NCBI GenBank assembly: GCA_038214755.1
Contig: JBBQRQ010000002.1
Span: 32,001-96,000 of the forward strand
From: Verrucomicrobiota bacterium
GTDB lineage: Bacteria; Verrucomicrobiota; Verrucomicrobiia; Limisphaerales; CANJXF01
Direction of reading: 5' to 3'
DNA length: 64,000 nucleotides
This document shows, piece by piece, positions 1-64,000 of this stretch. The notes below the pieces were generated by a model. The model saw only the letters and a list, made by a program, of their open reading frames with translations, searched no databases and was not told where the DNA came from. Within the stretch, counting starts at the first letter, position 1, and each line of letters starts with the position of its first letter. Both the position numbers and the translations under genes were made by a program.

Positions 1-91
1 AAAGAGTGGCCAGTGAATTTTCAGAAGAAGAAAAAGAAAAAATAATTCGCTTTTTTTTTGGGAAAAATTTCTTCCGGCGATTGGATGTCGG

Positions 92-227
92 CGTAGCGCA
101 GATTTCCAACCTGCTCTAACGTCGCGCTTCCAGCCTGCATCGGGTGGAATATCTTGGATTCAGAGGTGATTACACACCCGGCCGACTGGAAATCTTCGTT
201 ACAGCAGATTGGAAAACCTGCGCTACG
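92..227. repeat. GTAG-type REP doublet (inverted arms)
   Basis: cgtagcgcagatttccaacctgct ... agcagattggaaaacctgcgctacg, imperfect inverted arms in intergenic DNA. Confidence 0.75.
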
Positions 228-302
228 AGTATCGTGACCGCTACTTGAAATCGCCTCTTGTCGGAACTTTACCACCTCAAACTATTTGTTAGCATCGCGG
301 CC

Positions 303-917
303 ATGCATTCAAAAGTCCATCGGGTCCGCCGCGCCACGACCGACGACGTGCCGGGATTGATTGCTCTCTGGAAATCCGCGCATCTGCCCGCCGACGAACT
401 GGACAAACGTTTTACTGAATTTCAAATCGTCGAAACCGCTGATGGAAAATTGTTGGGCGCGATTGGCCTGCAAATTGTTGGCGCGGAAGGGAAAATTCAT
501 AGCGAAGCCTACTCTGATTTCGGATTGACTGATCAATTGCGCCCCTTGCTTTGGGAACGACTTCTCAATGTCGCGACCAACCACGGATTATTTCGATTGT
601 GGACAAATGAATCGGCGCCGTTTTGGAAAAAAGATTGCGGATTCATCTCTCCGCCGGTCGAAGCGCTCGCGAAATTGCCGCCGCAATTTGGAAAAGCCGC
701 CGCGATGTTGCAACTCAAGGAAGACCGCGCCGCGCCCGCCGCGCTCGAAGCGGAATTCGCGCGCTTCAGAGCAGAAGAAGGCGCTCGTTCCCAAAAAATG
801 TTTCGGCAAGCGCGCCTTTTCAAAGGCCTCGCCTGGGGTCTGTCGGTCCTGCTGTTTATTTTTGTGGCGATTGGCGTTGTTTATTTGTTGCGAGCGCGAT
901 CGACTTTGCCGCATTAA
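303..917 (+). CDS. GNAT-fold (acetyltransferase-like) protein with C-terminal TM helix
   Basis: ORF 258..917, likely ATG at 303; 'VRRATTDDVPGLIALW...GKLLGAIGL' GNAT-like N-terminus; hydrophobic C-terminus. Confidence 0.6.
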   Translation: MHSKVHRVRRATTDDVPGLIALWKSAHLPADELDKRFTEFQIVETADGKLLGAIGLQIVGAEGKIHSEAYSDFGLTDQLRPLLWERLLNVATNHGLFRLWTNESAPFWKKDCGFISPPVEALAKLPPQFGKAAAMLQLKEDRAAPAALEAEFARFRAEEGARSQKMFRQARLFKGLAWGLSVLLFIFVAIGVVYLLRARSTLPH

Positions 918-1009
918 AATTTTGTTCACGCCAGTAATTCTTTCACAAGTGCCCAGCATTTTTTCGTGACTTGTTTGCACAGAACGCAGGGACTACGATA
1001 AAATCGGCA

Positions 1010-1237
1010 ATGAAGAAACAAATTGCAGTTCGCCCACAAATTCATTTCGGCAAGCCGTGTGTCGCAGGCACGCGCATCCCGGTGCAGGATGTGTTGGAAC
1101 TTGTGCAGGAAGGACTGTCCTTCGCGGAGATCACGAAAGATTATTATCCTGATCTGACAGCGGATGACATCCGAGGCTGTATTCAATTCGCTCGGGAAGT
1201 CATCGCCGCGGAAGACCTCCATGTCGCTGCGTCGTGA
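1010..1237 (+). CDS. DUF433 family antitoxin
   Basis: 'GKPCVAGTRIPVQDVLELV..G.S..EI..DYYPDLT..DIR' DUF433 signature; ATG at 1010. Confidence 0.9.
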   Translation: MKKQIAVRPQIHFGKPCVAGTRIPVQDVLELVQEGLSFAEITKDYYPDLTADDIRGCIQFAREVIAAEDLHVAAS

Positions 1238-1608
1238 GGTTTCTTCTCGATCAAGATGTCTATGCCGTGACGGCGCGGCATCTTCAAAAACTCGGCCACG
1301 ACGTTGTCACCGCCAAGTCCTTGGGGATGTCGCAAGCAGACGATGCTGACTTATTGACAACAGCCGGCGTGGAATTGCGCATCGTCGTCTCTCGAGATCG
1401 CGATTTTGGCGGATTGGTTTTTGTGGAAAGAAAGGGAAGCGGCGTGATTTATCTTCGCATCAGACCTGCGACGGTGCATGCGGTTCATGCGGAATTGGAA
1501 AATGTCTTGCGGCGCTATTCGGAAGACCAATTGAGGAAAGCTTTTGTTGTAGTTGAACCTGGACGCCATCGTTTCCGCCAACCGCCTGAGGCGAATTTAC
1601 GCCAGTAA
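1234..1608 (+). CDS. DUF5615 PIN-like (VapC45-type) toxin
   Basis: 'MRFLLDQDV...GHDV...DD..LL..A....RIVVSRDRDFG'; GTGA overlap with the DUF433 gene. Confidence 0.88.
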   Translation: MRFLLDQDVYAVTARHLQKLGHDVVTAKSLGMSQADDADLLTTAGVELRIVVSRDRDFGGLVFVERKGSGVIYLRIRPATVHAVHAELENVLRRYSEDQLRKAFVVVEPGRHRFRQPPEANLRQ

Positions 1609-3021
1609 TTCTTTGATCACCGTTCCACCCACCTGACTCAATTGTTTAAATCGCCCGGCGTGAAAATAATTCAGCTTGTTGTCATCGAGGCCGAGCAAAT
1701 GCAGAATCGTGCAGTGAACATCTTTGAGCGGATGCACCACTTCAACGGCTTCGTTGCCAAGTTCATCCGTCGCGCCGATGACTTGTCCGGCTTTCACGCC
1801 GCCACCCGCGAACCAGAGCGTCATCGCTTTCGCGTTGTGGTCGCGACCGAATTGCACACTGCCGCTGCGAATTCCGTTGTCGGGTGAGCGGCCAAATTCT
1901 CCGCCCCAAATCACGAGCGTGCTGTCGAGTAATCCGCGACGTTTCAAATCTTTCAGCAAACCGGCGATTGGTTTGTCCACGGCGCGAATCCGGGCACTGT
2001 GCGCGCGTTCGATGAAATCATGCGAATCCCAACCGCCGGAATAAACCTGCACAAAACGCACGCCTTGTTCGACCAGTCGCCGCGCCAGCAAACAGCGACG
2101 GCCAAAATCGTCGGTGTCTTTTTCGCCGACGCCGTAAAGCGATTTCGTTTCGTCGTTTTCCTTTTTCAAATCGATGATGCCGGGAATCTCGCTCTGCATT
2201 CGGAACGCGAGTTCGTAGGAATCGAGTCGTGCGGGCAACTCCTCGTGGCCGGGATATTTTTGCTGATGCAAACGATTCAGTTCCGCCATCAAATCCAAAT
2301 TCTTCCGCTGCTCATCGCGCGTGACTCCGGCGGGCGGATTCAAATCGAGAATCGGCGAACCGGTCGGACGCAATGGCGTTCCTTGAAAATGCGCGGGCAG
2401 AAAACCGTTCGACCAATTGGCCGAGCCACCTTGCGGATAAGCCGATTCGGGCAAGACAACGAACGCCGGAAGATTTTCATTCACCGTTCCCAAACCGTAA
2501 GTCGCCCACGCGCCCATCGCCGGATCGCCGCCGAATTGATTTCCCGTGTTGAGATGATAGAGCGCCGTCGGATGATTGACGCTTTGGGCAACGGCGCCTT
2601 TGTATATGCAAAGATCATCCACACATTCCGCGAGATGAGAAAAATTTTCGCAAATGTCGATGCCCGCTTTTCCTGCTCTGCGAAACTTAAACGGACTTTG
2701 CACGTAATAGCGTTTCCCACTGGACATCGCCGAAGCGAATTTGTCTTCCCGCACAAATTCCCTCATATGCATTTCCGCGAGTTTCGGTTTCGGATCAAAC
2801 GTGTCGATGTGACTCGGCCCGCCTTCCATCAAAAGAAAAATGCAGGATTTTACTTTTGTCGGAACCATCGGCTTCTTCGCCGCGAGCACGCCCGCGCGCG
2901 CTTGCTCCTGCGCCAGCAACGACGTAAACGCGAGTCCGCCCAAGCCATATCCAAGCCGATACATGAACGCGCGCCGATTGAGCGCCAACGCTTCACGATG
3001 AGAAAGCATGTGCGGGTTCAT
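1597..3021 (-). CDS. DUF1501 family protein (Tat-like signal, sulfatase-like fold)
   Basis: 'NRRAFM' twin-arginine-like leader, 'MEGGPSHIDTFDPKP', 'GGEFGRSP', 'RDHN'. Confidence 0.92.
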   Translation of the reverse strand: MNPHMLSHREALALNRRAFMYRLGYGLGGLAFTSLLAQEQARAGVLAAKKPMVPTKVKSCIFLLMEGGPSHIDTFDPKPKLAEMHMREFVREDKFASAMSSGKRYYVQSPFKFRRAGKAGIDICENFSHLAECVDDLCIYKGAVAQSVNHPTALYHLNTGNQFGGDPAMGAWATYGLGTVNENLPAFVVLPESAYPQGGSANWSNGFLPAHFQGTPLRPTGSPILDLNPPAGVTRDEQRKNLDLMAELNRLHQQKYPGHEELPARLDSYELAFRMQSEIPGIIDLKKENDETKSLYGVGEKDTDDFGRRCLLARRLVEQGVRFVQVYSGGWDSHDFIERAHSARIRAVDKPIAGLLKDLKRRGLLDSTLVIWGGEFGRSPDNGIRSGSVQFGRDHNAKAMTLWFAGGGVKAGQVIGATDELGNEAVEVVHPLKDVHCTILHLLGLDDNKLNYFHAGRFKQLSQVGGTVIKELLA

Positions 3022-3024
3022 GGC

Positions 3025-5793
3025 TCAATAAATGTAAACAAATTCATTTGCGTTCAAAATCACCAAACACAAATCGGCCAGCGCGCGTGTCTCCGGTGAA
3101 ACTTCGCTCGGTCGCAGATTGTATTCGTAGTTCGACATATCCCAATCTTCCTGGAAAGCAAACGGCTCGCCGCTCAATTCTTCGACCATCGTTCGCACGA
3201 CTTCTTTCGGAAATTCAAAATCAACCGGCCTGATTTTCCGATGATGCGCGGCCAGTTGTTCAACATGTTTCAGGCAAATTTGTTTTTCGCTGGCGTTCGG
3301 AGTTCGTCCGTAAGCGAGCGCGAAAATAGTTTCAATTTGCTCGCCTCGATTGGCCGACAATTTTTCCGAACGTGCCGCCATCGAAAGTGCGGCATCGTAA
3401 GCGCATTGGCTGTTGAATAACGCGAACGCTTGCGGCGTGATCGTCGTCGCGTCGCGTCGTTCGCACGAGTTTTCCGTCGGCGCGGCGTTGAACACTTCCA
3501 ACATCGGATTCAGCAGACTCCGAATTTGAAAGGTGTAAATCGTGCGGCGATTTCGCTGCGCGCGCTTCGGCGAAGGAATGTAAGGCGGCGCGGTGCTGCC
3601 CATGATGTGGCGCGGTTGCAACGCCGCTTCCAAATTGATTTCAGGAAAAACTCCCGGCCCGCCCATTTCAAAATTCAAATCGCCGGAAACGAGCAAAATG
3701 CTGTCGCGCAATTCTTCGGCGGTCAGCCGGCGTGGAATGAAATGGGAATACAAATTTTCCTCGGGATCGTTTTTCCTGGTCAACTCTGCATCAATCGCCG
3801 TCGCGCTCTGCTGATAAACCGCCGACTTCATAATCAGCCGATGCATTTCTTTCATGCTCCATTGGTGTTCGACAAAATAATTCGCGAGCCAGTCGAGCAG
3901 TTCAGGATGCGTCGGGCGTTTGCCCATTTTTCCAAAGTTGTTGGGTGTGGCGACGATTCCTTTGCCGAAATGATATTGCCAGATGCGATTGACCATCACG
4001 CGAGCGGTCAGCGGATTTTCCGCGCTGGCAATCCACTTTGCCAATTTCAAACGGCGTCCTTCATCGGTCTGCGGAACTGTATTCCAATCGGTAGGGTTTT
4101 TTGAATCGTCGGAATTGTAAACGACACTGAGCAGACCGGGCGTGACCGCTTCCCCCGGGGATTCCAAAGCGCCGCCGACCAAAATATTTATCACCGGCGT
4201 CGCAGCTTTCTTTTCCAAACCGCCACTGGAAACGCTGAACGCCTTTGCCTGAAACCGATCGAGTTCACGCTCGTAGTATTCGATTCGTTTTTGCAGTGCT
4301 TTTTGTTGTCCTTGCTCGTTTGTGGTGAGACCGAAGTCTTTTTGCGGCCGATCTTTCTCCGGCAAATCTTTCAAATCTTTGACACCTTTTTCTTTTAAAA
4401 ATTCCTGAACAGCGATATTCCGTTTCTGCCGAATCGTCTTCAACTTTTCCTTGGTAGATTTCATCGCGACATTGACGCGCTCGATTTCTTTTGCAAAACC
4501 TTTGGTGTTTTCAGTCGGAAGAAAATCCACTTTGCGCGACTCAAATTTTGTCGGCGCGAAAATACTTTGCAGCCGGTAATAATCCTTGGTCGGTATCGGA
4601 TCAAATTTGTGGTCGTGACATTTCGCGCAGCCGGTCGTGACTCCGAGATAAGTCGCGCCGATGCTTGCCGTCACGTCATCGAGAAAAAGTTGGCGCGTCA
4701 CGGCAGCCACGCTCATCCCGGTCTGTTCCCAAGGACCCATGCGCAACATGCCGGTCGCGATAAAAAGTTCCGCGTTCTGAGTTCCGAGTTCCAAGTTAGC
4801 CAGCTCGTCCCCGGCAATTTGTTCTGCGACAAATTGGTCGTAAGGTTTATCGGAATTGAAACTGCGGATGACGTAATCGCGATAACGCCACGCATTCGGC
4901 CGTTCGTAATCGTTGGAAAATCCATCCGTGTCTGCGTAGCGAACCACGTCCAGCCAATGTCGCGCCCACTGTTCTCCGTAATGGGGCGAAGCGAGCAATC
5001 GCTCAATAACTTTGTCAAAAGCGTCAGCCGACTTGTCCGAAAGAAAATCCTCAATTTCTTTCGGCGTCGGGGGCAAGCCAGTCAGATCAAAAGTGGCGCG
5101 GCGAATCAAAGTGATTTTGTCGGCGCGGGGAGCGGGAGATAAATTTTTCTCCACAAGCTTTTCGGCAATGAAAGAGTCGATGGGATTTTGGATTGGCGAT
5201 TTTCGATTTTCGATTTTCGATTTGGAATTCGGGATGGATAAGCGATTGGCTGTTTCGGGAACTGAAACTTTTTTCACCGGTTGAAACGCCCAAATATCTT
5301 CGGGCTTGTAACTCCACTTTGGTTTCGGTGCCGCATTGGTTGGAGCGGTTGCCCAAGGCGCGCCCGCCAAAATCCACTGGCGAAAAATTTCGATTTCAGT
5401 TTGCGAGAGCGCGTTGCGATCTTTCGGCGGCATTTTGAGCTTTTTGTCCTGACGCAGAACGGCGCGAAACATCGGACTTTTTTCCGGCCGGCCGGGGACG
5501 AGCGCCGGTTTGCGACTTTCGCCGCCGTGCAACAAGCCTTCGCGAGTGCGCATATCCAGTTCGCCTTCGATATTTTTTTCGTCATCGCCGTGACAGCCGA
5601 GGCATTTGTCCTGCAAAAGCGGGCGGACTTTTTGGAGGAAAAATTCTTTGGCCTTGCCCCCGGACATCCCGGGGTCAACTTCGCCGGCCAGCAAATGGAA
5701 ATGGAACAACATTCCGAGAGCAGGTAGCGCGAACGTGGGCCAATGGAATTTCATGAGATCCCGAAAAGTCTCACATTTGGCCGCGTTGGACAA
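3025..5793 (-). CDS. PSD1/PSCyt2 (DUF1549/DUF1553) planctomycete cytochrome c protein
   Basis: CLGCH and CAKCH heme motifs, 'RRATFDLTGLPP', 'HYGEQWARHWLDVVRYADT', 'RVMVNRIWQYHFG'; true start may be 5754. Confidence 0.93.
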   Translation of the reverse strand: MSNAAKCETFRDLMKFHWPTFALPALGMLFHFHLLAGEVDPGMSGGKAKEFFLQKVRPLLQDKCLGCHGDDEKNIEGELDMRTREGLLHGGESRKPALVPGRPEKSPMFRAVLRQDKKLKMPPKDRNALSQTEIEIFRQWILAGAPWATAPTNAAPKPKWSYKPEDIWAFQPVKKVSVPETANRLSIPNSKSKIENRKSPIQNPIDSFIAEKLVEKNLSPAPRADKITLIRRATFDLTGLPPTPKEIEDFLSDKSADAFDKVIERLLASPHYGEQWARHWLDVVRYADTDGFSNDYERPNAWRYRDYVIRSFNSDKPYDQFVAEQIAGDELANLELGTQNAELFIATGMLRMGPWEQTGMSVAAVTRQLFLDDVTASIGATYLGVTTGCAKCHDHKFDPIPTKDYYRLQSIFAPTKFESRKVDFLPTENTKGFAKEIERVNVAMKSTKEKLKTIRQKRNIAVQEFLKEKGVKDLKDLPEKDRPQKDFGLTTNEQGQQKALQKRIEYYERELDRFQAKAFSVSSGGLEKKAATPVINILVGGALESPGEAVTPGLLSVVYNSDDSKNPTDWNTVPQTDEGRRLKLAKWIASAENPLTARVMVNRIWQYHFGKGIVATPNNFGKMGKRPTHPELLDWLANYFVEHQWSMKEMHRLIMKSAVYQQSATAIDAELTRKNDPEENLYSHFIPRRLTAEELRDSILLVSGDLNFEMGGPGVFPEINLEAALQPRHIMGSTAPPYIPSPKRAQRNRRTIYTFQIRSLLNPMLEVFNAAPTENSCERRDATTITPQAFALFNSQCAYDAALSMAARSEKLSANRGEQIETIFALAYGRTPNASEKQICLKHVEQLAAHHRKIRPVDFEFPKEVVRTMVEELSGEPFAFQEDWDMSNYEYNLRPSEVSPETRALADLCLVILNANEFVYIY

Positions 5794-5860
5794 TCCAACG
5801 GTTACAAGTGTTTTGAATTTGGGGTGTGATTAAAAGTGGTGAGGCTGGATTTGGTTTTGC

Positions 5861-5986
5861 TTGGACTGCGGCGGCAGGACGCCGCTTTTCCTGCACGTTA
5901 CGCGATGGAGGAAGTGCTCAACATGAAGAACCGTCCCGGCTTTCCACAGTGCAGCCAAAGCGGGGACGTGTCCCCGCAGTCCCAAA
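5861..5986. repeat. REP-like inverted repeat (ttggactgcg...cgcagtcccaa family)
   Basis: ttggactgcggcggcaggacgccgcttt / aaagcggggacgtgtccccgcagtcccaa; same family as 16101-16202. Confidence 0.7.
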
Positions 5987-6117
5987 TAAGACCGGTTCCA
6001 AGTCGAGGACGACACAGCCGCGTTCCGCCCATTTCAGATTAGGCCTCTACCCGTTCCAAAAGAGCGCGGCGAAATTATTTTGTTTGCAGAGCGGACTTGC
6101 GTCTAATCTCGCGCGGA

Positions 6118-7863
6118 ATGAAAAACCTGCTGCGCGCTCTGAAATATTTTCGGGCGGATTCGCCGCGCCTGGCGGTGGTTTTTTTGCTGATGATCGCGAG
6201 CATCGGCTTGAACGTCCTCAAGCCGTGGCCGCTGGCGATCATTGTCGATTCAGTTCTGGGCGATAAACCGTTCCCCTTTTTCAGTGGCAAAAATCCAGGC
6301 GCCAAATACGAACTGCTGCCGCTCCTGGCGCTCGCGATTTTTCTTTTGCACCTTGGACAAGGCGGACTTTTCGCCACGCAAAATTTTCTTTCGATAAAAA
6401 TCGGTTTGCGCGGGCTGACGCGAGTGCGCAATGAAATTTTCGGCAAGTTGCAAAGGCTTTCGTTGCGCTTTCATCAAGGCGCATCAGCCGGCGATTTGAT
6501 TTATCGCGCCTCGTGGGACACCTACGCTTTCCAGACTCTCTTTCAACAAGGACTAGTGACGTTCGTCACCGCATTTCTCTCGCTCATGCTGATGGTTTTT
6601 GTCATGGCTCAATTAAACGTCCGCTTGGCGCTCATCGCGTTGGCGCTGGTTCCCTTTCTCCTGCTGACGATCAAATTATTTGGAAAAAAAATGAGCGGAC
6701 GCGCGGCGGCGGCGCAACAGGCGGACAGCCGGGTCACGTCACTGGTGCAACAGAACATTGCCGCGATGCCATTGATCCAGAGCTACACGCACGAGTGGTT
6801 TGAAAAAAAACATTTTGGCGACGAGGTGTCCGTCGCGGAGCGGCGTCGGATTTCGCAACATGGTTTCGAGCTTTTGTATTGGTTGATGCTGGCCATTCTT
6901 TTCGGCGCGGGAACAACGCTGGTCGGCTGGCTGGGCGCGAAAGAAGTTTTGGCGGGACGTTTGAGTGTCGGACAGCTTTTGATTTTCATCGCGTATCTGG
7001 CGCAACTTTATGAGCCGCTCAATCAACTCTCGCATGTGGGCGCCACGGTGTCGGGCGCGGCCGCTGGAACCCGGCGTGTCTTTGAAATTTTGGACGCGAC
7101 AGAAGAAGTCAAAGACTCTGGAACCCCGAATGAGAAGTCGAAGGTCAAAGGCCAAATCGAATTTCAAAATGTTTCTTTCGGCTACGAATCCAATCGGGAA
7201 ATTTTGCACGGGATCAGTTTCACGCTGGAGGCCGGGAAATGCGCCGCGCTCATCGGACCCAGCGGGTCGGGCAAGACGACCCTGTTGAATTTACTCCCGC
7301 GCTTTTTTGATCCAACCACCGGCTCGATAAAATTGGACGGAGTTGATTTGCGAGATTTCCTTTTGAAAAATTTGCGGCAACAGATCGCGCTGGTTTTGCA
7401 ACAGCCGATTATTCTTCCCGCGACCATTGCCGAAAATATTTCGTACGGAAAACCGGGCGCAACCTTTGCCGAAATCCAACGGGCGGCGGGCCAAGCCAAC
7501 GCCGACGCCTTCATCGAATGTTTGCCGAATAAATATGAGACGGTGGTCGGCGATGGCGCGGCGCGGTTGAGCGTGGGCGAGCAACAGCGCATCAATTTGG
7601 CGCGCGCCTTTTTGAAAAATGCGCCGATCCTTCTGCTCGACGAACCGACCAGCGCGTTGGATGCGGAAAGCGAGTCGCTGATTTTGAAAAGTTTGCAGGA
7701 CTTGATGCGCGACCGAACGACGTTGCTGGTGGCCCATCGGCTCAACACCATTCGGCAAATGGACAAAATTCTAGTCCTCGAAAACGGGCGACTCTCCGAA
7801 ATGGACGCATCCGAAACACAGTCGAAAGGCGGCGATTATTTTGCGCGTCTCATGACGCGTTAA
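6118..7863 (+). CDS. ABC transporter, fused permease/ATP-binding protein (MsbA-like)
   Basis: TM domain, then Walker A GPSGSGKT, signature LSVGEQQR, Walker B LLLDE. Confidence 0.93.
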   Translation: MKNLLRALKYFRADSPRLAVVFLLMIASIGLNVLKPWPLAIIVDSVLGDKPFPFFSGKNPGAKYELLPLLALAIFLLHLGQGGLFATQNFLSIKIGLRGLTRVRNEIFGKLQRLSLRFHQGASAGDLIYRASWDTYAFQTLFQQGLVTFVTAFLSLMLMVFVMAQLNVRLALIALALVPFLLLTIKLFGKKMSGRAAAAQQADSRVTSLVQQNIAAMPLIQSYTHEWFEKKHFGDEVSVAERRRISQHGFELLYWLMLAILFGAGTTLVGWLGAKEVLAGRLSVGQLLIFIAYLAQLYEPLNQLSHVGATVSGAAAGTRRVFEILDATEEVKDSGTPNEKSKVKGQIEFQNVSFGYESNREILHGISFTLEAGKCAALIGPSGSGKTTLLNLLPRFFDPTTGSIKLDGVDLRDFLLKNLRQQIALVLQQPIILPATIAENISYGKPGATFAEIQRAAGQANADAFIECLPNKYETVVGDGAARLSVGEQQRINLARAFLKNAPILLLDEPTSALDAESESLILKSLQDLMRDRTTLLVAHRLNTIRQMDKILVLENGRLSEMDASETQSKGGDYFARLMTR

Positions 7864-7962
7864 GTCGGGTGGTTTTGTCAGCGAGCGTCAATTCCTGAAA
7901 ACTGGAGCGAGGTTTTTTGTTGCTCGCACTTGGAGGGTCGTCCGCTAAATTCCGCTCCGCCA

Positions 7963-9162
7963 ATGAAAACGCCCTTTGATTCCATCGAATCCGTTATCGC
8001 CGATTTGCGCAAAGGCAAACTCGTGATCGTCGTGGATGACGCTGACCGCGAGAACGAAGGCGATTTGATTATGGCCGCGGAAAAAGTAACGCCGCAGGCC
8101 ATTAATTTTATGGCGAAATTCGGTCGAGGTTTGATTTGCGTTCCGACCACTTCCGAGCGGTTGAAACAATTGGGCATCGAGCAAATGGTCGTGCAAAACC
8201 GCGATAGTTTTAAAACCGATTTTCAAGTCAGCGTGGATGCCGCAAAAAATATTTCCACCGGAATCAGCGCGGCCGATCGCGCGCACACGATCAAAGTCAT
8301 GGCGAATCCCACAGCGGTGGCGAATGACTTGTTGCAGCCGGGTCACATCTTTCCGTTGCGCGCAAAACCGGGCGGAGTTTTGCAACGCGCCGGTCATACG
8401 GAGGCGGCGGTTGATCTGGTGCAGCTCGCCGGGTTCCGTCAGATCGGCGTGATTTGCGAGGTCATGAATGACAGCGGCGAGATGGCGCGCCTGCCCGAAC
8501 TGCGAAAATTCGCGCGACGACATTACCTGAAAATTTGTTCCATTGAAGCGCTCATCAAGTATCGCCGCACCCGCGAAAAACTGGTTGAAAAAATTGAAGT
8601 CGTAAAAATGCCGACCGACTTCGGCGATTTTGATTTGCATTTATATCGCTCGCATCTCGACGGCCAGCATCATCTCGCGTTGGTGCGCGGGGAGGTCGCT
8701 GGGAAAAAAAATGTTTTGGTGCGCGTTCACAGCGAATGTTTGACCGGCGATGTTTTTGGTTCCCGCCGCTGCGATTGTGGCCCGCAACTGCATCAAGCGA
8801 TGCGGCAAATCGCCAAGGAAGGTCGCGGTGTGATTGTTTACATGCGGCAGGAAGGTCGCGGCATCGGTCTCGCGCCAAAAATCCAAGCCTATAAATTGCA
8901 GGAAAGCGGCTACGACACCGTCGAGGCAAATCTAAAACTCGGTTACAAAATGGACCTCCGCGAATATGGCCTGGGCGCACAAATTCTCGTTGACCTCGGT
9001 TTGAAAACCATTCGCTTGCTGACGAACAATCCCAAAAAAGTTGTCGGGTTGGACGGTTATGGTTTGGAAATTGTCGAACAAGTTCCGATTCGCGTGAAAT
9101 CAAATCCGCACAACGAAAGTTATTTGAAAACAAAACGGGAAAAGTTGGGGCATTTGTTGTGA
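7963..9162 (+). CDS. ribBA: bifunctional 3,4-dihydroxy-2-butanone-4-phosphate synthase / GTP cyclohydrolase II
   Basis: 'DDADRENEGD', 'RAGHTEA', 'VRVHSECLTGD', 'RCDCG', 'QEGRGIGL'. Confidence 0.97.
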   Translation: MKTPFDSIESVIADLRKGKLVIVVDDADRENEGDLIMAAEKVTPQAINFMAKFGRGLICVPTTSERLKQLGIEQMVVQNRDSFKTDFQVSVDAAKNISTGISAADRAHTIKVMANPTAVANDLLQPGHIFPLRAKPGGVLQRAGHTEAAVDLVQLAGFRQIGVICEVMNDSGEMARLPELRKFARRHYLKICSIEALIKYRRTREKLVEKIEVVKMPTDFGDFDLHLYRSHLDGQHHLALVRGEVAGKKNVLVRVHSECLTGDVFGSRRCDCGPQLHQAMRQIAKEGRGVIVYMRQEGRGIGLAPKIQAYKLQESGYDTVEANLKLGYKMDLREYGLGAQILVDLGLKTIRLLTNNPKKVVGLDGYGLEIVEQVPIRVKSNPHNESYLKTKREKLGHLL

Positions 9163-9225
9163 AGCTAGTAATTCGTTGAAAAACGGCTCGCATCCGCCGT
9201 AACCAAAACGTAAATTAGCCGCGTT

Positions 9226-9495
9226 ATGGAAATTGATTACACCGTCCAAATCTGGCGCGAAGGGGGACAGTTTATCGCCCACGCCATGCCGCCGGATGTG
9301 GCGAGTTCCGGGCCGACCCAGCAAGCCGCGCGCACCGCGTTGGACGAGACGGTAAAACTTTTTCTCAAAACGGCGGAAGAGCACGGCACCCTGGCTGAAG
9401 TTTTGGAAGACGCAGGATACGAGCACGACGGCTCGCGCTGGCGCAGTCCAGATTGGGTTTGCTTCGAGCGTCATTCCGCGCCGATGGTGGCTTGA
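9226..9495 (+). CDS. hicB: HicB-like antitoxin
   Basis: 'YTVQIWREGGQFIAHA...VASSGPTQQAARTALDETVKLFL' HicB partial RNase H fold; directly upstream of a HicA-like gene. Confidence 0.75.
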   Translation: MEIDYTVQIWREGGQFIAHAMPPDVASSGPTQQAARTALDETVKLFLKTAEEHGTLAEVLEDAGYEHDGSRWRSPDWVCFERHSAPMVA

Positions 9496-9501
9496 GCGCT
9501 C

Positions 9502-9736
9502 ATGCCAAAATTCGCGCCAGTTGATTGGCGGACGCTTGAGAAAATTTTTCTGGCGACAGGTTTTCGCTTCGCACGGCAGGAAGGAAGTCACCGCTCTTAC
9601 TTGAAACAAGGCATTGCGCGTCCGGTCGTGATTCCCACCTATCGCGAAGTTCCGGTTTTCGTCATTCGTAACAATTTGAAAAACGGCCGGAATTTCCCGC
9701 TACGAATACTTCCGCCTTTTGGAGCAATGCCGTTAG
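9502..9736 (+). pseudogene. hicA: HicA-like toxin, frameshifted near the C-terminus
   Basis: 'GFRFARQEGSH...VVIP' HicA motif; removing one A from the A5 run at 9679-9683 gives the typical end 'NNLKTAGISRYEYFRLLEQCR*' (TAG 9734-9736). Confidence 0.75.
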
Positions 9737-9745
9737 AGTTGAATC

Positions 9746-10213
9746 GTGTTAAAACCCGTCAAAACTAAAACCTCTCGCGTCAGGGGCAGCACGTTCGCCA
9801 TCGTCGCCTCGCGTTACAACGAGCGGTATGTGGATGCGATGTTGCGCGCGGCGAGAGCGGAATTTTCCCGCGCAAAAGCGAAAGTAAAAATCATCCGTGT
9901 GCCCGGAGCGTATGAAATCCCGGTGGTCGCTGCAAAATTGGCGAGTAATCCATCTCAAGAGTTATCCGGCATTATTTGCCTCGGAGTTATTTTTCGTGGG
10001 GCGACGACTCACGCTGAACACATCGGGGAAGCGGTCAGCCACGCGTTGGCGCAAATCCAAATTGATTTTCAAATTCCCATCATCCATGGAGTCTTGCTTT
10101 TGGAAAATGAACAACAAGCCAAAGTGCGTTGCCTGACCAACACCCACAATCGCGGGACGGAGGCGGCGCAAACCGCCATGGAGATGGCGCGCGTGATGAA
10201 ATCGCTGAAATAA
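9746..10213 (+). CDS. ribH: 6,7-dimethyl-8-ribityllumazine synthase
   Basis: 'FAIVASRYN', 'VPGAYEIP', 'LGVIFRGATTH', 'PIIHGVL', 'RGTEAA'. Confidence 0.95.
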   Translation: MLKPVKTKTSRVRGSTFAIVASRYNERYVDAMLRAARAEFSRAKAKVKIIRVPGAYEIPVVAAKLASNPSQELSGIICLGVIFRGATTHAEHIGEAVSHALAQIQIDFQIPIIHGVLLLENEQQAKVRCLTNTHNRGTEAAQTAMEMARVMKSLK

Positions 10214-10424
10214 TTTCCGACGGGCAAATTCGCAAACGGCGGTCCCTTTCATATTCTGAACTAAATCGCGCGGATGGCGGCGACGGCTTGACGGAGAGAC
10301 TGTTCCTGATCGACGACAATTCCTTCAAAGCCGAGATACTTTTTTTGGAGCCGATTTGCCGTAGAATTTTACAAGCCTCCTGCTTGGTTCCCTGATGTTT
10401 TTCCGAGGCAGAACCGAGGTTGAT

Positions 10425-10625
10425 CAACAGCACGCGCACCAGAAGGGCGTCATCCATCGCGACATCAAGCCCTCGAAATTCTCGTCACGGAACAGGACGG
10501 CGCGCCGACGCCCAGAATTATTGACTTCGGCATTGCCAAAGCCACGACCGACCAGCGGCTCATGGACAAAACTCTCTTCACCGCCTTCGAACAATTCATC
10601 GGCACGCCCGCTGACATGAGCCAGG
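10425..10625 (+). pseudogene. Ser/Thr protein kinase fragment
   Basis: 'QHAHQKGVIHRDIKPS', then a frameshift into 'ILVTEQDGAPTPRIIDFGIAKATTDQRL...FIGTP'; no start and no remainder of the gene. Confidence 0.8.
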
Positions 10626-10779
10626 CATCTCCTTGACTGGATACATCACGCCCGCCTGTCCGTAGATTTAAAGGTGATGACGCGCCAGTAATGTGGCTCC
10701 AGACGTTTTATGCTTCGAAGGCCTTTGTTGCTGAAATTTCCTGCCCGGTAACAACCTGAAACATTCTAGTTGGGCTGGC

Positions 10780-13700
10780 TCACTTTTCCCTTCCAAACAA
10801 ACCACCGATATGGGGCGCCGCTGGAGTTTCCGTGGCGGTATAGGCTTGTTTGACCAGATCGGCCAGCACTTCATCACGCTGCGAGAACTGCGGAATGGAA
10901 CTGGATTTCCACGAGTAAATCCATTCGACGACACGCTGGCCGAGGGCGCGGTAACTTTCGAACTGGGTCTCGCCAAACCATTGGTCACTGGTGGATTCAT
11001 GGGGAAATTCTTCGCTGCACCTGGAATAATTGTAGATGTCTCGCGGCTCATTTCCGAGTAACGCCGGCTTGAGGTAAATGAGCGTCCCCTTTTTTCCGTC
11101 GGTGTCAGCCGAGCCATAATCAATTTCCCCGACCGCGCAATATTTGCCGATCTTTTTTCCTTCCGCATCGGCTCGGGAAAAAATTTCAAATTTGTTGATG
11201 TCGATTTTCACTCCCAGGTCCACGCGAATTTTCCGAATAGCGTTGCCCAGGTCTTCCAGACTACAACCCGAATCACAACCGGCATCGCTGACGACGATGA
11301 GCCGGCAGCGGCGCAGGACCATTTCGTATAAGCCGAGATTTTCGAAGTGGCCGCCGTCGGAAAGATAAACATACGGATTAGTGCTATCGGTCAAGCCCAG
11401 CCCTTCTTTGACCATGTAGTGAACAGGGGAATCAGGAGAGGAATCGTGAAAGGTATCGTGGCCCATGGCGCCGGGATTGCCGAGCCACCAGCCGAGGCGC
11501 ACGTTAAAAAATGTCATGAGCAACGCCACCATCGGCGAGGAGTGGTAGCCTTGATTGGGGCTGGCCGCCGCGCCCGAAATAGCGACGGCTGTGCCGAGAG
11601 AAATCCCATGTTTGGGTTGACCGCCTTTTCCGGAATTTTGCGCGTAATGTTTGGTGAAGCGATAGCCCAGCCGAAAGTTGCCGCAATGAAGTGTGCTGGC
11701 CGTAAAGGTCTCTGCTTTGCGTTGTTGCCACGCGAGGTTTTCGCCGGTGACAAGGTTCAACGCCATGTTGACGATGTGCAGCGGCCGTTGCGGCAACGTG
11801 GGATTGATTGGATCACGCAGGTCTTGCATCGGCAAGTTATCGGCCGGGTCAAAGCCGGTAAAAGGATTTGGATCTCGCCTTGGATTGGACGCGCCCAGAT
11901 AAGCGCGCACGAGGCGATTGCGGTAAATGGCGTGGAGAGAGAATTTGTTGACGTTGATGAAACGCGAGAGTCCCCATCCAAAAAAAGCGCACACACCAAA
12001 GAACGCGCCGGTCAACCACCAGGGCGCATCACTCACCATCCACCAGAAATCTTCCGTCGGTTTGAGTTGGGAATAATTTTCCAAACCGGCCAGCCATGGA
12101 TTTAGTTTTTTCGCGGCTACGCTCAGGAGCAAACCTGTGGCGAGTGAAAGACTGGCGACCAGGGCCGCGAGTGAAAGTGGCGCAGCGAGCGTCAATGCCT
12201 TATCGAGGACGAAGGCGAACAGGTTGTCCTTGGCTTTCCGCTCTTTATTTGCCGCAGTGCCGGAACTGTGTCCGACGATCAACGTGAACAATCCGGTGAG
12301 ACTTCCGAGCGAGCCTAGAATTTTCGGCATGGCCAGCAATCCGGCCGCTCCAAATAAAACAAGCCCGCTAAACACGCTCCATCCGCCAATCGCGATGAGC
12401 AGCCAGGCGCCCATTCGCGCCCACCATTCCCGATCTTCGTCTGAAGTCACATCGCTGGAGACGCCGATGAAAATGGTCGCGGCGACCAGGAACAAACTGA
12501 GAAACACCGGCGCGGCGAAGCATCCGTAAAGCGCCAGACCAACGGCGGAATTGACCGTTCGGATATTCATCGCCGCGGCGCACCAAAGAAAAATTCCGCC
12601 GACTGCGCCCGTGATGATCGCGAGAAAAAACTCCAGCACCAGCGTGGACGCTTTGCCGCTGCGCCAGCGTTTCAAAAAAAATTCTGAGATGGACCAGCCG
12701 GTCAAATGCATGGCCGCGCCGATCCAACAATAATTATAAATTTTGGGAGGCGCCGCTGAAACGCCGGGCGCGGAGGGAGTGCCGGAGATGATTTCCAAAA
12801 ACCATTTTAACAAAAAATTTTCTGTGATAATGGGTTTTCCGCTCTGGGTCCACGCCCACGCGGTTGTGGCACAAATGGCTCCGCCGCACAACGGCAGGAG
12901 GCACCAGAGCAGAAAATCATTTTGATCGCGGCGAAAAAACCAGGGGCCGCCATTGGCTTTCAAGTCGTCTTGCACGGCGGGGCGGTTCATTGCGCTGTAG
13001 GCCATTCCCCCGGCGATCAGCAGAAACGCGAGTAAAAATCCGGAGGCGACGACCCAGGCTGGAGGAGCCAGGTTGAGCAGGGAAGCATGCACGCGCGGCA
13101 CGGCAAACAGCGCGAGTAAAATCGGGATGAAGACCAGCCAGTTCAACAGCAGGTTGCGCAAATAAATCGCAGCCAGCACCCAGGTATCCGCCGAGAACAA
13201 ACCAAGTTTGGGCGTGAGGTAATTGCTGTATTTGCGCAGATGGCTCACCGGCCCCGGTTCCGGTTCTGTGACGGACTCCGCTTTGCCGCCTTTGAGTTTT
13301 TCGAAAACGCTCTCCGCATTTCCAGCGTGATGAATCCACGAACTGAGCCAACTCCCGATGTAGCCGCCGCCCGAAACCGTCGAGAGATAATCAAAATGCC
13401 TCAGCACTCCGCGCCGGGCCAGTCCCTGGGTGACGCCGAGCGCAAACGTCGCGCTACGAATACCGCCGCCGGAAAAACAGAGCGCGGAACTGCCTTCGCC
13501 GGCGTGGATGCGGCGATAGATTTGATCCAGATAAATATCGGAATTTTTTTTGAGATATTCAGGAAATGCTTCCTCCAACAACAAACGGTTTAACCGCGCC
13601 ACCTCGGTTGGATCAAGGTCCAGCCCGGTCATGGCGATGGTTTCTTTTTTCAAACCGGCCCTGGGAAAATCTGCATGGCAATATAAACAGCCCGGAAAGT

Positions 13701-13962
13701 GCAGCAGTTTGTTTAGCCCATGAGCCAGTTCTTCTTTCGTGGCGCTTTCGAAGACCGCGAGAGGTTCGTCGGGCGGGAGCAGGAGTTTTATTTTTTCAAG
13801 AAGCCCGTCGGCCGGGTCCTTCAAATGGTCCGCCGCGAAATCCCAGGAGAAAACCATCCTCGCCCCGCCGTGGAGCGCGGCCTGTTCCTGCTCCAACACT
13901 TCGAAGAACGGAACAGGCAGCTTTCTCTTATAGCTGGCGGTGTGGAAAATTTTTGAGAACAC
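10780..13962 (-). CDS. membrane-embedded patatin/cPLA2-like phospholipase
   Basis: 'LCFSGGGIRSA', 'YLSTVSGGGY' nucleophile, 'DGGHFENLG'; many TM helices between the catalytic halves. Confidence 0.88.
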   Translation of the reverse strand: MFSKIFHTASYKRKLPVPFFEVLEQEQAALHGGARMVFSWDFAADHLKDPADGLLEKIKLLLPPDEPLAVFESATKEELAHGLNKLLHFPGCLYCHADFPRAGLKKETIAMTGLDLDPTEVARLNRLLLEEAFPEYLKKNSDIYLDQIYRRIHAGEGSSALCFSGGGIRSATFALGVTQGLARRGVLRHFDYLSTVSGGGYIGSWLSSWIHHAGNAESVFEKLKGGKAESVTEPEPGPVSHLRKYSNYLTPKLGLFSADTWVLAAIYLRNLLLNWLVFIPILLALFAVPRVHASLLNLAPPAWVVASGFLLAFLLIAGGMAYSAMNRPAVQDDLKANGGPWFFRRDQNDFLLWCLLPLCGGAICATTAWAWTQSGKPIITENFLLKWFLEIISGTPSAPGVSAAPPKIYNYCWIGAAMHLTGWSISEFFLKRWRSGKASTLVLEFFLAIITGAVGGIFLWCAAAMNIRTVNSAVGLALYGCFAAPVFLSLFLVAATIFIGVSSDVTSDEDREWWARMGAWLLIAIGGWSVFSGLVLFGAAGLLAMPKILGSLGSLTGLFTLIVGHSSGTAANKERKAKDNLFAFVLDKALTLAAPLSLAALVASLSLATGLLLSVAAKKLNPWLAGLENYSQLKPTEDFWWMVSDAPWWLTGAFFGVCAFFGWGLSRFINVNKFSLHAIYRNRLVRAYLGASNPRRDPNPFTGFDPADNLPMQDLRDPINPTLPQRPLHIVNMALNLVTGENLAWQQRKAETFTASTLHCGNFRLGYRFTKHYAQNSGKGGQPKHGISLGTAVAISGAAASPNQGYHSSPMVALLMTFFNVRLGWWLGNPGAMGHDTFHDSSPDSPVHYMVKEGLGLTDSTNPYVYLSDGGHFENLGLYEMVLRRCRLIVVSDAGCDSGCSLEDLGNAIRKIRVDLGVKIDINKFEIFSRADAEGKKIGKYCAVGEIDYGSADTDGKKGTLIYLKPALLGNEPRDIYNYSRCSEEFPHESTSDQWFGETQFESYRALGQRVVEWIYSWKSSSIPQFSQRDEVLADLVKQAYTATETPAAPHIGGLFGREK

Positions 13963-13982
13963 GGGCTAAAAGTTTTTCAAGA

Positions 13983-14061
13983 TTTTCGTAGCCGCTGAAG
14001 TGATGAGGCGGATTTTCGTAAAACCTCCAAATCCGCTTCCTTACGTCAGCGGCTACGAAAA
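13983..14061. repeat. GTAG-type REP doublet
   Basis: ttttcgtagccgctgaagtgatgaggcgg ... ccgcttccttacgtcagcggctacgaaaa; same family as 55422-55494. Confidence 0.8.
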
Positions 14062-14112
14062 TATTCGAGCCATCTTCACGCCAATAACCCCGTTAATTTT
14101 TTCCCAAAAAAA

Positions 14113-14197
14113 TGGTGCGCTTAGCAGGACTTGAACCTGCACGGGTTACCCCACTACCACCTCAAAGTAGCGTGTCTGCCAATTCCACCATAAGCGC
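14113..14197 (-). tRNA. tRNA-Leu(GAG)
   Basis: reverse complement GCGCTTATGGTGGAATTGGCAGACACGCTACTTTGAGGTGGTAG...GGTTCAAGTCCTGCTAAGCGCACCA; long variable arm, canonical TTC T-loop, encoded CCA. Confidence 0.97.
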
Positions 14198-14434
14198 AGC
14201 GCCGTCAATGAAGCAGCAGGATGCGGAGTCTGCAAGCGCATTTTCCACCTCGGTCCGCAACCGCGCACGGGTCGCGACCAGCCGGGTAGCATCTGCCTCC
14301 GGCGGGTGCGAAAATTTTTCAATTCGATGCTCGAAAAAACAACTCAACGTCGAACACCCAACATCGAAATGGATTTGTATTCCGGTTCTGGATTTCCAGT
14401 AGATTTCTTTTTTTGATTCCATTAAACTTTTTTT

Positions 14435-15829
14435 ATGCCAGAGAAAAGTAAGGATCAAGTTTCGCGCGCCCTGCGGGAACAATACGAAAAAGGCGTCACC
14501 AATTTTCAACGTCAGAATTTTGATTACGCCATCGCCATTTTGAATCAGGTCTTGACGCAAGAACCCGGTTTTTACGAATGCCGCCAGGCGTTGCGCGTCA
14601 CCCAATTCAAAAAGGCCGGAGCGACTTCGGGTTTTTTTAAAAAAGTTTTTAGCGGCGCAAGCTCTTCCCCGCTCGTCGCCAAAGGGCAACTCGCCTTGCG
14701 CAATAATCCGCTGCAAGCGATCACCATTGCCGAACAAATTCTCAACACCGATCCCAACAGCGGTTCGGCTCACAAGCTTATTGCTGATGCCGCGCTCGCT
14801 GCCGATTTCCCCAAGACGGCCATTTTATCTTTGGAAATTCTGGTCAAGGCCGCGCCCAAAGATCGCGCGCTGAACGAGGAATTGGCTGAGGCTTACGCGC
14901 GCTCCGGCCAAAACGCCAAAGCGCAGGCGATTTACAGCGACTTGATTCGTCTCTATCCGAACGACCCGAATCTCTTTCAGGCGTTGAAAAATATTTCCGC
15001 CCAACAAACCATGAGCGAGGGCGGTTACGAAACTCTGGCTGACGGCGGCGGCTCTTATCGCGACATTTTGAAAAACAAAGATGAAGCGGTTTCTCTCGAG
15101 CAGGAAAATCGGCAGGTGAAAACGGGGGACGTGGCGGACAAATTGATTCGCGATTATGAAACGCGCATCGAAGCCGACCCGAAAAATTTAAAGCTGCTCC
15201 GCTCGGTGGCCGAACTCTACGCGCAAAAAAAAGAATTTGATAAGGCGCTGAATTATTATCAGAAAATCGTGGCAACAGAAGGCACGACGGATTCTTCCCT
15301 GGAAAAAGCGATCATCGACACCACCATCAAAAAACTCGATCACGCGTTGTCGCAACTCGATCCGCAAACGACGGATTACGCGGAACAAACCGAGCGACTC
15401 AAAGCAGAACGCGACAAGTTTTTCCTCGAAGAATGCAAACGTCGCGCCGAAAAATATCCGAACGATTTGCAAATCCGTTTTGAGCTTGGGCAACTTTATT
15501 TCAAGACGGGAAAATTCGGCGAAGCGATTCAGGAATTGCAAAAAGCGCAGGCCAATCCGCATCGCAAGTTGGCGGCGATGGGTTTGCTCGGCCAATGTTT
15601 TTCCAAACGCGGCATGAACGACATGGCCGCCCGCAAATTGCAGGACGCGCTGAAAGAAAAACTCACCTTCGACGACGAGAAGAAGGAACTCATCTACGCG
15701 CTCGGTTCTGTCCTGGAAAAAATGGGCAAAGCCGACGAAGCGATTGAGCAATTCAAACAAATCTACGAAGTGGACATCGGCTACAAAGACGTCGCGGCGA
15801 AGGTCGATGCGTATTACGGGGGGAAATAA
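14435..15829 (+). CDS. tetratricopeptide repeat protein
   Basis: repeated helical TPR motifs ('ELGQLYFKTGKFGEAIQELQKA', 'YALGSVLEKMGKADEAIEQF'). Confidence 0.88.
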   Translation: MPEKSKDQVSRALREQYEKGVTNFQRQNFDYAIAILNQVLTQEPGFYECRQALRVTQFKKAGATSGFFKKVFSGASSSPLVAKGQLALRNNPLQAITIAEQILNTDPNSGSAHKLIADAALAADFPKTAILSLEILVKAAPKDRALNEELAEAYARSGQNAKAQAIYSDLIRLYPNDPNLFQALKNISAQQTMSEGGYETLADGGGSYRDILKNKDEAVSLEQENRQVKTGDVADKLIRDYETRIEADPKNLKLLRSVAELYAQKKEFDKALNYYQKIVATEGTTDSSLEKAIIDTTIKKLDHALSQLDPQTTDYAEQTERLKAERDKFFLEECKRRAEKYPNDLQIRFELGQLYFKTGKFGEAIQELQKAQANPHRKLAAMGLLGQCFSKRGMNDMAARKLQDALKEKLTFDDEKKELIYALGSVLEKMGKADEAIEQFKQIYEVDIGYKDVAAKVDAYYGGK

Positions 15830-15878
15830 ATCTCGATCTGGCTCGCGCGGTTTGACAGGAAGCGGTATCCCTTTTCCG

Positions 15879-16075
15879 ATGAAAAATTCATGGTTGAACG
15901 AATTGCTGGAAACGGTGGAAACGCTGGAAATTGTTTCGGACGCAAACGCGATGAAGGCCATTCAGGACGCCGAGGCTGGCCGTGGAAAAGTATATGACGT
16001 AAAGGATTTGCCGGAGTGAATTACCGGGTCAAAGTTTGGGAGCAGGTCTGGGAATTTGGTTCTTCGACATTTTCA
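15879..16075 (+). pseudogene. remnant Phd/YefM-like antitoxin C-terminus plus truncated RelE-like toxin start
   Basis: 'ETLEIVSDANAMKAIQDAEAGRGKVYDVKDL' overlapping GTG 'NYRVKVWEQVWEF'; breaks off before a REP. Confidence 0.5.
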
Positions 16076-16100
16076 GTGGAACAGAGTCCGGTTGTTCCCA

Positions 16101-16202
16101 AAAAGCGGTGGAGGGCCACCGCAGTCCAAGACGCTCTCGCGCGATTGATGCGCCATCGAAATTCGCGCGAGCGTCTTGGACTGCGGTGGCCCTCCACCGC
16201 TC
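16101..16202. repeat. REP-like long palindrome
   Basis: agcggtggagggccaccgcagtccaagacgct ... agcgtcttggactgcggtggccctccaccgct, perfect arms of about 32 bp. Confidence 0.85.
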
Positions 16203-16290
16203 TGGCCACGACGACCGCAAAGCTCCGCCGACCTAACCTTTGGATCATTGAGCAAAGGCTCGGGACTCTTTTTCAGAGGCGCACACGGAG

Positions 16291-16899
16291 ATGATTTCCG
16301 AAACGGAATTAATCAGGCGCTGCCGGCAAGGAGAGTCAGCGGCGTGGGATGAATTGTTTGATCGGCATTACGCCGCAACCGCGCGGTTTATTTTCCAGTT
16401 GTCTCCTGATGTTTCGCGCGAAGACGCCGAAGAAATTTGTCAGGAAGTTTTTTTGTCCGTCATAAAAAATCTCGCGACCTTTCATGGCGGGAGCCAATTG
16501 CAAACCTGGATTTTTCGCATCGCGTCGAACAAAACGCGGGACTTTCGCGAGAAACAGCGAGCGGCTAAAAGAGGCGGAGGCGTCGCGCCCATTTCGTTGC
16601 AGGCCGAAAATATTGAAACAGGATTAACGCTTGATCCGGCAAGTTTGTTGCCCGGCCCCGATGAAATTTTGTCGAGCGCCGAACAAGCGCGACAGGTCAC
16701 CGCCGCTCTGGAAAAGCTGGAGCAACCTTGCCACGAAATTATTCATCTGCGTTACTTCGCCGACTTGAGCTACCAGGAGATTTCCTGCGAGTTGAAGTTG
16801 AACGAAAAAACGGTCAGCTCGCGTTTGAGCAAGTGCCTTGATCAATTGGAAAAAATTCTTCTCTCCAGCGAGGAGAGGAAAACCAGTTTTCCCGTCTAA
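16291..16899 (+). CDS. ECF sigma-70 family RNA polymerase sigma factor
   Basis: region 2 'DAEEICQEVFL...TWIFRIA' and region 4 'LSYQEIS..LKLNEKTVSSRLS'. Confidence 0.92.
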   Translation: MISETELIRRCRQGESAAWDELFDRHYAATARFIFQLSPDVSREDAEEICQEVFLSVIKNLATFHGGSQLQTWIFRIASNKTRDFREKQRAAKRGGGVAPISLQAENIETGLTLDPASLLPGPDEILSSAEQARQVTAALEKLEQPCHEIIHLRYFADLSYQEISCELKLNEKTVSSRLSKCLDQLEKILLSSEERKTSFPV

Positions 16900-16905
16900 C
16901 TTGAT

Positions 16906-18009
16906 ATGCCAGAGGAGCCGAACAAAAAAATGGAGGAGTTGCTCAAGCGCCACGCGCAGGAGCTTCGCGAAAAAGCGACGGCTGATTTCGAGTTGCATCC
17001 GGCGACGCGCAGAATTTTGCAGGACGAAGCGTCGCGAGTTTATCCGAGCGAGATCGCGAAACCTTCGCGAAAAAATTTCGTTTGGTTCTGGCCGCGGCTC
17101 GCTGTCGCCGGTGTTTTTACCGCTTTGTTTGCGGTGATGTTGCTGCAATTGAACTCGCCCAGAAATCGTTCGCTCCCATCCGTTTCTTCAATGCGAAAGG
17201 CAAAGGATTTCTCCGGTGCGCCCGTACTGGAACAGCCAGGAGAAGGGCCAAAAAGGTTTTTCTCTGCGGCTGCCGATAAAGCGGAATTGTCACAGATTTC
17301 TCCCGCGACTCCTCCGTCAAGTTCTTTAGCCACGCGTCGGGAATTTGGCGCAGTCGGGGGTGTCAGCGGATTGGCCACGGAGGCGAATCAGGCGAAGCAA
17401 TCGTCGGATGATGCGAATCGCTCAATTACTGCCTCTAGCGAACTTGACACTTTGGCCGCAACCAAATCTGTCCCACGCGGAGACACAGCGGAAAATTCTT
17501 CGCTCCCAGCGCCCGCGTCCACGATAAATCCAAGGCAGGCGGCCCCGGACAAGTCTGACACCAATGCTTTGTTGCCTAATCGACGCCAATTTGTGCGCCA
17601 GGATCTGCGCGCCAGCTATCGACAAAATCTTTTGTCCCCAGCGCAACCAAAAATTCTGGAGACGTTTGAACTGGCGCAAGCGGGAAATAAAATTCAATTG
17701 ATCGACAGTGACGGTTCGGTTTACGAGGGAGAAATCGTTGACGCGAGCGCAGACGTTTCATCCGGCAGCGAGTTGAAAAGAAAGGAACCCTCGCGATTCG
17801 GCTTTCGAGTTTCTGGAAAAAACCTTCATCTCAATCAGACGGTGACTTTCAGTGGGAGGCTTGAGGAAACAACCAAGGCTTCGACGAAAGACAGATCGAA
17901 AATTTCAGAGGAATTTAAAACAGGACAAACAAATAGAACGCTTCACGGAAAGATTTCTATTGGCGGAACAAACGAGTTTGAAATCCAGGCTATCGAATTG
18001 CCGCGATGA
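16906..18009 (+). CDS. putative single-pass anti-sigma-like membrane protein
   Basis: directly downstream of the ECF gene; short cytoplasmic N-domain, one TM helix, low-complexity linker, beta-rich C-domain. Confidence 0.55.
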   Translation: MPEEPNKKMEELLKRHAQELREKATADFELHPATRRILQDEASRVYPSEIAKPSRKNFVWFWPRLAVAGVFTALFAVMLLQLNSPRNRSLPSVSSMRKAKDFSGAPVLEQPGEGPKRFFSAAADKAELSQISPATPPSSSLATRREFGAVGGVSGLATEANQAKQSSDDANRSITASSELDTLAATKSVPRGDTAENSSLPAPASTINPRQAAPDKSDTNALLPNRRQFVRQDLRASYRQNLLSPAQPKILETFELAQAGNKIQLIDSDGSVYEGEIVDASADVSSGSELKRKEPSRFGFRVSGKNLHLNQTVTFSGRLEETTKASTKDRSKISEEFKTGQTNRTLHGKISIGGTNEFEIQAIELPR

Positions 18010-18028
18010 CTTGCAGACATTCCGAGCG

Positions 18029-18105
18029 AGGTAGGGCGGGCCAGTCCTCTGCCCGCCGCTATTTTAAGGCGAGACAAGGCGGCAGAGGACTGACCCGCCC
18101 TACCT
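18029..18105. repeat. GTAG-type REP doublet
   Basis: aggtagggcgggccagtcctctgcccgcc ... ggcggcagaggactgacccgccctacct. Confidence 0.8.
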
Positions 18106-18162
18106 TTTGGTTTGCAAAAAATGGTTTGCCTCACCAGCGGTTCAGTTGGAAAATATTTTCCC

Positions 18163-18837
18163 ATGGCGAAGCTTCTAAAAATTCCGCGACGATTTCGTTT
18201 CGAGCATGGCCTGTTGCAAAATGGCATCACACAAATCGCCGGCATCGACGAAGCGGGCCGCGGGCCACTGGCCGGGCCAGTGGTGGCGGCGGCGGTTCTT
18301 CTGCCGGTGGATTGGATTCTTGGCGGCCTTCCGAAGAAGTTGAAAAAGACCAACGACTCCAAACAACTCAATCATCAGGAGCGTGAAAATCTTTTCGCCG
18401 AACTCACGGCGCATTCTGCGATTCGCTACGGCGTCGGGCATGTTGATGAACGGATGATCGATCAAATCAATATTTTGCAAGCGACCCATCGCGCCATGAA
18501 TTTCGCGCTGGCGCAACTCGATCCTTTTCCGCAGCACGCGCTGGTCGATGGCTTGCCCGTCAAAACTCTCTGTTGTCCGCAAACGGCGATTGTCGATGGC
18601 GATTGCCTCAGCTACTCCATCGCGGCGGCGAGCATCATCGCGAAAGTCACGCGCGACCGGATGATGATCGCGTATCACGAAGCTTTTCCGCTCTACGGTT
18701 TTCACGAGCACAAAGGGTATGGGACGCCGGAGCATGTCGCCGCTCTCAAACAGCACGGGCCATGTCCGATTCATCGAATGACATTTTCTCCAATTCGACC
18801 GGAGCAAACGGAATTTTACGGGCAGAACGAAATCTGA
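18163..18837 (+). CDS. rnhB: ribonuclease HII
   Basis: 'AGIDEAGRGPLAGPVVAAAV', 'NDSKQL', 'IAAASIIAKVTRD', 'HKGYGT'. Confidence 0.97.
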   Translation: MAKLLKIPRRFRFEHGLLQNGITQIAGIDEAGRGPLAGPVVAAAVLLPVDWILGGLPKKLKKTNDSKQLNHQERENLFAELTAHSAIRYGVGHVDERMIDQINILQATHRAMNFALAQLDPFPQHALVDGLPVKTLCCPQTAIVDGDCLSYSIAAASIIAKVTRDRMMIAYHEAFPLYGFHEHKGYGTPEHVAALKQHGPCPIHRMTFSPIRPEQTEFYGQNEI

Positions 18838-18850
18838 TTCGAGGGAAGGA

Positions 18851-18940
18851 GTAGTGGGGCAGTGCTTCCAGCCTGCCATCTTTAAAAATTTTTGGTCAGG
18901 TCACAAAACAAAAGTCAGGCTGGAAGCTCTGCCCCACTAC
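18851..18940. repeat. GTAG-type REP doublet
   Basis: gtagtggggcagtgcttccagcctg ... caggctggaagctctgccccactac; related to 22003-22108. Confidence 0.75.
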
Positions 18941-18948
18941 TTTCTTCC

Positions 18949-19377
18949 ATGAATTTTCTCCAACAAATGAAATCGTTGTTCGCCGGAAAAATTTTGCCGG
19001 AACATTTGCGGCGTGGCGCGCTCGGCGAAAAGGCGGCAAAAAAATATTTGCAGAAAAACGGATTGAAATTTCTTTGCGCCAATTACCGCTCCGCTCGCGG
19101 CGAAATGGATTTGGTTTTTCGCGAAGGCGATTGCCTGGTGTTCGTCGAAGTAAAAACTCGTTCCTCAGAAGGTTGGACCCGCCCCGCTGCCGCCGTGAAC
19201 GCGCGTAAGCGAAAACTTCTTTCCGGCTGCGCGCTGGATTATTTGCAACTGCTGAAAAATCCCGAGCTGAAATTGCGTTTCGACATTGTGGAAGTTTTGT
19301 TGAGCGACGGCGCGGTGCGCGAGATTCGCCATTTGCCGAATACGTTCACGCTCTCAAAACCGTATCGTTACGGATAA
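18949..19377 (+). CDS. yraN: YraN family (UPF0102) putative endonuclease
   Basis: 'GALGEKAA..YL', 'NYR...GEMDLV', 'VFVEVKTR', 'RFDIV'; usual position after rnhB. Confidence 0.92.
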   Translation: MNFLQQMKSLFAGKILPEHLRRGALGEKAAKKYLQKNGLKFLCANYRSARGEMDLVFREGDCLVFVEVKTRSSEGWTRPAAAVNARKRKLLSGCALDYLQLLKNPELKLRFDIVEVLLSDGAVREIRHLPNTFTLSKPYRYG

Positions 19378-19400
19378 AAATCTTAAAAACATCTTCACCT

Positions 19401-19487
19401 TGTAGGAGACGACGTGAGGAGTCTCTGACTAAAATTGGCCGATCCTGCGCTTCGTAAAAATCAGAGTCTTTTCACGTCGTCTCCTAC
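19401..19487. repeat. GTAG-type REP doublet
   Basis: gtaggagacgacgtgaggagtctc ... gagtcttttcacgtcgtctcctac. Confidence 0.75.
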
Positions 19488-19545
19488 GGTGAGAAATTCG
19501 GGATCGTTGAAAATAGAAATAGGCGCGGAAGAGCATGATGCTACG

Positions 19546-22002
19546 ATGCCAGCCATGAAACCTTTCCCCAATAAAGTTACGCTCCTGCTATTTACCTTTG
19601 TCCTGCTCCTGACGGGCGGCGCGGAAGCGGTGCGCGGGCAATCCGCCCTCGACGGTTTCGACCCGAACGCCAACGGCGAGGTCCGCGTCGTCGTCGTCCA
19701 ACCGGACGGCAAGATTCTTCTCGGCGGCGATTTTACCACCCTCTCACCAAACGGCGGGGCGGCGGTCACGCGCAACCGCATCGCGCGTTTCAACCCGGAC
19801 GGAACGCTCGACACGGCTTTTAACCCGAACGCGAGCAATAATGTCTATTCAATCGCGTTGCAGTCGGACGGCAAGATTCTGGTCGGCGGCTTATTCGGCG
19901 GCGCGAACAGCATCGGCGGGGCGACGCGCAATTATATCGCGCGACTCAATGCGACAACCGGATTGGCTGATTCGTTTAACCCGAACGCGAACAATTCTGT
20001 CAATTCAATCGTGGTGCAGTCGGACGGGAAGATTCTGGTCGGCGGCGCATTCGGCGGCGCAAACGGCATCGGCGGGGCGACGCGCAATCGTATCGCGCGA
20101 CTCAGTGCCACAACCGGATTGGCTGATTCGTTTGACCCGAACGCGAACAATGTTGTCAATTCAATCGCGGTGCAGTCGGACGGCAAGATTCTAGCGGGCG
20201 GCAATTTCTTCGGCGCAAACAGCATCGGTGGGGCGACGCGCAATCGTATCGCGCGACTCGATGCGGTGACCGGGTTGGCTGATTCGTTTGACCCGAACGC
20301 GAACAGCACTGTCAATTCAATCGCGTTGCAGTCGGACGGGAAGATTCTCGTTGGCGGCTTTTTCAACGGCGCAAACAGCATCGGCGGGGAAGCGCGCAAT
20401 CGTATCGCGCGACTCAGTGCGACAACCGGATTGGCTGATTCGTTTGACCCGAACGCGAACAATGCTGTCGAATCAATCACGGTGCAGTCGGACGGGAAGA
20501 TTCTCGTCGGCGGCTTTTTCATCGGCGCAAACAGCATCGGCGGGGCGACGCGCAATCGTATCGCGCGACTCGATGCGACAACCGGATTGGCAGATTCGTT
20601 TGACCCGAACGCGAACAGTGTTGTCTATTCAATCGCGGTGCAGTCGGACGGCAAGATTCTGGTCGGCGGCTTATTCGTCGGCGCAAACGGCATCGGCGGA
20701 GCAACGCGTAATTATATCGCCCGACTCGAACGCGACGGTACGCTCGACAAGACGCTCGATCCGAATACGGTCGGCACTTTTGTTACCGCCACCGCCGTTC
20801 AGCCGGACGGCAAAGTCATCATCGGCGGCGATTTTACAAGCGTTCTCGGACAACCGCGCAATCGCATCGCCCGTTTGAACGCCGACGGAACGCTCGACAC
20901 GGTTTTCAACCCGAACGCGAACAGTTCTGTCAATTCAATCGCGGTGCAGTCGGACGGCAAGATTCTGGTCGGGGGTACTTTCAGCGGCGCAAACAGCATC
21001 GGCGGAGCGACGCGCAATTATATCGCGCGACTCAGTGCGACAACCGGATTGGCTGATTCGTTTAACCCGAACGCGAACGACACTGTCTATTCAATCGCGG
21101 TGCAGTCGGACGGCAAGATTCTGGTCGGCGGCGTATTCGTCGGCGCAAACAGCATCGGCGGGGCGACGCGCAATCGTATCGCGCGAATAGATGCGGTGAC
21201 CGGGTTGGCTGATTCGTTTGACCCGAACGCGAACGGCGTTGTCATATCAATCGCGGTGCAGTCGGACGGCAAGATTTTAGTGGGCGGCTTATTCAACGGC
21301 GCAAACGGCATCGGCGGAGCAACGCGCAATCGTATCGCGCGAATAGATGCGACAACCGGATTGGCTGATTCGTTTGACCCGAACGCGAACGCCATTGTCT
21401 ATTCAATCGCGTTGCAGTCGGACGGCAAGATTCTGGCGGGCGGCGAATTCACCAACATCGGCGGACAGACGCGCAGCCTTTTCGCACGTTTGAGTAACGA
21501 CACCGCCGCGCTGCAAAACCTCGCCGTGACCCAAACCACCATTACCTGGACGCGCGGCGGCTCCAGCCCGAAATTCGCGCGGGTTACCTTTGAGTATTCA
21601 ACCGACAATGTGAACTACACTCCCTTGGGCAACGGCACGGCAGCCGGGAGCAACTGGACCCTGACAGGTTTGAGCCTCTCCACCGGACAGAACATCTACC
21701 TCCGCGCGCGCGGTTATTATCGCAGCGGCTACCTCAACGGCTCGGAGAGCATCACGGAATCGGTGCGGAATGCGTTTCTGAGCGCGACGCTACAGCCGCT
21801 CTTGAATATCCAACGCAGCGCGAACACGAATGTCGTGCTGTCGTGGGCGACGAACTTCACCGGCTTCACCCTGGAGTCCAACACCAACCTCAACACGAAT
21901 GTCTGGAGCGTCGTCTCGCCCGCGCCCACTGTCAGCGGCACGAACAACGTTGTGACGAATGCCATCGGCGGATCGACGCGCTTCTACCGCTTGCGCCAAT
22001 GA
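19546..22002 (+). CDS. secreted Delta-60 repeat (beta-propeller) protein with C-terminal 'RFYRL' tail
   Basis: signal peptide, about 12 'QSDGKILVGG' repeats of 52 aa, C-terminal 'VVLSW...FTLES...W......RFYRLRQ'. Confidence 0.88.
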   Translation: MPAMKPFPNKVTLLLFTFVLLLTGGAEAVRGQSALDGFDPNANGEVRVVVVQPDGKILLGGDFTTLSPNGGAAVTRNRIARFNPDGTLDTAFNPNASNNVYSIALQSDGKILVGGLFGGANSIGGATRNYIARLNATTGLADSFNPNANNSVNSIVVQSDGKILVGGAFGGANGIGGATRNRIARLSATTGLADSFDPNANNVVNSIAVQSDGKILAGGNFFGANSIGGATRNRIARLDAVTGLADSFDPNANSTVNSIALQSDGKILVGGFFNGANSIGGEARNRIARLSATTGLADSFDPNANNAVESITVQSDGKILVGGFFIGANSIGGATRNRIARLDATTGLADSFDPNANSVVYSIAVQSDGKILVGGLFVGANGIGGATRNYIARLERDGTLDKTLDPNTVGTFVTATAVQPDGKVIIGGDFTSVLGQPRNRIARLNADGTLDTVFNPNANSSVNSIAVQSDGKILVGGTFSGANSIGGATRNYIARLSATTGLADSFNPNANDTVYSIAVQSDGKILVGGVFVGANSIGGATRNRIARIDAVTGLADSFDPNANGVVISIAVQSDGKILVGGLFNGANGIGGATRNRIARIDATTGLADSFDPNANAIVYSIALQSDGKILAGGEFTNIGGQTRSLFARLSNDTAALQNLAVTQTTITWTRGGSSPKFARVTFEYSTDNVNYTPLGNGTAAGSNWTLTGLSLSTGQNIYLRARGYYRSGYLNGSESITESVRNAFLSATLQPLLNIQRSANTNVVLSWATNFTGFTLESNTNLNTNVWSVVSPAPTVSGTNNVVTNAIGGSTRFYRLRQ
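19822..21440 (+). repeat. 156-bp intragenic tandem repeats
   Basis: near-identical units starting about 19822, 19978, 20134, 20290, 20446, 20602 and 20908, 21064, 21220, 21376. Confidence 0.9.
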
Positions 22003-22108
22003 AAAGTAGGGCAGCGCGTCTCGCCTGCCCAGCTGAACGCGTCAGCGTGAGCGTAATGAAATTTTGTTTCCCACATGGGAAGGCAGGCTGGAAGCACTGC
22101 CCTACTTT
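22003..22108. repeat. GTAG-type REP doublet between convergent genes
   Basis: aaagtagggcagcgcgtctcgcctgcc ... ggcaggctggaagcactgccctacttt. Confidence 0.75.
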
Positions 22109-23147
22109 ACAAATGTTCCCCCGCCATCACGTCAGTTTCTTTTAATGCGAGTGCGAATGGTTCCAATGGCATTGGCTCATCGTGCTCTAAAAACTTTTTG
22201 CAGAGTTGGAAAAAATCGCGCTCCGTGGTCACGCGGCGAATCGCGTGGAGAAATTCTCCGGTTGGCTCGATTCCCATGCCGATGTAGTTCATGTATTTTT
22301 TCATTTTCTGGACGTGCGCGTTCTCGCTGATTTGCGGCGGACGAACCGTTTCAAATAAGTCGCGCAAATAATTTAGAACCTCAAAACCTTTCGGAACAAA
22401 CAGCGCTTCGCCCTTTTGCTGTTGCCGAATTTGTCGAAACAACCACGGATTGCGAATTGCCCCCCGCCCAATCATCAGACCGCGCGCGCCGGTGTTTTTT
22501 AAAACTTCATCCGCCTTTTTTGCGGAATAAATATTTCCATTCGCGAGCACCGGGAATGGCAGTTCTGCCACGGCGCGCGCGATAAAATCGTAATGCACTT
22601 CGCTGCGATACATTTCCTTCACCGTGCGTCCATGCACCGTCAGCAAATCAATTTTGTGTTTCGCAAAAATCGGGAGCAACTCGTCGAACACGTCGGATGA
22701 ATCAAATCCGAGCCGTGTCTTGACCGTGAACTTGATGGAAATCGCCTCGCGCAATGCGCCGAGAATTGAATCGACTTTTTGTGGTTCGCGCAACAAACCG
22801 CCGCCCGCGCATTTCCGATAAACCACTGGCGCGGGACAACCGAGATTCAAATCAATCGCCGCGATGGGATATTGCTGGAGTTCTTTCACCGTGCGAATGA
22901 GCGACGGAATATCATTGCCAATCATTTGTGCTACGACCGGTTTGCCCGTGGGATTTCTTGTGATCGATTCGAGAATCCATTTCTCAAGATTGGAAGTTGG
23001 ATGAACGCGAAAATATTCTGTGTAATAAACATCCGCGCCACCATAGCGCGTCATCAATTTCCAGAACGGCAAATCGGTCACGTCCTGCATCGGCGCGAGC
23101 GCGAGGATCGGCGCGGGATTTTTTAGAATGGAATCGAAATTATTCAT
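22107..23147 (-). CDS. dus: tRNA-dihydrouridine synthase family protein
   Basis: 'LAPMQDVTD', 'IDLNLGCP', 'TVKTRLG', 'TVHGRT', 'ANGNI', 'MIGRGA'. Confidence 0.93.
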   Translation of the reverse strand: MNNFDSILKNPAPILALAPMQDVTDLPFWKLMTRYGGADVYYTEYFRVHPTSNLEKWILESITRNPTGKPVVAQMIGNDIPSLIRTVKELQQYPIAAIDLNLGCPAPVVYRKCAGGGLLREPQKVDSILGALREAISIKFTVKTRLGFDSSDVFDELLPIFAKHKIDLLTVHGRTVKEMYRSEVHYDFIARAVAELPFPVLANGNIYSAKKADEVLKNTGARGLMIGRGAIRNPWLFRQIRQQQKGEALFVPKGFEVLNYLRDLFETVRPPQISENAHVQKMKKYMNYIGMGIEPTGEFLHAIRRVTTERDFFQLCKKFLEHDEPMPLEPFALALKETDVMAGEHL

Positions 23148-23276
23148 CGGGATTTCTTAAACTGGACTCTGGAAGAGTCCGCAACCTGCACGCAAGATGC
23201 GTGCGCTACGTTGGTAGCGCAGGCTTCCCAGCCTGCAGGTTGCGGGGGCTTCCAGCCGCCAGTGAAAAAAAGTTTC

Positions 23277-24140
23277 TCAGAATTGCGGATGACTTTGCAA
23301 CTTCTCCCACGTTTCCTCCGACAATGGCGCTTGCCGATAAATCGCTGTCCGCATTGGTTCAGCGCTAGTCGAATTTCGCACCCGCTCCAGCCATTTTTTT
23401 TCAAGTGGTTCTTCAATCAATTCCATTGTGTTCGCGGCAATCGTGGTTTCTTCTTTTTCGCCAGTGGCGTGACCGACACCGACAAAAAATCCGGCGAGCA
23501 GTAAAGTCACTCGCAACATGGTCGCGCGCGAATACGTCGGCATCGCGCACGGTTTTTGTGGATCGAGCAGACGAAATAAATTTGTGAAAAGCGGCAGTGT
23601 CCACATCGCCGGATTTTTCGCGGGAGAAAAAGCGTCGAACAAAATCGCGTGGGGCGCGGGGAAAGAGCGAGTGGGTAAGTGAGAAAGTGCGCGGGTGAGA
23701 AGCGAAGGAAAATTGGCGAGATGAAATTCCCAGATCACGAGTTGTTTTTCATTGCTGAAATTAATTCGTCCATGCTCGATCAATGCTCTCACCTTCGTCT
23801 CATAATCGGCAAGGTAGCCGAGGTCTTCCGCATGATTCATCGCAAATTCCAGAGGAGAAAGGGTGTAATCAAAACTCACAATCCGAACCGTCGATGGAAC
23901 ATTTTTTGTTTCGCGTAAAACGGTCAGCACATTCGCCGCCGCACCGAGGCCAACGTCCCAAATGACAAATTCGCCGATGTGTTTCGCGAGGCGTTCGCGT
24001 AATTGGAGTTGCCTGACGTAAAGCGCTTCAGCTTCGGCGACCGGGCCGATGACGGGATGAAACGTTTCCCGTTCAGCGAGCGAATGGATGCTGTAAGTTC
24101 CATTCGCCAGTTGCACGATCTTGTAGTCGCCAGATTGCAC
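23277..24140 (-). CDS. MnmC/MnmD-like SAM-dependent tRNA methyltransferase
   Basis: 'ETFHP..G...EA..LY', 'IWDVGLGAAAN', 'FDAFSPAKNPAMW', 'TYS'; likely GTG start at 24140. Confidence 0.8.
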   Translation of the reverse strand: MQSGDYKIVQLANGTYSIHSLAERETFHPVIGPVAEAEALYVRQLQLRERLAKHIGEFVIWDVGLGAAANVLTVLRETKNVPSTVRIVSFDYTLSPLEFAMNHAEDLGYLADYETKVRALIEHGRINFSNEKQLVIWEFHLANFPSLLTRALSHLPTRSFPAPHAILFDAFSPAKNPAMWTLPLFTNLFRLLDPQKPCAMPTYSRATMLRVTLLLAGFFVGVGHATGEKEETTIAANTMELIEEPLEKKWLERVRNSTSAEPMRTAIYRQAPLSEETWEKLQSHPQF

Positions 24141-24193
24141 CGCCAATTCTTGCCACAAAAAAAAGAAAAAAACACAGAGAGGAAAACGAAAGC

Positions 24194-24265
24194 CGGGTAG
24201 CATCGGCCTCCGGCGGGTGCGAAGTGACGATGATTTTTTCGCACCCGCCGGAGGCCGATGCTACT
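24194..24265. repeat. GTAG-type REP doublet
   Basis: gtagcatcggcctccggcgggtgcga ... tcgcacccgccggaggccgatgctac; same family at 14283-14312 (single arm) and 28479-28615. Confidence 0.85.
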
Positions 24266-24319
24266 CCACGCCTGGTTATTTTCTTTGTGCCTTTGTGCCT
24301 CAGTGGTAAAAACTCCGGG

Positions 24320-24799
24320 ATGGATCCGCTCTTAAAACTTTTGCATGACAACGCCGCGCTCAAACCGGCGCAACTCGCGTCGATGTTGAATCAGTCCGAA
24401 GCCGAAGTGGCCGCAAAAATAAAAACGTATGAAGCCGACCACGTCATTCTCGGCTACCGCACGGTTTTGAATGAAGAAAAAATTGGCGTGGACATCGTGC
24501 GCGCTGTGATCGAAGTGAAAATTACGCCCGAACGCGGTGGCGGTTTCGATCGGCTGGCAGAGCGCATCGCAAAATATTCCGAAGTTCGTTCCTGTTATTT
24601 GATGTCTGGCGGCTACGATTTACTCGTCATCGTTGAAGGCAATAACCTTCGCGAAGTGGCGGCGTTCGTCTCCGAAAAGCTGGCGACCATTCAAGGCGTC
24701 GTTTCGACGGCCACGCATTTCATGCTTAAGCCTTACAAAGAGCAGGGTGTCCTGATGCAGCGCGAAAAGAATGAGGAACGGCTGGCGATTTCGCCGTGA
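24320..24799 (+). CDS. Lrp/AsnC family transcriptional regulator
   Basis: N-terminal HTH, 'VILGY', RAM domain 'EVRSCYLMSGGYDLLV'. Confidence 0.9.
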   Translation: MDPLLKLLHDNAALKPAQLASMLNQSEAEVAAKIKTYEADHVILGYRTVLNEEKIGVDIVRAVIEVKITPERGGGFDRLAERIAKYSEVRSCYLMSGGYDLLVIVEGNNLREVAAFVSEKLATIQGVVSTATHFMLKPYKEQGVLMQREKNEERLAISP

Positions 24800-24889
24800 G
24801 GGGAGCGGGGCCAACTGCCGGTGGGTAAGAAATATCTCGTGTTGAGGAATATTCCGACCCGTCAAATTCACCAGCAAACTGGCGCGAAA

Positions 24890-26014
24890 TCAAATCAGCT
24901 TCTTGTACCTTTTATCTTCGGACATTTTTTTCACCAGCTCTTTGACTTTTTGCGCCTGACTTTTGTGCGCGAGCAAAACGGCGTCGTCGGTTTGCACCAG
25001 GATTGAATCGCGCAAACCGACCACCGCTATCGGCGTGCGATTTTTGGTGCGCGCGTCGAAAATAATATTTCGCGCAGCATCGACGTGGATAAAATCGCCC
25101 ACGGCGCAGTTGCCTTCCGCATCGGATTTCAAGTGGCGGGCGAGGGCGTTCCAGGAACCGAGGTCGTCCCACTCAAAACTGCCATCGGCGACGACGACGT
25201 TTTGCGCCTGCTCCATCAGCGCGAAGTCGATGGAGATTTTTTTTATTTCGGGATATTCCTTCGCCAAAACTTTTTCGAGTTTCGGTGTCCCCGCCGCTTT
25301 GAACCAACGTTGACACGCCTCCGCCATTTCAGGCTGATGTTTTTCCAGACCTTGCGTGATGGTGACGAACGACCAGATAAACATCCCGGCGTTCCAGCGA
25401 TAATTTCCGCTGTTCACATATTCGACGGCGCGGTCGTGATACGGTTTCTCGACGAACTGTTCCGCTTTGAAAAAAGTTGTCTTGTAAGGTTTGACTCCGC
25501 TCGGAGGCGGCAATGCGTTGCCCGTCCGAATGTAGCCGTAACCGGTCGCAGGTTCGGTCGGTTTGATTCCAAGCGTGACGATGACTCGTCCGCGACTGGC
25601 GAGATCAAAAGCATCGGCGAGAACCTGCTGAAATTTTTTCTCATCGGGAATGACGTGATCGGCGGGCAAGACGGCCATGACCGCATTCGTCGAACGTTGT
25701 CCAACCATCGCCGCGCCGAGCGTGACTGCGGCGCAAGTGTCGCGGCCAATCGGCTCACCAATGACATTTTCTTTTGGCAATTTGGGAATCTGTTTTCGCA
25801 CGGCATCCGCCTGCACCGTGTTGGTGATGATGAAAATATTTTTGAGCGGCACGAGCGGCAAAACACGTTCGACCGCCTGTTGTAAAAAAGATTTTCCGCC
25901 GAACAAGGTGATGAGTTGCTTCGGCATTTTCTCGCGGCTCACCGGCCAGAAACGTTCGCCTTTTCCACCGGCCATGATGATGACGAAACGATTTTTAGTG
26001 TCCTTTGAAGTCAT
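24890..26014 (-). CDS. manC: mannose-1-phosphate guanylyltransferase
   Basis: 'IMAGGKGERFWPVSR..PKQ', 'EPIGRDT', 'PADH', 'FVEKP', 'WNAGMF', 'WDDLGSW'. Confidence 0.93.
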   Translation of the reverse strand: MTSKDTKNRFVIIMAGGKGERFWPVSREKMPKQLITLFGGKSFLQQAVERVLPLVPLKNIFIITNTVQADAVRKQIPKLPKENVIGEPIGRDTCAAVTLGAAMVGQRSTNAVMAVLPADHVIPDEKKFQQVLADAFDLASRGRVIVTLGIKPTEPATGYGYIRTGNALPPPSGVKPYKTTFFKAEQFVEKPYHDRAVEYVNSGNYRWNAGMFIWSFVTITQGLEKHQPEMAEACQRWFKAAGTPKLEKVLAKEYPEIKKISIDFALMEQAQNVVVADGSFEWDDLGSWNALARHLKSDAEGNCAVGDFIHVDAARNIIFDARTKNRTPIAVVGLRDSILVQTDDAVLLAHKSQAQKVKELVKKMSEDKRYKKLI

Positions 26015-26259
26015 AAAGTTTTTTGCGTTGCAAAGTGGTCGGGGCTTTTAAACAACATCATAGCGAGACGAAATTAAAGGTTTTGTCGGGAAGCGCGTCT
26101 CAGCATTGCCCAACCTTACTACTGCGGGCCTTGGCACTTTGACTCTTACTTGCTCGCTCAGGAAATGAATCTAAGTGAACCGCTTGCGAGGTCAAAACAA
26201 AGATATCCGGACGGTGCGGAACTTGACCCCTCGAAGCAAGGCGGGCAAGGTAGCGAGGC

Positions 26260-26502
26260 TTGAGACGGCCCACGAAATTCCATGATACGGCTCACGCAGA
26301 AAAACGGAGAGGGGAGCGCGGGTTGTCAGTGGTGGGAATGCAGGAGGTTGTTTGCCAGGCCGACCGCTGGATCCAGCATCGGCGTGGCGAGCATGGCGGA
26401 TTTGTTTATGAATTTATTCAACGGCGCGGCGACATCACCGTGACCGTAATCGCCGAAATAAAAAAATTAGACTGTTGGCTCATTACCGGCTGGAGCGAGT
26501 GA
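26260..26502 (+). CDS. DUF4258-like putative RNase toxin
   Basis: 'FHDTAHAEKRRGERGLS....V' and terminal 'WLITGW'; upstream of a DUF2283-like gene. Confidence 0.55.
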   Translation: MRRPTKFHDTAHAEKRRGERGLSVVGMQEVVCQADRWIQHRRGEHGGFVYEFIQRRGDITVTVIAEIKKLDCWLITGWSE

Positions 26503-26503
26503 T

Positions 26504-26818
26504 ATGAAAACCCATCACACCGAAATCATCGTAGTGAAGTGCAAGACACCGCCAACGGTCGAGATAGATACCGAGGCCTCGGCTGCTTACGTGCGCTTCA
26601 AGCGCGCGAGGGTCGCCAGGACAGAGCGGCATCGTGTGAAATGGCCAATCGTTACGCTCGACTTCGACAGTCATGGTGAAGTTATCGGGATCGAGTTCGT
26701 CGGAGTCAAAAAATTTAATTTGGGCTGGCTGCTCAAACAAGTGCCGCTCAAAGCGTCGTCCCGCGCTATTGACAAGGCCAATTACGTTTCAGCGGAAGCG
26801 AATGGCGTCGCAGCTTGA
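26504..26818 (+). CDS. DUF2283-like putative antitoxin
   Basis: 'IDTEASAAYVRF...TLDFDSHGEVIGIEF'. Confidence 0.8.
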   Translation: MKTHHTEIIVVKCKTPPTVEIDTEASAAYVRFKRARVARTERHRVKWPIVTLDFDSHGEVIGIEFVGVKKFNLGWLLKQVPLKASSRAIDKANYVSAEANGVAA

Positions 26819-26838
26819 AGAAAGATTTAGATATTCCT

Positions 26839-27033
26839 TCACTTTGCTAGACTATTGACTCGAAAGGCTTCTGGATTTTCGCTTAGGCGGCCGTGTGGCG
26901 TTCCTAAAGTGTAAGCTTCGAAACAAGCTTCACAAAATTTCCGGATAGAATCCGCGGGGCGCGCAACCGAAACCGCTACTCGCTTAACGGCTTCGTTGTC
27001 GCAGAACTGGTTGTCGCAAAATGTTGTTTTCAT
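26839..27033 (-). CDS. small Cys-rich hypothetical protein
   Basis: 64 aa with CxxxxC...CxxC and GAAGG RBS-like sequence upstream. Confidence 0.5.
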   Translation of the reverse strand: MKTTFCDNQFCDNEAVKRVAVSVARPADSIRKFCEACFEAYTLGTPHGRLSENPEAFRVNSLAK

Positions 27034-27098
27034 TTTTTCCTTCTACGTAAATATCCCTTTCAGCAATTTTTCGAGCCGCGCTGGAGTCACCCTCGAAG

Positions 27099-27413
27099 TC
27101 AGGTAATTCGGATTTCATAAGAGACCAGCCAAATATCGAGTTGCCGGAATCGTTGTTTCAAAGTGGATTTGAAGTTCGCGAAGAATTCAGCGTTTTCCGG
27201 CGTGTCCTCCACGTCCACGAAGAAGCGGACATTTTCCTCTTCGTAACGCTTTGCTTCGTGATGCCAGATGCCGCGAAGGATTTCCGGTTGCCAGGTGATT
27301 GCCCCAAATCGTGCGACGATTTCTTCCGCCGTTTCCCAATATTTCGACGGCTCGATTGGAGCACCGTCGTTATACCGAGTGGGCAAGGTTATCTCGTAGC
27401 GCCTGAACGACAT
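27099..27413 (-). CDS. hypothetical protein (small alpha/beta fold)
   Basis: ATG at 27413 'MSFRRYEITLPTRYNDG...RFGAIT...G.W...LKQRFRQLDIW'. Confidence 0.7.
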   Translation of the reverse strand: MSFRRYEITLPTRYNDGAPIEPSKYWETAEEIVARFGAITWQPEILRGIWHHEAKRYEEENVRFFVDVEDTPENAEFFANFKSTLKQRFRQLDIWLVSYEIRIT

Positions 27414-27597
27414 CGTCCTGATGGAGTGTTTGCTGAAGTGTGTAGGACAAATCTTGAGAGTCCAGCCATTCGAGCGCCGCCGCAGGAACGATGAACACCT
27501 GGTCACGCAGGACTGTGACGCGGCCGCGCTGCATCATTCCCCGCAACGCGCGAGCACAGTCATCGGAGGATTCGATTCTGATTTTGGCAAACTTCAT
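27370..27597 (-). CDS. hypothetical small protein paired with the downstream ORF
   Basis: ATG at 27597, 75 aa, overlaps the next gene by 44 nt. Confidence 0.55.
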   Translation of the reverse strand: MKFAKIRIESSDDCARALRGMMQRGRVTVLRDQVFIVPAAALEWLDSQDLSYTLQQTLHQDDVVQALRDNLAHSV

Positions 27598-27637
27598 CGC
27601 GCGAATTAAAGTAGTTATGCCGAAGTAAGCGGTCAAA

Positions 27638-28435
27638 CTATGATTTAATCGCAAGCCCAAGCGACTTCACGAATTCACTGACGCGCTTCACAAGCTCCGG
27701 CGATTTTTCATGCTCCGCAATTTGATTCACGATTGCGCTGCCCACGACCACCGCATCGCCGTAGGTCGCAATCGTCTTCGCCTGCTCCGGCGTTGAAACA
27801 CCGAACCCGATGGCAATCGGCAGGTTCGTGTGCGCGCGGATCTTCGCTGTCATCGACGAAATGGTGTCGGAAATTTTTTGCTGCATTCCGGTGACACCTT
27901 CGCGCGAGACGTAATAAATAAATCCAGTGCCGCGTTTGACGATGAGTTCGATTCGATCATCGGGCGTCGTCGGAGCAACGAGATAAATTACGCAGAGGCG
28001 AGCATCGGCCATGAGCGTTTCGTAATTTTCAGATTCTTCGGGCGGCAAATCCAGAACCAGCAAACCATCCACACCCGATTGCGCGGCGTCTTGAATAAAT
28101 TTTTTCAATCCGTAGCGATGTATCAGATTGAAATAAATGTAGAGCACGATGGGAATTTGCGATTCACGACGAATGGTCGCGACCGTGTCCAAAACTTTCG
28201 CTGGCGTTGTGCCAGAGGCCAGTCCGCGTTGCGCTGCCAGTTGATTGACCAATCCATCGGCCAGCGGATCGCTGAAGGGAACGCCGAGTTCGAGAATATC
28301 CACGCCCGCTTTTTCGAAAGCCAAAGCAAGTTCCCGCGTCGATTTTAAATCCGGATCACCCGCGCCGATGTAAACGATGAAGCCTTTTTGCGAATTTTTT
28401 TTGAGTTGGGCGAAGCGTTCGCTGATGCGGTTCAT
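27638..28435 (-). CDS. trpA: tryptophan synthase alpha chain
   Basis: 'ELGVPFSDPLADG', 'DLPPEE', 'LVAPTT', 'VSREGVTG', 'GFGVS', 'VVVGSA'. Confidence 0.97.
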   Translation of the reverse strand: MNRISERFAQLKKNSQKGFIVYIGAGDPDLKSTRELALAFEKAGVDILELGVPFSDPLADGLVNQLAAQRGLASGTTPAKVLDTVATIRRESQIPIVLYIYFNLIHRYGLKKFIQDAAQSGVDGLLVLDLPPEESENYETLMADARLCVIYLVAPTTPDDRIELIVKRGTGFIYYVSREGVTGMQQKISDTISSMTAKIRAHTNLPIAIGFGVSTPEQAKTIATYGDAVVVGSAIVNQIAEHEKSPELVKRVSEFVKSLGLAIKS

Positions 28436-28478
28436 TGGCAAACGAGGATGCGGACAAATAATGTTGGAGTTCAAGCTC

Positions 28479-28615
28479 CGGGTAGCATCTGCCTCCGGCG
28501 GGTGCGAGGCATCTTCACTTCATCCGCCATGCATCCAAACTATCCACCAATCCAATCATCCAACCATTCAATCTCGGATTGTGAACTCGCACCCGCCGGA
28601 GGCAGATGCTACCCG
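28479..28615. repeat. GTAG-type REP doublet enclosing short (atcca) repeats
   Basis: cgggtagcatctgcctccggcgggtgcgag ... ctcgcacccgccggaggcagatgctacccg, perfect 30-bp arms. Confidence 0.85.
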
Positions 28616-30117
28616 ACCGCCAGCACGCGCAAATCTTCCGGCGTTTGAGCGCGGTCGATGATCTGCGCGTAATGTGAAATTTGCATGGGAGAAAATAAAT
28701 CCAGCAGAGAAATTTTTATCGGCCCCAACTCTCCCGTGAGCGTCACGTGATCCCATTGCGCGGAAATAATCGCATCGCAAAATTTTTGCACGCACTTGCC
28801 GCGAATCAACGCGCGCGTGGTCAAGGGCGGACCGCAAATCGCCGCGCGCACCGCTCCCTCGGCCGGCACATTTTCAAAAGCGCCGGATTGTTCCAAGCCG
28901 AAATAGAGTCCTTCGTTTCGGTCGAGCCGGTGATATTCCAAGTCGAGACTTTGCAGCCACGGATCGTCGTCCCCTACATTTTGCGCGGCTTGAAATTCAC
29001 GGATGAGCGCAAGTTTCGCCACCCAGTCGAGCCGGTTTCGACAGCGGAGATAATCCGTTTCCAAATCGTCGAGCACCGTTTCCCAATGGGCGACCACTTG
29101 CGCTTTGGACGAATCGGACAAATCGCAAACTTCCCGGACCGCTTGCAAATATTTTCGCTGAACTTCGACGGCGGTGGACCTTTGCGAATTTTGCAAAATC
29201 AGTTCCCAACGACATTTCGGGTCGCGCGAAATGGCCGGCAGCGCGCCGAGCGGGTCGCTCAAAATTGGATAAACTCGCTGCGGAAATCGCGTCAACGCCT
29301 CCAGCACGAGCGCCGTGGTGCCGACTTTCAACCGCGTGGCAAAGGGCGACATGTTCGCGTCGCCGATGATGACGTGAAACCGCCGATACAAATTAGGATT
29401 GGCGTGCGGTTCGTCTCGAGTGTTGACGAGCGGACGCCGCTGCATCGTGTCCACACTTTGCAGTTCGCTGAAAAAATCGCTGCGTTGAGCAATCTGAAAT
29501 CCGGGCGAAACAAATTTGTCCTCGGCCTCGATGGCAAATTTCCCCGCGCCCGCGAAAATTTGCCGCGTGACCAAAAAAGCCTGGATGCTTTGCGCGAGTT
29601 TTTCCCAGGGCAAGGAGCGCGGCAGTAAATAATTTTCATGGCAACCGTAACTGTGTCCGCGAAAGTCGGTGTTGTTTTTGTAGAGGCGGACCGTCTCGCC
29701 GCGTTGCTCAGAAAGCTTGCGCGCGCAGCGCATCAAAATTCTTTCGCCGGCCCGATCTTGCGCGACGAGTTCATCGAGCGTGCTGCATTCCGGCGTGCAA
29801 TATTCGGGATGAGCGTGGTCATTGTAAAAGCGCGCGCCGTTGCCGAGGATGAGGTCGCTTTTTATTTCGACGAAAGTCAATTCGCGTTGCGCGTCCTGGG
29901 CAAAATAATTTGCTTCATCCGTATCCTGCCGAAGTTCCTCGACGTGAAAACCGCGCATGTCGGCATGTGGATCTTCGCTTTCATAATCCCAGCGCATCCA
30001 GACGCCGGGTTCCGTCGCGCTGCGCACCAGCGCGATGGATTCGGCGACGACGTCGAGTTGCTCCACGTTGTCTCGCGCGATGCCGAATTCTGTTTCGATG
30101 CCGAATTGGATGTTCAT
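28609..30117 (-). CDS. dop: Pup deamidase/depupylase (Dop, PafA2 family)
   Basis: 'GIETEFG', Dop-loop-like 'WDYESEDPHADMRG', 'NGARFYNDHAHPEY', 'YKNNTD..GHSYGCHENY', 'NTRDEPHA', 'RRFHVIIGDAN'. Confidence 0.88.
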   Translation of the reverse strand: MNIQFGIETEFGIARDNVEQLDVVAESIALVRSATEPGVWMRWDYESEDPHADMRGFHVEELRQDTDEANYFAQDAQRELTFVEIKSDLILGNGARFYNDHAHPEYCTPECSTLDELVAQDRAGERILMRCARKLSEQRGETVRLYKNNTDFRGHSYGCHENYLLPRSLPWEKLAQSIQAFLVTRQIFAGAGKFAIEAEDKFVSPGFQIAQRSDFFSELQSVDTMQRRPLVNTRDEPHANPNLYRRFHVIIGDANMSPFATRLKVGTTALVLEALTRFPQRVYPILSDPLGALPAISRDPKCRWELILQNSQRSTAVEVQRKYLQAVREVCDLSDSSKAQVVAHWETVLDDLETDYLRCRNRLDWVAKLALIREFQAAQNVGDDDPWLQSLDLEYHRLDRNEGLYFGLEQSGAFENVPAEGAVRAAICGPPLTTRALIRGKCVQKFCDAIISAQWDHVTLTGELGPIKISLLDLFSPMQISHYAQIIDRAQTPEDLRVLAVG

Positions 30118-30128
30118 TTCAGATTTGA

Positions 30129-30286
30129 AGGGTAGCACAGGCCACTGGCCTGTTCCGTCCGGCGACCCAACGGACGGAATGGTGAGAATGTCACACTGTC
30201 TAAAAAGATTTTTTTGTTCCGCGACGCCCTTCCCATTCCGCTCGGCGGGGTCGCCGAGCGGGACGGGCGAGTCGCCCGTGCTACCC
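30129..30286. repeat. GTAG-type REP doublet between arc and dop
   Basis: gggtagcacaggccactggcctgttcc ... gggacgggcgagtcgcccgtgctaccc. Confidence 0.75.
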
Positions 30287-30301
30287 GTTAATTCGGCGAC
30301 G

Positions 30302-32008
30302 TCAAACAATTCCTTTGCCGAACGAATCGTCTTTTCTGGGGCGAATCGGGCCGAGCTTGATCACATTCTCTGGATCGAAGTCCGTCAGCTTGAGCCAATC
30401 TTCCGTGATGTCGGTTGGCGGAAACAGGTCGTTTTCTTCGTACTCCTTTTTCAAGCCGTTCAATAAATCTTCACGCGTCAGTTGCGTTTCCTGGTTCGTT
30501 TCAATGGTGCGTTTGATGGCAAGGCTTTTCGCCCGCTCGACCACCGCCGCGATGATGGCGCCGCTGGCCAGATCGCCTCGATGCAGAAAATCTTTTTTCC
30601 CGCTGCGATAGACAATTTCCAAAAATTGATTTTCCGGCGTGCGCGCAAAATGCGCTTCGGTGATGGCTTGCGCCAAATCTTTTTTCGGTTCGGCCAGTGG
30701 CAACGAGTCGCGCAAATAAATTTCGTAAATATTTTGCGCGCCAGTTTTGTCCGGGCGATTGACTTTTATTTTTCGATCAATGCGGCCGGGACGCAAAATC
30801 GCCGGGTCAATCAAGTCCGCGCGGTTCGAGGCGAGAATTACGACGACGTTGTGCAGCGGCTCCAATCCGTCCATCTCGGTGCAAAACATCGGGACGAGCG
30901 TGCTCAAAATGCTGGAGTAACGCCCCGCGCGCCGCGTGCCGAGAATGGATTCCGCCTCGTCGATGAAGAGAAATGCGAGAGCGCCGTCGCTGGCCCGTTC
31001 GCGGCATTGGGAAAAAAGATCGCGCACCTGCCGTTCGGATTCGCCGACCCACATGTTCAAAATTTCCGGGCCTTTGACGTGCAGAAAAAATTCGGGGTGA
31101 TCGACACCGGTTTGATTTTTAATTTGTTGACGCAGGTTGAACGCGGTCGCTTTGCCCAAAAGAGTTTTTCCGCAGCCGGGCGGGCCATGCAAAAGAAAAC
31201 CTTTCGGGACGGTGTGCTGAAAACGTTTGAACAAATCACGGTGCAAGAAAGGAAGTTCGATGGTGTCGCGAATCGCTTGCACCGCTTCTTCCTGACCGCC
31301 GACGGCAGCCCAGGGAAGTTCATCCACTTTTTCCAGCGAGCGTTCGATGCGTTTGCCGACGCCGATGACTTCGAGAGCGACACGCTGATTGGCGTCGAGG
31401 CGAATATCCATTCCCGGCTTCAACTTTTCTTTGGCGAGCAAGGAGGAACGAAGAAGGACGAGCGGCGAAAAGCCGGATTCCTGCCCGATGCGCAGACGTC
31501 CGTCGGAAAGCAATTCGTCGATGCGAACAATCGGGCCGTTGCGATCAAAGCCAAGTCCCTGCACGACGGCGAAAGCTTCGTTGCACAAAACGCGCTGGCC
31601 GATTTGCAAACTGGCCAGCGGGATTTGCGGGTCGAGCCGGCAAACGTAATCTGAGCCACCGACGCACACGTGCGCTTTGTCCGGATCAATCGGCATGAGA
31701 AAAGTGCCCACGCGAAAGGCGGGCGAGCGGAGTTTTTCGACAATCGCGTCGAGCTTTTCAATGGCTTGACGCGCTTGCTCATTGATTTCTTCCATCTCAG
31801 AAATGCGGTCGCGCAAATAAATCAAATCGAGGATGGAGGTGTGGCGTGGAGGAAGTTTTTGGGCGATGAGATCGACGAGTTGCAGCGTGGAAAGGGAATC
31901 CAATTGCTCGCGGGAAAGGAAATCTCCGAGCGGCGCAACCGGCTCGGGTTTTTCGCGCGGTGTTTCCGTTGGAGGTCGGGGCGCGGGCTTTTTTTTCGGT
32001 TCCGGCAT
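30302..32008 (-). CDS. arc: proteasome-associated AAA ATPase (ARC/Mpa family)
   Basis: N-terminal coiled coil plus OB domains, 'GPPGCGKT', 'KGPEILNMWVGESER', 'ASNRADLIDPAILRPGRID'; directly upstream of dop. Confidence 0.9.
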   Translation of the reverse strand: MPEPKKKPAPRPPTETPREKPEPVAPLGDFLSREQLDSLSTLQLVDLIAQKLPPRHTSILDLIYLRDRISEMEEINEQARQAIEKLDAIVEKLRSPAFRVGTFLMPIDPDKAHVCVGGSDYVCRLDPQIPLASLQIGQRVLCNEAFAVVQGLGFDRNGPIVRIDELLSDGRLRIGQESGFSPLVLLRSSLLAKEKLKPGMDIRLDANQRVALEVIGVGKRIERSLEKVDELPWAAVGGQEEAVQAIRDTIELPFLHRDLFKRFQHTVPKGFLLHGPPGCGKTLLGKATAFNLRQQIKNQTGVDHPEFFLHVKGPEILNMWVGESERQVRDLFSQCRERASDGALAFLFIDEAESILGTRRAGRYSSILSTLVPMFCTEMDGLEPLHNVVVILASNRADLIDPAILRPGRIDRKIKVNRPDKTGAQNIYEIYLRDSLPLAEPKKDLAQAITEAHFARTPENQFLEIVYRSGKKDFLHRGDLASGAIIAAVVERAKSLAIKRTIETNQETQLTREDLLNGLKKEYEENDLFPPTDITEDWLKLTDFDPENVIKLGPIRPRKDDSFGKGIV

Positions 32009-32096
32009 GCGAGAAGTTTAATCGCCAAAATTAGTTTTGCAAACTGCGCGAATTTTTTTTGGACACGGCGATGAGATTCGACGCAAAGTAAAAAAT

Positions 32097-32474
32097 ATGA
32101 AAATTGCCAAAATCGTTGTCCGCCTGCTAATGGGATTGTTGTTTCTGCTTTCATCCCTTGTTGTCCTTTTTAAACTCGCGCCGCAACCGGAGTTGAAAGG
32201 CGGCGCTAAACTTTTCATGGAGGGATTGATGGCGTCGGTTTATTTTATCCCGCTGCTGAAGATCACCGAGCTCCTCTGTGCGATTGCTTTTATTTCGGGC
32301 CGGTTCGTGGCGCTCGCCACGGTGGTGATATTTCCGGTCGTCTTGAACATCGTGTTGTATCACGCCTTTCTTGATCCGAAAGGTTTGCCTGTGGCGATAG
32401 TGATTTTGCTGGCGAATTTATTCCTGGCGTTTGCCTACAGGAAAAATTACGCAACGCTACTGGCGGCGAAATAA
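32097..32474 (+). CDS. DoxX family membrane protein
   Basis: four TM helices, 'RLLMGLLF', 'ELLCAI', 'PVVLNIVLYH'. Confidence 0.8.
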   Translation: MKIAKIVVRLLMGLLFLLSSLVVLFKLAPQPELKGGAKLFMEGLMASVYFIPLLKITELLCAIAFISGRFVALATVVIFPVVLNIVLYHAFLDPKGLPVAIVILLANLFLAFAYRKNYATLLAAK

Positions 32475-32640
32475 TTGTTACGGGAAGAATGCCTCTGAAG
32501 AATCCAATTGCGAAAGTGGAGGCGAAAGTCGGGATTGATCCAAAACGCAGTGATCTTGGAAACAAACTACGTAGTTTACGATTTTTTGATTGCGTGTCGA
32601 CCCTATCAGAAATCATTTCTTTTTCATTTTCAATGAGCGA

Positions 32641-34043
32641 GTTGCCTCATAAATAAAGACACCGAGGGGAAGCTTGGGAGAGGGGGAAAAACAATACGTT
32701 GCCTCACGGGAAAATGACACCGACAAACTGGAGGATGAAAATGAAAAAGAGCAGTTGTCGGCAAGAAGAGTTGGAGCGGTTGCAGCGGCGTTATGAAGGT
32801 CGCGGCAAGGAAGGCAAGACGCGCTTGCTCGACGAGTTTTGCGAGCAGCACGGCTACGAGCGCAAACATGCGATCAAGCTCCTGGGTGATCAATTGCCCA
32901 AAGGCAAAGGCGTGGCGCGCGTGGGAGCCGAACCGGTCTATGAACCGGTGCGGGAAGTCATCGAACAGATCTGGAAAGCCAGCGAACAACTTTGCGGCAA
33001 GCGGCTGGAACCGGCGCTGGAACTGTGGCTGCCGCATTACGGCAAACATTATGGAAGCCTGTGGCCGACGCAAAAGAAGCTCTTAAAAGAAGTCAGCGCG
33101 GCGACGTTGGATCGGATGCTGGCCGGGTTGAAAACGGAAGTGCCACGGCGTTTGTGCGGCACACGCCCGGGGACATTGTTGCGCCAACAGATTCCGATTC
33201 AAGGGGAAGTGTGGGATGAAAAGCGGGCGGGATTTCTGGAAGCCGACAGCGTGGCCCACTGCGGGTCGAGTCTGGCCGGAGATTTTATTTGGAGCCTGAC
33301 CTATACGTGTTTGGGCAGCGGCTGGACCGAAGGCCGGGCGGTGTGGAACAAGGGCGCGCACGGGGTGGTGGAGCAAACCAAAGACGTGGAGGAGAATCTG
33401 CCCTTTCCATTGTTGGGGATGGATTTTGACAACGGCAGCGAATGGCTCAACTGGCATCTGGTGCATTATTTGCAGGAGCGGGTGGCGCCGGTGAAGCTGA
33501 CGCGCTCGCGTCCCTATCACAAGGATGACAACGCGCATGTGGAACAGAAGAACTGGATGTGGCCGCGCCAGGTGTTGGGTTACAGCCGGCTGGAGAAAGC
33601 CGAAGCCGTGCCGTTAATCAACCGGCTCTACAAAGAAACGTGGGGGCCGTTGCAGAACTTTTTTCTGCCCTCGGCCCGGCTGGTGGAAAAGCATCGGGAA
33701 GGCAGCCGTTGGGTGCGGCGGCTGATCGTCCGCAAACGGCGTATTAACGATTGGCGCAGGGCGGGCAGTTGAGTAAAAAAGAGGCGAGGCGATTGCAGGA
33801 TTGGAAAGAGTCGTTGGATCCCTTTGAACTGGCGGGCAAACCGATCTGCAACTCAAACCGATATTAAGATGAAGCAAAAAGAAATCAGTCGCCAAATTTT
33901 TTGCTCCTGCTGCTGCGCAGCAGCAGGGGCCAAACCCCCTCCTGACGGAGGCGAAAACAAAAAACCCGTCGGTGTCATTTAACGTGAGGCAACGATTACC
34001 CTAAATTACCAAAATTCTCGGTGTCATTTATCCTTGAGGCAAC
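32641..34043 (+). mobile_element. insertion sequence (rve/DDE integrase-core type, ISNCY-like) with doubled terminal inverted repeats
   Basis: left gttgcctca..gacaccga at 32641-32666 and 32698-32724; right tcggtgtca..tgaggcaac at 33968-33993 and 34017-34043. Confidence 0.85.
32741..33880 (+). pseudogene. DDE transposase, C-terminally disrupted
   Basis: 'EADSVAHCG', 'DFDNGSE', 'TRSRPYHKDDNAHVEQKN'; frameshift near 33720, TAA at 33745-33747, then 'LDPFEL' continues. Confidence 0.8.
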
Positions 34044-34140
34044 AGGTTCCTCATGTCCAATTGATTTCGATTACGGGCGGCGCGCGCGATTTTTAAAATT
34101 GCGAAACGGTTTTTTTCGTCTGACTGTTTGGGGCGTCCGC

Positions 34141-36780
34141 ATGAATTTATATTCCCCCAAAGCTGCCACGCTGATTCAACTGGCGTTGCTTTTTTTTGTC
34201 GGCATCAACGCCAAGGCTCAATTCATTCCACCGCGCGCCGACGTGATTTTGATTTCGGGAATGGCCGGTGATCTGGAAACGGAAAAGGAATATCGCGACC
34301 AACTCCATTCGTGGCTGGAATTTCTCGCGACGCAAAAACCTGCGGGCGGCATCACGGTTCTCGCGGATGTCGATCTGGAAAATGTTCCCGTCGATTTACC
34401 GGTGAAAAAACTCAAAGCCACGCGGGAAGCATTCCTCGCGGTGGGCAAAACGCTCGCTGCTTCGACGAACAAACTATTCGTCGTGGCGTGGGGACACGGC
34501 GGTTTGCAAGGACGCACTCCGGTTTTTCACGTCCGCGGGCCGCGCCTGACGCCCGCCGATTTCAAGGCTCTCGCCGAAAGCACGAAAGCGCCTTCCGATT
34601 GGATTTTATATTTTCGCAGCAGCGGAAATTTTGCGCAAGAACTCGCCGCGCCCGATCGCAAAATTATTTCTTCCGAAAACGAAACGATTTATGCCAGTGA
34701 TCCGGTCGGCCTTTCCGTTTTGTTGAAAAAACTGAACGCCGATCCCTCGCTGGATTTTGCGAAAGGCGCCAGCGAACTCGGCTTCGGCGTCGCCAGTTGG
34801 TATCGCGACCGAAATCTTGCCCGCACTGAAGAACCAACGCTTTGGCTGGGCTCGGAAAAACCGCTGACGTTGATTTCCACGGAATCCGCAGCGCAAACCA
34901 ATTCAGTTCCAAACTTAAAATCTCCGCTCCCGCTCACCAAGGATTTGCCCGCCGCCTGGAAAGAAATTCAACGCGTCGAAGCGCAAAAATTTCCCGACGC
35001 GGACGCGGTGGTGCTGAATGCCCGCCAGGTTTATACGTTGGGAAATCGTCCCGCGCTTTCCGTCGAGGAAGAACAATTCATCCAGATTCTCACCGAGGAA
35101 GGCAAAAGGTTTGGCGATTTCGATTTCAATTATTCACCGCCGTTTGAAGACATCAATTTTTTAACGTGCGAAGTGTTGCGCCCGAACGGCGAATTGGCGC
35201 GACTCGATCCCGAGGCGATTCGCGATGCTTCCGATTCCTCTTTGCGCGATTACAAAACGGGTCAGCGAAAAATGTTCTCGCTTCCACAAGTCGGTCCCGG
35301 CGCGATTTTGCACATTCATTACACGCGAACCTGGCAGAGCTTCCCGCTGCCGCATGTCTCCACAAAAATTTCGCTGGCCGGAGAATCGCCGATCTTGCAG
35401 GAAACCATTCGCGTCAGCGTTCCGCGAAATGCGGCATTTAATTTTTCGTTCGAGAACATGGATTCGCGCGATCCTGAACTGAAACAAACCCAATACGGCA
35501 CGACGTATATCTGGAATTTTAAAAATCTCGACGCTCACACGCGAGAAGCCCTTTCCCCGCTGGACGGCGAGCCGCAACTGTTGATTTCAACGTTCCCCGA
35601 CTGGGCTGCCTTCACCGGCTGGTATGCGCGCCTCTGTAAATTGTCGGATGAAATCACACCGGAGATTTCCGAGAAAGCTGCCGAGTTGACGCGCGCTTGC
35701 AAAAGCGATCAGGAAAAAATCGCCGCGCTCTACAATTACGTGACCGGCTTGCGCTACGTCGCAGTGGAAATGGGCGTGAATTCTTTTCGCCCGCCCGCCG
35801 CCGCCAATGTTTTGCAAAATCAATTTGGCGATTGCAAAGACAAGGCGAATTTTTTCAACACACTCATTCGCTCGTTGAAAAAGGAAAATCTGAATGCGCA
35901 TCTCGTTCTTGTTCCGCGGTTCACTCAAGCCAACGAAGCAATGCCCGGGCTTGCGTTCAATCACGCCATTTCGCGAGTCAAATTGGGTGACGAAGTCTTT
36001 TGGATCGACACGACCGATGATGTTTGTCGTTTCGGAATGTTGCCCCCCGGCGACTCGGGCAGAAAAGTGTTGGTCATCGACGAACAGACCACCGCCCTGG
36101 CGCAACTGCCCAAACCGCAGGCGCGCGATCATCAACTGGTTCTTCGCGCCAAAGTGAACTGTTCCGCGCTGAACGAAAGCGAACTGCCTTTCGCAGCGGA
36201 CATTTCCGGCCTCGGCTACGTCGATTACGAACTTCGCTCGCTGGCCCGTCATTTCAAAACCCATTCGGCCAATGTGCCGTTGCTGTCCGCAAAGTTTCGC
36301 ATGGCCAACTCCAGTTTCAGTTTGGACAAACAAACTTATTCGCCTATTTCCGCGTTGAGCAAAAATTTCAATTTGCAAATGGATGGAAAAATTATCGGCG
36401 GGAATTCTGTTTTGCCGGCGGGAAAATCTTTCCTGTTGAAAGCGCCGTTTTGGATTCCGACCGAATGGGATGTCGCATTGCATCGCCGGAGCGCCGGACT
36501 TTTTTTGAACCAGGGCTATCCCCTCGGACTCGAAGAATCCGTGGAGTTTGAATTGCCGCCCAATCTTAAAAATATTTCGACGCCTGCCTCCCGCGAAAAC
36601 AAGGAAGCGCCGCTGAAGTGGAAAGTCGATTGGCAACGCAACGGCACACATTTAATTGCGAAACTAAATGCGGAATTGGCGAGCGGCGAAATTTCCGCCA
36701 AAGAAGTTCCCGCGTTCCAAAATCAAATTCGTAATCTGCTTTCCGCGCTCGCCGTTGGCGCGGAGATCTCGTTACCTTGA
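34141..36780 (+). CDS. secreted DUF3857/transglutaminase-like protein with extra N-terminal alpha/beta domain
   Basis: signal peptide; 'LRYV', 'GDCKDKA', 'FNHAI', 'WIDTT' transglutaminase triad. Confidence 0.85.
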   Translation: MNLYSPKAATLIQLALLFFVGINAKAQFIPPRADVILISGMAGDLETEKEYRDQLHSWLEFLATQKPAGGITVLADVDLENVPVDLPVKKLKATREAFLAVGKTLAASTNKLFVVAWGHGGLQGRTPVFHVRGPRLTPADFKALAESTKAPSDWILYFRSSGNFAQELAAPDRKIISSENETIYASDPVGLSVLLKKLNADPSLDFAKGASELGFGVASWYRDRNLARTEEPTLWLGSEKPLTLISTESAAQTNSVPNLKSPLPLTKDLPAAWKEIQRVEAQKFPDADAVVLNARQVYTLGNRPALSVEEEQFIQILTEEGKRFGDFDFNYSPPFEDINFLTCEVLRPNGELARLDPEAIRDASDSSLRDYKTGQRKMFSLPQVGPGAILHIHYTRTWQSFPLPHVSTKISLAGESPILQETIRVSVPRNAAFNFSFENMDSRDPELKQTQYGTTYIWNFKNLDAHTREALSPLDGEPQLLISTFPDWAAFTGWYARLCKLSDEITPEISEKAAELTRACKSDQEKIAALYNYVTGLRYVAVEMGVNSFRPPAAANVLQNQFGDCKDKANFFNTLIRSLKKENLNAHLVLVPRFTQANEAMPGLAFNHAISRVKLGDEVFWIDTTDDVCRFGMLPPGDSGRKVLVIDEQTTALAQLPKPQARDHQLVLRAKVNCSALNESELPFAADISGLGYVDYELRSLARHFKTHSANVPLLSAKFRMANSSFSLDKQTYSPISALSKNFNLQMDGKIIGGNSVLPAGKSFLLKAPFWIPTEWDVALHRRSAGLFLNQGYPLGLEESVEFELPPNLKNISTPASRENKEAPLKWKVDWQRNGTHLIAKLNAELASGEISAKEVPAFQNQIRNLLSALAVGAEISLP

Positions 36781-36805
36781 AAAAAACACCCAATGAAAGG
36801 TCACC

Positions 36806-37873
36806 ATGTTGGACAATGAAATCGTTGTTCCGCCCGAAATAAGCGCGCCGCCCGTTTCCCGTCCGCCGCCGCTTCCGCCGGTCATCAACCCCGATCCCAC
36901 GGCTGTTTTGGAAAAACTTCCGGCCAAGGTCAAAGCCATTCAAAACGAAATCTCCAAAGTCGTCGTCGGCCAGGACAACACGGTGGAGGCGATGCTCAAC
37001 GCGCTGTTTACGCGTGGCCATTGTTTGATCATCGGCGTTCCGGGACTGGCGAAAACTTTGCTCGTCCATGCGCTGGCGCGATTGCTCAATCTGCCGTTTT
37101 CGCGAATTCAATTTACGCCGGACCTGATGCCGTCGGACATCACCGGCACGGAAATTCTCGAAGAAGATTTGGCGACAGGCCGGCGGCAATTCGTCTTCAC
37201 GCGCGGACCGGTTTTCACGCAGGTTTTGCTGGCGGATGAAATCAATCGCACGCCGCCGAAAACGCAGGCCGCTTTGCTGGAAGCGATGCAGGAAAAAACA
37301 GTGACCGTCGCCGGGAAAAGTTATCGCCTCGAAGAACCATTCATCGTTCTTGCGACACAAAATCCAATTGAACAGGAAGGAACTTATCCATTGCCCGAAG
37401 CGCAGCTCGACCGATTTTTATTTGAGTTGCCGATTGAATATCCGACGGCCGCCGACGAGTTTCGCATCGTCGAGCAACATTCATTCACGCCGCTAACCAA
37501 GCTGGAGCCGATTCTTAGTCGCGAAGATATTTTGCAATGGCGTGAAGCGATTGCGCAAATTCCCGCCGCGCCGAATGTGATTCAATACGCGGTGAATCTT
37601 GCGCGCGCCACGCGGCCAAATGATCCGAAGTCGCCCGATTACATCAAGCGGTGGATTCGCTGGGGCGCAAGCCCGCGCGCCAGCCAATATCTCATCATCG
37701 CTGGTCGTGCCCGCGCCGCGATGCAAGGCCGATTCAACGTCGCGTGCGAAGATGTCGCCGCGCTCGCGCCCATTGTTTTCCGTCATCGTTTGATTCGCAG
37801 TTTTCAAGCGGACGCTGACGGAAAAACGAACGAAGAAATCATCACTAAACTTTTGCAGGACATTTCGCGCTAA
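36806..37873 (+). CDS. moxR: MoxR family AAA+ ATPase
   Basis: 'GVPGLAKT', 'RIQFTPDLMPSDITG', 'DEINRTPPKTQAALLEAMQE', 'GTYPLPEAQLDRF'. Confidence 0.95.
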   Translation: MLDNEIVVPPEISAPPVSRPPPLPPVINPDPTAVLEKLPAKVKAIQNEISKVVVGQDNTVEAMLNALFTRGHCLIIGVPGLAKTLLVHALARLLNLPFSRIQFTPDLMPSDITGTEILEEDLATGRRQFVFTRGPVFTQVLLADEINRTPPKTQAALLEAMQEKTVTVAGKSYRLEEPFIVLATQNPIEQEGTYPLPEAQLDRFLFELPIEYPTAADEFRIVEQHSFTPLTKLEPILSREDILQWREAIAQIPAAPNVIQYAVNLARATRPNDPKSPDYIKRWIRWGASPRASQYLIIAGRARAAMQGRFNVACEDVAALAPIVFRHRLIRSFQADADGKTNEEIITKLLQDISR

Positions 37874-37973
37874 AAACATTTTCCTGTGCAGATCGCGTCC
37901 AAACACCTGGCGAAGTGCGCCGTGAAAATCGAAGAAAAATCCCATTGCGAAATGAGAAGTGGGAAGGCGTGGT

Positions 37974-38297
37974 ATGAAGCCTTTTGACCTTTTAAAATTT
38001 CGAGAGTTCGTTACGGCGGAAAAAATCGAATGGCGGAAGCACGTTCTGCAAAAGCTGGCCGAACGCGCTATCCCCCAGCAATTCGTTCGCGATGTATTGC
38101 TGGCCGGCGAACGAATTCGGGACTACGCGGATGACAAACCTTTTCCGAGCGCGCTTTTTCTAGGGTATGTTTCCGGCAAGCCGCTTCATGTGGTGGCAGC
38201 TTGTGATGAAACGCAAGGACAGGTGTTCATCATTACGGCTTACGAACCGTCGCTCGAAATTTTTGAACCGGATTATAAAACAAAACGAAAATTATGA
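37974..38297 (+). CDS. DUF4258 family putative toxin
   Basis: 'HVLQKLAERAI', 'DY.DDKPFPSAL', 'PLHVV', 'IITAYEP'. Confidence 0.85.
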   Translation: MKPFDLLKFREFVTAEKIEWRKHVLQKLAERAIPQQFVRDVLLAGERIRDYADDKPFPSALFLGYVSGKPLHVVAACDETQGQVFIITAYEPSLEIFEPDYKTKRKL

Positions 38298-38527
38298 ACG
38301 CGAAAGACAATCAATGCCCGCTGTGCGGCGGTAGGAAAACAAACGGCGAAACCACTTTCACGGCGGATTTAGGAAGCGGCGTGGTCGTCGTGCGGCGCGT
38401 CCGCGCCACGGTTTGCGCGCAATGCGGCGAAGAATGGATTGATGATGCGACCGCCCGCCGCCTGGAGCAGGTCGTCAACGAAGCGCGGTTAAAACACAGT
38501 GAAGTGGAAGTGACGGCCTTTGCATGA
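38294..38527 (+). CDS. YgiT-type zinc finger (MqsA-like) antitoxin
   Basis: CPLCG...CAQCGE; ATGA overlap with the DUF4258 gene. Confidence 0.85.
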   Translation: MNAKDNQCPLCGGRKTNGETTFTADLGSGVVVVRRVRATVCAQCGEEWIDDATARRLEQVVNEARLKHSEVEVTAFA

Positions 38528-38680
38528 CTCAATCTTGAAACCAAAAACGCCCGGCGATTACGCCAGCCGATAAAGACCAAGCCTGATCTAAAAACAAATG
38601 AGTTTGTCGGCCCACTACAAGTCCGATCTAACCGACAAACCAACACCCTCATCGTTTCACGTCGTTAAAATTTTGAAACC

Positions 38681-39598
38681 GTGCAAAACGCATCCAATCG
38701 AAGTCTGGCCGATCAATTTGATCCGCGCGCGCTCGCTGCGCTGGAAGGATTGGATTTCAAAGCTCGTTATGTGATGGAAGGTTTTTTGAGCGGCTTGCAC
38801 GAAAGTCCCTTTCACGGTTACAGCGTCGAGTTCAGCGATTATCGAAATTATCAACCGGGTGATGATCTGCGCCATTTGGATTGGAAACTTTATGCGCGCA
38901 CTGACCGCCTTTGCATCAAGCGCTACCTGCTGGAAACCAACGTGCAATTTTACGTCGTTTGCGACACGAGCGCGTCGATGGGCTATCGCGGTTCGCGCGC
39001 GTGGGAAACAAAACTTGGTTGCGCGCGGATAATTTCTGCGGCGATGACCTGGTTTCTGCTGAACCAAAACGACGCGGCGGGATTGATTGCGTTCGACGAA
39101 AAAAACGAAACGCGTTTTGTCCGTCCCTCTTCGCGTTCCACCCAATTTGGTTTGATGCTCCGCGAGATGGAAAAATTGCAACCCGCTGGCGGCGCGAGTC
39201 TCGTGAATTTGCTCACCCAAACCGCGCGTCTGGTGCATCGGCGCAGCGTGATTTTGTTTTTTTCCGATTTGCTGGAGCCGAGCGCGGAAGTCGAACTTTA
39301 TTTCAAACAGCTTCGTTTTCACGGCCATGAGTGTCTTGTGTTTCAAGTGCTCGATCCTGATGAAATTGATTTTCCGTTCACTGAATCGCATTTGTTCGAG
39401 GACATGGAGACCGGCGCGCGCCGACAGGTTTCGCCGGCGAACGCGCGGGGAAAATATCTGGAACGGTTCAACGGTTTCATGGACGACCACCGCAAATTTT
39501 TTCAAAGTTTGGAGATTCCTTTTTGCGTCATCCGCAACGACGAAAATCCGTGGCGCGCTTTAGCCCTGTTTCTTTCGGAACGAAAAAGGCTGAAATGA
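38681..39598 (+). CDS. DUF58 family protein
   Basis: 'G.H.S...GYSVEFSDYRNYQPGDDLRHLDWK', 'DTSASM', 'FSDL'. Confidence 0.93.
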   Translation: MQNASNRSLADQFDPRALAALEGLDFKARYVMEGFLSGLHESPFHGYSVEFSDYRNYQPGDDLRHLDWKLYARTDRLCIKRYLLETNVQFYVVCDTSASMGYRGSRAWETKLGCARIISAAMTWFLLNQNDAAGLIAFDEKNETRFVRPSSRSTQFGLMLREMEKLQPAGGASLVNLLTQTARLVHRRSVILFFSDLLEPSAEVELYFKQLRFHGHECLVFQVLDPDEIDFPFTESHLFEDMETGARRQVSPANARGKYLERFNGFMDDHRKFFQSLEIPFCVIRNDENPWRALALFLSERKRLK

Positions 39599-41631
39599 AT
39601 TTCTCATTTCTCAATCCGCTGTTCTGGATTGGCGCACTGGCGCTGGGCGCGCCGATCTATCTGCATCTCCGACGCAAGCAGCCCCAAAATCTTTTACCAT
39701 TTTCCACACTCCGTTTTCTCGACGACCAACCGCAGCCGAAACAAAGTCCGCGCCATCTTCGCGATTTGTTTTTGCTGGCCTTGCGCGCGCTCGCCTTGCT
39801 GCTCTTGATTGGCGCTTTTGCGTGGCCGTTTATTCGTGAGGCGACCACCGTCGTCGTGAAAGAAAGTCGCGTTTACATTCTGGATAATTCTCTCAGCCAT
39901 CAGGTTGATGATGGATTTCAAAAGGATCGAGAGCGTTTGTTGAAAGAGTTCGGCCAAGCGGGCAAGGAAACGCAAATCGCTGTCGTCGAACTTACAGCCA
40001 ATCCGCGCGCCATCGTCAGTTTCGGCGACGACCACGCCGCTGCCGCGCAAAAAATTCAGCAGCTTCAACCCTCATTTCAACGCGGCTCTTACCTTGCGGC
40101 CTTTCGGCAAGCGAACACCTTGTTGGCAAACTCACTCGGCGAGAAAAAGAAAATTATTTTGCTCGGTGACAATCAGGAAAATCAGTGGGCGGACAATTTG
40201 AACACGCCGGCATTTCTTGAGGACGTTGAAGTCGAAATTCCTAAGACCAAATCAACGGCGCGTTCAAACGTCTCCGTGTCGGATGCGCGCGCCGAACGGA
40301 TTTTTCTCGGCGATAAATCGCTCGTGCATTTTACCGCGCAAATCATTCACAAGGGAAAATTTGCTTCGGCGAAAATGTTTTTACGCGTCAACGGACAGGA
40401 ATTGCTCGCGCGCGAGATCGATTTTACTGACAAAGGGGAGAACATTGTTTTTCAAACGGAATGGGAAGCTGAACCGTCGTTGCAATTGAGCGGCGAATTG
40501 AGCGTGCAAGCGGAGGGCGATTCTCTTGCTGGCGACAACAACGTCTTCTTTTCGCTCGCGCCGGTGCAGGAGGGAAAAGTCGCCATGCTGGCGCAATCTT
40601 CTTTTTTGAAACTCGCTTTGTCGCCGGAAATCATGCGTGGCCATTGGGCGGCGCGGTTTATCGAGCCAACGAAAGTTTCCAGCGAACTCGACGCGAACAA
40701 CGACGCCGAAGTGCTCTGCATCGAAGCGAGCTATCTGCAATCCAGCGATGCGCGAAAATTGCTCTGGCGTTATCTCAGCAATGGCCGTGGCGTTTTTCTG
40801 ATGGTCAATCGCGTCAATCCTTCCACGAAAGGTTTTCTCAAGGAATTGGGTTTTGAAATTTTGTCGCCGGATCCGGCCAAAGCGGGCGCGGCGACTTTCC
40901 AATATATTTTTGCAAACCACCCCGTGTTCCACCCCTTCACTTCGCCGGACTACGGAAATCTTCTGGAAATAAAAGTCATCGATCCGGTTCGCCTGCGCAG
41001 CAAACAGGCCGTGCCGCTGGTCTATTCTGACAAAGGCGAGCCGGTGTTTTTTCAAAATCTAAAACAGCCGGGGAAAATGTTTGTGTCCGCGTTCGGTTTT
41101 GAGCGCGCGCAAACTTCCTGGCCGGTGCATTCAACCTTCATTCCGTTTCTCGATCTCTGTTTGCAAAATGCGCGGCCCGCCGACACCACGCCCACGAGTT
41201 TTGAACCGGGCGATGCTTTCGCGCAAAGTTTTCCTACCAATTCCACAGTCAAGACGCTGTTGTTGCTGAAGGATCAAAAAGAACTGGACCGCGCGCCGGT
41301 GAGGAATGGAAAAGCGCAACTGCGTTTGCCGGATCAGCCGGGACTTTACCGTCTGGTTTGTGAAGGTGGAGTAGAACCGGAAAAAATCATTTCCATCAAT
41401 CCGTCGCCCAAGGAATCGCAATTGATTTACGCCGCCGCGCCTCCCGCATTACAGGCGTGGCAGCTTCCGGCCAGCGCTAAATCGTCTCCCGCAGTGCAGA
41501 CAAAAACCATGGGCGCGGCCAGTTTTGCCAGCATCCGGCAACAGCGCCTCTGGTGGTGGCTTCTGCTCATCGCGCTTGCGGGATTGTTTTGTGAAACGAC
41601 TTGGACAAATATTAAACGGAGGATCGCATGA
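39595..41631 (+). CDS. BatA N-terminal / vWA domain membrane protein
   Basis: 'FLNPLF..GAL...PIYLHL', 'FSTLRFL', 'LLALR', 'ILDNSLS'. Confidence 0.85.
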   Translation: MNFSFLNPLFWIGALALGAPIYLHLRRKQPQNLLPFSTLRFLDDQPQPKQSPRHLRDLFLLALRALALLLLIGAFAWPFIREATTVVVKESRVYILDNSLSHQVDDGFQKDRERLLKEFGQAGKETQIAVVELTANPRAIVSFGDDHAAAAQKIQQLQPSFQRGSYLAAFRQANTLLANSLGEKKKIILLGDNQENQWADNLNTPAFLEDVEVEIPKTKSTARSNVSVSDARAERIFLGDKSLVHFTAQIIHKGKFASAKMFLRVNGQELLAREIDFTDKGENIVFQTEWEAEPSLQLSGELSVQAEGDSLAGDNNVFFSLAPVQEGKVAMLAQSSFLKLALSPEIMRGHWAARFIEPTKVSSELDANNDAEVLCIEASYLQSSDARKLLWRYLSNGRGVFLMVNRVNPSTKGFLKELGFEILSPDPAKAGAATFQYIFANHPVFHPFTSPDYGNLLEIKVIDPVRLRSKQAVPLVYSDKGEPVFFQNLKQPGKMFVSAFGFERAQTSWPVHSTFIPFLDLCLQNARPADTTPTSFEPGDAFAQSFPTNSTVKTLLLLKDQKELDRAPVRNGKAQLRLPDQPGLYRLVCEGGVEPEKIISINPSPKESQLIYAAAPPALQAWQLPASAKSSPAVQTKTMGAASFASIRQQRLWWWLLLIALAGLFCETTWTNIKRRIA

Positions 41632-44195
41632 GCGCGCCAAAATCCAAAATCATCGAGGCGAATCTGGGCAGGGCGGGCGCAAAATGGAAATGGCTGCGCT
41701 TTTTCCAACAGCTCGGAACGTTGGGTAGCGTGCTCACTTTGCTCGTGTTCCTGCTCGGCCTCGCGATGCAACGAGGCTGGATCGCTTCGCGTGCTTCGGC
41801 CATCGGGGTCGTCGTCTTGATTGTTCTCGGGGGCGGGACCGCTTTTCTGTTCATCATCGCGTTGGTCGCGAGCAAATTTCTGGCGCGCCCGTGGCTGGCG
41901 GAAAAAATTGAGCAAGGCGAACCCACCTTGCTTGATCGTCTGAACACGCTCGTTTTTTTGGAAAAACTTCCTGATAATTTCGATTCGCCATTGCAGTGGT
42001 TTCAGAAACGCATCTCCAATCAAGCGGCAGCCGTGCTTTCCGAAAAAACGCCGCGAATTCCTTTTCCCGCTCGCGCTGCGCTCATTCATAACGCCGTTTT
42101 TGTCGCCGTGCTCGTCGGCACAATTTATTTTTTCCATCGCTTTGCACCTTGGGAACAATTGCGCTCCAATGTCGAAACGAGGAACGCGTCGAGCGAACGC
42201 GATCCCGGCAATCTCGCATTGCCCGATGCCAATGCCGTCGAAGCAAAAAAAGAGTGGGGCGAAGTGCGCATCACTGATCCCGCGCAAGATTTGAAAGTGA
42301 CGAAAGTGGATGCCGTGCAATTGCAAATCGAAGCAGCGGCCAGCCGGCAATTGACCAGCAATTTTTGGTTCAGCACGGTGAATGGTCTCGCCGAAGTGTC
42401 GCACGTTTTGCCCGCATCCCCCGACCCGAAATACGCCGTGTATCAGCCGGTGATTTATGTGGATGAATTTCATTTGAGCGACTGGGACGTGATGACTTAT
42501 TACGCGCAAGCCCGCACTGGCAGCGATCAAACTTATGGCTCGGAAGTTTACTTTCTCGAAGTACGCCCATTTCGCGAAGACATTTTGAAAATGCCCGGTG
42601 GCGAAAGCGGTTCGGCGTATCAATGTTTGAACCAACTCACGCAACTCATCAATCGCCAGCAACATGTCGTGCGGCAGACGCACCACTTTTTGCAAACGCC
42701 TCCCGACGCGGAAAAAATGCAGGAACAGGACCGCGAAAAACTGGCCGAGGCGGAAAAAGATTTAAGTGAAGCGACGCAGCACCTTTACGCCGAGATGACT
42801 GTAAAAATGGAAAACAAACCGATTGGCGAAGTGCTGGATCAATTGGCCCTCGCGGAAAAAACTTTGATCAAAGCCTCTGGGTCGTTGCGGCAAAATCAAA
42901 TGCCCGTGGCGAAAAATGAGGAGCGCGAGGCCTTGAAGCAATTGATCGAGACGCGGAAAATTTTTCAGAAAACGGTTTCGGATCATCCCGACGCGTTCGA
43001 CGATAAAAAAGAAAATTCTGATGATGACGCCAGCCCGATTGCCGATGATGCAAAAGACAAGTTGAAAGAAATGGCGGAGTTCCGCAACGAAGAGAAAGCG
43101 ACGAAGGAATTCGTCAAACAAACTTTGGAAAAACAACAAGCGCTGGCGGCGAAAGCCCGCAAGGCGCGTGCGACGAATTACACTGCGCTTGCCCAACAGC
43201 AACGCGATTTGAAAACGGAACTCGAACAATTCCAAGCGCAGCATCCGCAGGTTTTCAAGCAGGTAACGAATGAATCAGCGCAAGCCACCAGCGCCATGGA
43301 AAAAGCCGCAGCTGATTTGGAAAAGAAAGTGCCTTCCGCGAAAAAGCAACCGCAAGTTGCTTCAGAAAAACTGGAGGAATTGAGCAAGGCTCTTGATGAG
43401 GAAATGTCCAATCAGCAATTAAGCAGCGCTTACAAGTTGAAAAAACTTTTAGACCAGCAGATTGGAAAACTGGAAAAGGCGGCGGAGCAACCGGACTTGC
43501 GGGAATTGAAAAAAACTGCGCAACAAGCGAAGGAGACAACGGATCAATTGAAGCAAACCGCCGAACAAAAACCGACGAGCGATTTGTTTGGCCCTGAATT
43601 GGCGAAGTCTTTGAACAAGGAAAATAAAAACACGCTCGATAAAAAATTGGATGATCTCGCGCACGCCAGTTCGCCGGAAAATCAGCAGGCTCTGGCGGTC
43701 AAGGCCAAGGAAAGTTTGCAGCAAGTCAGCAAAGCTTTTGAACAAAGCCAGCCGCAGGCGATGCAGCAGGCCAAGAAAAATGATGCGCTCAAAGAAGGCG
43801 ATCAAAACACTTTTGAAAAAGGGATGGCGCAATTGCAAGGACTTTTGAATCGCCTGCAAAATAACAAGCCGCTTTCGCCGGAGGATTTAAAAAAATTGCA
43901 GCAGGAAACGAGTTTTAATTTGCAAGACGGGTTGAATTCTCTTTATGGCTCGAAGGAAAATTCCAAAAAAATGTTGCTGATGATCGAGCAGGAATTGAAG
44001 GAGAAAGGACATCCCCTCGATATCGAAGGCGTAAAAAAATTGATGGCCGAGCTGGAACATTTTTCCGCCGAAGTCAAAGACCCTTCCAAAAAATCCGACG
44101 ATCCAGTGGTGACGAATATTGACCCGACCCGTTTACCGCCAGCTTATCGCGGTCGCGTGGAAAAATATTTTCGCAAATTGTCCGAAGCCAAATAG
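41628..44195 (+). CDS. DUF4175-like membrane-anchored coiled-coil protein
   Basis: N-terminal TM helices, long Q/E/K-rich coiled coil, terminal 'PPAYRGRVEKYFRKLS'. Confidence 0.75.
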   Translation: MSAPKSKIIEANLGRAGAKWKWLRFFQQLGTLGSVLTLLVFLLGLAMQRGWIASRASAIGVVVLIVLGGGTAFLFIIALVASKFLARPWLAEKIEQGEPTLLDRLNTLVFLEKLPDNFDSPLQWFQKRISNQAAAVLSEKTPRIPFPARAALIHNAVFVAVLVGTIYFFHRFAPWEQLRSNVETRNASSERDPGNLALPDANAVEAKKEWGEVRITDPAQDLKVTKVDAVQLQIEAAASRQLTSNFWFSTVNGLAEVSHVLPASPDPKYAVYQPVIYVDEFHLSDWDVMTYYAQARTGSDQTYGSEVYFLEVRPFREDILKMPGGESGSAYQCLNQLTQLINRQQHVVRQTHHFLQTPPDAEKMQEQDREKLAEAEKDLSEATQHLYAEMTVKMENKPIGEVLDQLALAEKTLIKASGSLRQNQMPVAKNEEREALKQLIETRKIFQKTVSDHPDAFDDKKENSDDDASPIADDAKDKLKEMAEFRNEEKATKEFVKQTLEKQQALAAKARKARATNYTALAQQQRDLKTELEQFQAQHPQVFKQVTNESAQATSAMEKAAADLEKKVPSAKKQPQVASEKLEELSKALDEEMSNQQLSSAYKLKKLLDQQIGKLEKAAEQPDLRELKKTAQQAKETTDQLKQTAEQKPTSDLFGPELAKSLNKENKNTLDKKLDDLAHASSPENQQALAVKAKESLQQVSKAFEQSQPQAMQQAKKNDALKEGDQNTFEKGMAQLQGLLNRLQNNKPLSPEDLKKLQQETSFNLQDGLNSLYGSKENSKKMLLMIEQELKEKGHPLDIEGVKKLMAELEHFSAEVKDPSKKSDDPVVTNIDPTRLPPAYRGRVEKYFRKLSEAK

Positions 44196-46424
44196 GTGAT
44201 GCGCTCGATCATTTTTGATTTTCCCTTGGCGCTGCCGATTGGTTTGGCTTTGACGCTCGGCTTGCTGGGATGGTCGATTCGGAGTTTTCGGAAACACGGG
44301 TTGTCGAAATCACGCATCGCATTGTTAACGACGTTGCGTGGCGCGACTTTGCTTCTCCTGGTTTTTCTCGGGGCGCGTCCGGTGTGGGTCGAGAAACAGC
44401 GCGAGCAAAAGGAGAGAAGAAATATTCTGTTGCTCATGGACAAAAGCGAAAGCATGTCGCTTCAGGAAAATGAGCAAACGCGTTACGCACGCGCCATCGC
44501 CTTTACTCGCGAACATCTTTTGCCGGGCTTCGAAGAAGCAAAATTGAAAGTGCAGCCGTTTCTTTTTGCTGAAGATGCCGAGCCGGTCGATGGGCCGAAA
44601 CTGGTCGCGGCAAAAGCTGACGGCAAACGATCCAATCTCGGACGTGCCATCGCTCGCGCGTTGGAAAGTTCGCCCAACGCGCTGGCGGTGATCGCGTTGA
44701 CCGATGGCGCGGCGAACGAAAAATCCGACAACATGCGCGCGCTTTCCGCCTTGCTCGATTCCCATGTGCCGTTCATCGGCATTGGCTTCGGCAGTGACAC
44801 AGGAGTAAAAATGTTGTCGTTGCAACAAGTTGAAGCGCCGCCGATTGCCGCGCCGAACACGCGCTTTGAAATAACCGCGCACCTGGAAACAATGAACGTG
44901 AATGATCTGCCCGCGTTCGATCTGGTTTTGTTGCGCGACGGACATTTTCTGCAAAAGAAAACGGTGGTGGCCAGCAGCGGTTCGCGATTCTGGCTGGAAA
45001 GTTTTCGGGTCGAAGAAAAATCTGAAGGCGCGCACAACTACGAAATTCAACTTGCGCCGCCCAATCTTCCGGGACTCGCCAGAGCAGGGACGACGGGCAG
45101 CGTGGCGGTGCGCATCGCGTCCGAGCGCGAGTTGCGGGTGTTGTATGTGCAAGGCGCGTTGACGTGGGATTACAAGTTTATCGCCATGGCGTTGCACGGT
45201 GACCCGACGATCAAACTCACTGGCCTGACGCGCACTTCGAGCAAATCAGTTTTTCGCCAGAACGTGGAGAACGCAGGCGAATTGCTGGAGGGTTTTCCAA
45301 AAACGATTGAAGGCATCGCGCCTTTTCGCGTGATTGTGCTTTCCAATTTGCGGCCAGTGGATCTTTCGACTGAGCAACAGGAGTTGCTGGCAAAATTTTC
45401 CGGCGAACTGGGCGGTGGCGTGCTGATGATCGGCGGCCCGGAAACTTTTGATTCATCGTGGCGCGACAGCCGGTTGGAAAAATTGTTGCCGGTTATTTTT
45501 TCTGAAAACGGCGGCGTGCAAGGTCTGGATCGCCCTTTTCAACTCGAACTGACAGACGAAGCTTTGCAACATCCGGTTTTTCAAATCAGCGACGGCGGCG
45601 CGTTGCGGCGCACGTGGAACGCTTTGCCGAAATTCCACCAATACGGCCGCGTTGATTCTGCGAAGCCGGGCGCGCAAGTCTGGGCGTTGCATCAAACGGA
45701 TGAAGGCCCGAAAGGCCGGCGCATTTTGATGGCGTCGCAACATTATGGTTCTGGATTGAGCGCGATTTTGACGGTGCAAAATTTTTGGTTGTGGCGTCTG
45801 GCGAAGGATTCCGAGCCGCAGGAGTTCGACCGTTTTTGGCGGCAACTGTTTCGTTTTCTCGCGGAATCGAGCCGGCAGGATGTCGCGATTCATATCGCCG
45901 ATCAGGAACTTCGGCCTGATGTGGATATTCGATTGGTTCTAGAAAAAGAGCCGAGTCCAAAAGATGTCACCACTTCGAAGGCAAAATTTACGGCGCGGGT
46001 GGAAGATGCGCAGAAAAAAATTCTCGCTGAACAAACTTTGGAATTGCCCACGGGGCGTCCGGTTGATTTTTCATTTCATCCAAAGAACGCAGGACTTTAC
46101 ACCGTCTCGATTTTGAATGAGTTGAAACAGCCGGTTGCGACGCGTTCGATTGAAATTCGCGAGTTGAATGTGGAGTTGCAAAATTCGGCGCGGAACATGG
46201 AGAACCTGCAACAATGGGCTTCACTCAGCGATGGACTGGCTTTGCGCGCGGAAGATTGTCGCGACGGCGCAGAACTTCTGGCGCAATTGAAACCGAAGCT
46301 GGAACAGGCACGGCAGTCGCCCAAAGTGCGCGCGCCGATTGGCGTCAACGGCTGGACGTTTGCCTTTTTGCTGGGCTGCTTGAGTTTGGAATGGGGTTTG
46401 CGCAAACGATTTGGCATGGCCTGA
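44196..46424 (+). CDS. vWA plus glutamine-amidotransferase-like membrane protein
   Basis: 'DKSESM' MIDAS, 'TDG', 'GGGVLMIGGPETF', terminal 'LEWGLRKR'. Confidence 0.82.
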   Translation: MMRSIIFDFPLALPIGLALTLGLLGWSIRSFRKHGLSKSRIALLTTLRGATLLLLVFLGARPVWVEKQREQKERRNILLLMDKSESMSLQENEQTRYARAIAFTREHLLPGFEEAKLKVQPFLFAEDAEPVDGPKLVAAKADGKRSNLGRAIARALESSPNALAVIALTDGAANEKSDNMRALSALLDSHVPFIGIGFGSDTGVKMLSLQQVEAPPIAAPNTRFEITAHLETMNVNDLPAFDLVLLRDGHFLQKKTVVASSGSRFWLESFRVEEKSEGAHNYEIQLAPPNLPGLARAGTTGSVAVRIASERELRVLYVQGALTWDYKFIAMALHGDPTIKLTGLTRTSSKSVFRQNVENAGELLEGFPKTIEGIAPFRVIVLSNLRPVDLSTEQQELLAKFSGELGGGVLMIGGPETFDSSWRDSRLEKLLPVIFSENGGVQGLDRPFQLELTDEALQHPVFQISDGGALRRTWNALPKFHQYGRVDSAKPGAQVWALHQTDEGPKGRRILMASQHYGSGLSAILTVQNFWLWRLAKDSEPQEFDRFWRQLFRFLAESSRQDVAIHIADQELRPDVDIRLVLEKEPSPKDVTTSKAKFTARVEDAQKKILAEQTLELPTGRPVDFSFHPKNAGLYTVSILNELKQPVATRSIEIRELNVELQNSARNMENLQQWASLSDGLALRAEDCRDGAELLAQLKPKLEQARQSPKVRAPIGVNGWTFAFLLGCLSLEWGLRKRFGMA

Positions 46425-46433
46425 AAATTTTTA

Positions 46434-47123
46434 ATGAAGAATTCGCTTATGAAAAAATTAAAAATCCTGCTCGCGATTATGTGCTGCGGCTTCCTGGCGC
46501 GCGCGGAAAATCCGCCCAAGCGTGAGGACAGGCTCGCCACATTTTTTATGGGCCGCGTCAAATATGCGAGCAACGACGGGCGCGATTGTGGCGGGGTGGG
46601 AGAAGATTTAATGAAGCTCGTTTCACGCGCCTCGACGATTAAGATTCAGGAAGAACGGCAGGTAAAATTGGCCGAGGCGCTTCTTTTTGAAACGCCGTTT
46701 GTGTTTATGAATGGCCACGACGATTTCGTTTTGACTGAAGCCGAGTTGCAAAATCTGCGTAAATATTTGAGCCACGGCGGATTTATTTTTGGCTCCGGTT
46801 GTTGCACGAATCCTAATTTCCCAAAAGCGTGGCGGCGCGAATTCAGTCGTGTTTTTGCAGGGGAGTCGGTCAAAGCGTTGAGCTATGACCATTTGATTTA
46901 CCGTTCGTTCTACAAAGTTGATCGCGTGAAATGCCTCGATAAACCGCGCAACATCCAGCTTGAAGGTTTATTTTACCAGGGAAATCTCGTCGCGGTGATG
47001 TGCGAAGATGGCCTCTGCTGTTCCTTCAGCGCGAACAACACTTGCAACGACGGTAAAGGAATAAGCCCGAACGATGGACAGAAACTCGCGTTGAACATCG
47101 CGGTGTTCGCGCTGACGCATTAA
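46434..47123 (+). CDS. DUF4159 domain protein
   Basis: 'PFVFMNGH', 'NLRKYLSHGGFI', 'DHLIYRSFY', 'LNIAVFALTH'. Confidence 0.85.
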   Translation: MKNSLMKKLKILLAIMCCGFLARAENPPKREDRLATFFMGRVKYASNDGRDCGGVGEDLMKLVSRASTIKIQEERQVKLAEALLFETPFVFMNGHDDFVLTEAELQNLRKYLSHGGFIFGSGCCTNPNFPKAWRREFSRVFAGESVKALSYDHLIYRSFYKVDRVKCLDKPRNIQLEGLFYQGNLVAVMCEDGLCCSFSANNTCNDGKGISPNDGQKLALNIAVFALTH

Positions 47124-47146
47124 TCAGGTTGGCGAATGGTTCAAAT

Positions 47147-48541
47147 TCAGTCTTCAGCGCGCTCGCCATGCGGCGCCATCTTCACGAGCTTCGGATCGAA
47201 TTGGCCGATCGTTTCCACCAAGTCGGATTGCGCAGCCATGACCGTATGAATGTCTTTGTAAACCATCGGCGCTTCGTCAAGGCCAGCGGAAATGAGCGTC
47301 ACTCCGCGTTCGCGCAGAAATTGATTCACTGCTTTCCAATTGAAAGTTTGCGACGCGCGAGTGCGGCTCATGACACGTCCCGCTCCATGCGAAGCAGAAT
47401 GCAAAGATTCAGCATTCCCTTTTCCACGAACAACAAATCCGGGGGTCGCCATTGAGCCAGGGATTATTCCCAACACACCCGTGCCCGCTGGCGTGGCACC
47501 TTTGCGATGCACCACGACCTCACGCTCTACGCCCTCGATAACGTGCTTTTCTTTCCAGGCAAAGTTGTGGTGGTTTTCCAGATCGAGCAAGACCTGCGCG
47601 CCGAGATTTTCCGCGATGTGTTTATGAATGCAGGCGTGATTCGCGGCGGCGTATTGTCCCATCAATTCCATCGCGTTCCAATACTCCTGCCCTTCCTGCG
47701 AATCGAGCGACAACCACGCGAGCCGCTTCAATTCGCTCGGCAAATCGGGAAACTGGCTGAACGCGATCTTGCTGTAGTAATCGCAGACCGACGCGCCTGT
47801 GCCGCGACTCCCGCTGTGTGACAGCAACGCCACATAAGTGCCCGGTTCCAATTCGTTGATTTTCGAGTGCGCCGTGAATAGACCAAACTCGACAAAATGA
47901 TTGCCGCTGCCGCTCGTGCCGAGTTGCGACCACGCGCGGTCTTTGTTTTGTTTCGTAATTGGACTGACCGACCAGTCCGCGTCGAGCACGCCGTGGTGGC
48001 GACGCTCCTTGAAATTCGCGCCGATGCCGAAGCGCGTCTCCGCTTCGATGGCGCGCGTGAGCCGGTCCTGCTTGCGTTCCAGATCGCGCAACGGCAGATC
48101 GAGCACCGTCATCTTCATGCGGCACGCGATGTCCACACCAACGGCGTAAGGAATCACCGCGTTCTCGGTGGCCAGCACGCCGCCGATGGGCAGGCCGTAG
48201 CCCACATGCGCGTCCGGCATGAGCGCGCCCGCCACCGAGATCGGCAACAGACACGCCTTTTCCATCTGCATCACCGCCTCATGTTCCAAACCTTCGCCCC
48301 ATTGCCGATACTTCACCGGCTCGGCGCGCGGCGGCGGTGGCGCATGGAGCAACGCCTTCGCAAGCTCGCCGCGCAATGCGTCATCCACGAACGCCGCCGG
48401 ATTGGCGACAATGGCCGCGACATCTTCGTGCAACCGCGACTTGTCGCCGCCGCCGAGGATAAACTTGCAAACAAAATCCGTCGCGCGCCGGGTGGCCTCG
48501 CCGAGCGGAACTCCCGTTCGTAAAAAATCTTTCGCATTCAT
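47147..48541 (-). CDS. rtcB: RtcB family RNA ligase
   Basis: 'MPDAHVGYGLPIGG', 'VGVDIAC', 'GTSGSGNHFVE', 'HSGSRG', 'HHN', 'HRKGAT', 'PGSM', 'HGAGR', 'DEAP..YK'. Confidence 0.96.
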   Translation of the reverse strand: MNAKDFLRTGVPLGEATRRATDFVCKFILGGGDKSRLHEDVAAIVANPAAFVDDALRGELAKALLHAPPPPRAEPVKYRQWGEGLEHEAVMQMEKACLLPISVAGALMPDAHVGYGLPIGGVLATENAVIPYAVGVDIACRMKMTVLDLPLRDLERKQDRLTRAIEAETRFGIGANFKERRHHGVLDADWSVSPITKQNKDRAWSQLGTSGSGNHFVEFGLFTAHSKINELEPGTYVALLSHSGSRGTGASVCDYYSKIAFSQFPDLPSELKRLAWLSLDSQEGQEYWNAMELMGQYAAANHACIHKHIAENLGAQVLLDLENHHNFAWKEKHVIEGVEREVVVHRKGATPAGTGVLGIIPGSMATPGFVVRGKGNAESLHSASHGAGRVMSRTRASQTFNWKAVNQFLRERGVTLISAGLDEAPMVYKDIHTVMAAQSDLVETIGQFDPKLVKMAPHGERAED

Positions 48542-48575
48542 AACAAAATTGCTTCTCCCGGTTTGAGGCGGAAAC

Positions 48576-49868
48576 TCACTTTTGCGCCTTGCTCAACTCC
48601 GATTCGATCTCCTCGACCGTCGGCAGGCTGCCCTTCAGATTCTTCGGCAGGGATTCGACGAGCTTGGTCTGCCATTGCGCGACGCCGATGGGCTTCTTCA
48701 AATCGCGCAACGCATATTCCACCGTCAAGTTGTCGCGCTCCTTGCACAGCAACAGTCCGATAGACGGCTTGTCATCTGCGTGACGCAACTGATCGTCCAC
48801 GGCGGAGAGATAGAAATTCATTTTACCGGCGAACTCCGGCTCAAAGGCTTTCATCTTCAAATCGATCACCACGTAGCTGCGCAACCGCAGATGATAGAAC
48901 AACAGGTCGAGATAATAATCCTGCCCGCCAATTTCCAGGTGAAACTGCCGTCCCACGAACGCAAACCCGACGCCGAGCTGAAGCAGGAACTTCTGGATGT
49001 GATCCAGCAAACCCAATTCAAGGTCGCGCTCATGCGCGTCGGCGCGGAGCGTGAGGAAATCGAAGGTGTAAGGGTCTTTGAGCGTCTGCTCGGCCAGATC
49101 GGATTGCACCGGCGGCAACGTGCGCTGGAAGTTCGTAACCGCCTTGCCTTCGCGTTTGTGCAATTGCGCTTCGATGTGGTGCGTCAGCACCGCGCGTGAC
49201 CAGCCATGCTCGACGGCTTTGCGCGCATACCAAAGGCGGTCAGCGGCGGATTCGAGTTTTTGCAGCAACACAATGTTGTGACCCCACGGCAGCGAAGCCA
49301 TTGGTTCGGGCGGAGCGGCAAATTCTGTTGCAGGCTGTGACAGTTTTTGCGCCGGGAATTCTCTTACAGCTTGTGAGAGAATCTGCGGTTCGGATTCTCC
49401 AAGTCGCTGAGGAAGAATCGCCTCCTCCGGCAATTGTCGCACAAGCTGTGCGACAATTGCCGAACCCGACTGAGCAGCCGCCTTTTTCCCGCCGCCCGGT
49501 AATTGTCGCACAGGTTGTGCGACAATTGCGTTCGCCGGTGCATAACCCAGGAAGAACGCCCTCATGCGATAAAGATTCTTGCGAGAAAATCCTGCCATCT
49601 CGGGGAACTCCTCGGTCAAGTCATGCGAGAGGCGATCAAGCACGCGGTCGCCCCATTTGTGCGTTTTCTGTTGTTCAACGATGGCTCTGCCAATGTCCCA
49701 ATACAACGCGATCAGCTCGCGATTGACGGAAACCGCCGCGCGAAGTTGCGACGCGCGGACGCGCATCTTGAGGTCGGCGAGAATGGTGGCGTAATCGGCA
49801 GGCAATGCGCTGGACGCTTTGCCGCCGATGGCTTTTGCCAAGCTGATGGTTGATTTCTTTTTCGCCAT
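48576..49868 (-). CDS. DUF1016/YhcG PD-(D/E)XK nuclease family protein with repeat-expanded linker
   Basis: 'VNRELIALYWDIG', 'GFSRKNLYRMRAF', 'LPWGHN', 'KDPYTFDFL', 'DLLFYH..LR..VVIDLK', 'GKMNFY'. Confidence 0.93.
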   Translation of the reverse strand: MAKKKSTISLAKAIGGKASSALPADYATILADLKMRVRASQLRAAVSVNRELIALYWDIGRAIVEQQKTHKWGDRVLDRLSHDLTEEFPEMAGFSRKNLYRMRAFFLGYAPANAIVAQPVRQLPGGGKKAAAQSGSAIVAQLVRQLPEEAILPQRLGESEPQILSQAVREFPAQKLSQPATEFAAPPEPMASLPWGHNIVLLQKLESAADRLWYARKAVEHGWSRAVLTHHIEAQLHKREGKAVTNFQRTLPPVQSDLAEQTLKDPYTFDFLTLRADAHERDLELGLLDHIQKFLLQLGVGFAFVGRQFHLEIGGQDYYLDLLFYHLRLRSYVVIDLKMKAFEPEFAGKMNFYLSAVDDQLRHADDKPSIGLLLCKERDNLTVEYALRDLKKPIGVAQWQTKLVESLPKNLKGSLPTVEEIESELSKAQK

Positions 49869-49937
49869 ACCCAGAGTTAGCCGGTGATTCCTGGTTGATG
49901 ATGTTAAAGGTGGATTGGGTTGAAAAGCCTTTCCAAA

Positions 49938-49990
49938 CGGGCAGCTTCACCCAGCGGCACACCGAGAGGAATAAAATCTTTAGTGTTCAT
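49938..49990 (-). pseudogene. orphan duplicate of the rtcB 5' end
   Basis: ATGAACACTAAAGATTTTATC-CTCGGTGTGCCGCTGGGTGAAGC = MNTKDFI/LGVPLGEA versus rtcB MNAKDFLRTGVPLGEA. Confidence 0.85.
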
Positions 49991-50032
49991 GAAAAATGCG
50001 TTTCAACAGGAACAGTGCCACCACCACCAAGC

Positions 50033-51166
50033 TCACGCTATCGCTTGGCGCAATTCGCCCGGCGAAACAATTGAAAGTTTCAGCCTATCCTGAACCCGCT
50101 CATACGCCGGGCCGTTCAATGGGCTGACCACATAGTTTTTCCCTTTTGGATACTGTTCGCGAAACGCCGCCAGCCCGCGCGTTTCAAACGCATCCGCTTT
50201 CCATTTGCATTCGATGGCGTCAACGGCATCGCGGCCGCGCGGCACGACGAAGTCCACTTCGCGCTGCTGTTTGTCGCGCCAGAAATGAATCTTCGGCAGA
50301 TTGGCGGCGATAAGGGTGTCCAGCACGAGATGCTCCCACAACACGCCGCAATCCTCCGTTCGCAAATGATCCCAGCCGCGCGCGTGGCAGACCAACCCCG
50401 TGTCAAAACCGAACACCTTCGGCTGCGCCACGATCTCCCGCCGCCCGCCTGCTGAAAACGGACGCACCAAATGCGCCACATGCGTGATCTGATAAACCTC
50501 CAGCCAGTTCGTGACGGCAGGCCGGCTGATCTGGCTTTCGGCGGCCAGCTTCGTCACGTCCAGCATCCCGCCGCTTTGGCGCATCAACAATTCCAGCACG
50601 CGCAGAAAACCGGCGCGTTTCTCCAGCCGGAAAAGCTCCTGGACGTCGCGCGCGAAATAGGAATCCTGCCACTCGGCGTAGAATTCTGGATTGTGTTTCT
50701 CCGCGAGCAGCGCGGGCGGCAATCCCCCGCGCAACAAACGTTCCCGCAAATCCGTCACGCCGAACGCCGCCAATTCCTCGTGCAACACCGGCACCAGCTG
50801 CACCACCCGCTTGCGCCCCGTCAGGCTGTCGCGGAACTTTTGCGTGGCCGCGAGCGTGGACGAACCCGTCGCCAGGATTTTCAATTTGGGAAAATCATCC
50901 GCGCCAATCTTCAACAGCCGGCTTGGATCGGGAAGCTGATGCACCTCGTCGAACACCACCAGCCGCTTTTTCACGGAACGGAAAAAACTCTCCGGATCGC
51001 GCAGCCGTTCCGCCACGCTGGGCAGGTCGCAGTTGAGAAACTCCGCGTCGGGAAAGCTCTGCGCCAGCACCGTCTTGCCCGCGCGCCGCGGCCCGCTCAG
51101 CCAGACAATGGACGCCTGTTTCCACGCGGCGACGAGCCGTTCAGTCCAAAAAGGTCGGTCAATCAT
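50033..51166 (-). CDS. AAA_14 ATPase with DUF4143 domain
   Basis: 'GPRRAGKT', 'FDEVH', 'TGSS', 'SLTGR', 'GGLP', 'PKVFGFDTG', 'REVDF', 'IECK'. Confidence 0.9.
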   Translation of the reverse strand: MIDRPFWTERLVAAWKQASIVWLSGPRRAGKTVLAQSFPDAEFLNCDLPSVAERLRDPESFFRSVKKRLVVFDEVHQLPDPSRLLKIGADDFPKLKILATGSSTLAATQKFRDSLTGRKRVVQLVPVLHEELAAFGVTDLRERLLRGGLPPALLAEKHNPEFYAEWQDSYFARDVQELFRLEKRAGFLRVLELLMRQSGGMLDVTKLAAESQISRPAVTNWLEVYQITHVAHLVRPFSAGGRREIVAQPKVFGFDTGLVCHARGWDHLRTEDCGVLWEHLVLDTLIAANLPKIHFWRDKQQREVDFVVPRGRDAVDAIECKWKADAFETRGLAAFREQYPKGKNYVVSPLNGPAYERVQDRLKLSIVSPGELRQAIA

Positions 51167-51172
51167 GGCAGG

Positions 51173-51208
51173 CAGACTTTACGTTTAGACGGCTAAAAGT
51201 AAAGTCTG
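51173..51208. promoter_or_regulatory. inverted repeat directly upstream of the DUF4143 ATPase (putative operator)
   Basis: cagactttacgtttag-acgg-ctaaaagtaaagtctg. Confidence 0.5.
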
Positions 51209-51300
51209 GATTCGGCGCGCGGCGTTTACGCCGCTTCAACTCCCGGCTGTTGAGCGCCGCAGAGATGCCTCACGATGTCGTGCGGTGAAGCGGACTGAAC

Positions 51301-51540
51301 TTTGAATCCCAACGGGATTCCAGCGTTCAGCCAAAGGTTGCGACGAAGGAGCTATCTTGGGTTCGCATCCCAAAATATCCACAACCCCAACGCGGGTTGC
51401 ATCGTTTTCATTTATCCGTTTCTGATTCACGGGCGGACGCAACTCCTTCAGAGTTGAAATTCTTTTTTCACGTTTTCCCAGGGTAGCTCGTTCCTCGCAA
51501 CCTTGGGCTGACTGACGAAATCCCGTTGGGATTTTCAAAA
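51301..51540. repeat. composite palindromic repeat (aatcccaacgggatt family)
   Basis: aatcccaacgggatt / caaccccaacgcgggttg / caactccttcagagttg / aatcccgttgggatt, nested inverted arms; same family at 60325-60597. Confidence 0.8.
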
Positions 51541-51615
51541 GCATGAGCCGTCGCGCGCCGCGTGGCTTCACCCGGCGGCACGTCTTGGCGCGCCGAAGTT
51601 GGACGCAAGGGGGGA

Positions 51616-51643
51616 CGAGACGGAGAAAATCTTTGGCGTTCAT
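51616..51643 (-). pseudogene. second orphan duplicate of the rtcB 5' end
   Basis: ATGAACGCCAAAGATTTTCTCCGTCTCG = MNAKDFLRL. Confidence 0.75.
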
Positions 51644-51713
51644 GTCAAACAAGGGTCGTCCTCCCATTCGAGAACTTGCGCGTTCGTCGCCCCCGTCATG
51701 TCAGCCCACGTTT

Positions 51714-52454
51714 TCACAACCAAATGTCCGTTCCTGCGGCGAGCCAGTTCGGAACCATCTTCTGATGCTGCCAGTGTTCGCTTTGCTGCACCTTCTCCAC
51801 AAACTCCGGACGGACCAGTTTGGCGCGGCCTGTCACATAGCCGTCGGCCTCACTGCGAACGTAAAGTCCTTCCATCAAATTGTCGGTCTTGCCCGTGATT
51901 GGATTTTCAAAAGCGCTGTCAAACGCCGATGGCACGATGAGCGATTCCAGTTCGTCTGCCTTGGCGCGACCGCGATGAACGATAGGCACAGTATGAAGGC
52001 CGGTTCCGTCCAACATTCGCTGACGAGCGGCGAGGTCGAGAAACTGCCCGGCGTCCTTGTCGTAAATGTCGAACTCGAAAAAGTAATGCGGTAGCTTGCA
52101 ATAGTGGACGGAGTGCTTCGCGTAGAGCCATTCGCCGTAGAGGATAAACTGATTACCGAGCATTCCTTCGAGGACTGGGCGCTTCACCGAAGTCCACTGC
52201 TTGAAGAGATCATATTGCGGATGCATGCCCTCGGTAATTTCGTGACCACGGCATTGCAGCACCATGCGTCCACGGGACGTGAAATGAATTCCAACGTTCG
52301 TGCCATCAATCTTCTCCGCCACAATCAACGAAGGGTCCGCGATCAACCTCTCAGATTCTTTTTGGCCAAGATGTTTGTCGCCAGCAGTTCCCTTCGACCC
52401 GAACAGATGCGGTGTGCGTGGGTATTTGATAAAATCATCGCGGGTCGCTCCCAT
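51714..52454 (-). CDS. ATP-dependent RNA ligase family protein
   Basis: 'KYPRTPHL', motif I 'EKIDGTN', 'LYGEW', 'FDIYD', 'EGLY', 'RAKLVRPEF'. Confidence 0.88.
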
Positions 52455-52520
52455 AGCAGTAATCGAGTTTGGTTGAATTAAGTTGGGAGAGCGAGCTTTG
52501 ACGCCCGCTCTCCCGTTGTT

Positions 52521-52591
52521 TCATTCGTTCAAGAACAGTTTCCACTCCGTGATGCCGTGGGCGTTGCGGAGGAGCGCCGTGACCGGCAGTT
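52521..52591 (-). pseudogene. orphan duplicate of the HNH gene 3' end
   Basis: encodes LPVTALLRNAHGITEWKLFLNE* versus LPVTALIRNAHGIAEWKLFLNA* at 53946-54016. Confidence 0.9.
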
Positions 52592-52619
52592 TCCCGCCTT
52601 GCGCGACCGTGGTACGTTT

Positions 52620-53867
52620 TCACAGACAAGACCACGGGAGCGCCGTCACCTTGTCGTGTATTTGCAGCGGCTGACGGCAGCGGCAAATGATGTAGGCGTG
52701 CTTCGCGTGTTTCGGATGTTCACCCAAGAACGTCAGGAGATGACGCGCGTCGGAGAGCGTCGGGTTCTCCGTCCATTTCACTTCAATCGGCGTCAGGCCG
52801 CCTTCGCGCTGGATGATGAAGTCCACTTCCGCGCCGTCATGGGTGCGGAGGTAATGCAACGTGCCCGTGCCAAGGTATTGCAGGCGTTTCCAAAGTTCGA
52901 CTCCCACCCATTGCTCGAAGAGCGGGCCGGGATTCGCCAGCACCACATCGGTGTTGGGCCGCAACCCGGCGGCGGCGTGGCGGATGCCGAGGTCGAAGAA
53001 CAGGAAGCGGTCGGTGGAGAGCAGATTTTTTCGCGGGCTGCCGGAATATGCTGGCAGACGGAAGCCGAGAAACATGTCTTCCAAAAGCTGGTAGTGGCTC
53101 TTGATGGTCGGCACGGACAGGCCTACGTCCTTGGAAATTTTGTGGTAGTTCACCATCTGCCCGGACTCGACGGCGGCGAAGCGCAGGAAGCGCACGAACG
53201 CGGGCCAGTCCTTCACCATCGCTTCGCGCCGCATTTCCTCCTCCAGATGAAGTTGCGTGTAGGCGTGCAACATCTCGGCGCGATGCGCTTCGTCAGCGGT
53301 GACGACGCCCGGGAGTTCGCCGAAGGCGAGTCGTGTGAGCAGGTCGGCGCGCGGAAATGGTTTCGTCGGGCGCTTCCCGTCCGGCCAGTCGAGCGGCAAC
53401 GGCGGCGGGGCGTCAAACTCAGCGGGCGATTCGGCAGGCGGGCGTTCAGTCAGCGTGAGCGGAAAAAGGCGGTGCAAAAAGCTGCGGCCCGGCAGAAGGT
53501 TCGCGCCGGTCTGCCGCAACTTGCGCGCGGAACTGCCGCAGAGGATGAACCGCCAGCGTTTCTTGTCTCCGTCGTAAAGATGCTGCACGGCGTCGAACAG
53601 CGCGGGCACGTTTTGCGCCTCGTCCACGAACACCCACGCGCCGCCTTCGCGCTGTCGCAGGCCACGGCAAAGTGCGATGAGGTCGTCCGGGTGGTTGAGA
53701 TATTGCGCCCGCACCTTCGGAATGGAGAGGTCAATGCGCGCGGCGTGCGGCGGCAGGAGATTCTGAATGAGGGTGGATTTGCCCGTCTGCCGCGCGCCGA
53801 ACACGATATGCACATACGGGGCGGCGAACTTCTTTCGCCAAAGGGATTCGGGCCAGCGGGTGAACAC
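52620..53867 (-). CDS. AAA_14 ATPase with DUF4143 domain
   Basis: 'GARQTGKST', 'VDEAQ', 'CGSSARKL', 'LLPGR', 'FFDLG', 'AEVDF', 'IEVK'. Confidence 0.9.
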   Translation of the reverse strand: MFTRWPESLWRKKFAAPYVHIVFGARQTGKSTLIQNLLPPHAARIDLSIPKVRAQYLNHPDDLIALCRGLRQREGGAWVFVDEAQNVPALFDAVQHLYDGDKKRWRFILCGSSARKLRQTGANLLPGRSFLHRLFPLTLTERPPAESPAEFDAPPPLPLDWPDGKRPTKPFPRADLLTRLAFGELPGVVTADEAHRAEMLHAYTQLHLEEEMRREAMVKDWPAFVRFLRFAAVESGQMVNYHKISKDVGLSVPTIKSHYQLLEDMFLGFRLPAYSGSPRKNLLSTDRFLFFDLGIRHAAAGLRPNTDVVLANPGPLFEQWVGVELWKRLQYLGTGTLHYLRTHDGAEVDFIIQREGGLTPIEVKWTENPTLSDARHLLTFLGEHPKHAKHAYIICRCRQPLQIHDKVTALPWSCL

Positions 53868-53881
53868 GGCTTGGTTTTAAT

Positions 53882-53917
53882 CGCCTGTTATTGAAAGTCA
53901 ACTTTCAATAACAGGCG
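53882..53917. promoter_or_regulatory. perfect 16-bp inverted repeat upstream of the second DUF4143 ATPase
   Basis: cgcctgttattgaaag-tcaa-ctttcaataacaggcg. Confidence 0.55.
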
Positions 53918-53945
53918 TTTAATGAAAACGCGATTCGCGCGCACC

Positions 53946-54203
53946 TCAGGCATTGAGGAACAGTTTCCACTCCGCGATGCCGTGCGCGTTTCGGATGAGC
54001 GCCGTCACCGGCAGTTCCTTCGGCGCGCGCGGAACGTTGAGCAATTTCAATACGGCTTCGTGCGGCAGGCGGTTGCCCTTTTTCGAGTTCACCGCTTTGT
54101 TCGCCCAGACGCAATTCTCCCACGCATCTTTTCCGCCGCGCGAACGTGGCAGGATATGATCGATACTGCCTTCCTCCGGCTTCAGAATTTTGCCGGTGTA
54201 TTG
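53946..54203 (-). pseudogene. HNH endonuclease, 5'-truncated
   Basis: 'QYTG.......SIDHILPRSRGGKDAWENCV......NSKKGNRLP'; upstream sequence is tRNA-like rather than coding. Confidence 0.85.
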
Positions 54204-54224
54204 GACCAGCCTCCCGGAATTGAA

Positions 54225-54302
54225 TGGTGCGGCAACCGGGAGTTGCACCCGGACGAACGGAAGACTTGCAGGTCGCCGCCTGGGCTACTCGGCTAATAGG
54301 AC
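54225..54302 (-). tRNA. chimeric/degenerate tRNA-like gene (Cys-GCA-like 5' half fused to a different 3' half)
   Basis: GTCCTATTAGCCGAGTAGCCCAGGCGGCGACCTGCAA|GTCTT...CCGGG-TGCAACT-CCCGG-TTGCCGCACCA; acceptor strands do not pair. Confidence 0.55.
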
Positions 54303-54310
54303 ATCAATCG

Positions 54311-54560
54311 TTACTCTCGGAAGTAATGATCGCGCCGACTTCCGTCATAGCAGCCAGACTGCAATCAACAATTTTTGAAAGCTGCGTCCTGAGCCGCACG
54401 AACAAAGATCGTTGCGTCCGAGCTTTTCATGAAGCTCCTTAGTTCCATAAACGATGCGGGAACCTTTTTTCAAGCGAGTTTCCGATGGATACCCTTTGCG
54501 ACGTTTGCTGGTGATCTCGAAAAAACGGGCTGTCTTGATGAACCGATTGATTTCCCTTAC
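54311..54560 (-). CDS. small SEC-C motif protein (recoded or pseudogene; absent from the ORF track)
   Basis: '[49 protein letters not shown]', then +1 frame '[20 protein letters not shown]'; 5' boundary uncertain. Confidence 0.7.
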
Positions 54561-54634
54561 GGCCTCCGGCTTAGGGGTTGTGGTTGTGAATAACTAATGC
54601 TTGAAATTTTTTCCTTCTAACGCGACAACAGAAC

Positions 54635-54757
54635 TGCGCGACGAACAGCTTTGATCCAAATACCGGCTTTGAGATCTTTGTGCCGGGGCGTGGATTGCTC
54701 CTCGGAGCAGTATTCCGCTTGCGGAAGCGCCTATCTCCTTTGAGCGTTCGCCGCGCA
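54635..54757 (-). ncRNA. candidate structured ncRNA
   Basis: 12-bp closing stem TGCGCGGCGAAC/GTTCGTCGCGCA enclosing three hairpins; lies just 3' of a tRNA-like gene. Confidence 0.55.
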
Positions 54758-54771
54758 TTTACTTTTTGAAT

Positions 54772-54848
54772 TGGTCAGGAAGCCGGCATTTGCACGCGGA
54801 CCGTCTCCTTCACAGGGAGAGATGCTGCTAATTACACCACGATCCTGA
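54772..54848 (-). tRNA. non-canonical tRNA-His(GTG)-like gene
   Basis: TCAGGATCGTGGTGTAATTAGCAGCATC-TCTCC-CTGTGAA-GGAGA-CGGTCCGCG-TGCAAAT-GCCGGCTTCCTGACCA; imperfect T and acceptor stems. Confidence 0.7.
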
Positions 54849-54945
54849 TTTGAGCGCGGAACGCAGAACGCGGAACGCGGAAAGAAAAACTCGCGCGCGA
54901 TTGATCTGATTTCCACGTTCCGCATTCCGAGTTCCGCGTTTGAAA

Positions 54946-55019
54946 TGCTCCCACGTGGACTTGCACCACGAACCTTCTCCTTCGCAGGGAGACATGCAGT
55001 TCTATTACACCTTGAGAGC
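54946..55019 (-). tRNA. non-canonical tRNA-Arg(GCG)-like gene
   Basis: acceptor GCTCTCA/TGGGAGC, anticodon arm TCTCC-CTGCGAA-GGAGA, T arm CGTGG-TGCAAGT-CCACG; A at position 8; no encoded CCA. Confidence 0.8.
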
Positions 55020-55115
55020 GGAAAGAAATTTACGATTTACGAATGACGATTTACGCGGGCAAATCCAAATCGTCAGCCGACTCGTAAATCGTAAATCCAA
55101 AATCGTAAATCGAAA

Positions 55116-55145
55116 TGGTATCCGTGGCCGGACTTGCACCGGCTA
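55116..55145 (-). tRNA. 3' half of a tRNA-like gene
   Basis: GCCGG-TGCAAGT-CCGGC-CACGGAT-A-CCA; 5' half missing. Confidence 0.65.
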
Positions 55146-55260
55146 GGTGGTGGAGATGAAGCGGTCGCGGAAACGTTTTAAAACGTCGCAAATAAAAGGA
55201 GCGGCATGACGGTGAATGAGTTGTTGATATTTTTCATAGCGGGAAAGTGGCCGGAACCCT

Positions 55261-55386
55261 CCACCGTTTCGAGTCTTTTCGTCGGCCTGCGCTACGCTCC
55301 GGCCTCCTCCAAGACTCGAAACGGTGGGAAGAATAAATCACTGAAGGTTTGATCGCACACACTGAAGGTTTGATCGCACCGCGACA
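55261..55386. mobile_element. isolated IS end (IS21-like): hairpin plus tandem terminal repeats ending in ACA
   Basis: ccaccgtttcgagtctt...aagactcgaaacggtgg; cactgaaggtttgatcgcac twice (55339-55358, 55360-55379), then cgcgaca. Confidence 0.55.
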
Positions 55387-55421
55387 GCTACAAATCTGAG
55401 TCGTGGCGACGGCGCGCTGCT

Positions 55422-55494
55422 CGTAGCCGCCGACGTGAGGAGGCGGATTCCGATCGGAAAACCACGAAACCGCCTCCTCACGTCAGCGGCTACA
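55422..55494. repeat. GTAG-type REP doublet
   Basis: gtagccgccgacgtgaggaggcgg ... ccgcctcctcacgtcagcggctac. Confidence 0.8.
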
Positions 55495-55540
55495 ACTTAT
55501 GAAATTTTGATGGAGCGCGAACCAGATTTTTCCCGGAGAT

Positions 55541-55939
55541 TTATTCCTTTTTCTTTTTGAAAAATCTTGGGCCAGCCTCGCCTTGTCGTTGTTGAACTTT
55601 GAGTTGGCCAAGAATGGAGACCCAACCGATAAAAATTTTATGCCATTGATTTTCCATGCTGCGGATGACGCCATCGGCCATTTCGCTGAGGTAGCGAATG
55701 GAGGGCGCGCTCGAGATCAGGGCGAGGACGTCTTCCTTGGTCGGGGAGGGGCATTCCACGGAAGCGAGGATCAACTCCATTTCCTGAACGATGACGCTTT
55801 TGACTTCGAGGAATTGGATCTCGTCTTCGCTGCTGAATTTTTTTGAGCGGGCGAGGTTGACGAAATAATTAAATTGCTTGAGGCATTCCAAATAATTTTC
55901 CAACTGCAGGATGAGTTGTTCGTGGTCTTGGTGGCGCAT
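55541..55939 (-). CDS. hypothetical helical protein
   Basis: 132-aa ORF co-oriented 5 nt after the upstream gene. Confidence 0.7.
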   Translation of the reverse strand: MRHQDHEQLILQLENYLECLKQFNYFVNLARSKKFSSEDEIQFLEVKSVIVQEMELILASVECPSPTKEDVLALISSAPSIRYLSEMADGVIRSMENQWHKIFIGWVSILGQLKVQQRQGEAGPRFFKKKKE

Positions 55940-55944
55940 AAAAT

Positions 55945-56247
55945 TTAATCGTTGTAGGGCTGAAGTCCTTTTGGTTTGAGAAAAATAATGGCTCCGCCGC
56001 GAAGCTCGCGCGCGGTGATTTTAAAGCCGCCATAACGCACGATAATTTCGGACAGAGGCAAAGCGGCCTTGCGCGCATCCTGGAATACGCCCAAAACGGT
56101 GCCGCTGATCTCGCCCATGTATTTTTGGGAGAAGGAATGCGGCAAGGTCGAGGCGAGCAAACGGCCCAGCGCATCGACGGTGAAACTGCCCGAAGGCAAC
56201 CGCGCCAGTTTCGGAATCGGTTTGGAAAAAATATTTAAGAAGCCCAT
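55945..56247 (-). CDS. small roadblock/profilin-like hypothetical protein
   Basis: ATG at 56247; 'GSFTVD..GRLLASTLP...LSEIIVRY..FKITAREL..GAIIFL' pattern. Confidence 0.55.
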   Translation of the reverse strand: MGFLNIFSKPIPKLARLPSGSFTVDALGRLLASTLPHSFSQKYMGEISGTVLGVFQDARKAALPLSEIIVRYGGFKITARELRGGAIIFLKPKGLQPYND

Positions 56248-57311
56248 TTGATTGAGATGTTTTTTAAGGTTTCGTAAAGTTGGTCCGCGCTCAACGTGCG
56301 CTTGAATCCAACGCAAAGTTCCGTGTCGCCGCGCGAGGCGATTCCTATGTGCCGCTGCAATCCCAGCCCTTCAACCTGCTTTAAATCGCCCGCCTGCAAT
56401 TTTTCTCCGAGGTCGCGCAAGCGTTTTTGGGTTTGTCGGGTCCACGCCGCGACCGGGCTGGAATTTTCCAGTCCCCAGGAATCCGGCGCGGCTTTTTGAT
56501 CGGCGGGAACGGTCATGACAAATTCCACGCCATCGATGCGCGAGAGAGCGGCCAGCGGGGAGCGCGTCAAAAATTTCGTGTCGCACGCGGCGGTTTGCGC
56601 GGAGGATTCCGAACCTTTATTCTCGTCAAAGGCCTGGGCGAAATCCAGAAGCAATCCTTGATAGGGAGTTAAGATCACCCGCACATGGTCCGGTTCACCA
56701 GGCAAAATCTCGAAGCTGCCATTTTTCCACGACAAAATTTCTTTGAAAGCTGCTTCGCCACTCATGGTCAAGGTCGCCGCATCCATCACTTCGCCATCCG
56801 TCACCCAAATATTTCCCTGCCGGCCTTCCTTCGTGATTTTCAAAACAGAGGAACTGTGCGAGAGACATTCCAATTGGATCAGATCAACCAGGCTCTTGCT
56901 TTGGATTCCGCGAAACCCGTTATCGACCTGCTGGCCGAGCAAGGATTCGATGCACTCGCGGAACAGATTTATTTCCTCTGACGTGCTGGGCTTTTCCCAA
57001 AATAAATCGATGCCCATGGCGTAAGCGCGAGTCCGATATTGTTCATCGACCACCGCCGTCATCACGACGATTCGCAGTTGAGGAAATTTCCGGCGCACGA
57101 TGGAGAGCACTTGCAGTCCATCCATCTTGGGCATCCGCAAATCAGAAATGAGCATCGTAAACGGCTCGGATTCCAGTATGGCAATGGCGCGCGCGCCGGA
57201 AGTGGAGGTGTGGATTTCCGGCTGGCTGGGCAATTGCCGGAGGACCTCCTGAAACAAATCGAGCAAGTCCTGCTCATCATCCAGCAGTAAAATTTTATGG
57301 GGTTGGGACAT
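56235..57311 (-). CDS. response regulator: REC + DUF4388/PATAN + C-terminal roadblock-like domain
   Basis: 'ILLLDDE', 'SDLRMPKMDG', 'KP'; 'GFRGIQSKSLVDLIQL...G.I....GEVMDA.....GEAAF.EILSW..GSF'. Confidence 0.85.
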   Translation of the reverse strand: MSQPHKILLLDDEQDLLDLFQEVLRQLPSQPEIHTSTSGARAIAILESEPFTMLISDLRMPKMDGLQVLSIVRRKFPQLRIVVMTAVVDEQYRTRAYAMGIDLFWEKPSTSEEINLFRECIESLLGQQVDNGFRGIQSKSLVDLIQLECLSHSSSVLKITKEGRQGNIWVTDGEVMDAATLTMSGEAAFKEILSWKNGSFEILPGEPDHVRVILTPYQGLLLDFAQAFDENKGSESSAQTAACDTKFLTRSPLAALSRIDGVEFVMTVPADQKAAPDSWGLENSSPVAAWTRQTQKRLRDLGEKLQAGDLKQVEGLGLQRHIGIASRGDTELCVGFKRTLSADQLYETLKNISIKWAS

Positions 57312-57429
57312 TGGTCTTGAAAATCAGGACATTTTAATTTGGCGCAAAAAATGCGAACCGCACAGAACGAATGAAAATGCAATCAGTGAAAATAACCGCG
57401 ACAGCCACACTTTATTAAAGGTTAAAAAC

Positions 57430-59028
57430 ATGTTTGGATCACTCAAAAAATTATTCCGTAAGGACATGGACGCTGGCCTAGCTACTTCTATTCCAGAGAC
57501 ATTTCATTCCACCGCAAGCCCCTCGTGGGCGTCGCGTCCGGATGCGCCCGCCACCATGACGTTTTCTCCCGAAATTCTCGCCCCTACTCCTTCTCTTACG
57601 GGAGTGGCAAGTTCGGTCGAGATTGTGGCATTGCCGGTGAGAAGCATCCTGGCTTCGTTGCCCAGTACGCTAACTTCTCTTGTCCAATCTCAGGGCAACG
57701 GCTTTGTCAACCTGTCCGCAAAGCGGATTTTGCAAGAGCTACCTAAGGGTTCGGTAAAACTTCCTTTTGCCGAAATTCGGCACGCCGCTCCCAATGGAAC
57801 TTTTTTCGACAACGCGCGTTTCGATCAGATGCTGATCGAACTGCCGCTGGCCGAAATTTTGTCGCGGCTCCATCCTTCTCTCTTGTCGCGCCGCGCCAAT
57901 CAAAAACAAACTTTTGTCTCGCTGGAAGTCACCAATATTTTCGGTCCGCGCGGTCAGGGTATTTCGATTAGCCAGCCTGAGAGATCGTTCAAGCCCGCGC
58001 CAGCAGTCGGTGAGACGACGAATGCCCACGATGCGACGCCCACCGCCATGCCGACGTTGGCCATGCCAATTGCAGTTCCAATCGTGTCTCACGTTCCGCA
58101 ACTCCGAGTGCTGCCCCCCGAACCTGCGCTCGCCGGAAATGCGGATCGGCTGGAAATCCCGATCGCCGCTCTTTTCGAAAAATGGCCGCAAGCCATTCGG
58201 AGGGAGATAGCGGAATCTGATTTGATTCAGGCAACGATTTCTTTTCCGATGGACAAGATTGAGCCGTTACTGAAAGCCGGAAAAATTATTTTTACCTGGC
58301 AACAAATCTGCCAATGGATGCAACCGCGCGTCAAAAATGTTTCCGCCGAAGAGGATCTGCCCCTTGAGTTGCCGCTCGAAATCGTCGCGCCCCTTTTTAT
58401 GGCGCAACACCGCCCGGCCAAAGCACAGAAGAAAATTTCCATGGGCGAAATCCCGGACCTGTTCACCAACCTCAAAACGGAGCGAGTCGCCGTTTTGAAA
58501 CACGAAATCACCGCGCCGGTCCTGCACCTGGAATCCATCGCGGCGCCTCCGAAAATAAAACCATTCGTGATGCCCGTGGCAGTAGAATCTGTTCCTGCGC
58601 CGGTTGAAATAGAACCGGCGGTCGCGCCGATCCAGCCAGAGAATCCGGTCGGAGAAATTTTTGGGCGCGCGGAAAAACAGGATTGGTCACCCGGCGAGAT
58701 CGTGAAAAATTTGGCGGCAATGCCCGACTTGGATGGAGCATTCATCGCCATGCAGGACGGGCTGCTGGTCGCAGCAGAATTACCGGGGAAATTCAAAGCG
58801 GAAACGGTCGCCGCTTTTCTCCCGCAAATTTTCGGACGCATGAATCAATACGCCAAAGAGCTTCAACTAGGCGGTCTCTCCAGCCTGGCTTTCGAAGCGG
58901 AAAACATTTCCTGGCAAATCGTGAAGGCAGAAGGCGTCTATCTCGTGGTGCTGGGCAAACCGGGCCGGGATTTACCGAAGGCAACACTCAACACAATCGC
59001 GAACGCAGTCAGCAAACAGATTCAATAA
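57430..59028 (+). CDS. Pro-rich multidomain protein with C-terminal roadblock/LC7 domain
   Basis: C-terminal 'LAAMPDLDGAFIAMQDGLLVAAELP...AAF......ELQLG'; two internal homologous segments. Confidence 0.75.
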   Translation: MFGSLKKLFRKDMDAGLATSIPETFHSTASPSWASRPDAPATMTFSPEILAPTPSLTGVASSVEIVALPVRSILASLPSTLTSLVQSQGNGFVNLSAKRILQELPKGSVKLPFAEIRHAAPNGTFFDNARFDQMLIELPLAEILSRLHPSLLSRRANQKQTFVSLEVTNIFGPRGQGISISQPERSFKPAPAVGETTNAHDATPTAMPTLAMPIAVPIVSHVPQLRVLPPEPALAGNADRLEIPIAALFEKWPQAIRREIAESDLIQATISFPMDKIEPLLKAGKIIFTWQQICQWMQPRVKNVSAEEDLPLELPLEIVAPLFMAQHRPAKAQKKISMGEIPDLFTNLKTERVAVLKHEITAPVLHLESIAAPPKIKPFVMPVAVESVPAPVEIEPAVAPIQPENPVGEIFGRAEKQDWSPGEIVKNLAAMPDLDGAFIAMQDGLLVAAELPGKFKAETVAAFLPQIFGRMNQYAKELQLGGLSSLAFEAENISWQIVKAEGVYLVVLGKPGRDLPKATLNTIANAVSKQIQ

Positions 59029-59040
59029 AGGAAACAACGT

Positions 59041-59652
59041 ATGGCAATTATCAATCAGGCAACCAAAGAGCTTCAGGTAAAAATCGTTTACTACGGCCCC
59101 GGTCGCGGTGGAAAAACGACCAACCTCGAACAACTGCACAGCAATGTGCAAAACGTGCAGGAAAAAGGAAAACTCGTCTCGCTGGCGACCAGCTCCGACC
59201 GCACGTTGTTTTTCGATTTCCTCCCCATCGAAGCGATGTCGATCAAAGGTTTCAAAACCAAATTTCAACTCTACACCGTGCCGGGACAGGTCATTTATAA
59301 CACGACGCGCCAACTCGTTTTGCGCGGCGTGGATGGCATCGTCTTTGTGGCCGATTCGCAATACGACAAGATGGCCGAGAACGTGGAAAGTTTCGCCAAC
59401 CTCGAAGAGAACATGAAGGCATTGAAGTTGAACCTGGGCGACATCCCGTACGTTCTGCAATACAACAAGCGCGATTTGCCCAACGTGGCGCCAGTGGAAT
59501 ACATGGATTTTCTTTTGAACAATCGCGACGTTCAAGTCCCGTCGTTCCCCGCCTGTGCGACCCGATGCGAGGGCGTCTTCGACACGCTCAACATGATCAC
59601 CCGGCTGTTGCTCCATAAATTTATCAACGAAGGAACGCGCAAAGTGGCTTGA
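59041..59652 (+). CDS. mglA: MglA-family small Ras-like GTPase
   Basis: 'KIVYYGPGRGGKTTN', 'RTLFFDF', 'YTVPGQ', 'GVDGIVFVADS', 'NKRD'. Confidence 0.95.
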   Translation: MAIINQATKELQVKIVYYGPGRGGKTTNLEQLHSNVQNVQEKGKLVSLATSSDRTLFFDFLPIEAMSIKGFKTKFQLYTVPGQVIYNTTRQLVLRGVDGIVFVADSQYDKMAENVESFANLEENMKALKLNLGDIPYVLQYNKRDLPNVAPVEYMDFLLNNRDVQVPSFPACATRCEGVFDTLNMITRLLLHKFINEGTRKVA

Positions 59653-59653
59653 T

Positions 59654-60130
59654 ATGTTCAGCCTCCCCCCATTGCTCGAGGAGGACATCCAGTGCATGGA
59701 ATCCGCTCTGGACGAACTGCTCCAAAAAAGCGAAGCGACCACCGCGCTGATCATCGACAAAGGCGGTCCTTTGATCACCCAGCGCGGAACGCTCAACGCT
59801 TTCGACACCACGACCATGGCCGCGCTGACGGCAGGCTCGTTTGCCGCGAGCGAAGCCATTGCAGGGTTGGTGGGCGAATCTTATTTCAGCAGTGTTTACC
59901 AACAAGGCGAGCGCCAGAGTTTATGGATCGGAAATGTTGGCTCTAATTTATTGGTGATCGTGATTTTCAAAGCCTCCCTCGGCGTCGGCGTCGTGAAATA
60001 TTTCGCGGTGCAGACGACTCAACGCATCGCCGCCCAGATCAAAAAAGCCCGGTCGCGCACCGATGAAAATTTGGATTTGGTCTCGCTCAATCTCCTGGAT
60101 TCTTCGGAGCTTTTTAAAAAGAAAGCTTGA
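59654..60130 (+). CDS. mglB: MglB-family roadblock/LC7 protein
   Basis: 'LIIDKGG', 'AALTAGSFAASEAIAGLVGE..F...YQQGE', 'LGVVK'. Confidence 0.88.
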   Translation: MFSLPPLLEEDIQCMESALDELLQKSEATTALIIDKGGPLITQRGTLNAFDTTTMAALTAGSFAASEAIAGLVGESYFSSVYQQGERQSLWIGNVGSNLLVIVIFKASLGVGVVKYFAVQTTQRIAAQIKKARSRTDENLDLVSLNLLDSSELFKKKA

Positions 60131-60239
60131 GCCGTCCGTTTCGTCAGCCTTCAGAAATTGATTTCCACCTGCTTTGTTGGGAGGTCTTGACGCAGCCCAA
60201 TTTACACTTCTCAGGAGCGATGCGGGGTGTGATTTAAAC

Positions 60240-60656
60240 TGGCGGTCACTTGTAGCGCAGGATTGCATTCTGCCGTAGCGCAGGTTTTCAACCCTTGTCA
60301 TTACCCACAATTCCTCGGCGCCTTTTCAATCCCAACGGGATTGAAATCAATCAGCCCCGCGTTGCGAGGAACGAGCTACGCTGAGTCATCGTGCAAACAA
60401 ATCCTCAACCCGGAACGGGTTGCATAAAATCCCCTCTTACATCGCTACGAAATCGAATTTGATGAACGGAAGATTGGGATTAATTTCGCGATTTGATTCA
60501 ACTCTTTCAGAGTTGATGCACTTTTATTGACATCCCCCAGCGTAGCTCGTTCCTCGCAACGCTGGGCTAAGTGATCCCAATCCTTTCAGGATTGAAGAAA
60601 CACGGGCTGCGATGTGGGTAATGACAAGGATGCAATCCTGCGCTACGTGACCGCCA
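60240..60656. mobile_element. nested REP / MITE-like composite with probable TnpA(Y1) C-terminal remnant
   Basis: outer tggcggtcac..gtagcgcaggattgcat / atgcaatcctgcgctacgtgaccgcca; inner IR ccttgtcattacccaca / tgtgggtaatgacaagg; core encodes 'RYEIEFDER'. Confidence 0.65.
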
Positions 60657-60717
60657 CTTGAACTCACACCCCGGCGATGCGTCGGGGGGCCTTATTTTTT
60701 CAACGGCTCACTCAAAT

Positions 60718-60748
60718 AAAAAGCCGGACTTCATCACGAAGTCCGGCT
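60718..60748 (-). terminator. rho-independent terminator of rpsB-tsf
   Basis: AGCCGGACTTC-GTGAT-GAAGTCCGGCT-TTTT just after the tsf stop. Confidence 0.75.
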
Positions 60749-60765
60749 GGATCTGGCAAAGATTT

Positions 60766-61608
60766 TTATTCTGCCGGCGTTTCGCCAACTTGGAAACGCA
60801 CAAAACTGCGAATGACGATGTCGTCGCCGAGTTGCTTGGTCACGGCGCCGATATGTTCCTTGACCGAAATTTCAGAATTCTTTTTCACGAAACCCTGATC
60901 GAGCAGGCAATTGGTCTGATAAAACTTTTCCAACTTGCCTTCGATAATTTTAGCGACGGCTTGCGGCGGTTTGCCTTTGACTTGTTCCCCGGCGATTTCT
61001 TTTTCCTTCGCGATTACGACCGGATTCACGTCAGCGCGCGTGACCACGGAGGGATGAGCCGCCGCGATTTGCAACGTGATGTCGCGCACGAGTTGTTTGA
61101 ATTCTTCGCTCGCCACCGTTTGCTCCTTCCCCGCGCCGACTTCCACCAGCACTCCCACTTTTGCGCCGGTGTGAATATAAGCGGCGACCAATCCGCTGCC
61201 AGTCACTTCAATGCGATGGAACCTGGAAATTTTTATGTTCTCGCCAATCTTCGCAATTTGCGCGGCGCGGTCGGCTTCCAAATCCACCTGAGGATTGGCC
61301 GCGGTTTTTTTTGCCGCTTCATCGCAGAAGGCGCGGAAACTTTCGTTGCGCGCGACGAAATCCGTCTCGCAATTAATTTCAACGAGCACGCCAACTTTTG
61401 CGCCGGGCTGGATGTGTTGAGCGATGACGCCTTCATGGGCGGCGCGGGTCGCTTTTTTCGCAGCGGAGGCCGCCCCGCGTTTCCGCAAGAGATCGACTGC
61501 GGTGTCCAGATCTCCTCGCGCTTCGGTCAGAGCTTTTTTGCAATCCATCAAACCGGCGTTGGTCATTTCGCGCAGCTTGCCCACTGATGCAGCAGTAATT
61601 TCAGTCAT
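60766..61608 (-). CDS. tsf: translation elongation factor Ts
   Basis: 'LREMTNAGLMDCKKAL', 'EINCETDFVA', 'KIGENI', 'YIH'. Confidence 0.97.
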   Translation of the reverse strand: MTEITAASVGKLREMTNAGLMDCKKALTEARGDLDTAVDLLRKRGAASAAKKATRAAHEGVIAQHIQPGAKVGVLVEINCETDFVARNESFRAFCDEAAKKTAANPQVDLEADRAAQIAKIGENIKISRFHRIEVTGSGLVAAYIHTGAKVGVLVEVGAGKEQTVASEEFKQLVRDITLQIAAAHPSVVTRADVNPVVIAKEKEIAGEQVKGKPPQAVAKIIEGKLEKFYQTNCLLDQGFVKKNSEISVKEHIGAVTKQLGDDIVIRSFVRFQVGETPAE

Positions 61609-61681
61609 AAAAATTTTGATCGGACGAAAATTGAAAAGCGGAATGCGCCGGAAAACTTTTCGGCATTCGCTGAAACTTTGG

Positions 61682-62485
61682 CTAAGCGGTCACGGGAGTT
61701 TCCACCGGAGCTTCCACTGTGGCGGGAGCCGGAGTCGCCGGCGTAGAGGCCGCGTCCTGAGCCGCGGCCGTTTCGGTTTTGCGACGAGCATGTTTGGAAT
61801 CAAATTCCGCTTTCGCCTGAACAATCGTTTGCACGACCGTCGCCAAAATTACGCGCACGGAGCGAATCGCGTCGTCGTTGGCCGCAATGGGGTGATCAAT
61901 TAAATCAGGATCACAATTGGTATCGACAATGGCGACGATGGGAATTTTCAAACGGCGCGCTTCGGCAATCGCGTTGTGTTCGCGCTTGATGTCCACGACA
62001 AACATCGCGGAAGGAAATTTGTCCATCACGCGAATGCCGTCCAAATTTTTGAAAAGGCGAACGGCTTCACGGCGGTAAACGGCCTGTTCCTGTTTGCCGT
62101 ATTGATTGATGCTGCCGTCGGCTTCCATTTTCTCGATCTGTTTCATGCGAGCGATGGAGCGCTTGACCGTTTGAAAATTCGTCAGCGTGCCGCCCAGCCA
62201 GCGTTCGGTGATGTAAAGTTGTCCACAGCCTTTGGCGGATTCTTTGATCGCTTCCTGCGCCTGCTTTTTTGTGCCGACGAACAAAATATTTCCGCCCTTG
62301 CTGATGGTCTGCTGCAAAAAATTGCAAGCCGCTTCGAGCTGCGAAAGAGTTTTACTGAGGTCGATGATGTGAATGCCGTTGCGGGCATCGAAAATGAAAG
62401 GCTTCATCTTCGGGTTCCAACGCTTTGTCTGGTGTCCGAAATGAACGCCCGCATCCAATAATTCTTTTACGCCAATACTGATCAC
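61682..62485 (-). CDS. rpsB: 30S ribosomal protein S2
   Basis: 'LLDAGVHFGHQTKRWNPKM', 'FVGTKKQA', 'RWLGGTLTN', 'DTNCDP', 'NDDAIRS'. Confidence 0.98.
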   Translation of the reverse strand: MISIGVKELLDAGVHFGHQTKRWNPKMKPFIFDARNGIHIIDLSKTLSQLEAACNFLQQTISKGGNILFVGTKKQAQEAIKESAKGCGQLYITERWLGGTLTNFQTVKRSIARMKQIEKMEADGSINQYGKQEQAVYRREAVRLFKNLDGIRVMDKFPSAMFVVDIKREHNAIAEARRLKIPIVAIVDTNCDPDLIDHPIAANDDAIRSVRVILATVVQTIVQAKAEFDSKHARRKTETAAAQDAASTPATPAPATVEAPVETPVTA

Positions 62486-62975
62486 AATTTTCCTTTGGTT
62501 AGAGACTCGGGAATTTTTCCCAAGCCATCCCGCGGAAGACGGGATTATTTTTGATGTTGTTGTGGCCGCCCGACTTCACACGAAGACAGATTTGAAGGCC
62601 GTTTTCCTTTCCTCAACGTGGCAAACCGCGCTCTGAAAAGGGTGTGAAACTTACCAAGAAAAGAGACCGTAGCAACTTCTATTTTCGACCGGTCGCACGC
62701 CATTTATATATCAGGCAAAAAAAATCAGGATGACCCTGAAAATTTCGGCTCAAGAGCGGCTGGACTTTCTTTTGGGGGGCAATTTGGTCACGCAAAAAAT
62801 CGCGAATGTCATTCCCGTTTTGGCGTAGCATTCACCCCATCCGGAAAATCTGAAACCGGTGCTGCTTGGTTCCAAAATCCGGCAAATCTTTTTTCGTATA
62901 GATTGAATCTTTGGGAATAAGCCATCCGGAAATGACAATTTGCTATTTAGGGAATGCGGGTGTCATGTAAGTCTT

Positions 62976-63350
62976 ATGTCAGAAAAAAACAAAAAACGGT
63001 TCGGAGTTTGGATGGATACGCACCACGCGACCATCGTAGGCTGCAACCCCACCGCCACTGAGTTCAACGTCCTCGGTCATGCCAAGAATCCAGGTGCCGG
63101 AGCCAATTCGAACGAGAATGCCTCGAACAATCTCGAAATAACTTTGGTTCGAAAGTATTTCAAAGAGATCGGCCGCCATCTGGTGAACGCGGAGGAGGTT
63201 CACCTCACCGGCACTGGCACAATCCAAGAGCAATTCAAGCACTACCTTGCGGAAACCCCCCAGTTCAAAAGGACGGTCGTTTCCGAAAGCACCTCCAACC
63301 AAATGAGCGATGAAAAGCTGGTTGAGTTCGTAAATAGCCATTTCAACTAG
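62976..63350 (+). CDS. eRF1-domain-2 / host-attachment-like small protein
   Basis: 'GVWMDTHHATIV', 'YFKEI...L.NAEEVHLTGTGTIQEQFKHYL'. Confidence 0.55.
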   Translation: MSEKNKKRFGVWMDTHHATIVGCNPTATEFNVLGHAKNPGAGANSNENASNNLEITLVRKYFKEIGRHLVNAEEVHLTGTGTIQEQFKHYLAETPQFKRTVVSESTSNQMSDEKLVEFVNSHFN

Positions 63351-63649
63351 GAAGACGTCATCCAGTTTATGGCCTCAAAACACACCGCGCGACTCGCGTC
63401 ATCGCGGTAAAATACGAGGCAGTTGCGAAATCCGTTCACGGGCAACATTCTCAGCTTTGGCAATGCCGAGTTGCGCGTGCGAAAAATCATTCCGCATTCG
63501 GGATACCGGGAAATCTGGTGAAAGGTTTCATCAATTGCGCCAAGAACCTGTTCGGCAGCGGCGGGATCATCTTTTGCAATAAAAACGTAAATTTCCGGAA
63601 GATCATCCTCGATGACGGAGGCATGCCGTTCGATTCGTTTGTCAGCCAC
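63347..63649 (-). CDS. ParE/RelE family toxin, C-terminus possibly truncated
   Basis: GTG at 63649; 'DDLPEIYVFIAKDDPAAAEQVL..I.......P..G', 'LRMLPVNGFRNCLVFYR'; lacks the usual 'V.HGAR' end. Confidence 0.7.
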   Translation of the reverse strand: MADKRIERHASVIEDDLPEIYVFIAKDDPAAAEQVLGAIDETFHQISRYPECGMIFRTRNSALPKLRMLPVNGFRNCLVFYRDDASRAVCFEAINWMTSS

Positions 63650-63872
63650 GTTCTTGAGAGGCCTTCCGGACGCGCTCTTTCCAATCGGGCTCGAGCGGGG
63701 AAAAGGGGCCTTTGCAACGTTCTTCCAAAACCATTTCGAGTTCGGTTTGTTCGCAATCCGCGCGCGCCAACGCGAGCAAGTATTCTTCTTTCGAGCGAAA
63801 ACCGCCCGCTTTGAAGCGGTTCTCGATTTGCGCATCCAGAGTGTCTGGCAATGAAACGGTGACGTTGCTCAT
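63642..63872 (-). CDS. ParD-like ribbon-helix-helix antitoxin
   Basis: 'VTVSLPDTLDAQIE....AGGFRSKEEYL..L.R'; overlaps the toxin start. Confidence 0.8.
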   Translation of the reverse strand: MSNVTVSLPDTLDAQIENRFKAGGFRSKEEYLLALARADCEQTELEMVLEERCKGPFSPLEPDWKERVRKASQERG

Positions 63873-64000
63873 ATTGAAAAAGTCTGTTTGAATTCTTCGA
63901 TGACGTGCAGTGCGCTCACGGATTTAATTATGCACAAAGAATTCTTTCGGGCAAGCAACCGCATGGGGGTTGTAATTCAACAATTCTGACGTTTGCGCGA

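Follow-up and report, generated by a model that had tools for sequence, protein, structure and literature searches.

The type case of the long tRNA arrays (L-arrays) is the trn operon of Anabaena/Nostoc PCC 7120, and Verrucomicrobia appear among the phyla listed with long arrays in PMC8421152. This operon shares with the locus described below a long same-strand array, a homologous HNH gene adjoining it, rtcB nearby and a patchy spread. Two groups of RNAs are also similar in part to the RNA of this locus. GOLLD and ROOL (bioRxiv 10.1101/2024.12.08.627333), T4 rnaC/rnaD and the raiA-motif RNA have in common with it pseudoknots, stability or closure by a terminal stem, and a place in or near tRNA clusters, whereas our RNA is far smaller than GOLLD/ROOL, chromosomal, preceded by its own predicted promoter and antisense to the array. 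Bacterial Y RNAs (Yrn1, YrlA), found with Ro60 and RtcB, resemble it in their small size, paired ends and proximity to RNA-repair genes (PMC4201824, PMC7790460).

We analyzed a window of 64,000 nucleotides from a verrucomicrobial genome (G000), in which the region 47147..55145 carries the features collected in Table 1. We estimate a probability of about 80%, joint with the anatomy and plus strand of the RNA given below, that this region holds a horizontally moving long tRNA array in collapsed form. By all appearances the locus is the wreck of a mobile block that combined spare tRNA genes with RNA-repair enzymes. The original prediction of a compact repair module is upheld where it connects the locus with tRNA arrays of the stress type that carry HNH and rtcB, but not as a self-standing unit, the locus being the remnant of an array of 25-30 tRNAs.

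Table 1. Features of the locus in window positions, with the evidence for each.
Feature	Position	Strand	Evidence
RtcB RNA ligase, open frame	47147..48541	-	PF01139, E 7e-87
Cargo YhcG/DUF1016 PD-(D/E)XK nuclease	48576..49868	-	
Second rtcB 5' stub	49930..49990	-	
Second cargo AAA_14/DUF4143 ATPase	50033..51166	-	
rtcB 5' stub from 51643, then genome-wide inverted repeat	51300..51643	-	
ATP-dependent RNA ligase, open frame, KxDG motif	51714..52454	-	PF09414, 117 bits, E 1e-33
Cargo AAA_14/DUF4143 ATPase	52620..53867	-	
Array HNH nuclease, C-terminal ~84 residues	53946..54203	-	alignment to 194-aa G261 HNH; PF13395
Apparent fusion of tRNA-Cys(GCA) 5' half and tRNA-Gly(UCC) 3' half, deletion scar	54225..54302	-	
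Small SEC-C (zinc-knuckle) gene, apparent +1 shifts at UUU near 54522 and 54378; pseudogene	54311..54558	-	30 loci compared
Predicted RNA promoter: upstream box 54586-54595, TTG-type -35 54601-54606, extended -10	54586..54635	+	
Double-pseudoknot non-coding RNA, body 54636-54756 (121 nt), then U-rich tail	54636..54767	+	alignment, covariation; covariance model 136.5 bits
Array-type tRNA-His(GTG), A18/G55 elbow	54772..54847	-	ARAGORN; comparison with 14 array copies
Array-type tRNA-Arg(GCG), A18/G55 elbow, intact stems	54946..55019	-	Rfam tRNA 48.4 bits
Array-type tRNA-Glu(UUC) 3' half (T arm, acceptor strand, CCA)	55116..55147	-	97% match to intact-array Glu(UUC) 3' end

The tRNA array and its remains

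Intact relatives carry arrays of 25-30 tRNAs with an A18/G55 elbow, in which SEC-C, Ro60 (in some relatives) or rtcB-like genes are embedded and at whose ends HNH, ligase and rtcB lie with a completeness that differs among relatives; in G261 the order array, HNH, ligase, rtcB is present whole. The gene order of intact arrays, Glu-Arg-Thr-His-[RNA]-[SEC-C]-Cys-Gly...HNH, is found again at 47147..55145, where the remnants are the 3' half of Glu, Arg(GCG), a damaged His(GTG), the Cys/Gly fusion and half of the HNH gene, leaving 2 whole tRNA genes and 3 halves. tRNA-Glu(UUC) has lost its 5' half together with the upstream array, and this missing array half was not found elsewhere in the assembly. 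His(GTG) has two broken T-stem pairs, carries A73 and lacks G-1, Arg(GCG) shares 96% identity with its G067 counterpart, and the halves of the fusion match the neighboring Cys and Gly genes of G241. The N-terminal part of HNH is deleted together with the second array half, and the last 59 nt of the gene are duplicated after the first cargo ATPase, at 52533-52591. Barring a misassembly at the joints, at least 3 deletions evidently produced the locus by removing the 5' half, the stretch from Cys to Gly and that from Gly to the middle of HNH; to judge from the sequence, Arg(GCG), the non-coding RNA and both ligases are the sole parts of this copy that look whole.

The partial decay that had been predicted is borne out by the deletions, the half HNH, the broken SEC-C gene and the damaged His, and the predicted tRNA 3' half, Arg(GCG) and His(GTG) were confirmed by the array comparison, Rfam and ARAGORN, respectively. 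The further "tRNA-like pieces" come down to the single Cys/Gly fusion, and the predicted HNH gene does match PF13395 but is incomplete, retaining about 84 of 194 residues.

The A18/G55 elbow is apparently common to the whole family of array tRNAs, in line with the atypical tRNAs of the original prediction: 97 of 98 distinct array tRNAs have G55 and 82 of 98 have AG in the D-loop, in contrast with U55 in 48 of the 51 ARAGORN calls of G000, and with the Anabaena tRNAs, which have U55 in 22/24 and D-loop GG in 23/24. The 51 calls, counted over the locus and elsewhere in the genome, include a separate His(GTG), so the array tRNAs come on top of a full housekeeping complement. Under the L-array criterion of many same-strand tRNA genes at operon spacing, the L035 array gave 16 ARAGORN calls at default settings, while with a lowered threshold 29 calls were obtained for the array in relatives.

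Pairwise comparison of the array HNH with the HNH beside the Anabaena trn operon (all8564) gave 42% identity over 79 aa (E 8e-21), but the gene lies downstream of the array here and upstream in Anabaena. Beyond what Anabaena has, there are an ATP-dependent ligase, a SEC-C gene read by frameshifting and an antisense RNA, and this copy is collapsed; the RNA covariance model found nothing in the Anabaena trn region.

Both ligases that had been predicted were confirmed by their domain matches (Table 1). The ATP-dependent ligase has no solved relative at E<=0.001, and the Asp, Cys and His motifs of RtcB, with the catalytic residues for metal binding and guanylation, align with Pyrococcus RtcB. Of 300 genomes examined in the order, 20 encode homologues of the ATP-dependent ligase with 67-85% identity. 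Around 20 loci of close homologues, some of which reach contig ends, an array was present at 4, HNH at 6 and rtcB at 5. The expected linkage of array, HNH, ligase and rtcB is complete in G261 but not tight among relatives, and the association between array and ligase seems loose. Consistent with a patchy distribution, ligase and SEC-C gene were not found in 6 same-genus genomes, and a BLAST search of phages and plasmids with an array returned single-tRNA matches only.

The SEC-C gene and its reading frame

The predicted SEC-C gene does contain the motif (PF02810, 22.5 bits over a cut-off of 20.4) but is not an ordinary open reading frame: the copy at this locus is a frameshift-dependent pseudogene that has lost its start codon and has a stop at a conserved Cys (54365-54367). 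A selenocysteine reading of this TGA was rejected, as relatives have Cys there and the start is lost too. A +1 shift at UUU before the last two Cys is needed in 29/30 loci, and a second +1 near the start in 7 of the 27 loci with a readable start; G289, an unpublished genome, has the single in-frame copy. At the frame break, the base after UUU is C or U, and in many cases a stop of the old frame comes directly afterwards. Such a conserved break at a fixed slippery codon suggests a programmed +1 frameshift gene, resembling prfB in this respect. The one to three shifts within a zinc-knuckle gene of ~80 aa are unlike known programmed +1 genes. An insert of the GeneTack "SecA" cluster also covers the SEC-C motif, but it is A-rich and derives from a different sequence (PMC3711429). 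YrlA-like repeats lie ahead of some SEC-C genes. By analogy, the gene would be fully read only when the ribosome slips at UUU, and would therefore report a shortage of Phe-tRNA.

Strand, fold and identity of the structured RNA

In all likelihood the structured RNA does not belong to the minus-strand operon: it would be a gene in its own right on the plus strand, with a predicted promoter before it and a U-tail behind. The upstream box is conserved in 47/51 distinct upstream regions, at -45 to -52; box and U-tail each occur in 24 of 29 genome loci, stable tetraloops are seen in 35/76 plus strands vs 1/66 minus strands, and the RNA is antisense to the tRNAs in all 13 array loci, at differing array positions. 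Promoter, U-tail and tetraloops favor the plus strand in stand-alone copies as well. The box fits a DnaA-box consensus, a DnaA-box scan of G000 gave no clear box cluster for comparison, and a generic sigma-70 scan of the RNA upstream region returned no site. Folding of the locus copy gave -54.3 (z -4.0) on the minus strand and -50.3 (z -2.6) on the plus strand; the plus strand had the better energy in just 53/83 sequences, and the numbers of G-U and A-C hardly differ (43 and 47).

The original prediction of a 123-nt structured RNA therefore stands as to structure but most likely not as to the minus strand. It had made the RNA a unit of a minus-strand polycistron, in which a compact module for repair would link RNAs of its own with two ligases. 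The good minus-strand fold, the copying of the RNA region that array read-through would bring and the presence of HNH, ligase and rtcB after arrays in some relatives would agree with this arrangement, but we consider it very improbable given the plus-strand signals just described, and because the compactness of the locus is due to deletions.

Covariation shows that the ends of this plus-strand RNA join in a long stem and that two pseudoknots lock its core. In an unfitted alignment of 53 sequences 94.2% of cells are paired, vs 34-43% in slid controls, and 24 of 44 pairs have changed on both sides. Compensatory variants occur in 14/96 sequences for pseudoknot 1 and in 4/96 for pseudoknot 2, one pair of which is broken in 5/96. 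Members are about 110-165 nt long.

Rfam 15 scans of the locus and 18 homologue loci (E<=5 or <=1) matched no family to the RNA, and the sole overlap with a ribozyme or riboswitch was CyVA-1, at one locus, on the other strand and with 23.8 bits (cut-off 41.4). This RNA family is new, in that no catalogued family matches it. 6S RNA (64.7 bits), SRP RNA (68.9 bits) and tmRNA are encoded elsewhere in G000 and were excluded. Y RNA/YrlA was rejected too: the RNA lacks a tRNA-like T arm and matches none of these models, although the scan did give YrlA matches at other loci; Ro60 was not found in G000 (97% complete), and the RNA shows no link to Ro60. Apparent resemblances to the glmS, guanidine-III, SAH and RNase P motifs were dropped, none of them scoring in Rfam. 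In the region of the T4 tRNA cluster the RNA model did not exceed 14 bits. No account of the RNA, of A18/G55 arrays or of the frameshift gene was found in the freely accessible literature.

Distribution and possible roles of the RNA

Within the order, 34 of 150 genomes carry the RNA; two other phyla have it sparsely, with a frequency in other groups of ~2%, and samples of 121 and 81 genomes from another two phyla yielded none. A pattern search of genome contigs gave 43 matches with 2 true members, 25 of 80 metagenome matches were discarded as non-members in agreement with the covariance model, and a protein search of metagenome locus L194 pointed to no clear lineage. Three patterns run on viral contigs gave 6 matches and no member, and BLAST of phages and plasmids had no match to the RNA.

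Most copies stand alone, with no tRNA nearby within the DNA examined in 72/92 loci and with freely variable flanking genes. The RNA could thus be a small mobile unit, or a passenger that serves the host in a way that has nothing to do with the arrays, gathered by them like much other unrelated cargo, and its patchy spread (0/4 same-genus genomes, besides the low frequency elsewhere) fits this possibility. We regard it as rather unlikely, since the RNA is repeatedly present in arrays, at several positions and always antisense, its sequence and promoter are strongly conserved, and 30 of 34 carrier genomes have a single copy.

A riboswitch or attenuator would account for the succession of promoter, folded domain and U-tail, and a few copies do directly precede a same-strand gene. 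This reading is very unlikely indeed: the loci share no downstream gene or direction, in arrays the RNA runs into tRNA ends, and the closing stem is no local hairpin that could switch, since it pairs the 5' end with the 3' end.

RtcB seals the ends left by self-cleaving ribozymes, and the RNA could be such a ribozyme, or one acting on tRNA precursors, whose products RtcB or the ligase would join, possibly into a circle because the RNA ends are held together. The near-invariant unpaired bases within a compact double pseudoknot, the suitability of RtcB for such ends and the RNA abutting the His 3' end in 11/92 loci speak for this idea. We find it quite improbable: no Rfam ribozyme matched at E<=5, the RNA has its own predicted promoter and tail, its location on the strand opposite the tRNAs would not let it trim them in cis, and the link to the ligase is not firm, with co-occurrence in 7/9 vs 26/140 in a first sample and 2/11 in a second set. 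Nor does any other protein compared track the RNA: the SEC-C gene co-occurs in 3/33 RNA-bearing genomes (p=1), and strong Ro60 matches are found in 5/33 vs 15/149 overall.

Our tentative guess is instead a putative protein-binding RNA that acts in trans and is carried by translation-stress arrays. It would be stable and offer RNases or RNA-repair proteins a decoy or a scaffold, and its antisense placement would keep its terminator from cutting the array transcript. Since most copies are outside arrays, the loci that speak for a role in translation stress are a minority. By analogy with the Anabaena trn operon, the intact array would be silent until translation stress and then supply spare tRNAs, the two ligases would mend cut RNAs and HNH would spread the block. 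It is conceivable, if doubtful, that the arrays are a self-contained backup translation kit, with second-elbow tRNAs, two RNA ligases, a sensor gene that works by UUU frameshifting and a constitutive opposite-strand RNA of a new catalytic or scaffold class controlling or serving the kit.

L-arrays are already known, and the RNA is the new result: a family of about 100 distinct sequences in at least 3 phyla, whose double-pseudoknot fold is well supported and whose small size would allow direct probing, cleavage tests and structural studies. The copy analyzed here is a decayed example, and the intact arrays of G261, G004 and G241 are better objects; since the RNA, the alternative tRNA elbow and the frameshift-read gene share arrays, they can be tested jointly in the survival of translation damage.

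Fold, family and strand of the RNA

The original prediction of a structured RNA was confirmed, since the 121-nt sequence folds far better than its shuffled counterparts. A stem of about 15 bp pairs both ends. Read 5' to 3' on the plus strand, it is followed by a two-helix arm bearing an internal loop and a terminal one, by up to three variable hairpins and by one conserved hairpin; a 3' strand then forms 4 bp with the internal loop, followed by 5 bp with the terminal loop. In a MAFFT alignment of 53 sequences, 94.2% of cells pair, compared to 34-43% in slid controls, and 24 of the 44 pairs show double-sided change; model-fitted alignments, of 30 and 9 more distant sequences, are consistent with this but lean toward the structure. 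Compensatory variants were of four kinds for pseudoknot 1 (14/96 sequences) and of two kinds for pseudoknot 2 (4/96, with one pair broken in 5/96), as counted by a parser that favours pairing and in units of sequences rather than independent events.

Of 150 genomes of the order searched with covariance models, 34 carry the RNA, 30 of them as a single copy; elsewhere in the phylum it was found in 2 of 149 genomes, and 4 genomes of the same genus gave no match. Named records with close copies carry the label Verrucomicrobia. Samples of 101 genomes each around an Acidobacteriota and a Bacteroidota record gave 2 matching genomes apiece, and two more phyla gave 0/121 and 0/81; individual matches in other phyla could be affected by binning errors. 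A metagenome pattern scan returned at least 120 stretches, and 55 of 80 among the matches listed belong to the family. Neither the window RNA (E<=5) nor the family matched Rfam, the T4 and Anabaena tRNA clusters held no match, and no description was found in the literature searched; related motifs may be listed in the supplement of PMC5737381. By these comparisons the family had no look-alike and is probably new; other double-pseudoknot RNAs are noted in phage arrays. By context it comes closest to GOLLD and ROOL. The genome's own 6S RNA, SRP RNA and tmRNA lie elsewhere, and these identities were rejected.

The RNA had been presented as part of the minus-strand transcript, a reading that we now consider highly unlikely. 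The same upstream box lies at -45 to -52 on the plus strand in 47 of 51 distinct regions, followed at sigma-70 spacing by TTG- and extended -10-like elements, with loose -35/-10 patterns; a U-rich tail follows in 24 of 29 genome loci, and the 4-nt loops predicted on the plus strand belong to the stable CUUG, UNCG or GNRA types in 35/76 cases, compared to 1/66 on the minus. Folding energies and G-U counts favour neither strand clearly, and a generic promoter scan missed the predicted promoter. Taken together, the RNA is very probably encoded on the plus strand. Twelve of the 51 regions carry two copies of this predicted promoter box, which resembles a DnaA box.

A collapsed tRNA array

All other minus-strand parts that had been claimed were found, namely the tRNA 3' half, Arg(GCG), His(GTG), the SEC-C motif, HNH, ATP-dependent RNA ligase and RtcB, in a locus broken up by two AAA_14/DUF4143 genes and one YhcG nuclease. 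Both ligases have open frames with motifs present.

Coordinates of features at the array remnant
Feature	Position	Strand
The RNA	54636-54756	plus
Predicted promoter box	54586-54595	plus
SEC-C gene	54311-54558	minus
Array His(GTG)	54772-54848	minus
Second copy of HNH last 59 nt	52533-52591	
Further rtcB start copies	51629-51643, 49976-49990	
Spacer inverted repeats	55420-55496, 55025-55118, 54850-54945, 51300-51535	
Adjoining host cluster	55541-60130	
HNH paralogue elsewhere in the genome	G000:C5:74642-75220	

Of 300 genomes of the order, 20 carry a homologue of the RNA ligase (67-85% identity). G261 shows the complete order array-HNH-ligase-rtcB; across the 20 fetched loci, some of which end at contig ends, the linkage is loose, with an upstream tRNA array in 4, HNH in 6 and rtcB in 5. 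In loci recovered via the SEC-C gene and the RNA, the array interior reads Phe, a second rtcB-like gene, Glu, Arg(GCG), Thr, His, (the RNA), (the SEC-C gene), (Ro60), Cys, Gly ... Gln, HNH. Compared to these intact arrays, the window retains the Glu 3' half, Arg, His, the RNA and the SEC-C gene; a deletion scar fuses the Cys 5' half to the Gly 3' half, joined directly to about residue 110 of the 194-aa HNH, and two T-stem pairs of His are broken. The assembly of this genome (97% complete) yielded neither the upstream half of the array nor its leader, apart from one generic hairpin. Judged by its sequence, the locus is a collapsed, decayed copy of the already known long-array type, in keeping with the partial decay proposed before.

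The end of HNH is present twice in the window and the rtcB start three times. As in the window, cargo in two comparison loci (L130, L040) is flanked by short duplicates of the HNH 3' end and the rtcB/ligase 5' ends; such duplicates suggest a repeated insertion route. Intact arrays (L130, L133, L135, L138, L142, L143) share a conserved leader some 600 nt ahead of the first tRNA. It contains several hairpins plus an element resembling a terminator, and may be an attenuator or another structured RNA. Inverted repeats of several genome-wide families lie in the locus spacers, the adjoining host cluster encodes an MglA-type GTPase, two Roadblock proteins and a DUF4388 response regulator, and the full-length HNH paralogue (40% identical) has no tRNA called nearby.

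The atypical character claimed for the tRNAs is a family-wide trait: of 98 distinct tRNAs (11 array loci, 9 genomes), 97 carry G55 and 82 have AG instead of GG in the D-loop, a pattern matched by the window Arg and His, while U55 is found in 48 of 51 ARAGORN calls in the window's genome. We found no description of this A18/G55 swap in the literature searched, the available part of PMC4758250 held nothing relevant, and irregular tRNA polycistrons, as far as described in the accessible parts of PMC5389517 and PMC7609411, are defined differently, by 8/4 and 9/3 stems. Array His(GTG) genes mostly have U-1/A73 in place of G-1/C73; a second type with C73 also exists.

A frameshifted SEC-C gene

Reading through to the last two Cys requires a +1 shift at UUU in 29 of 30 SEC-C loci, including that of the window, often with a stop directly behind in the old frame, and of the 27 loci whose start can be read, 7 require a second shift near it; the sole in-frame copy is in the unpublished genome G289. 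From this sequence pattern we infer that +1 shifting takes place at these sites, and it may sense Phe-tRNA supply. No description of such a gene was found in the literature searched. The window copy keeps both shift sites and is a pseudogene, because its start codon is lost and a stop stands at the last Cys. The gene lies directly upstream of Ro60 in 7 genomes, with a conserved short element between them, and runs of YrlA-like RNAs under the Rfam cut-off precede it in three loci (L061, L063, L078).

Possible roles of the RNA and of the arrays

No tRNA was found in 72 of 92 RNA loci inside the available flank (often just 1.5 kb per side), the distribution of the RNA across genomes did not track Ro60 or the SEC-C gene, and an RNA-ligase association seen in a first sample was not repeated in a second. 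The RNA is antisense in 13 of 13 loci with two or more tRNAs and in 5 of 7 with one, its position varying by array (after His, Cys, Gly or HNH). That it is a passenger with no relation to the array is somewhat unlikely. Its neighbour genes in stand-alone copies have no family in common, and a riboswitch is the least probable reading. In four loci (L164, L198, L192, L195) it adjoins just the 3' portion of the array His gene, either through decay or as an integration scar.

A predicted promoter of its own, pairing of its two ends, a rigid core and optional arms would fit a stable trans-acting RNA; a ribozyme is improbable, and our best guess, held at a probability of about 0.4, is a protein-binding decoy or scaffold linked to RNA damage. 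Antisense placement would keep its terminator from affecting the array transcript.

The array HNH is homologous to that adjoining the Anabaena trn operon, and by this analogy it may spread the array. According to the accessible part of PMC8421152, that operon is induced by translational stress along with rtcB, and 23 of its 26 tRNAs are charged. Its elbow differs, with U55 in 22 of 24 tRNAs compared to G55 in 97 of 98 here. By analogy, intact arrays of this family would probably behave like the Anabaena one, as stress-induced spare tRNAs with repair ligases.

Follow-up and report, generated by a model that had tools for sequence, protein, structure and literature searches.

The rtcB gene in a 64,000-nucleotide stretch of a Verrucomicrobiota genome (contig JBBQRQ010000002.1; the whole stretch is called the window here) is preceded by two orphan copies of its own start, and its working start (48541) is a graft of a foreign allele type, so that at least once a replacement rtcB start came from another bacterium. 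The orphan ends are probably scars of integrase-free gene gain by one-sided homology. Since the same type of scar is found at dozens of other genes, it points to a common integrase-free route of gene gain in this genome.

All features of the locus to which a strand could be assigned lie on the minus strand. The intact rtcB gene (47147..48541, 464 aa, PF01139) was the sole one found in a tblastn search of the genome, and its first 48 nt (48494..48541, copy 3) form the working start. Upstream of it are located a YhcG/DUF1016 gene (48576..49868; PF06250 and PF17761, PADLOC PDC-S02), an orphan start comprising nt 1-47 of rtcB (copy 2, 49944..49990), a DUF4143 AAA ATPase gene (cargo 2, 50033..51166; Pfam, PADLOC PDC-S01) and a further orphan start comprising nt 1-64 with a 32-nt insertion (copy 1, 51548..51643). 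A REP/MITE-like inverted repeat element 3' of copy 1 (51305..51533, strand not assigned), recognized by inverted-repeat detection and genome blastn, has many copies in the genome and is a later insertion. Beyond copy 1 we identified the first 20 codons of a deleted HD/AAA_33 gene (51658..51717; 12/20 identical, E 7e-8, DNA match reaching 51659, family assigned by Pfam of the full gene) and an RNA ligase cargo module (51714..52454, PF09414). In three related loci (L158, L214 and L220) the ligase module fills the same slot and is followed by the full HD/AAA_33 gene. The left border of the variable slot is a conserved hairpin 3' of the HNH stop (52485..52514), of which the genome has one copy. 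Another DUF4143 AAA ATPase gene (cargo 1, 52620..53867; Pfam and PADLOC) is flanked by two HNH 3' ends: an orphan one (52521..52591; repeat at 86% identity, nhmmer E 8e-19), which is the mirror image of the rtcB stubs in the same operon, and the 3' half of the HNH gene (53946..54204; Pfam and alignment to the relative G007), whose 5' half has been deleted (about 1.27 kb compared with G007). Farther out stand tRNA-His of the upstream tRNA cluster (54772..54847, ARAGORN) and a tRNA-like gene (54946..55019, Rfam RF00005, 48.4 bits), and the Rfam scan of the locus gave nothing beyond tRNA and chance hairpin matches. Neither integrase nor transposase was found among the window proteins scanned with Pfam (9 in one scan and 46 in another), and no validation of PDC-S01 or PDC-S02 was found in the literature searched.

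Other readings of the slot were considered and set aside. An origin of the HNH stub by internal deletion was dropped, since the profile match reaches about 95 nt and aligns the stub to the last part of the gene over that length. A role of HNH as homing or targeting nuclease was set aside, the gene being truncated here and most genomic stub sites having no HNH called nearby. The slot hairpin was rejected as an attC-like site, with a single genome copy at <=4 substitutions.

The first-pass annotation had reported three rtcB starts (51643, 49990 and 48541), with a DUF4143 ATPase between copies 1 and 2 and DUF1016 between copies 2 and 3. Our examination confirmed the starts, all on the minus strand, as well as, by Pfam, the cargo (ATPase at 51166-50033, YhcG/DUF1016 at 49868-48576). 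Because both orphan starts match a profile built from the first 150 nt of rtcB genes of the clade (E 6e-11 and 8e-11; positions by profile and alignment) and eight control windows of rtcB gave no upstream or downstream match at E<=0.01, they are not chance matches. Copy 2 had been described as frameshifted, which is wrong; it is in frame, reads MNTKDFIPLGVPLGEAARLERLFNPIHL* and forms a 28-codon ORF ending at 49904. The frameshifted orphan is copy 1, through its insertion at 51615-51584, and this copy covers more of rtcB than had been recognized. The statement that the copies differ at synonymous sites is correct for most differences, but nonsynonymous codons are present too: copy 1 differs from copy 3 in 8 synonymous and 3 non-synonymous codons, and copy 2 in 7 and 4, respectively. 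Both orphan starts carry the genus-type allele, copy 1 showing 3-6/64 differences from genus rtcB starts.

Nucleotides 1-48 of copy 3 show 13-14/48 differences from four same-genus rtcB genes, whereas these four show only 0-2/48 among themselves. Over nt 49-345, the gene differs from the same four at 26-39/297 positions, and the contrast with nt 1-48 gave Fisher p values of 0.0003-0.017. The starts nearest to copy 3 belong to other lineages (7-8/48 differences), and rtcB is locally mosaic. The first-pass annotation had proposed that each cargo brought a replacement rtcB 5' end from a related genome; a foreign start does stand beside YhcG, which supports the proposal in part. In G007, the stub and the working start that follows the ATPase share one allele type. 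When we searched 401 genomes for a donor, 32 had YhcG at E<=1e-100, and in the 29 non-self loci inspected (1.5-kb flanks) no yhcG adjoined rtcB. Crossover mapping by site polarisation against genus orthologues, with neither same-species strain nor donor at hand, gave no clear single switch point.

Alignment across relatives revealed empty alleles and many alternative-cargo alleles, as the first-pass annotation would have them. First, G011 and G028 have an empty allele at the rtcB slot. Second, G007 lacks yhcG at the slot and the counterpart of copy 2 serves there as the working start, which supports the orphaning of an old start; the cargo 2 ATPase has 94% aa identity to the ATPase at the same site in G007, and window positions 51217-49944 align to the related locus L031 at 89.7% identity. 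Third, among 108 related loci 11 have rtcB stubs, which are about 40 to 118 nt long and lie only upstream, in sense orientation, a weak match in L251 (E 0.27, inside another ORF) being left out of this count. Finally, HNH lies upstream of rtcB in 44 loci, 9 of them empty (<200 nt) and 35 filled, and cargo turnover between these conserved flanks is high, the gaps reaching 4242 nt and the cargo amounting by our own count to about 30 ORF families. A detectable stub was absent in 30 of the 35 filled loci, which suggests that most exchange leaves no such scar or that the scar decays. The slot had been called a repeat-use hotspot, and its cargo is indeed variable, but this is not specific to rtcB and represents one case of a genome-wide pattern.

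Throughout the genome, cargo-flanking gene-end repeats occur in 63 pairs with gene-restoring geometry (43 3'-stubs downstream and 20 5'-stubs upstream) versus 5 with the opposite geometry (3 and 2), where 63 is a lower bound since the repeat-scan filter misses the rtcB and HNH stubs, and may include a few paralogue remnants or errors of our home-made gene caller. The 63 pairs involve 57 host genes, with repeats of 35-539 nt, a median identity of 86-88% and a median gap of 0.75-1.06 kb, and a deoC-like site is empty in G003 and G004. Cargo in 20 other regions is mainly toxin-antitoxin or unknown, and integrase was absent among the 80 of their 126 called genes that were scanned. Overall, the cargo types are YhcG, DUF4143 ATPases, RNA ligase, Fic, PIN/ParE pairs and unknowns, with no restriction-modification system. 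In the literature searched, which comprised papers open without subscription, we found no description of this slot or of this repeat density.

We suggest that such scars could arise as follows. Donor DNA from a relative would carry a cargo gene beside one end of the same core gene; host recombination would pair the shared gene end with the chromosome, and the far end would be joined without homology. In the likeliest variant, to which we give somewhat less than even credence, the trimmed fragment would be closed to a circle and enter by one crossover, while homology-facilitated illegitimate recombination (HFIR) is a doubtful alternative variant. The donor end would complete the working gene and the resident end would stay as a stub beyond the cargo, and since events covering the start or stop alone keep the gene intact, such events would survive. 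Repeats of the process at rtcB would stack cargo with the newest nearest the gene, namely the ligase-HD module, then ATPase 2 and then YhcG, the presumed newest cargo, which is absent at this site in G007, and a mirror event at the HNH 3' end would have brought ATPase 1. The order of arrival we infer, as we do the enzymology and a route through DNA uptake; comEC and dprA are present in the genome, but they were also detected in 10 of 14 control genomes, so their presence does not prove competence. Stub-flanked cassettes may have spread later by ordinary homologous recombination.

A laboratory precedent is known from E. coli: in the accessible part of the report (PMC3240628), 56 of 60 clones obtained with one-arm DNA that had been trimmed and circularised carried partial gene duplications, which measured 109-950 bp in the 14 sequenced. 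These events share with ours the lack of an integrase and a partial gene duplication of variable length after a single crossover, but they concern laboratory plasmids at about 1e-9, and HFIR usually deletes about 1 kb. One-arm integration entails one donor-derived repeat, and copy 3 and the codon-position pattern given below agree with it. Against such gain stand the 30 stub-less filled HNH loci, the 29 YhcG loci without a yhcG-rtcB donor and the rarity of the E. coli events, about 4e-9 in the same part of that report.

Insertion with long target duplication, for which Furuta et al. cite Nobusato et al. 2000 (ref. 37) and which those authors reportedly treated, has to our knowledge no established mechanism. 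The accessible part of the main account describes it for restriction-modification genes, with 9 cases in 760 locus pairs, mostly from naturally competent species (Furuta, Abe & Kobayashi 2010, PMC2853133). There, as here, cargo lies between variable direct repeats longer than 30 bp, mobility genes are absent, the repeats frequently include a start or stop with the gene left intact, and relatives have empty alleles; in the examined rows of Table 2 the repeats are near-identical (43/46 to 47/47). At rtcB, the repeats measure 47 and 64 nt, the insert is below 20 kb and relatives hold an empty allele.

A true duplication, in which break repair or nuclease-driven insertion would have placed copies of 35-500 bp from the resident gene end on either side, to drift apart afterwards, is nevertheless an improbable origin for these repeats. 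It would explain the outer serS stub, which over 167 nt, promoter included, has 99% identity to the working copy and carries alleles specific to the present genome (G000), the G000-specific bases in both pheT copies, and the rtcB stub of L215 (nt 40-118), nearly identical to the working copy; moreover, 11 of the 20 5' repeats reach by our count more than 10 nt upstream of the start. The near-identities at serS and L215 are compatible with either genuine copying of resident DNA or a donor that is very closely related, and in the former sense they speak against one-arm gain. Five observations disagree with a true duplication. First, copy 3 is foreign to the genus. Second, 29 of 43 3' repeats end <=4 nt from the stop and only 2 continue further, and similarity over the 25 nt that follow is at background (median 7/25). 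Third, mismatches fall at third codon positions in 724 of 1185 cases and at second positions in 189, and the third-position share of 61% compares with about 46% expected from a rough model in which one copy decays; synonymous differences could also become enriched if the working copy was replaced later by homologous recombination. Fourth, working copies are derived about as often as stubs (42 versus 45 sites, polarised by genus orthologues, one stub counted for the M3 gene). Finally, an identity of >=95% was reached in only 5 of the 63 pairs. The third-position excess and the end at the stop codon fit two coding alleles rather than a copied target. The end at the stop codon and the foreign working start are a direct sign that the apparent duplication is often a donor allele. 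That both repeats copy the recipient target is true of the outer serS stub, but not of copy 3 and the bulk of the 63 pairs. We class the pattern with insertion with long target duplication, as a variant that differs in scale, in stacking, in cargo and in its donor-derived repeats. Compared with the accessible part of PMC2853133, a single genome here has 63 pairs or more, the cargo is serially stacked and includes toxin-antitoxin and candidate defence genes, and the repeats have the look of two alleles and end at the stop codon.

Loss instead of gain, with a larger ancestral operon or a tandem duplication decaying by deletions that leave gene ends, is quite unlikely. Deletion has clearly acted at this locus, where the 5' half of HNH and most of the HD/AAA gene are missing, and G007 could have dropped yhcG by recombination between copies 2 and 3; however, about 30 unrelated cargo families occupy one slot, cassette order at pheT differs between G000 and G007, and simple decay accounts neither for the foreign working start nor for the 63:5 polarity.

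We consider it very unlikely that a site-specific recombinase or transposase acting in trans inserted non-autonomous cassettes with a replacement gene end. The outcome would be the same as for dusA islands and SXT at prfC, where the target gene is restored by a new 5' end that the insert brings, but the islands in the accessible part of that work encode an integrase and have a fixed att core (PMC8409611), neither of which was found here. In its favour, two genomes can have one cargo at an identical junction (Fic in G003 and G007; pheT), and the genome has five tyrosine-recombinase matches (PF00589), although none of the five is on this contig, the slot hairpin is single-copy, stub ends at one gene vary between about 40 and 118 nt and the 57 target genes are unrelated. 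Terminal inverted repeats were not seen on 61 inserts (mean score 10.9 versus 10.8 for the null, 5 above the null 95th percentile), and the repeat junctions share no att motif, their similarity being weak at most.

A chimeric assembly of related strains, by which the first-pass annotation would have been refuted, is hardly credible: the genome is apparently metagenome-assembled (175 contigs; the stretch was found in a sediment metagenome), but in unitigs assembled independently from the probable source run, which represents the same sample and hence no independent isolate, one unitig spans copy 2-yhcG-copy 3 and another ATPase-copy 1-ligase-HNH stub, at an even depth of 22-27 and with no joint skipping a cargo, and G003, G007 and other families show this architecture too.

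One-sided gain from a donor, the reading we favour, can be set beside other variable loci. The minimal mobile elements of Neisseria occupy a comparable variable slot between conserved genes and are exchanged by flank recombination. Integrase-free HGT hotspots likewise exchange cargo between conserved genes by flank recombination, which fits the 30 stub-less alleles, but the double homologous crossover in the accessible part of that study replaces cargo, leaves no gene-end stubs and does not explain stacking (Oliveira et al. 2017, PMC5635113). In the T6SS/Rhs/CDI orphan arrays, serial insertions anchored on one side displace old parts outward without an integrase; as far as the accessible part of the account goes, most exchange at these loci is clean replacement and what is displaced comes from a conflict locus (toxin tips and immunity genes), whereas here it consists of ordinary core-gene ends genome-wide (Kirchberger et al. 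2017, PMC5361080). The host operon joins tRNA genes, an HNH gene and rtcB like the tRNA array-HNH-rtcB translational-stress regulon, but the HNH gene is broken here, and cargo or duplicated gene ends are not mentioned in the accessible part of PMC8421152.

Hotspots without integrases are many, and about 60 scars together with relatives having empty and reordered alleles make the mechanism of gene entry testable. Because the slots gather unannotated genes beside toxin-antitoxin and candidate defence genes, stubs could help to find new ones, and core genes here can bear foreign ends, which is relevant to phylogenies and annotation. Tentatively, small cassettes in which cargo (a toxin-antitoxin or defence gene) is joined to a 35-500 bp core-gene end might even constitute a mobile class of its own in some Verrucomicrobiota, whose circles would excise and re-enter by host recombination alone, target any gene with a matching arm, restore it and build re-orderable arrays, resembling an integron without integrase with dozens of housekeeping gene ends as docking sites. 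Rough prevalence figures were 10 cases in 1.2 Mb of G000, 0 in 0.4 Mb of the same-genus G001 and 1 in 0.4 Mb drawn from three other families, and 3' stubs numbered 9 in 1.33 Mb versus 3 in 2.07 Mb of rtcB-flanking loci.

The rtcB start was found three times, at 51643 (copy 1), 49990 (copy 2) and 48541 (copy 3, the start of the intact rtcB), as the first-pass annotation had reported. On the minus strand, the tRNA cluster at the upstream end is followed by what remains of an HNH gene, its 3' half (54204-53946), and by a DUF4143 ATPase gene (ATPase 1). Another HNH 3' end (52591-52521) comes next, then a hairpin, the gene of an RNA ligase, a deleted HD/AAA gene with 20 codons left, copy 1 (rtcB nt 1-64, interrupted by 32 inserted nucleotides), a second DUF4143 ATPase gene (ATPase 2), copy 2, yhcG and the intact rtcB; a REP/MITE-like repeat lies between copy 1 and ATPase 2. 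Copy 2, which had been described as frameshifted, is an in-frame ORF of 28 codons, and the insertion belongs to copy 1. A chimeric assembly is very unlikely, since unitigs of the probable source run bridge the junctions at a depth of 22-27.

Several minor features were also observed at this locus. At 54258-54204, about 1.27 kb is deleted compared with the same-genus genome G007, and a tRNA-like sequence now abuts the middle of the HNH gene. The region 54310-54440 (minus strand), read by eye as SEC-C-like, apparently requires a frameshift and carries a TGA following a Cys codon; it matches locus L055 at 78% and may represent a pseudogene or recoding. Inverted short tandem heptamer-like repeats lie beside a tRNA fragment at 55028-55115, and the YhcG linker contains three in-frame 34-nt palindromic repeats (49352-49529). 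Palindromes are located just 5' of both ATPase genes (53877-53922 and ~51172-51200), and by eye a sequence resembling the latter stands alone before rtcB in the relatives' loci L215 and L004, as if the ATPase had been deleted there.

We compared the three starts with rtcB of four same-genus genomes (G002, G003, G006 and G007). Over nt 1-48 the working start showed 13-14 differences from these genomes, which differ among themselves by 0-2, while over nt 49-345 the window rtcB showed 26-39 differences in 297 positions, their own spread being 23-51. The nearest of 110 starts to the working start belong to other lineages, at 7-8 differences. Copies 1 and 2 differed from the genus starts at 3-6 of 64 and 6-8 of 48 positions, respectively. 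Relative to G007, the synonymous and non-synonymous codon changes were 8 and 2 in copy 3, 1 and 3 in copy 1, and 3 and 2 in copy 2. Based on these differences and the codon-change pattern, we infer that copies 1 and 2 are resident-type starts in decay and that copy 3 is a functional allele that has diverged. The ATPase 2 region of G007 aligned at 89.7% and runs directly into the working rtcB start; yhcG is absent there. The earlier proposal that serial cargoes each brought a replacement rtcB start is largely right for the newest cargo, yhcG with its foreign working start, but is too narrow.

rtcB-flanking loci were taken from GTDB genomes and metagenomes, and 111 were kept at an identity of at least 76%; 108 of them, including a few duplicates or near-duplicates and kin that are not independent, had at least 100 nt upstream. 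A 5' profile of rtcB detected 12 stubs, leftover gene ends lying across cargo from the working gene, in 11 of the 108 loci (E≤0.01), all upstream and on the sense strand with none downstream, and eight control windows of rtcB gave no stub matches in the same loci. The stub ends range from ~40 to 118 nt. G007 also carries three rtcB starts with different cargo (an unknown gene, an inverted Fic gene and ATPase 2), and G003 carries two. HNH lies upstream of rtcB in 44 loci, and the slot between them, usually bordered by the hairpin after the HNH stop and the rtcB start codon, is empty in 9 and filled in 35, so the anticipated empty and alternative-cargo alleles do exist. By our own count the cargo comprises ~30 ORF families, including Fic, PIN pairs, SLFN_AlbA_2, DUF4238, HEAT-repeat, ligase-HD and numerous unknowns. 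Only 5 of the 35 filled loci contain an rtcB stub; short remnants of the HNH 3' end are likewise present in L216, L243, L165, L224 and L140. At L050:2388 (-), L227:7149 (+) and L244:6748-8052 (+), the stub is fused in frame and gives its start codon to the cargo or a neighbouring gene. Separately, the 108-locus count leaves out rtcB starts that no intact rtcB follows within the fetched stretch (L050:1427-1519, L264:4043-4141 and L263:8056-8328), and rtcB with in-frame insertions was seen at L031:5267-6760, L045:9671-11167 and L046:9564-11099 (alignments of 498-512 positions versus 464 aa).

Self-comparison of the window's genome (G000) yielded 273 low-copy direct repeat pairs no more than 8 kb apart. 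The 3' end of a gene was repeated downstream in 43 and a gene start upstream in 20, while the opposite geometries numbered 3 and 2; 24 pairs were gene-internal and 181 fell in other classes. The 63 gene-restoring pairs are spread over 57 host genes, which by Pfam include serS, ilvD, nadA, lipA, a phosphoribosyltransferase, an M3 peptidase and a deoC-like aldolase, and which presumably also include thrS, pheT, mutS, purB, gatA and accC, as read from sequence. The cargo (80 of 126 called genes scanned) consists chiefly of small toxin-antitoxin-like pairs (ParE, PIN, DUF433/DUF5615, DUF4258 and TumE) or unknown genes. Stubs are present in G000, G005, G006 and G007 at both the deoC-like site and pheT; the former is unoccupied in G003 and G004 and in G001 holds cargo but no stub, and the cassette order at pheT is not the same in G000 and G007. 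Stub counts were 10 in G000 (1.2 Mb), 0 in the same-genus G001 (0.4 Mb) and 1 across three other families (0.4 Mb); in these small samples, stub load seems lineage-dependent.

As the first-pass annotation had remarked, no integrase is in view: neither an integrase nor a transposase appeared among the window proteins scanned (9 in one scan, 46 in another), and none of the genome's five tyrosine-recombinase matches lies on this contig. The inserts lack terminal inverted repeats, and junction similarity among them is weak at most. Stub and working copy differ at 272 first, 189 second and 724 third codon positions, and 29 of the 43 repeats of a 3' end terminate no more than 4 nt from the stop codon, the following 25 nt matching at background. 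A copied target should continue beyond the stop and decay more evenly, while two alleles from separate lineages, homologous only in coding sequence, would give this pattern. Because of the third-position excess and the repeats stopping at the stop codon, we favour a model in which donor DNA carrying cargo and one gene end would integrate into the chromosome. Against donor-DNA integration count the outer serS stub, 99% identical to the working copy with its promoter included, the near-identity of the L215 repeats over nt 40-118, the lack of any donor with yhcG next to rtcB among 29 homologous loci, and crossover mapping with genus orthologues, in which no clear single switch point emerged. The donor DNA might enter as a short circle. 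In E. coli, 56 of 60 clones formed by this route had partial duplications of variable length, while homology-facilitated illegitimate recombination deleted target DNA (PMC3240628). At copies 2 and 3 the end of the stub approximately coincides with the end of the graft, as would be expected of a short circular arm; on both grounds the circle route is slightly favoured. Several integration routes may operate, and in most cases cargo is probably exchanged by a clean double crossover.

The arrangement agrees in structure with insertion with long target duplication (PMC2853133) but departs from it in two respects: that class carries restriction-modification genes between repeats copied from the target in the recipient, whereas here the cargo is other and the repeats often are not such copies. 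It shares serial displacement with T6SS/Rhs orphan arrays (PMC5361080) and cargo turnover with integrase-free hotspots (PMC5635113), and the rtcB locus is not of the dusA/prfC island type (PMC8409611). Stub-flanked cargo is a variant of an already known but unexplained kind of insertion. Targeted literature searches found no description of the HNH-rtcB slot or of comparable stub density in one genome; the main weight lies in the genome-wide pattern and in a donor model open to testing.

Elsewhere in G000, five self-remnants trail a threonyl-tRNA synthetase-like gene, lying among toxin-antitoxin pairs and a TIR gene of the CAP12/Pycsar type (C42:18001-29500), and the repeats around one insert cover a gene junction, an aldo-keto reductase 3' end plus a glutamine synthetase-like start (C1:128669-131001). 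YhcG homologues lie between direct repeats in G143 (C407; 241 nt, 79%, of a gene start that we take to be a type I restriction subunit) and in G052 (C13; ~88 nt). In the window, small toxin-antitoxin-like pairs (DUF4258, DUF433/DUF5615 and ParE) occur within or between ordinary operons at 37974-38524, 1010-1605 and 63350-63872, and a Pup-ligase-family gene adjoins a proteasomal-type ATPase at 28612-32008 (minus strand).

Follow-up and report, generated by a model that had tools for sequence, protein, structure and literature searches.

The question raised by this locus is why four neighbouring tRNA-like elements should share a T-loop that begins TGCAA. They lie on the minus strand (54225-55147) of the window, the whole 64,000-nucleotide stretch of DNA that was analysed, which comes from a Verrucomicrobiota genome (G000). 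An earlier note, made from the letters alone, had pointed to G in place of U at position 55 in all four T-loops and to the ordinary TTC T-loop of the tRNA-Leu at 14113; both observations hold. It had gone on to propose that the four are not products of random decay but members of a distinct class, such as modification-independent or nuclease-resistant back-up tRNAs, decoys, or adaptors associated with a ligase or with Ro.

A broken array of tRNA genes

The features of the locus are given below from the highest coordinates downwards; all are on the minus strand.

55146-55388, minus: left end of an ISNCY/IS481-like insertion sequence with a decayed transposase start; 88-89% to stretches in congeners G002, G003 and G007
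55116-55147, minus: 3′ 32 nt of a tRNA-Glu(UUC) array gene, with G55 T-arm (GCCGG-TGCAAGT-CCGGC), acceptor 3′ strand and CCA, without D or anticodon arm; alignment with four Glu-UUC array genes
54943-55019, minus: tRNA-Arg(GCG) with A18, G55, A8 and A20, all stems intact, T-arm CGTGG-TGCAAGT-CCACG, TTT where orthologues have CCA; Rfam, fold, orthologues
54772-54847, minus: tRNA-His(GUG) of the array type with A18, G55, bulged acceptor stem, C1:G72, A73 and two T-stem mismatches, T-arm CCGCG-TGCAAAT-GCCGG; ARAGORN, alignment
54315-54586, minus: decayed small array gene with stops in the translated frame; 75% over 273 nt to G013, 74% over 204 nt to G037
54225-54300, minus: deletion chimera of tRNA-Cys(GCA) (5′) and tRNA-Gly(UCC) (3′), T-arm CCGGG-TGCAACT-CCCGG; alignment
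53949-54204, minus: 3′ part of an HNH endonuclease gene; PF13395, E 6e-10; 93% to G007 and G003
52620-53867, minus: AAA_14 + DUF4143 ATPase gene between two HNH 3′ ends; profile match
52473-52591, minus: second HNH tail
51714-52454, minus: RNA ligase gene, same strand as the array; PF09414, E 1.3e-33
50033-51166, minus: AAA_14 + DUF4143 ATPase gene, common to congener G007; profile match
48576-49868, minus: YhcG (DUF1016) nuclease-domain gene, absent from the G007 locus; profile match
47147-48541, minus: RtcB RNA ligase gene, intact, at the end of the island; PF01139, E 6.6e-87

Three of the four tRNA-like elements have an encoded CCA end. The pattern GTGCAANTNC-N11-CCA matches three times in the 64-kb window, each time within this locus, against a shuffle mean of 0.01 and with three or more matches in 0 of 100 shuffles. 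The bare heptamer GGTGCAA shows no enrichment (14 observed vs 10.1 expected in the window), so the signal resides in the T-arm together with its CCA. Standard programs recover little of it: Rfam at its gathering setting finds none of the four and default ARAGORN only the His-like element, which it calls His-GUG (19.2 bits in Rfam; not a cloverleaf on folding). The Arg-like element reaches 48.4 bits (E 7.9e-9) against the Rfam tRNA model in a local search and folds as a cloverleaf. The cloverleaf with paired stems that defines RF00005 is thus present in the Arg-GCG copy, as in intact relatives, and absent from the His copy, the Glu fragment and the chimera; single-sequence folding is itself weak evidence here, with z between -0.4 and -1.5 for the window elements and for the Glu(CUC) gene described below. 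A second change went unremarked in the earlier note: in all three surviving D-loops it is A18, not G18, that stands next to G19.

No sigma-70-like promoter was found in 53800-56000. Matches to microRNA families are palindromic repeats with scores far under the Rfam gathering scores, and a Y-RNA or mini-tRNA identity for the first and fourth elements is ruled out by their alignments to array tRNA genes.

Four G55 T-arms are present, as claimed, but only two belong to full-length genes, the others being a fragment and a chimera. Nor can the four be taken for working members of a class: as the assembly reads, and it is from the assembly alone that deletions and point changes are read, they are relics broken by one insertion sequence and two deletions. 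The insertion-sequence end takes the place of the 5′ part of the array and is fused to the Glu fragment; the copy in G007 runs on into a transposase (ISNCY E 3.6e-43, IS481 E 2.2e-20, both below the curated cut-off). A short frame upstream of the first T-arm was considered as a leader peptide and rejected: it is the decayed transposase start, and Pfam found nothing in it. The genes that come after those at 55,600-57,400 in all eight congeners sit on a different contig in G000, which marks the point of the insertion sequence as a rearrangement.

The Arg-like gene has the A8, GCG anticodon and intact stems ascribed to it, yet it ends in TTT. Its A8 is inherited rather than a sign of decay, since 21 of the class's 34 Arg-GCG genes have it; given enzymatic CCA addition this could be, at most, the one window copy that is still functional. 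The His-like gene is a probable pseudogene: the T-stem is fully paired in all nine other His variants, and the two mismatches are private to the window copy. The anticodon stem TCTCC/GGAGA, described as shared by the Arg-like and His-like genes, is indeed common to the two but does not mark the class (1 of 34 other Arg-GCG genes; TCTCC in 4 of 9 other His genes).

The chimera joins the D-arm and 5′ part of the anticodon arm of the Cys gene to a damaged anticodon arm, G55 T-arm, acceptor 3′ strand and CCA of the Gly gene, and is 94% identical over 54 nt to the 3′ end of Gly-UCC in G007. Its composition is consistent with the order in G013 and G032, where the Cys gene precedes Gly-UCC. Just downstream, a deletion of 1,269 bp relative to G007 has taken out eight tRNA genes together with the beginning of the HNH gene; a 100-codon open reading frame that begins inside the chimera (53946-54248) is an artefact of deletion. 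The decayed small gene has a relative in G037 whose reading frame matches PF02810 (SEC-C motif protein).

Beyond the tRNA remnants, the order HNH, second ATPase, RtcB is common to G007 and G000. The ATPase gene at 52620-53867 is probably a passenger, as probably is the YhcG gene, and the PF09414 ligase is seldom a neighbour of other arrays (1 of 67 regions). No further array pieces and no TROVE gene were found elsewhere in G000 (5.1 Mb, 97% complete). We conclude that the locus is almost certainly a relic of a conserved class of tRNAs.

Intact islands and the elbow of their tRNAs

Intact arrays came to light through a homology search in 40 relatives. An intact island is a same-strand run of ∼15-30 tRNA genes, additional to the ordinary dispersed set, with HNH, Ro60, RtcB, SPFH and RlaP genes at its flanks. 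In G229, a single-contig genome, G55 is present in 25 of 25 parsed array genes, and the array is bordered by a divergent LysR gene on one side and by HNH, RtcB, SPFH and RlaP genes on the other; the array of G052 has G55 in 17 of 17, and that of G013 contains 14 genes called by ARAGORN. Dispersed tRNA sets accompany the arrays of G229 and G013. G000 itself has 43 dispersed parsed tRNA genes with U55, all with GG in the D-loop, and three genes with G55, all with AG. In the loci retrieved through homology, with no use of the motif, G55 is present in 61 of 63 parsed genes.

A pattern search for tandem pairs of G55 T-arms returned 119 stretches in viral contigs and at least 141 in genome contigs. 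Among the 80 genome-contig matches listed, 51 are from Verrucomicrobiota; Planctomycetota, Myxococcota, Gammaproteobacteria, Cyanobacteria, Gemmatimonadota, Chloroflexota and Bacteroidota are also represented. Occurrence is patchy: three or more G55 T-arm matches were found in 8 of the 300 other genomes sampled from the phylum, and the array His pattern in none of eight congeners. The patchiness, across phyla as well as viral contigs, suggests horizontal spread. Searched with the G013 array, a plasmid reference collection gave only 12 short single-tRNA matches and a phage reference collection none.

Within 67 distinct array regions, with flanks bounded at 5 kb or by contig ends, the neighbours were HNH (36 regions), RtcB (24), TROVE (23), SPFH (8), LysR (4) and RlaP (3) genes; 41 regions have RtcB, TROVE, RlaP or a ligase. 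Pooled, the array genes serve all 20 amino acids. In many phage loci G55 genes occur together with U55 genes.

The normal elbow has the pairs G18-psi55, G19-C56 and T54-A58, with residue 18 intercalated in the T-loop, and an elbow review calls position 55 universally conserved (PMC4810234). The class keeps the cloverleaf, the 5-bp T-stem with G53-C61, the 7-nt T-loop and purine 57, and its 19-56, 54-58, 8-14 and 15-48 pairs covary. It departs from the canonical G18 and U55 (the TruB site) of RF00005 in having A18 and G55, and U54 and C56 vary with their partners; stems and encoded CCA are kept in the array tRNAs despite the changes at 18/55, 54-58 and 19-56.

The association between positions 18 and 55 is close to complete. 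Of 1,229 unambiguous genes, 830 combine G55 with AG in the D-loop and 379 U55 with GG; 17 have G55 with GG and three U55 with AG. These are distinct genes outside G000, Anabaena and Staphylococcus, with 156 genes of ambiguous D-loop and 13 with C55 set aside; most loci were chosen by the G55 pattern and kin are included, so that p-values overstate the case. A second parser that ignores the T-loop gave 1,823 matches at its cut-off and none in shuffled loci; by this parser position 55 in 1,439 distinct genes is G in 1067, U in 356, C in 16 and A in none. For the 426 genes with 7-nt D-loops, corrected mutual information makes 18 the best partner of 55 (0.51; next 0.07), and likewise pairs 56 with 19 and 54 with 58. 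AGG is present in 40 of the 45 G55 genes that have GG in the D-loop.

The earlier note would have given way had the orthologues shown TTC loops, or neither covariation nor expression. What the orthologues in intact arrays show is G55, with covarying stems and covarying with 18, and since they do so G55 is, by comparison of sequences, the inherited mark of a conserved tRNA class and not decay. T-G-C-R-A, the array consensus, is of the same type as the T-loop motifs with G at the second loop position (UGNRA) that occur in T-box riboswitches, RNase P and rRNA. The likeness lends plausibility to an A18-G55 contact, although the array motif sits in a tRNA elbow; taken with the covariation, a real contact between the two residues is very likely.

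Synthetase identity elements match the anticodon for all 20 amino acids: among G55 genes, G3:U70 is present in Ala 24/24, U73 in Cys 63/63, G73 in Asp 27/27 and A73 in Lys 67/67, and long arms in Ser 13/13 and Tyr 20/20. Exceptions are the bulged His variant with A73 and the many Arg-GCG genes without A20. In the T-stem, the pairs that EF-Tu reads are similar to the ones in U55 genes, and the anticodon loops are ordinary.

U54 has been lost from 312 of 1,067 G55 genes vs 18 of 356 U55 genes, and the ratio of GCG to ACG anticodons in Arg genes is 34:10 vs 2:11; the anticodon GCG needs no inosine. Other modification targets are not depleted (G46 268/503 in G55 genes vs 110/181 in U55 genes; G37 154/1,067 vs 42/356), and CAU anticodons remain among G55 genes. 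TruB is present in G000 and in all five array-bearing genomes tested; because it is there in six of six, A18/G55 is not compensation for a missing enzyme, and TruB loss is rejected as the cause of G55.

A stand-alone tRNA-Glu(CUC) with the same two-base change

The same pair of bases is exchanged in an everyday chromosomal gene. The only copies of tRNA-Glu(CUC) found in G000 are two on contig C5, both A18/G55, and the 3′ end of this gene is repeated three times on that contig, as at an integration site. The gene was matched in 128 of 151 genomes of the order. With a pattern neutral at 18 and allowing T or G at 55, matches were obtained in 94 of 251 genomes of the class: of the 95 matches, 85 are G18/U55, ten (in nine genomes) A18/G55, and none mixed. 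In G410 and G442 the gene differs from that of G000 only at bases 18 and 55, out of 75. In 21 loci examined it stands alone, and in 13 of these the same ParE-like gene lies downstream, with both elbow states.

An RpoB tree was built from 49 of 52 chosen genomes: 20 with A18/G55, 24 with G18/U55 and five outgroups (a quick search, with SH-aLRT support only). On the best tree the elbow state of Glu(CUC) changes nine times, at least four of these changes being forced by strong branches. Repeated double change and gene transfer both fit the tree; by whichever route, A18/G55 persists in a conserved chromosomal tRNA. The single G55 gene of the Anabaena array, to which we now turn, is also a Glu(CUC), with A18.

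Known relatives and possible uses of the altered elbow

The closest known system is the L-array, whose type case is the trn operon of plasmid delta in Anabaena/Nostoc PCC 7120 (Santamaria-Gomez et al. 2021, PMC8421152; TrcR regulon, PMC10272220). It too is a long same-strand operon of supernumerary tRNAs with a patchy distribution across phyla, and RtcB and slipin/SPFH genes are linked to or co-regulated with it. The HNH protein of the intact G007 locus and the one encoded next to the Anabaena operon share 44% identity over 79 aa, and tRNA-Leu genes with a short arm occur in both kinds of array. The differences are that T-arms read TTC in 24 of 25 cases in Anabaena where whole arrays here are A18/G55, that Ro60 and a divergent LysR gene are found here instead of TrcR control, and that the window copy is a relic of four remnants only. 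In the parts of the two L-array papers that were covered there is no mention of an elbow change. The Anabaena array is induced by stress, with 23 of its 26 tRNAs in charged form and HNH and rtcB under common regulation (PMC8421152). By the features that sequence can test, the intact islands are of the L-array kind; induction and charging would follow by analogy. On the best reading the window locus is the wreck of an accessory tRNA operon of this kind.

On this model, A18 would intercalate in the T-loop and form with G55 the counterpart of the G18-pseudouridine 55 pair. The L-shape would then persist although position 55 is no TruB target, G18 is absent and U54 is often missing too. Following the Anabaena analogy, the island would be silent in growth and induced upon damage to translation or tRNAs; it would then supply large amounts of tRNAs able to fold and function in the form in which they are transcribed, and RtcB and Ro60 would repair or clear broken RNA. 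That the array tRNAs are charged and used in translation is likely, given their identity elements and the Anabaena precedent. Independence from elbow modification of the TruB type may be the selective reason, and we favour it tentatively, at somewhat short of an even chance. The loss of U54, the preference for Arg GCG over ACG and the removal of both the TruB site and G18 favour it; the retention of TruB, the undepleted G46, G37 and CAU, and the mixing of G55 and U55 genes in many phage loci speak against it. G55 is moreover not needed for the L-array role, since the Anabaena array works with TTC in nearly all its T-arms.

The main rival, a different selective pressure that we consider rather unlikely, is camouflage: A18/G55 and the swaps at 54-58 and 19-56 would have been selected because they hide the tRNAs from tRNA-cutting toxins or defence nucleases whose recognition site is the T-psi-C loop or elbow. 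The abundance of the class in phages (the 119 viral stretches with tandem G55 T-arms) and of RNA-repair genes beside the arrays (41 of 67 regions) would suit this, as would the swapping of the solvent-exposed 19-56 pair and a toxin described as cutting tRNA between the T-loop thymidine and pseudouridine (PMC9086364). The ParE-like gene downstream of Glu(CUC) in 13 of 21 loci is another point in its favour, but it is present with both elbow states. Most tRNA nucleases target the anticodon loop or acceptor stem. VapC-type tRNA nucleases are among those that cut there (PMC8421152). The anticodon loops of array tRNAs are ordinary, and in Anabaena it is the array tRNAs that are cleaved (PMC8421152).

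The Glu(CUC) switches bring up another reading: A18/G55 may be an equivalent pair reached by compensatory change and spread in one mobile lineage, through founder effect and gene conversion, with no special function. Near-neutrality fits the fact that this housekeeping gene switches repeatedly, in both directions and with no evident link to stress, and that its alleles can differ solely at the two elbow bases; the array is patchy and decaying, and the related Anabaena array functions with a normal elbow. Even so we regard it as quite improbable. The 43 other parsed tRNA genes of G000 are all G18/U55, the conversion of whole multi-isotype arrays (G229 and G052) amounts to many double changes in the same direction, and Arg-GCG and the loss of U54 accompany G55.

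It was further suggested in the earlier note that such RNAs act as decoys or Ro-associated adaptors. As a main role, service outside translation, whether as nuclease decoys or as adaptors or substrates of Ro60 and RtcB, is very unlikely. Two precedents were weighed. The rsr-yrlBA-rtcBA repair operon, part of a response to tRNA damage, likewise has Ro60 and RtcB genes adjoining tRNA-like RNAs (PMC7790460, PMC4201824), and TROVE genes lie beside 23 of the 67 array regions. YrlA, however, is a Ro60-bound mimic that keeps pseudouridine 55 (PMC4201824), whereas the array consists of full tRNAs with anticodons and identity elements; neither RtcR nor RtcA is among the common array neighbours examined, and no Rfam match to a Y-RNA family was obtained in the window elements up to E 10. 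G55, the missing Y-RNA match and the want of a TROVE gene in the 97%-complete G000 rule out a YrlA-type identity.

The second precedent was returned by the same pattern scan, namely G55 tRNA-Gly genes of Staphylococcus petrasii (L219), which we take to be the staphylococcal non-proteinogenic tRNA-Gly that serves the cell wall. That tRNA is of the Gly isotype only, with a D-loop lacking GG and a T-stem that binds EF-Tu weakly. The L219 genes share G55 (a TGC T-loop) and the loss of D-loop GG, but are of one isotype and have no AG in the D-loop and an A-U-rich T-stem; the arrays serve all amino acids with an A18-G19 D-loop and ordinary T-stems. Isotype range, A18 and T-stems together rule out this identity for the arrays. 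The odd acceptor of the array His and a sponge role proposed in an L-array paper (PMC8421152) might still be set in favour of a non-translational function; identity elements that track the anticodon and T-stem pairs that are not weakened stand against it.

There is also a slim chance that the set forms an orthogonal tRNA system, in which an island, phage or bacterial nuclease reads the G18/psi55 elbow and the A18/G55 tRNAs are an immune replacement that takes over translation. On that view an everyday gene, Glu(CUC), would have escaped in the same way through its repeated two-base switch; the Anabaena array, with a homologous HNH and normal elbows, and the mixed phage arrays weaken this reading. 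Finally, a cause at the level of DNA, with G55 abolishing a GGTTCRA motif read by the island HNH homing nuclease or by tRNA-targeting integrases and A18 compensating, is extremely improbable: HNH genes are the commonest neighbour (36 of 67 regions) and phage T4 SegB prefers to cut tRNA genes (PMC8421152), but the Anabaena array retains TTC beside a homologous HNH and the 3′ end of the G55 Glu(CUC) gene of G000 is itself repeated on C5 in the manner of an integration site.

Returning to accessory tRNAs that would act in translation, the L-array-type operon is known, and what seems new is that whole arrays have the A18/G55 elbow. Artificial suppressors selected from D-/T-loop libraries in the Steinberg laboratory may include purine combinations at 18 and 55. 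A full-text literature search, largely of papers outside subscription and judged by titles and the starts of abstracts, found no description of natural A18/G55 tRNAs, and none is described in the parts covered of PMC11231383, PMC4919913 and bioRxiv 10.1101/2024.12.08.627333.

The window locus is a decayed example only, and the value of the finding rests on the class and on the Glu(CUC) twins. Genes with A18/G55 are under-called by tRNA finders. The two-base alleles of Glu(CUC) offer a clean, naturally matched pair with which to ask what pseudouridine 55 does and whether the elbow protects against nucleases, and A18/G55 tRNAs may serve as modification-independent scaffolds in cell-free translation. 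The G18-U55 contact has been treated as universal; A18/G55 is a natural covarying alternative present in ∼1,000 distinct genes of all isotypes as well as in a conserved chromosomal tRNA of single copy, and it suggests that the ribosome, RNase P and the synthetases probably accept a second tRNA elbow.

Unusual tRNA forms in the arrays

The putative array tRNA-His(GUG) differs from the usual His identity of G-1:C73 in having A73 and, in most cases, U at -1; it also has C1:G72, and the 5′ strand of its acceptor stem carries a conserved one-base bulge. The bulged set consists of the gene at 54772-54847 of the window together with those at loci L012, L023, L165, L173, L184, L186, L230, L236 and L284. 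Across the wider collection, C1:G72 occurs in 227 of 1,067 tRNA genes with G55 in the T-loop versus 34 of 356 with U55. The variable arm is short in 66 of the 102 Leu genes of the G55 set, and short-arm Leu tRNAs are a feature that this set has in common with the tRNA array of the Anabaena trn operon. In each of three arrays there is one tRNA whose anticodon is UAU and whose variable arm is long:

L021:7167-7258
L024:1053-1144
L029:580-671

Several further array units (L021:6801-7140 and L028:4550-4900) are Leu- and Ser-like; their D-arms are extended, their anticodon regions are long or unusual, and ARAGORN makes no call on them. Elsewhere in G000, the genome of the window, a Ser-like tRNA gene with a long arm lies on contig C26 (6279-6368; anticodon ACT by ARAGORN), in addition to a normal Ser(GCT) gene on contig C121.

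Protein genes and spacer repeats

The intact array of the relative G013 includes an RtcB gene of the release-factor-associated type (TIGR03073; L021:3666-4883) and a DIP1984-like gene (L021:2764-3210). Other features belong to the window itself:

52473-52591, second copy of the 3′ end of the HNH endonuclease gene
52620-53867, ATPase gene, flanked by the two HNH 3′-end copies
53875-53928, 54847-54946, 55031-55093 and 55420-55496, palindromic or short-period spacer repeats
56235-60130, gene cluster for a DUF4388-containing response regulator, a pair of Roadblock/LC7 proteins and one small GTPase

The spacer repeats have numerous related copies in G000 and in relatives. The last cluster, which we take to be MglA/MglB-like, is kept over its 55,600-57,400 portion in all eight of eight congeners.

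Surroundings of tRNA-Glu(CUC)

Downstream of the stand-alone tRNA-Glu(CUC) (L361-L380), a conserved ParE-like gene is present in 13 of 21 loci, its match to PF05016 (E 1.8e-4) being just under the cut-off. Ten tRNA-Glu(CUC) loci share one opposite-strand gene, the start of which, by eye, resembles the array HNH protein. G000 carries the A18/G55 form on contig C5:

L034:6458-6532, full gene, copy 1
L034:7370-7444, full gene, copy 2
about L034:8806-8835, third copy, 3′ fragment only

The two full copies enclose a pair of small genes that, judged by eye, resembles an antitoxin with a toxin of the PIN-domain kind. Two full genes and a 3′ fragment are arranged here as at an integration site.

Follow-up and report, generated by a model that had tools for sequence, protein, structure and literature searches.

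Does a short gene whose parts lie in different reading frames represent a broken sequence or an unusual way of being read? This question is raised by a stretch of 64,000 nucleotides from a Verrucomicrobiota bacterium, here called the window, which carries on its minus strand a mini-gene for a SEC-C zinc-knuckle protein. An earlier note on this DNA had described the mini-gene as needing three decoding exceptions, namely initiation without ATG or GTG, one +1 shift and the decoding of a TGA codon, and had proposed either a pseudogene or a translation-fidelity sensor placed in an RNA-repair operon. All of the features named in the note were found to be present, in what we consider a decayed copy of the gene. 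The exceptions are not of equal standing, however: the +1 shift is conserved, whereas the AAG at the start position and the TGA are private decay, and the family appears to use one kind of exception, two to four +1 slips. Of the two proposals, the pseudogene fits the window copy; for the family, the shifts are conserved and selected, and the sensor role is what we infer.

Reading frames of the window copy

The main open frame starts at 54593 (minus strand, as for the other features of the gene) and contains neither ATG nor GTG; its sole TTG, at 54473, lies within the conserved part, as the note had stated. The Shine-Dalgarno (SD) sequence GGAGG, whose position had been given one base off, occupies 54563..54567 (read from 54567 to 54563) and stands 4 nt ahead of the start position (54556..54558), which is ATG in the closest relatives and AAG here, a private lesion. 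The arrangement of GGAGG, spacer and start is the same in close relatives. The leader that follows in the start frame has 12 codons (54523..54558) and places the start 37 nt before the conserved core, the modal distance of the family. A +1 shift at CCG-TTT-TTT-C (site A, 54519..54528) links the start frame to the main frame; this second conserved shift, near the start, had been missed when a single one was assumed. The middle segment (54378..54521) encodes the basic KRRKGYPSE motif and the first half of the SEC-C knuckle, and it contains two private replacements, V>L (54473-54471) and P>S (54401-54399).

The middle frame runs past the next TTT-C unshifted for 10 more residues, and this unshifted half matches Pfam SEC-C at E 6e-4, slightly below the cut-off, over profile positions 1-13 of 19. 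As had been claimed, the motif is completed only by a +1 shift at AGC-TTT-C-AAA (site C, 54374..54383), where the +1 frame gives a 21-residue SEC-C completion. The C-terminal segment in that frame spans 54311..54376, including the final TAA (54313-54311). The TGA at the last Cys of CxCGSGxxxKxCC is also where it had been described (54365..54367, read from 54367 to 54365), and it is a private nonsense change. The next codons in the unshifted frames are CGA/TTT at the leader and CAA at site C. No second copy of the mini-gene was found in the host genome, the only other strong match being a 22-residue knuckle on contig C21.

A Logan contig of depth 27 from run X1 spans 53900-55111 with zero differences from the window. 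Because of this identity, neither the AAG nor the TGA can be put down to a single assembly, and assembly error was rejected as the origin of the lesions; run X1 is the probable source run and may be the source sample, so its support is not independent.

Serial +1 shifts across the family

Homologues were sought with the middle segment as the query, which matched in 8 of 61 related genomes and in 44 of the 401 genomes of the window's order; the best 80 matches in named genome contigs and the best 80 in metagenome contigs were also taken in. From these 198 loci, 50 with a frame-neutral alignment score below 150 (knuckle-only matches, for example SecA ends) and 8 duplicates were dropped, which left 140 loci, the window and 139 homologues. 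One locus, L004 of the unpublished genome G009, is a single row in the alignment and in the start-codon, pN/pS and TTT-Y counts, was left out of the neighbour-ORF scans and of the shift-number and tree analysis, and carries no claim by itself. According to record titles, the named hosts include Verrucomicrobia, Acidobacteria, Alpha-, Beta- and Gammaproteobacteria, Gemmatimonadota, Planctomycetota and others, and several are cultured isolates, RefSeq records among them; Caulobacter, Sphingobium and Novosphingobium are represented. The distribution is patchy, with 3 of 81 genomes in the genus of locus L016 in addition to the 44 of 401 in the order. Viral contigs yielded no relative, plasmids none at E 1e-8, and phage records only knuckle-length YecA-like matches, in 5 records. 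A description of the family was not found in the open-access full-text literature, subscription papers being outside this scope. In Snodgrassella alvi (L024, L026, L036), the mini-gene has three shifts and lies between ffh (SRP54) and a class I aminoacyl-tRNA synthetase, neighbours having been scanned in L024 only.

At site C, between the anchoring cysteines, 124 of the 139 homologous loci are shifted by +1, and the junction is TTT-C or TTT-T in 122 of them; the junction seen in the window therefore recurs, which the note had proposed as a check. Homologues typically start with GGAGG and ATG or GTG, usually 37 bases ahead of the conserved core. In the 125 homologues with an SD-led ATG or GTG, the start is offset from the core by +1 in 102, in frame in 23 and in the third frame in none, and 101 of the 102 have TTT-Y in the start frame (site A). 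Other +1 sites recur near alignment columns 30, 57 and 66. With an aligner that penalised +1 and -1 equally, the gene bodies contained 228 +1 events and 8 -1 events; an in-frame TTT-Y occurs at 210 of the 228 +1 junctions, compared with 8 of 1114 background windows. The 18 body shifts away from TTT-Y include CTT-C, GGG-C, AAA-A and CC(T/G)-N.

In 57 disjoint pairs, pN/pS was 0.12 before site C; after it, the ratio was approximately 0.25-0.26 for the +1 frame and 1.18 for the unshifted one; third-position variability past site C likewise tracks the shifted frame. Purifying selection on both frames, another check that had been proposed, is thus borne out (0.12 before, 0.26 after). Of the hallmarks of programmed +1 frameshifting, a conserved site, selection on both coding segments and a P-site codon able to re-pair are found in this comparison, by which recoding at the level of the family is well supported.

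No zero-shift gene was found among the 133 loci with an assignable start; the leader walk behind this count and behind the shift numbers permits shifts only at TTT-Y, whereas the start-offset counts assume nothing. In the 122 complete homologues without -1 events, one shift is required in 1, two in 56, three in 61 and four in 4, that is, two to four shifts in 121 of the 122. The variance of the shift number is 0.33, compared with 0.81 under site permutation, which gives about 12 genes with one shift or fewer, and on a short-alignment tree the minimum changes at sites B, C, D and E are 7, 6, 13 and 15; because the loci are related by descent, the permutation and tree figures overstate significance. 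Among the genes unshifted at the leader site, 21 of 22 carry a terminal site instead, and three genes unshifted at site C have two leader shifts each, the second one being new. The alignments show that an intact gene consists of three to five segments, each one base further on, with joins nearly always at TTT-C or TTT-T, and that the join positions are gained and lost between lineages while their number holds at two or three. Single-shift alleles may exist: L005 is one among the 122, and the database protein P0005, continuous from Met through the knuckle and known from its protein record alone, may have one terminal shift only. A protein search returned many database proteins that are unbroken through the knuckle, known as proteins only, most of which stop in F where a later site falls.

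At the Phe-Pro position, where TTT-C must stay unshifted, it was observed in 8 loci and expected in 15.4 from neighbouring ORFs (n=50). Because these eight loci keep an unshifted TTT-C, the alignments indicate that local sequence alone does not dictate the shift. The next codon in the unshifted frame is a stop in 31 of 122 cases at site C, 29 of 101 at site A, 9 of 30 at site D and 21 of 53 at site E; at sites A and D, the codon found most often in this place is CGA. Transcriptional slippage was also considered and rated unlikely, because most shift sites carry just three or four T.

How could such a gene be expressed? Bacterial ribosomes are known to shift readily by +1 at UUU_Y (PMC5009743), in agreement with the earlier statement that UUU-C lets tRNA-Phe re-pair in the +1 frame. 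In Salmonella, scarcity of Gln-tRNA makes a UUU-CAA reporter slip at the tRNA-Phe of the P site (PMC3617221), and UUU-CAA is the same pair as at the knuckle site C of the window. We propose that, when a stop codon or CAA, CGA, CAG or CCG keeps the A site waiting, the peptidyl-tRNA-Phe in the P site would move from UUU to UUY. Because all of the serial slips must succeed, the yield would scale approximately with the square or the cube of the slip rate, and the full protein would be made only when decoding is slow or inaccurate, through cleaved, uncharged or under-modified tRNA or through ribosome-targeting stress. In Anabaena, translational stress induces L-arrays and rtcB (PMC8421152), and loss of the repressor of the tRNA-array/rtcB regulon raises +1 shifting (PMC10272220). 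It is from the UUU_Y slip data and the stress-induced L-arrays and rtcB that a serial gate opening at slow A-site filling is proposed; a sensor role of the mini-gene is plausible.

Junctions at codons other than those for Phe were observed after Pro codons (L056, L130, L137), at CTT-C or CTG-C (L057, L058, L061, L131, L133, L135, L136, L138), at GGG-C (L060, L062) and at AAA-A (L045, L129). These junctions suggest that the gate would sense slippage generally and not tRNA-Phe alone.

To our knowledge, the programmed frameshifts of bacteria have one site each. The CUU_UGA of prfB takes a +1 slip at a slow A site. The mini-gene would resemble prfB in a +1 slip at a slow A site, often a stop codon, and in a likely use as a sensor; it differs in that no conserved internal SD was seen by eye, the A-site stop occurs in part of the family only, and the sites are several and movable. 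The prfB shift serves the autoregulation of RF2 (PMC5009743). The UUU_Y sites described in the passages cited from the same source, the argI error site, Yersinia yopN-tyeA and the UCC_UUU_CGU of influenza PA-X, are like those of the mini-gene, as proposed here, in that P-site tRNA-Phe re-pairs from UUU to UUY (PMC5009743). However, each of these has one site and a minor alternative product, whereas the mini-gene has two to four serial sites that would all be needed for one conserved product. More than one frameshift per gene, as in the mini-gene, is found in Euplotes and mitochondria (PMC5009743), but there it is a genome-wide decoding habit, whereas here it concerns a single small bacterial gene that has spread horizontally among genomes of ordinary code.

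The shifts could also be programmed events that occur efficiently and constitutively, with the nascent peptide or the mRNA as stimulator, and that serve only to keep the protein scarce. The same comparative data would fit, and some unshifted TTT-C sites hint at context effects, but we believe this to be unlikely. The codon 5′ of the shift-site TTT varies widely, no conserved internal SD 5′ of the shift sites was seen by eye in the junction lists, and the sites move freely along the gene. Moreover, a weak start would be a simpler route to scarcity, yet a strong SD and ATG are kept.

The encoded protein and its neighbourhood

An intact gene has approximately 80 codons. Its basic product carries a KRRKG(Y/F)PSE motif, followed by a SEC-C zinc knuckle with all four Cys and by a short tail, and the median net charge over the core is +9. 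The four knuckle columns hold Cys in 136, 138, 138 and 139 of the 139 homologues. The four ligands of CxCGSGxxxKxC(C/H), by which SEC-C (PF02810) is recognised, are present in the homologues and incomplete in the window copy, where the last Cys is TGA. The knuckle GRNDxCxCGSGxxFKxCC is common to the mini-protein and to SecA, YchJ and YecA, and it matches 9l6b_C, 1sx0_A and 1ozb_I by sequence. Only these approximately 22 residues match: the full-length domain found ahead of the knuckle in SecA, YchJ and YecA is absent, and the mini-protein, unlike them, stands alone and has a conserved basic N-terminal motif and a tail of its own. All NCBIfam scores are far under the cut-off, ESM Atlas returned only SEC-C clusters, and the database entries for the mini-protein are fragments only, named 'SEC-C protein' or 'YecA'. 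An AlphaFold2 model from a 31-row alignment of naturally continuous homologues has a mean pLDDT of 58 and is confident at the knuckle only; with this model, Foldseek gave no match at E 0.001. The GeneTack cluster 'Preprotein translocase subunit SecA' (PMC3711429) was considered as the same family and rejected, the two inserts shown there being SecA C-termini. A promoter scan gave none above chance.

ArfA is a small basic protein made only when tmRNA rescue fails. The mini-protein is likewise small and basic, and its expression would likewise hinge on a translation fault; a sequence relation to ArfA was not found, and its gate would be serial frameshifting, compared with the non-stop mRNA of ArfA.

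In the closest relatives, the mini-gene is part of a long tRNA array, in which Phe, Glu, Arg(GCG), Thr and His precede it and Cys follows. A co-oriented tRNA run with rtcB/HNH neighbours is seen in relatives (10 tRNAs in L089), and only remnants are left in the window, all on the minus strand. They are a 3′ fragment of tRNA-Glu (55113..55147), which is a whole tRNA in L090 and L175; tRNA-Arg(GCG) (54946..55019; 48.4 bits), whose encoded CCA end is lost; a decayed tRNA-His(GTG) (54772..54847) with two T-stem mismatches and 19.2 bits, compared with 34-39 in four relatives; and a remnant of the tRNA-Cys(GCA) that follows the gene in relatives (54225..54300), uncalled by ARAGORN or Rfam. On the 3′ side lie a fragment of an HNH endonuclease (53946..54248, minus strand), then DUF4143 ATPases, an ATP-dependent RNA ligase (PF09414; 51714-52454), the YhcG nuclease and RtcB (47147-48541). 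The ligase and RtcB have the same minus-strand orientation as the mini-gene, and they are separated by DUF4143 ATPase and YhcG cassettes.

Several further features of these arrays were observed. Between tRNA-His and the mini-gene, a non-coding element (54635-54757, minus strand) has a long closing helix and two inner arms, with a fold of -55.8 kcal/mol for 168 nt and no shuffle control; similar stretches occur in L186, L003 and contigs of runs X2 and X3, without an Rfam match, and the element may be a structured RNA that goes with the array. Upstream of the array remnants, 55420-55496 is a long near-perfect inverted repeat with sub-threshold Rfam miRNA matches, probably a repetitive palindromic element. 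The inter-tRNA spacers (55027-55112 and 54850-54935) contain short tandem-like units of the GATTTAC- and GCGGAAC-type, with high-depth matches in unrelated contigs. The array tRNA-Phe(GAA) genes of L005, L009, L090, L091, L175 and L181 have G37 for A37, and the T loops of array tRNA-Phe(GAA) genes are of the TGCAA/CGCGA type instead of TTCGA.

Across the 140 loci, a same-strand tRNA within 1.5 kb was found at 51 with a relaxed threshold. Of the 126 downstream ORFs, the 114 scanned encode TROVE in 16, RtcB in 6, SPFH in 5, RNA ligase in 1 and HNH in 1 (29 of 114), and of the 105 upstream ORFs, the 89 scanned encode RtcB in 1 and SPFH in 1 (2 of 89). The 16 TROVE neighbours are confined to the window's own order, and in other phyla the mini-gene is often found among unrelated genes. 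The association with RNA-repair and tRNA-array loci is therefore real but partial, and the place in an RNA-repair operon that had been suggested holds to this extent. Within the window's order, the mini-gene lies inside an array of the kind described as stress-induced L-arrays with rtcB, HNH and slipin genes (PMC8421152, PMC10272220), beside His/Thr/Arg/Cys tRNAs, TROVE, SPFH, RtcB and HNH. In the main texts of those papers, a SEC-C or zinc mini-gene was not found by the terms searched (PMC8421152, PMC10272220). Unlike L-array genes, most homologues of other phyla are located away from arrays. Tentatively, the product would probably serve a tRNA-array/RtcB/Ro60 stress response as an accessory that binds RNA or ribosomes.

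With RtcB encoded by 6 and TROVE by 16 of the 114 next ORFs scanned, the mini-gene might be thought to act chiefly in cis, such that only fully slipped ribosomes reach the last stop and turn on the downstream gene; antibiotic-induced frameshifting of ermCL is a precedent (PMC5009743). We consider this improbable. The neighbours are mostly unrelated and varied, the next element in close relatives is a tRNA, and the conservation of the amino acids, the four Cys included, is far tighter than a leader needs.

A dedicated frameshift-suppressor tRNA-Phe of the array that decodes UUUY as four bases is very improbable. G37 is present in 6 of the 9 same-strand array tRNA-Phe(GAA) genes listed, and the genome's housekeeping tRNA-Phe has A37, as such a suppressor might lead one to expect. 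However, the anticodon loops of the array tRNA-Phe have 7 nt, tRNA-Phe(GAA) lies within 1.5 kb at just 7 of 140 loci, unshifted TTT-C occurs in the same genes, and one query, of limited reach, found no full-length array-type counterpart in G000 or in four other genomes that carry the gene.

Probable decay of the window copy and a proposed meaning of slip number

The start codon is ATG at 117 of the 140 loci, GTG at 11, ATA at 4 and AAG at 1, the window, with none assignable at 7. ATA stands at the SD-spaced start position in L047, L055, L092 and L180, either as decay or as weak initiation, and non-ATG starts are thus not unique to the window copy. The column of the TGA holds Cys in 139 of 139 homologues, and this TGA is the only in-frame stop among the 140 aligned loci. 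The recurrence of the missing ATG and of the TGA in homologues, which the note had raised, is therefore not seen. Three private changes at near-invariant columns (V>L, P>S and C>stop) are likewise found in the window and in no other locus, and 114 loci have none. Its pN against eight relatives is 0.143, twofold the 0.073 of the relatives among themselves, and its profile score is 406, compared with 449-499 in nine close relatives (the profile was built with the relatives and without the window).

Selenocysteine at the TGA, for which a SECIS search had been suggested, was rejected. SelA and SelB were unfound and the top tRNA-Sec match is tRNA-Ser(TGA) in a genome that is 97% complete, such that absence is unproven, and no alternation of UGA with Cys occurs among homologues (Cys in 139 of 139, TGA in 0). 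Because the missing ATG and the TGA are unique to the window among 140 loci, and are joined by two further private changes, and because SelA, SelB and tRNA-Sec were not found in the genome, the comparison indicates that they are private decay and not programmed, and that the window copy is most likely a pseudogene.

It is scarcely credible, and was already disfavoured, that the window copy is alive, with the non-ATG start and UGA readthrough (or selenocysteine) as extra programmed checks. The SD and its spacing are intact, four homologues have ATA starts, and the pN/pS of the window against its relatives is still 0.21; in addition, loss of TrcR in Anabaena raises odd initiation, shifting and readthrough together (PMC10272220). 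Against these points stand the AAG and the in-frame stop, each found at 1 of 140 loci, the three private changes of the window alone, the decayed flanking tRNAs and the selenocysteine machinery unfound in the genome.

The note had also allowed that all homologues might be continuous, ATG-initiated frames with the paired Cys; the loss of the start and the TGA did prove private to the window, but the homologues are themselves shifted. That the whole family consists of pseudogenes or sequencing errors, as the patchy distribution and the few alleles with -1 events or ATA starts might suggest, is effectively refuted by the excess of +1 over -1 events (228 vs 8), the recurrent TTT-Y sites, the purifying selection on each downstream segment and the presence in cultured isolates.

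We consider it likely, from these comparisons, that the window holds the pseudogene of a gene with serial frameshifts, whose basic zinc-knuckle product would probably be made when decoding at the A site is slow. On this view, both the start codon and a zinc ligand have since disappeared from the window copy, which is decaying together with the surrounding tRNA array. More tentatively, it is quite possible that this is a slip-counting gene found across phyla, in which two or three movable UUU-Y +1 sites form a steep switch for an RNA- or ribosome-binding zinc-knuckle protein; this protein would be produced only upon a collapse of A-site decoding, such as tRNA cleavage might cause, and would then act in RNA repair or ribosome rescue. 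Selection would then act on the number of slips and not on their place, and the window copy would be a fossil of such a gene. If this is true, it would represent a new use of frameshifting as a non-linear sensor, in which two to four obligatory slips are kept across phyla, their positions swapped and their number held. The mini-gene would then be a natural reporter of frame maintenance, and it would draw attention to a small protein of tRNA-array and RNA-repair loci that lacks annotation.
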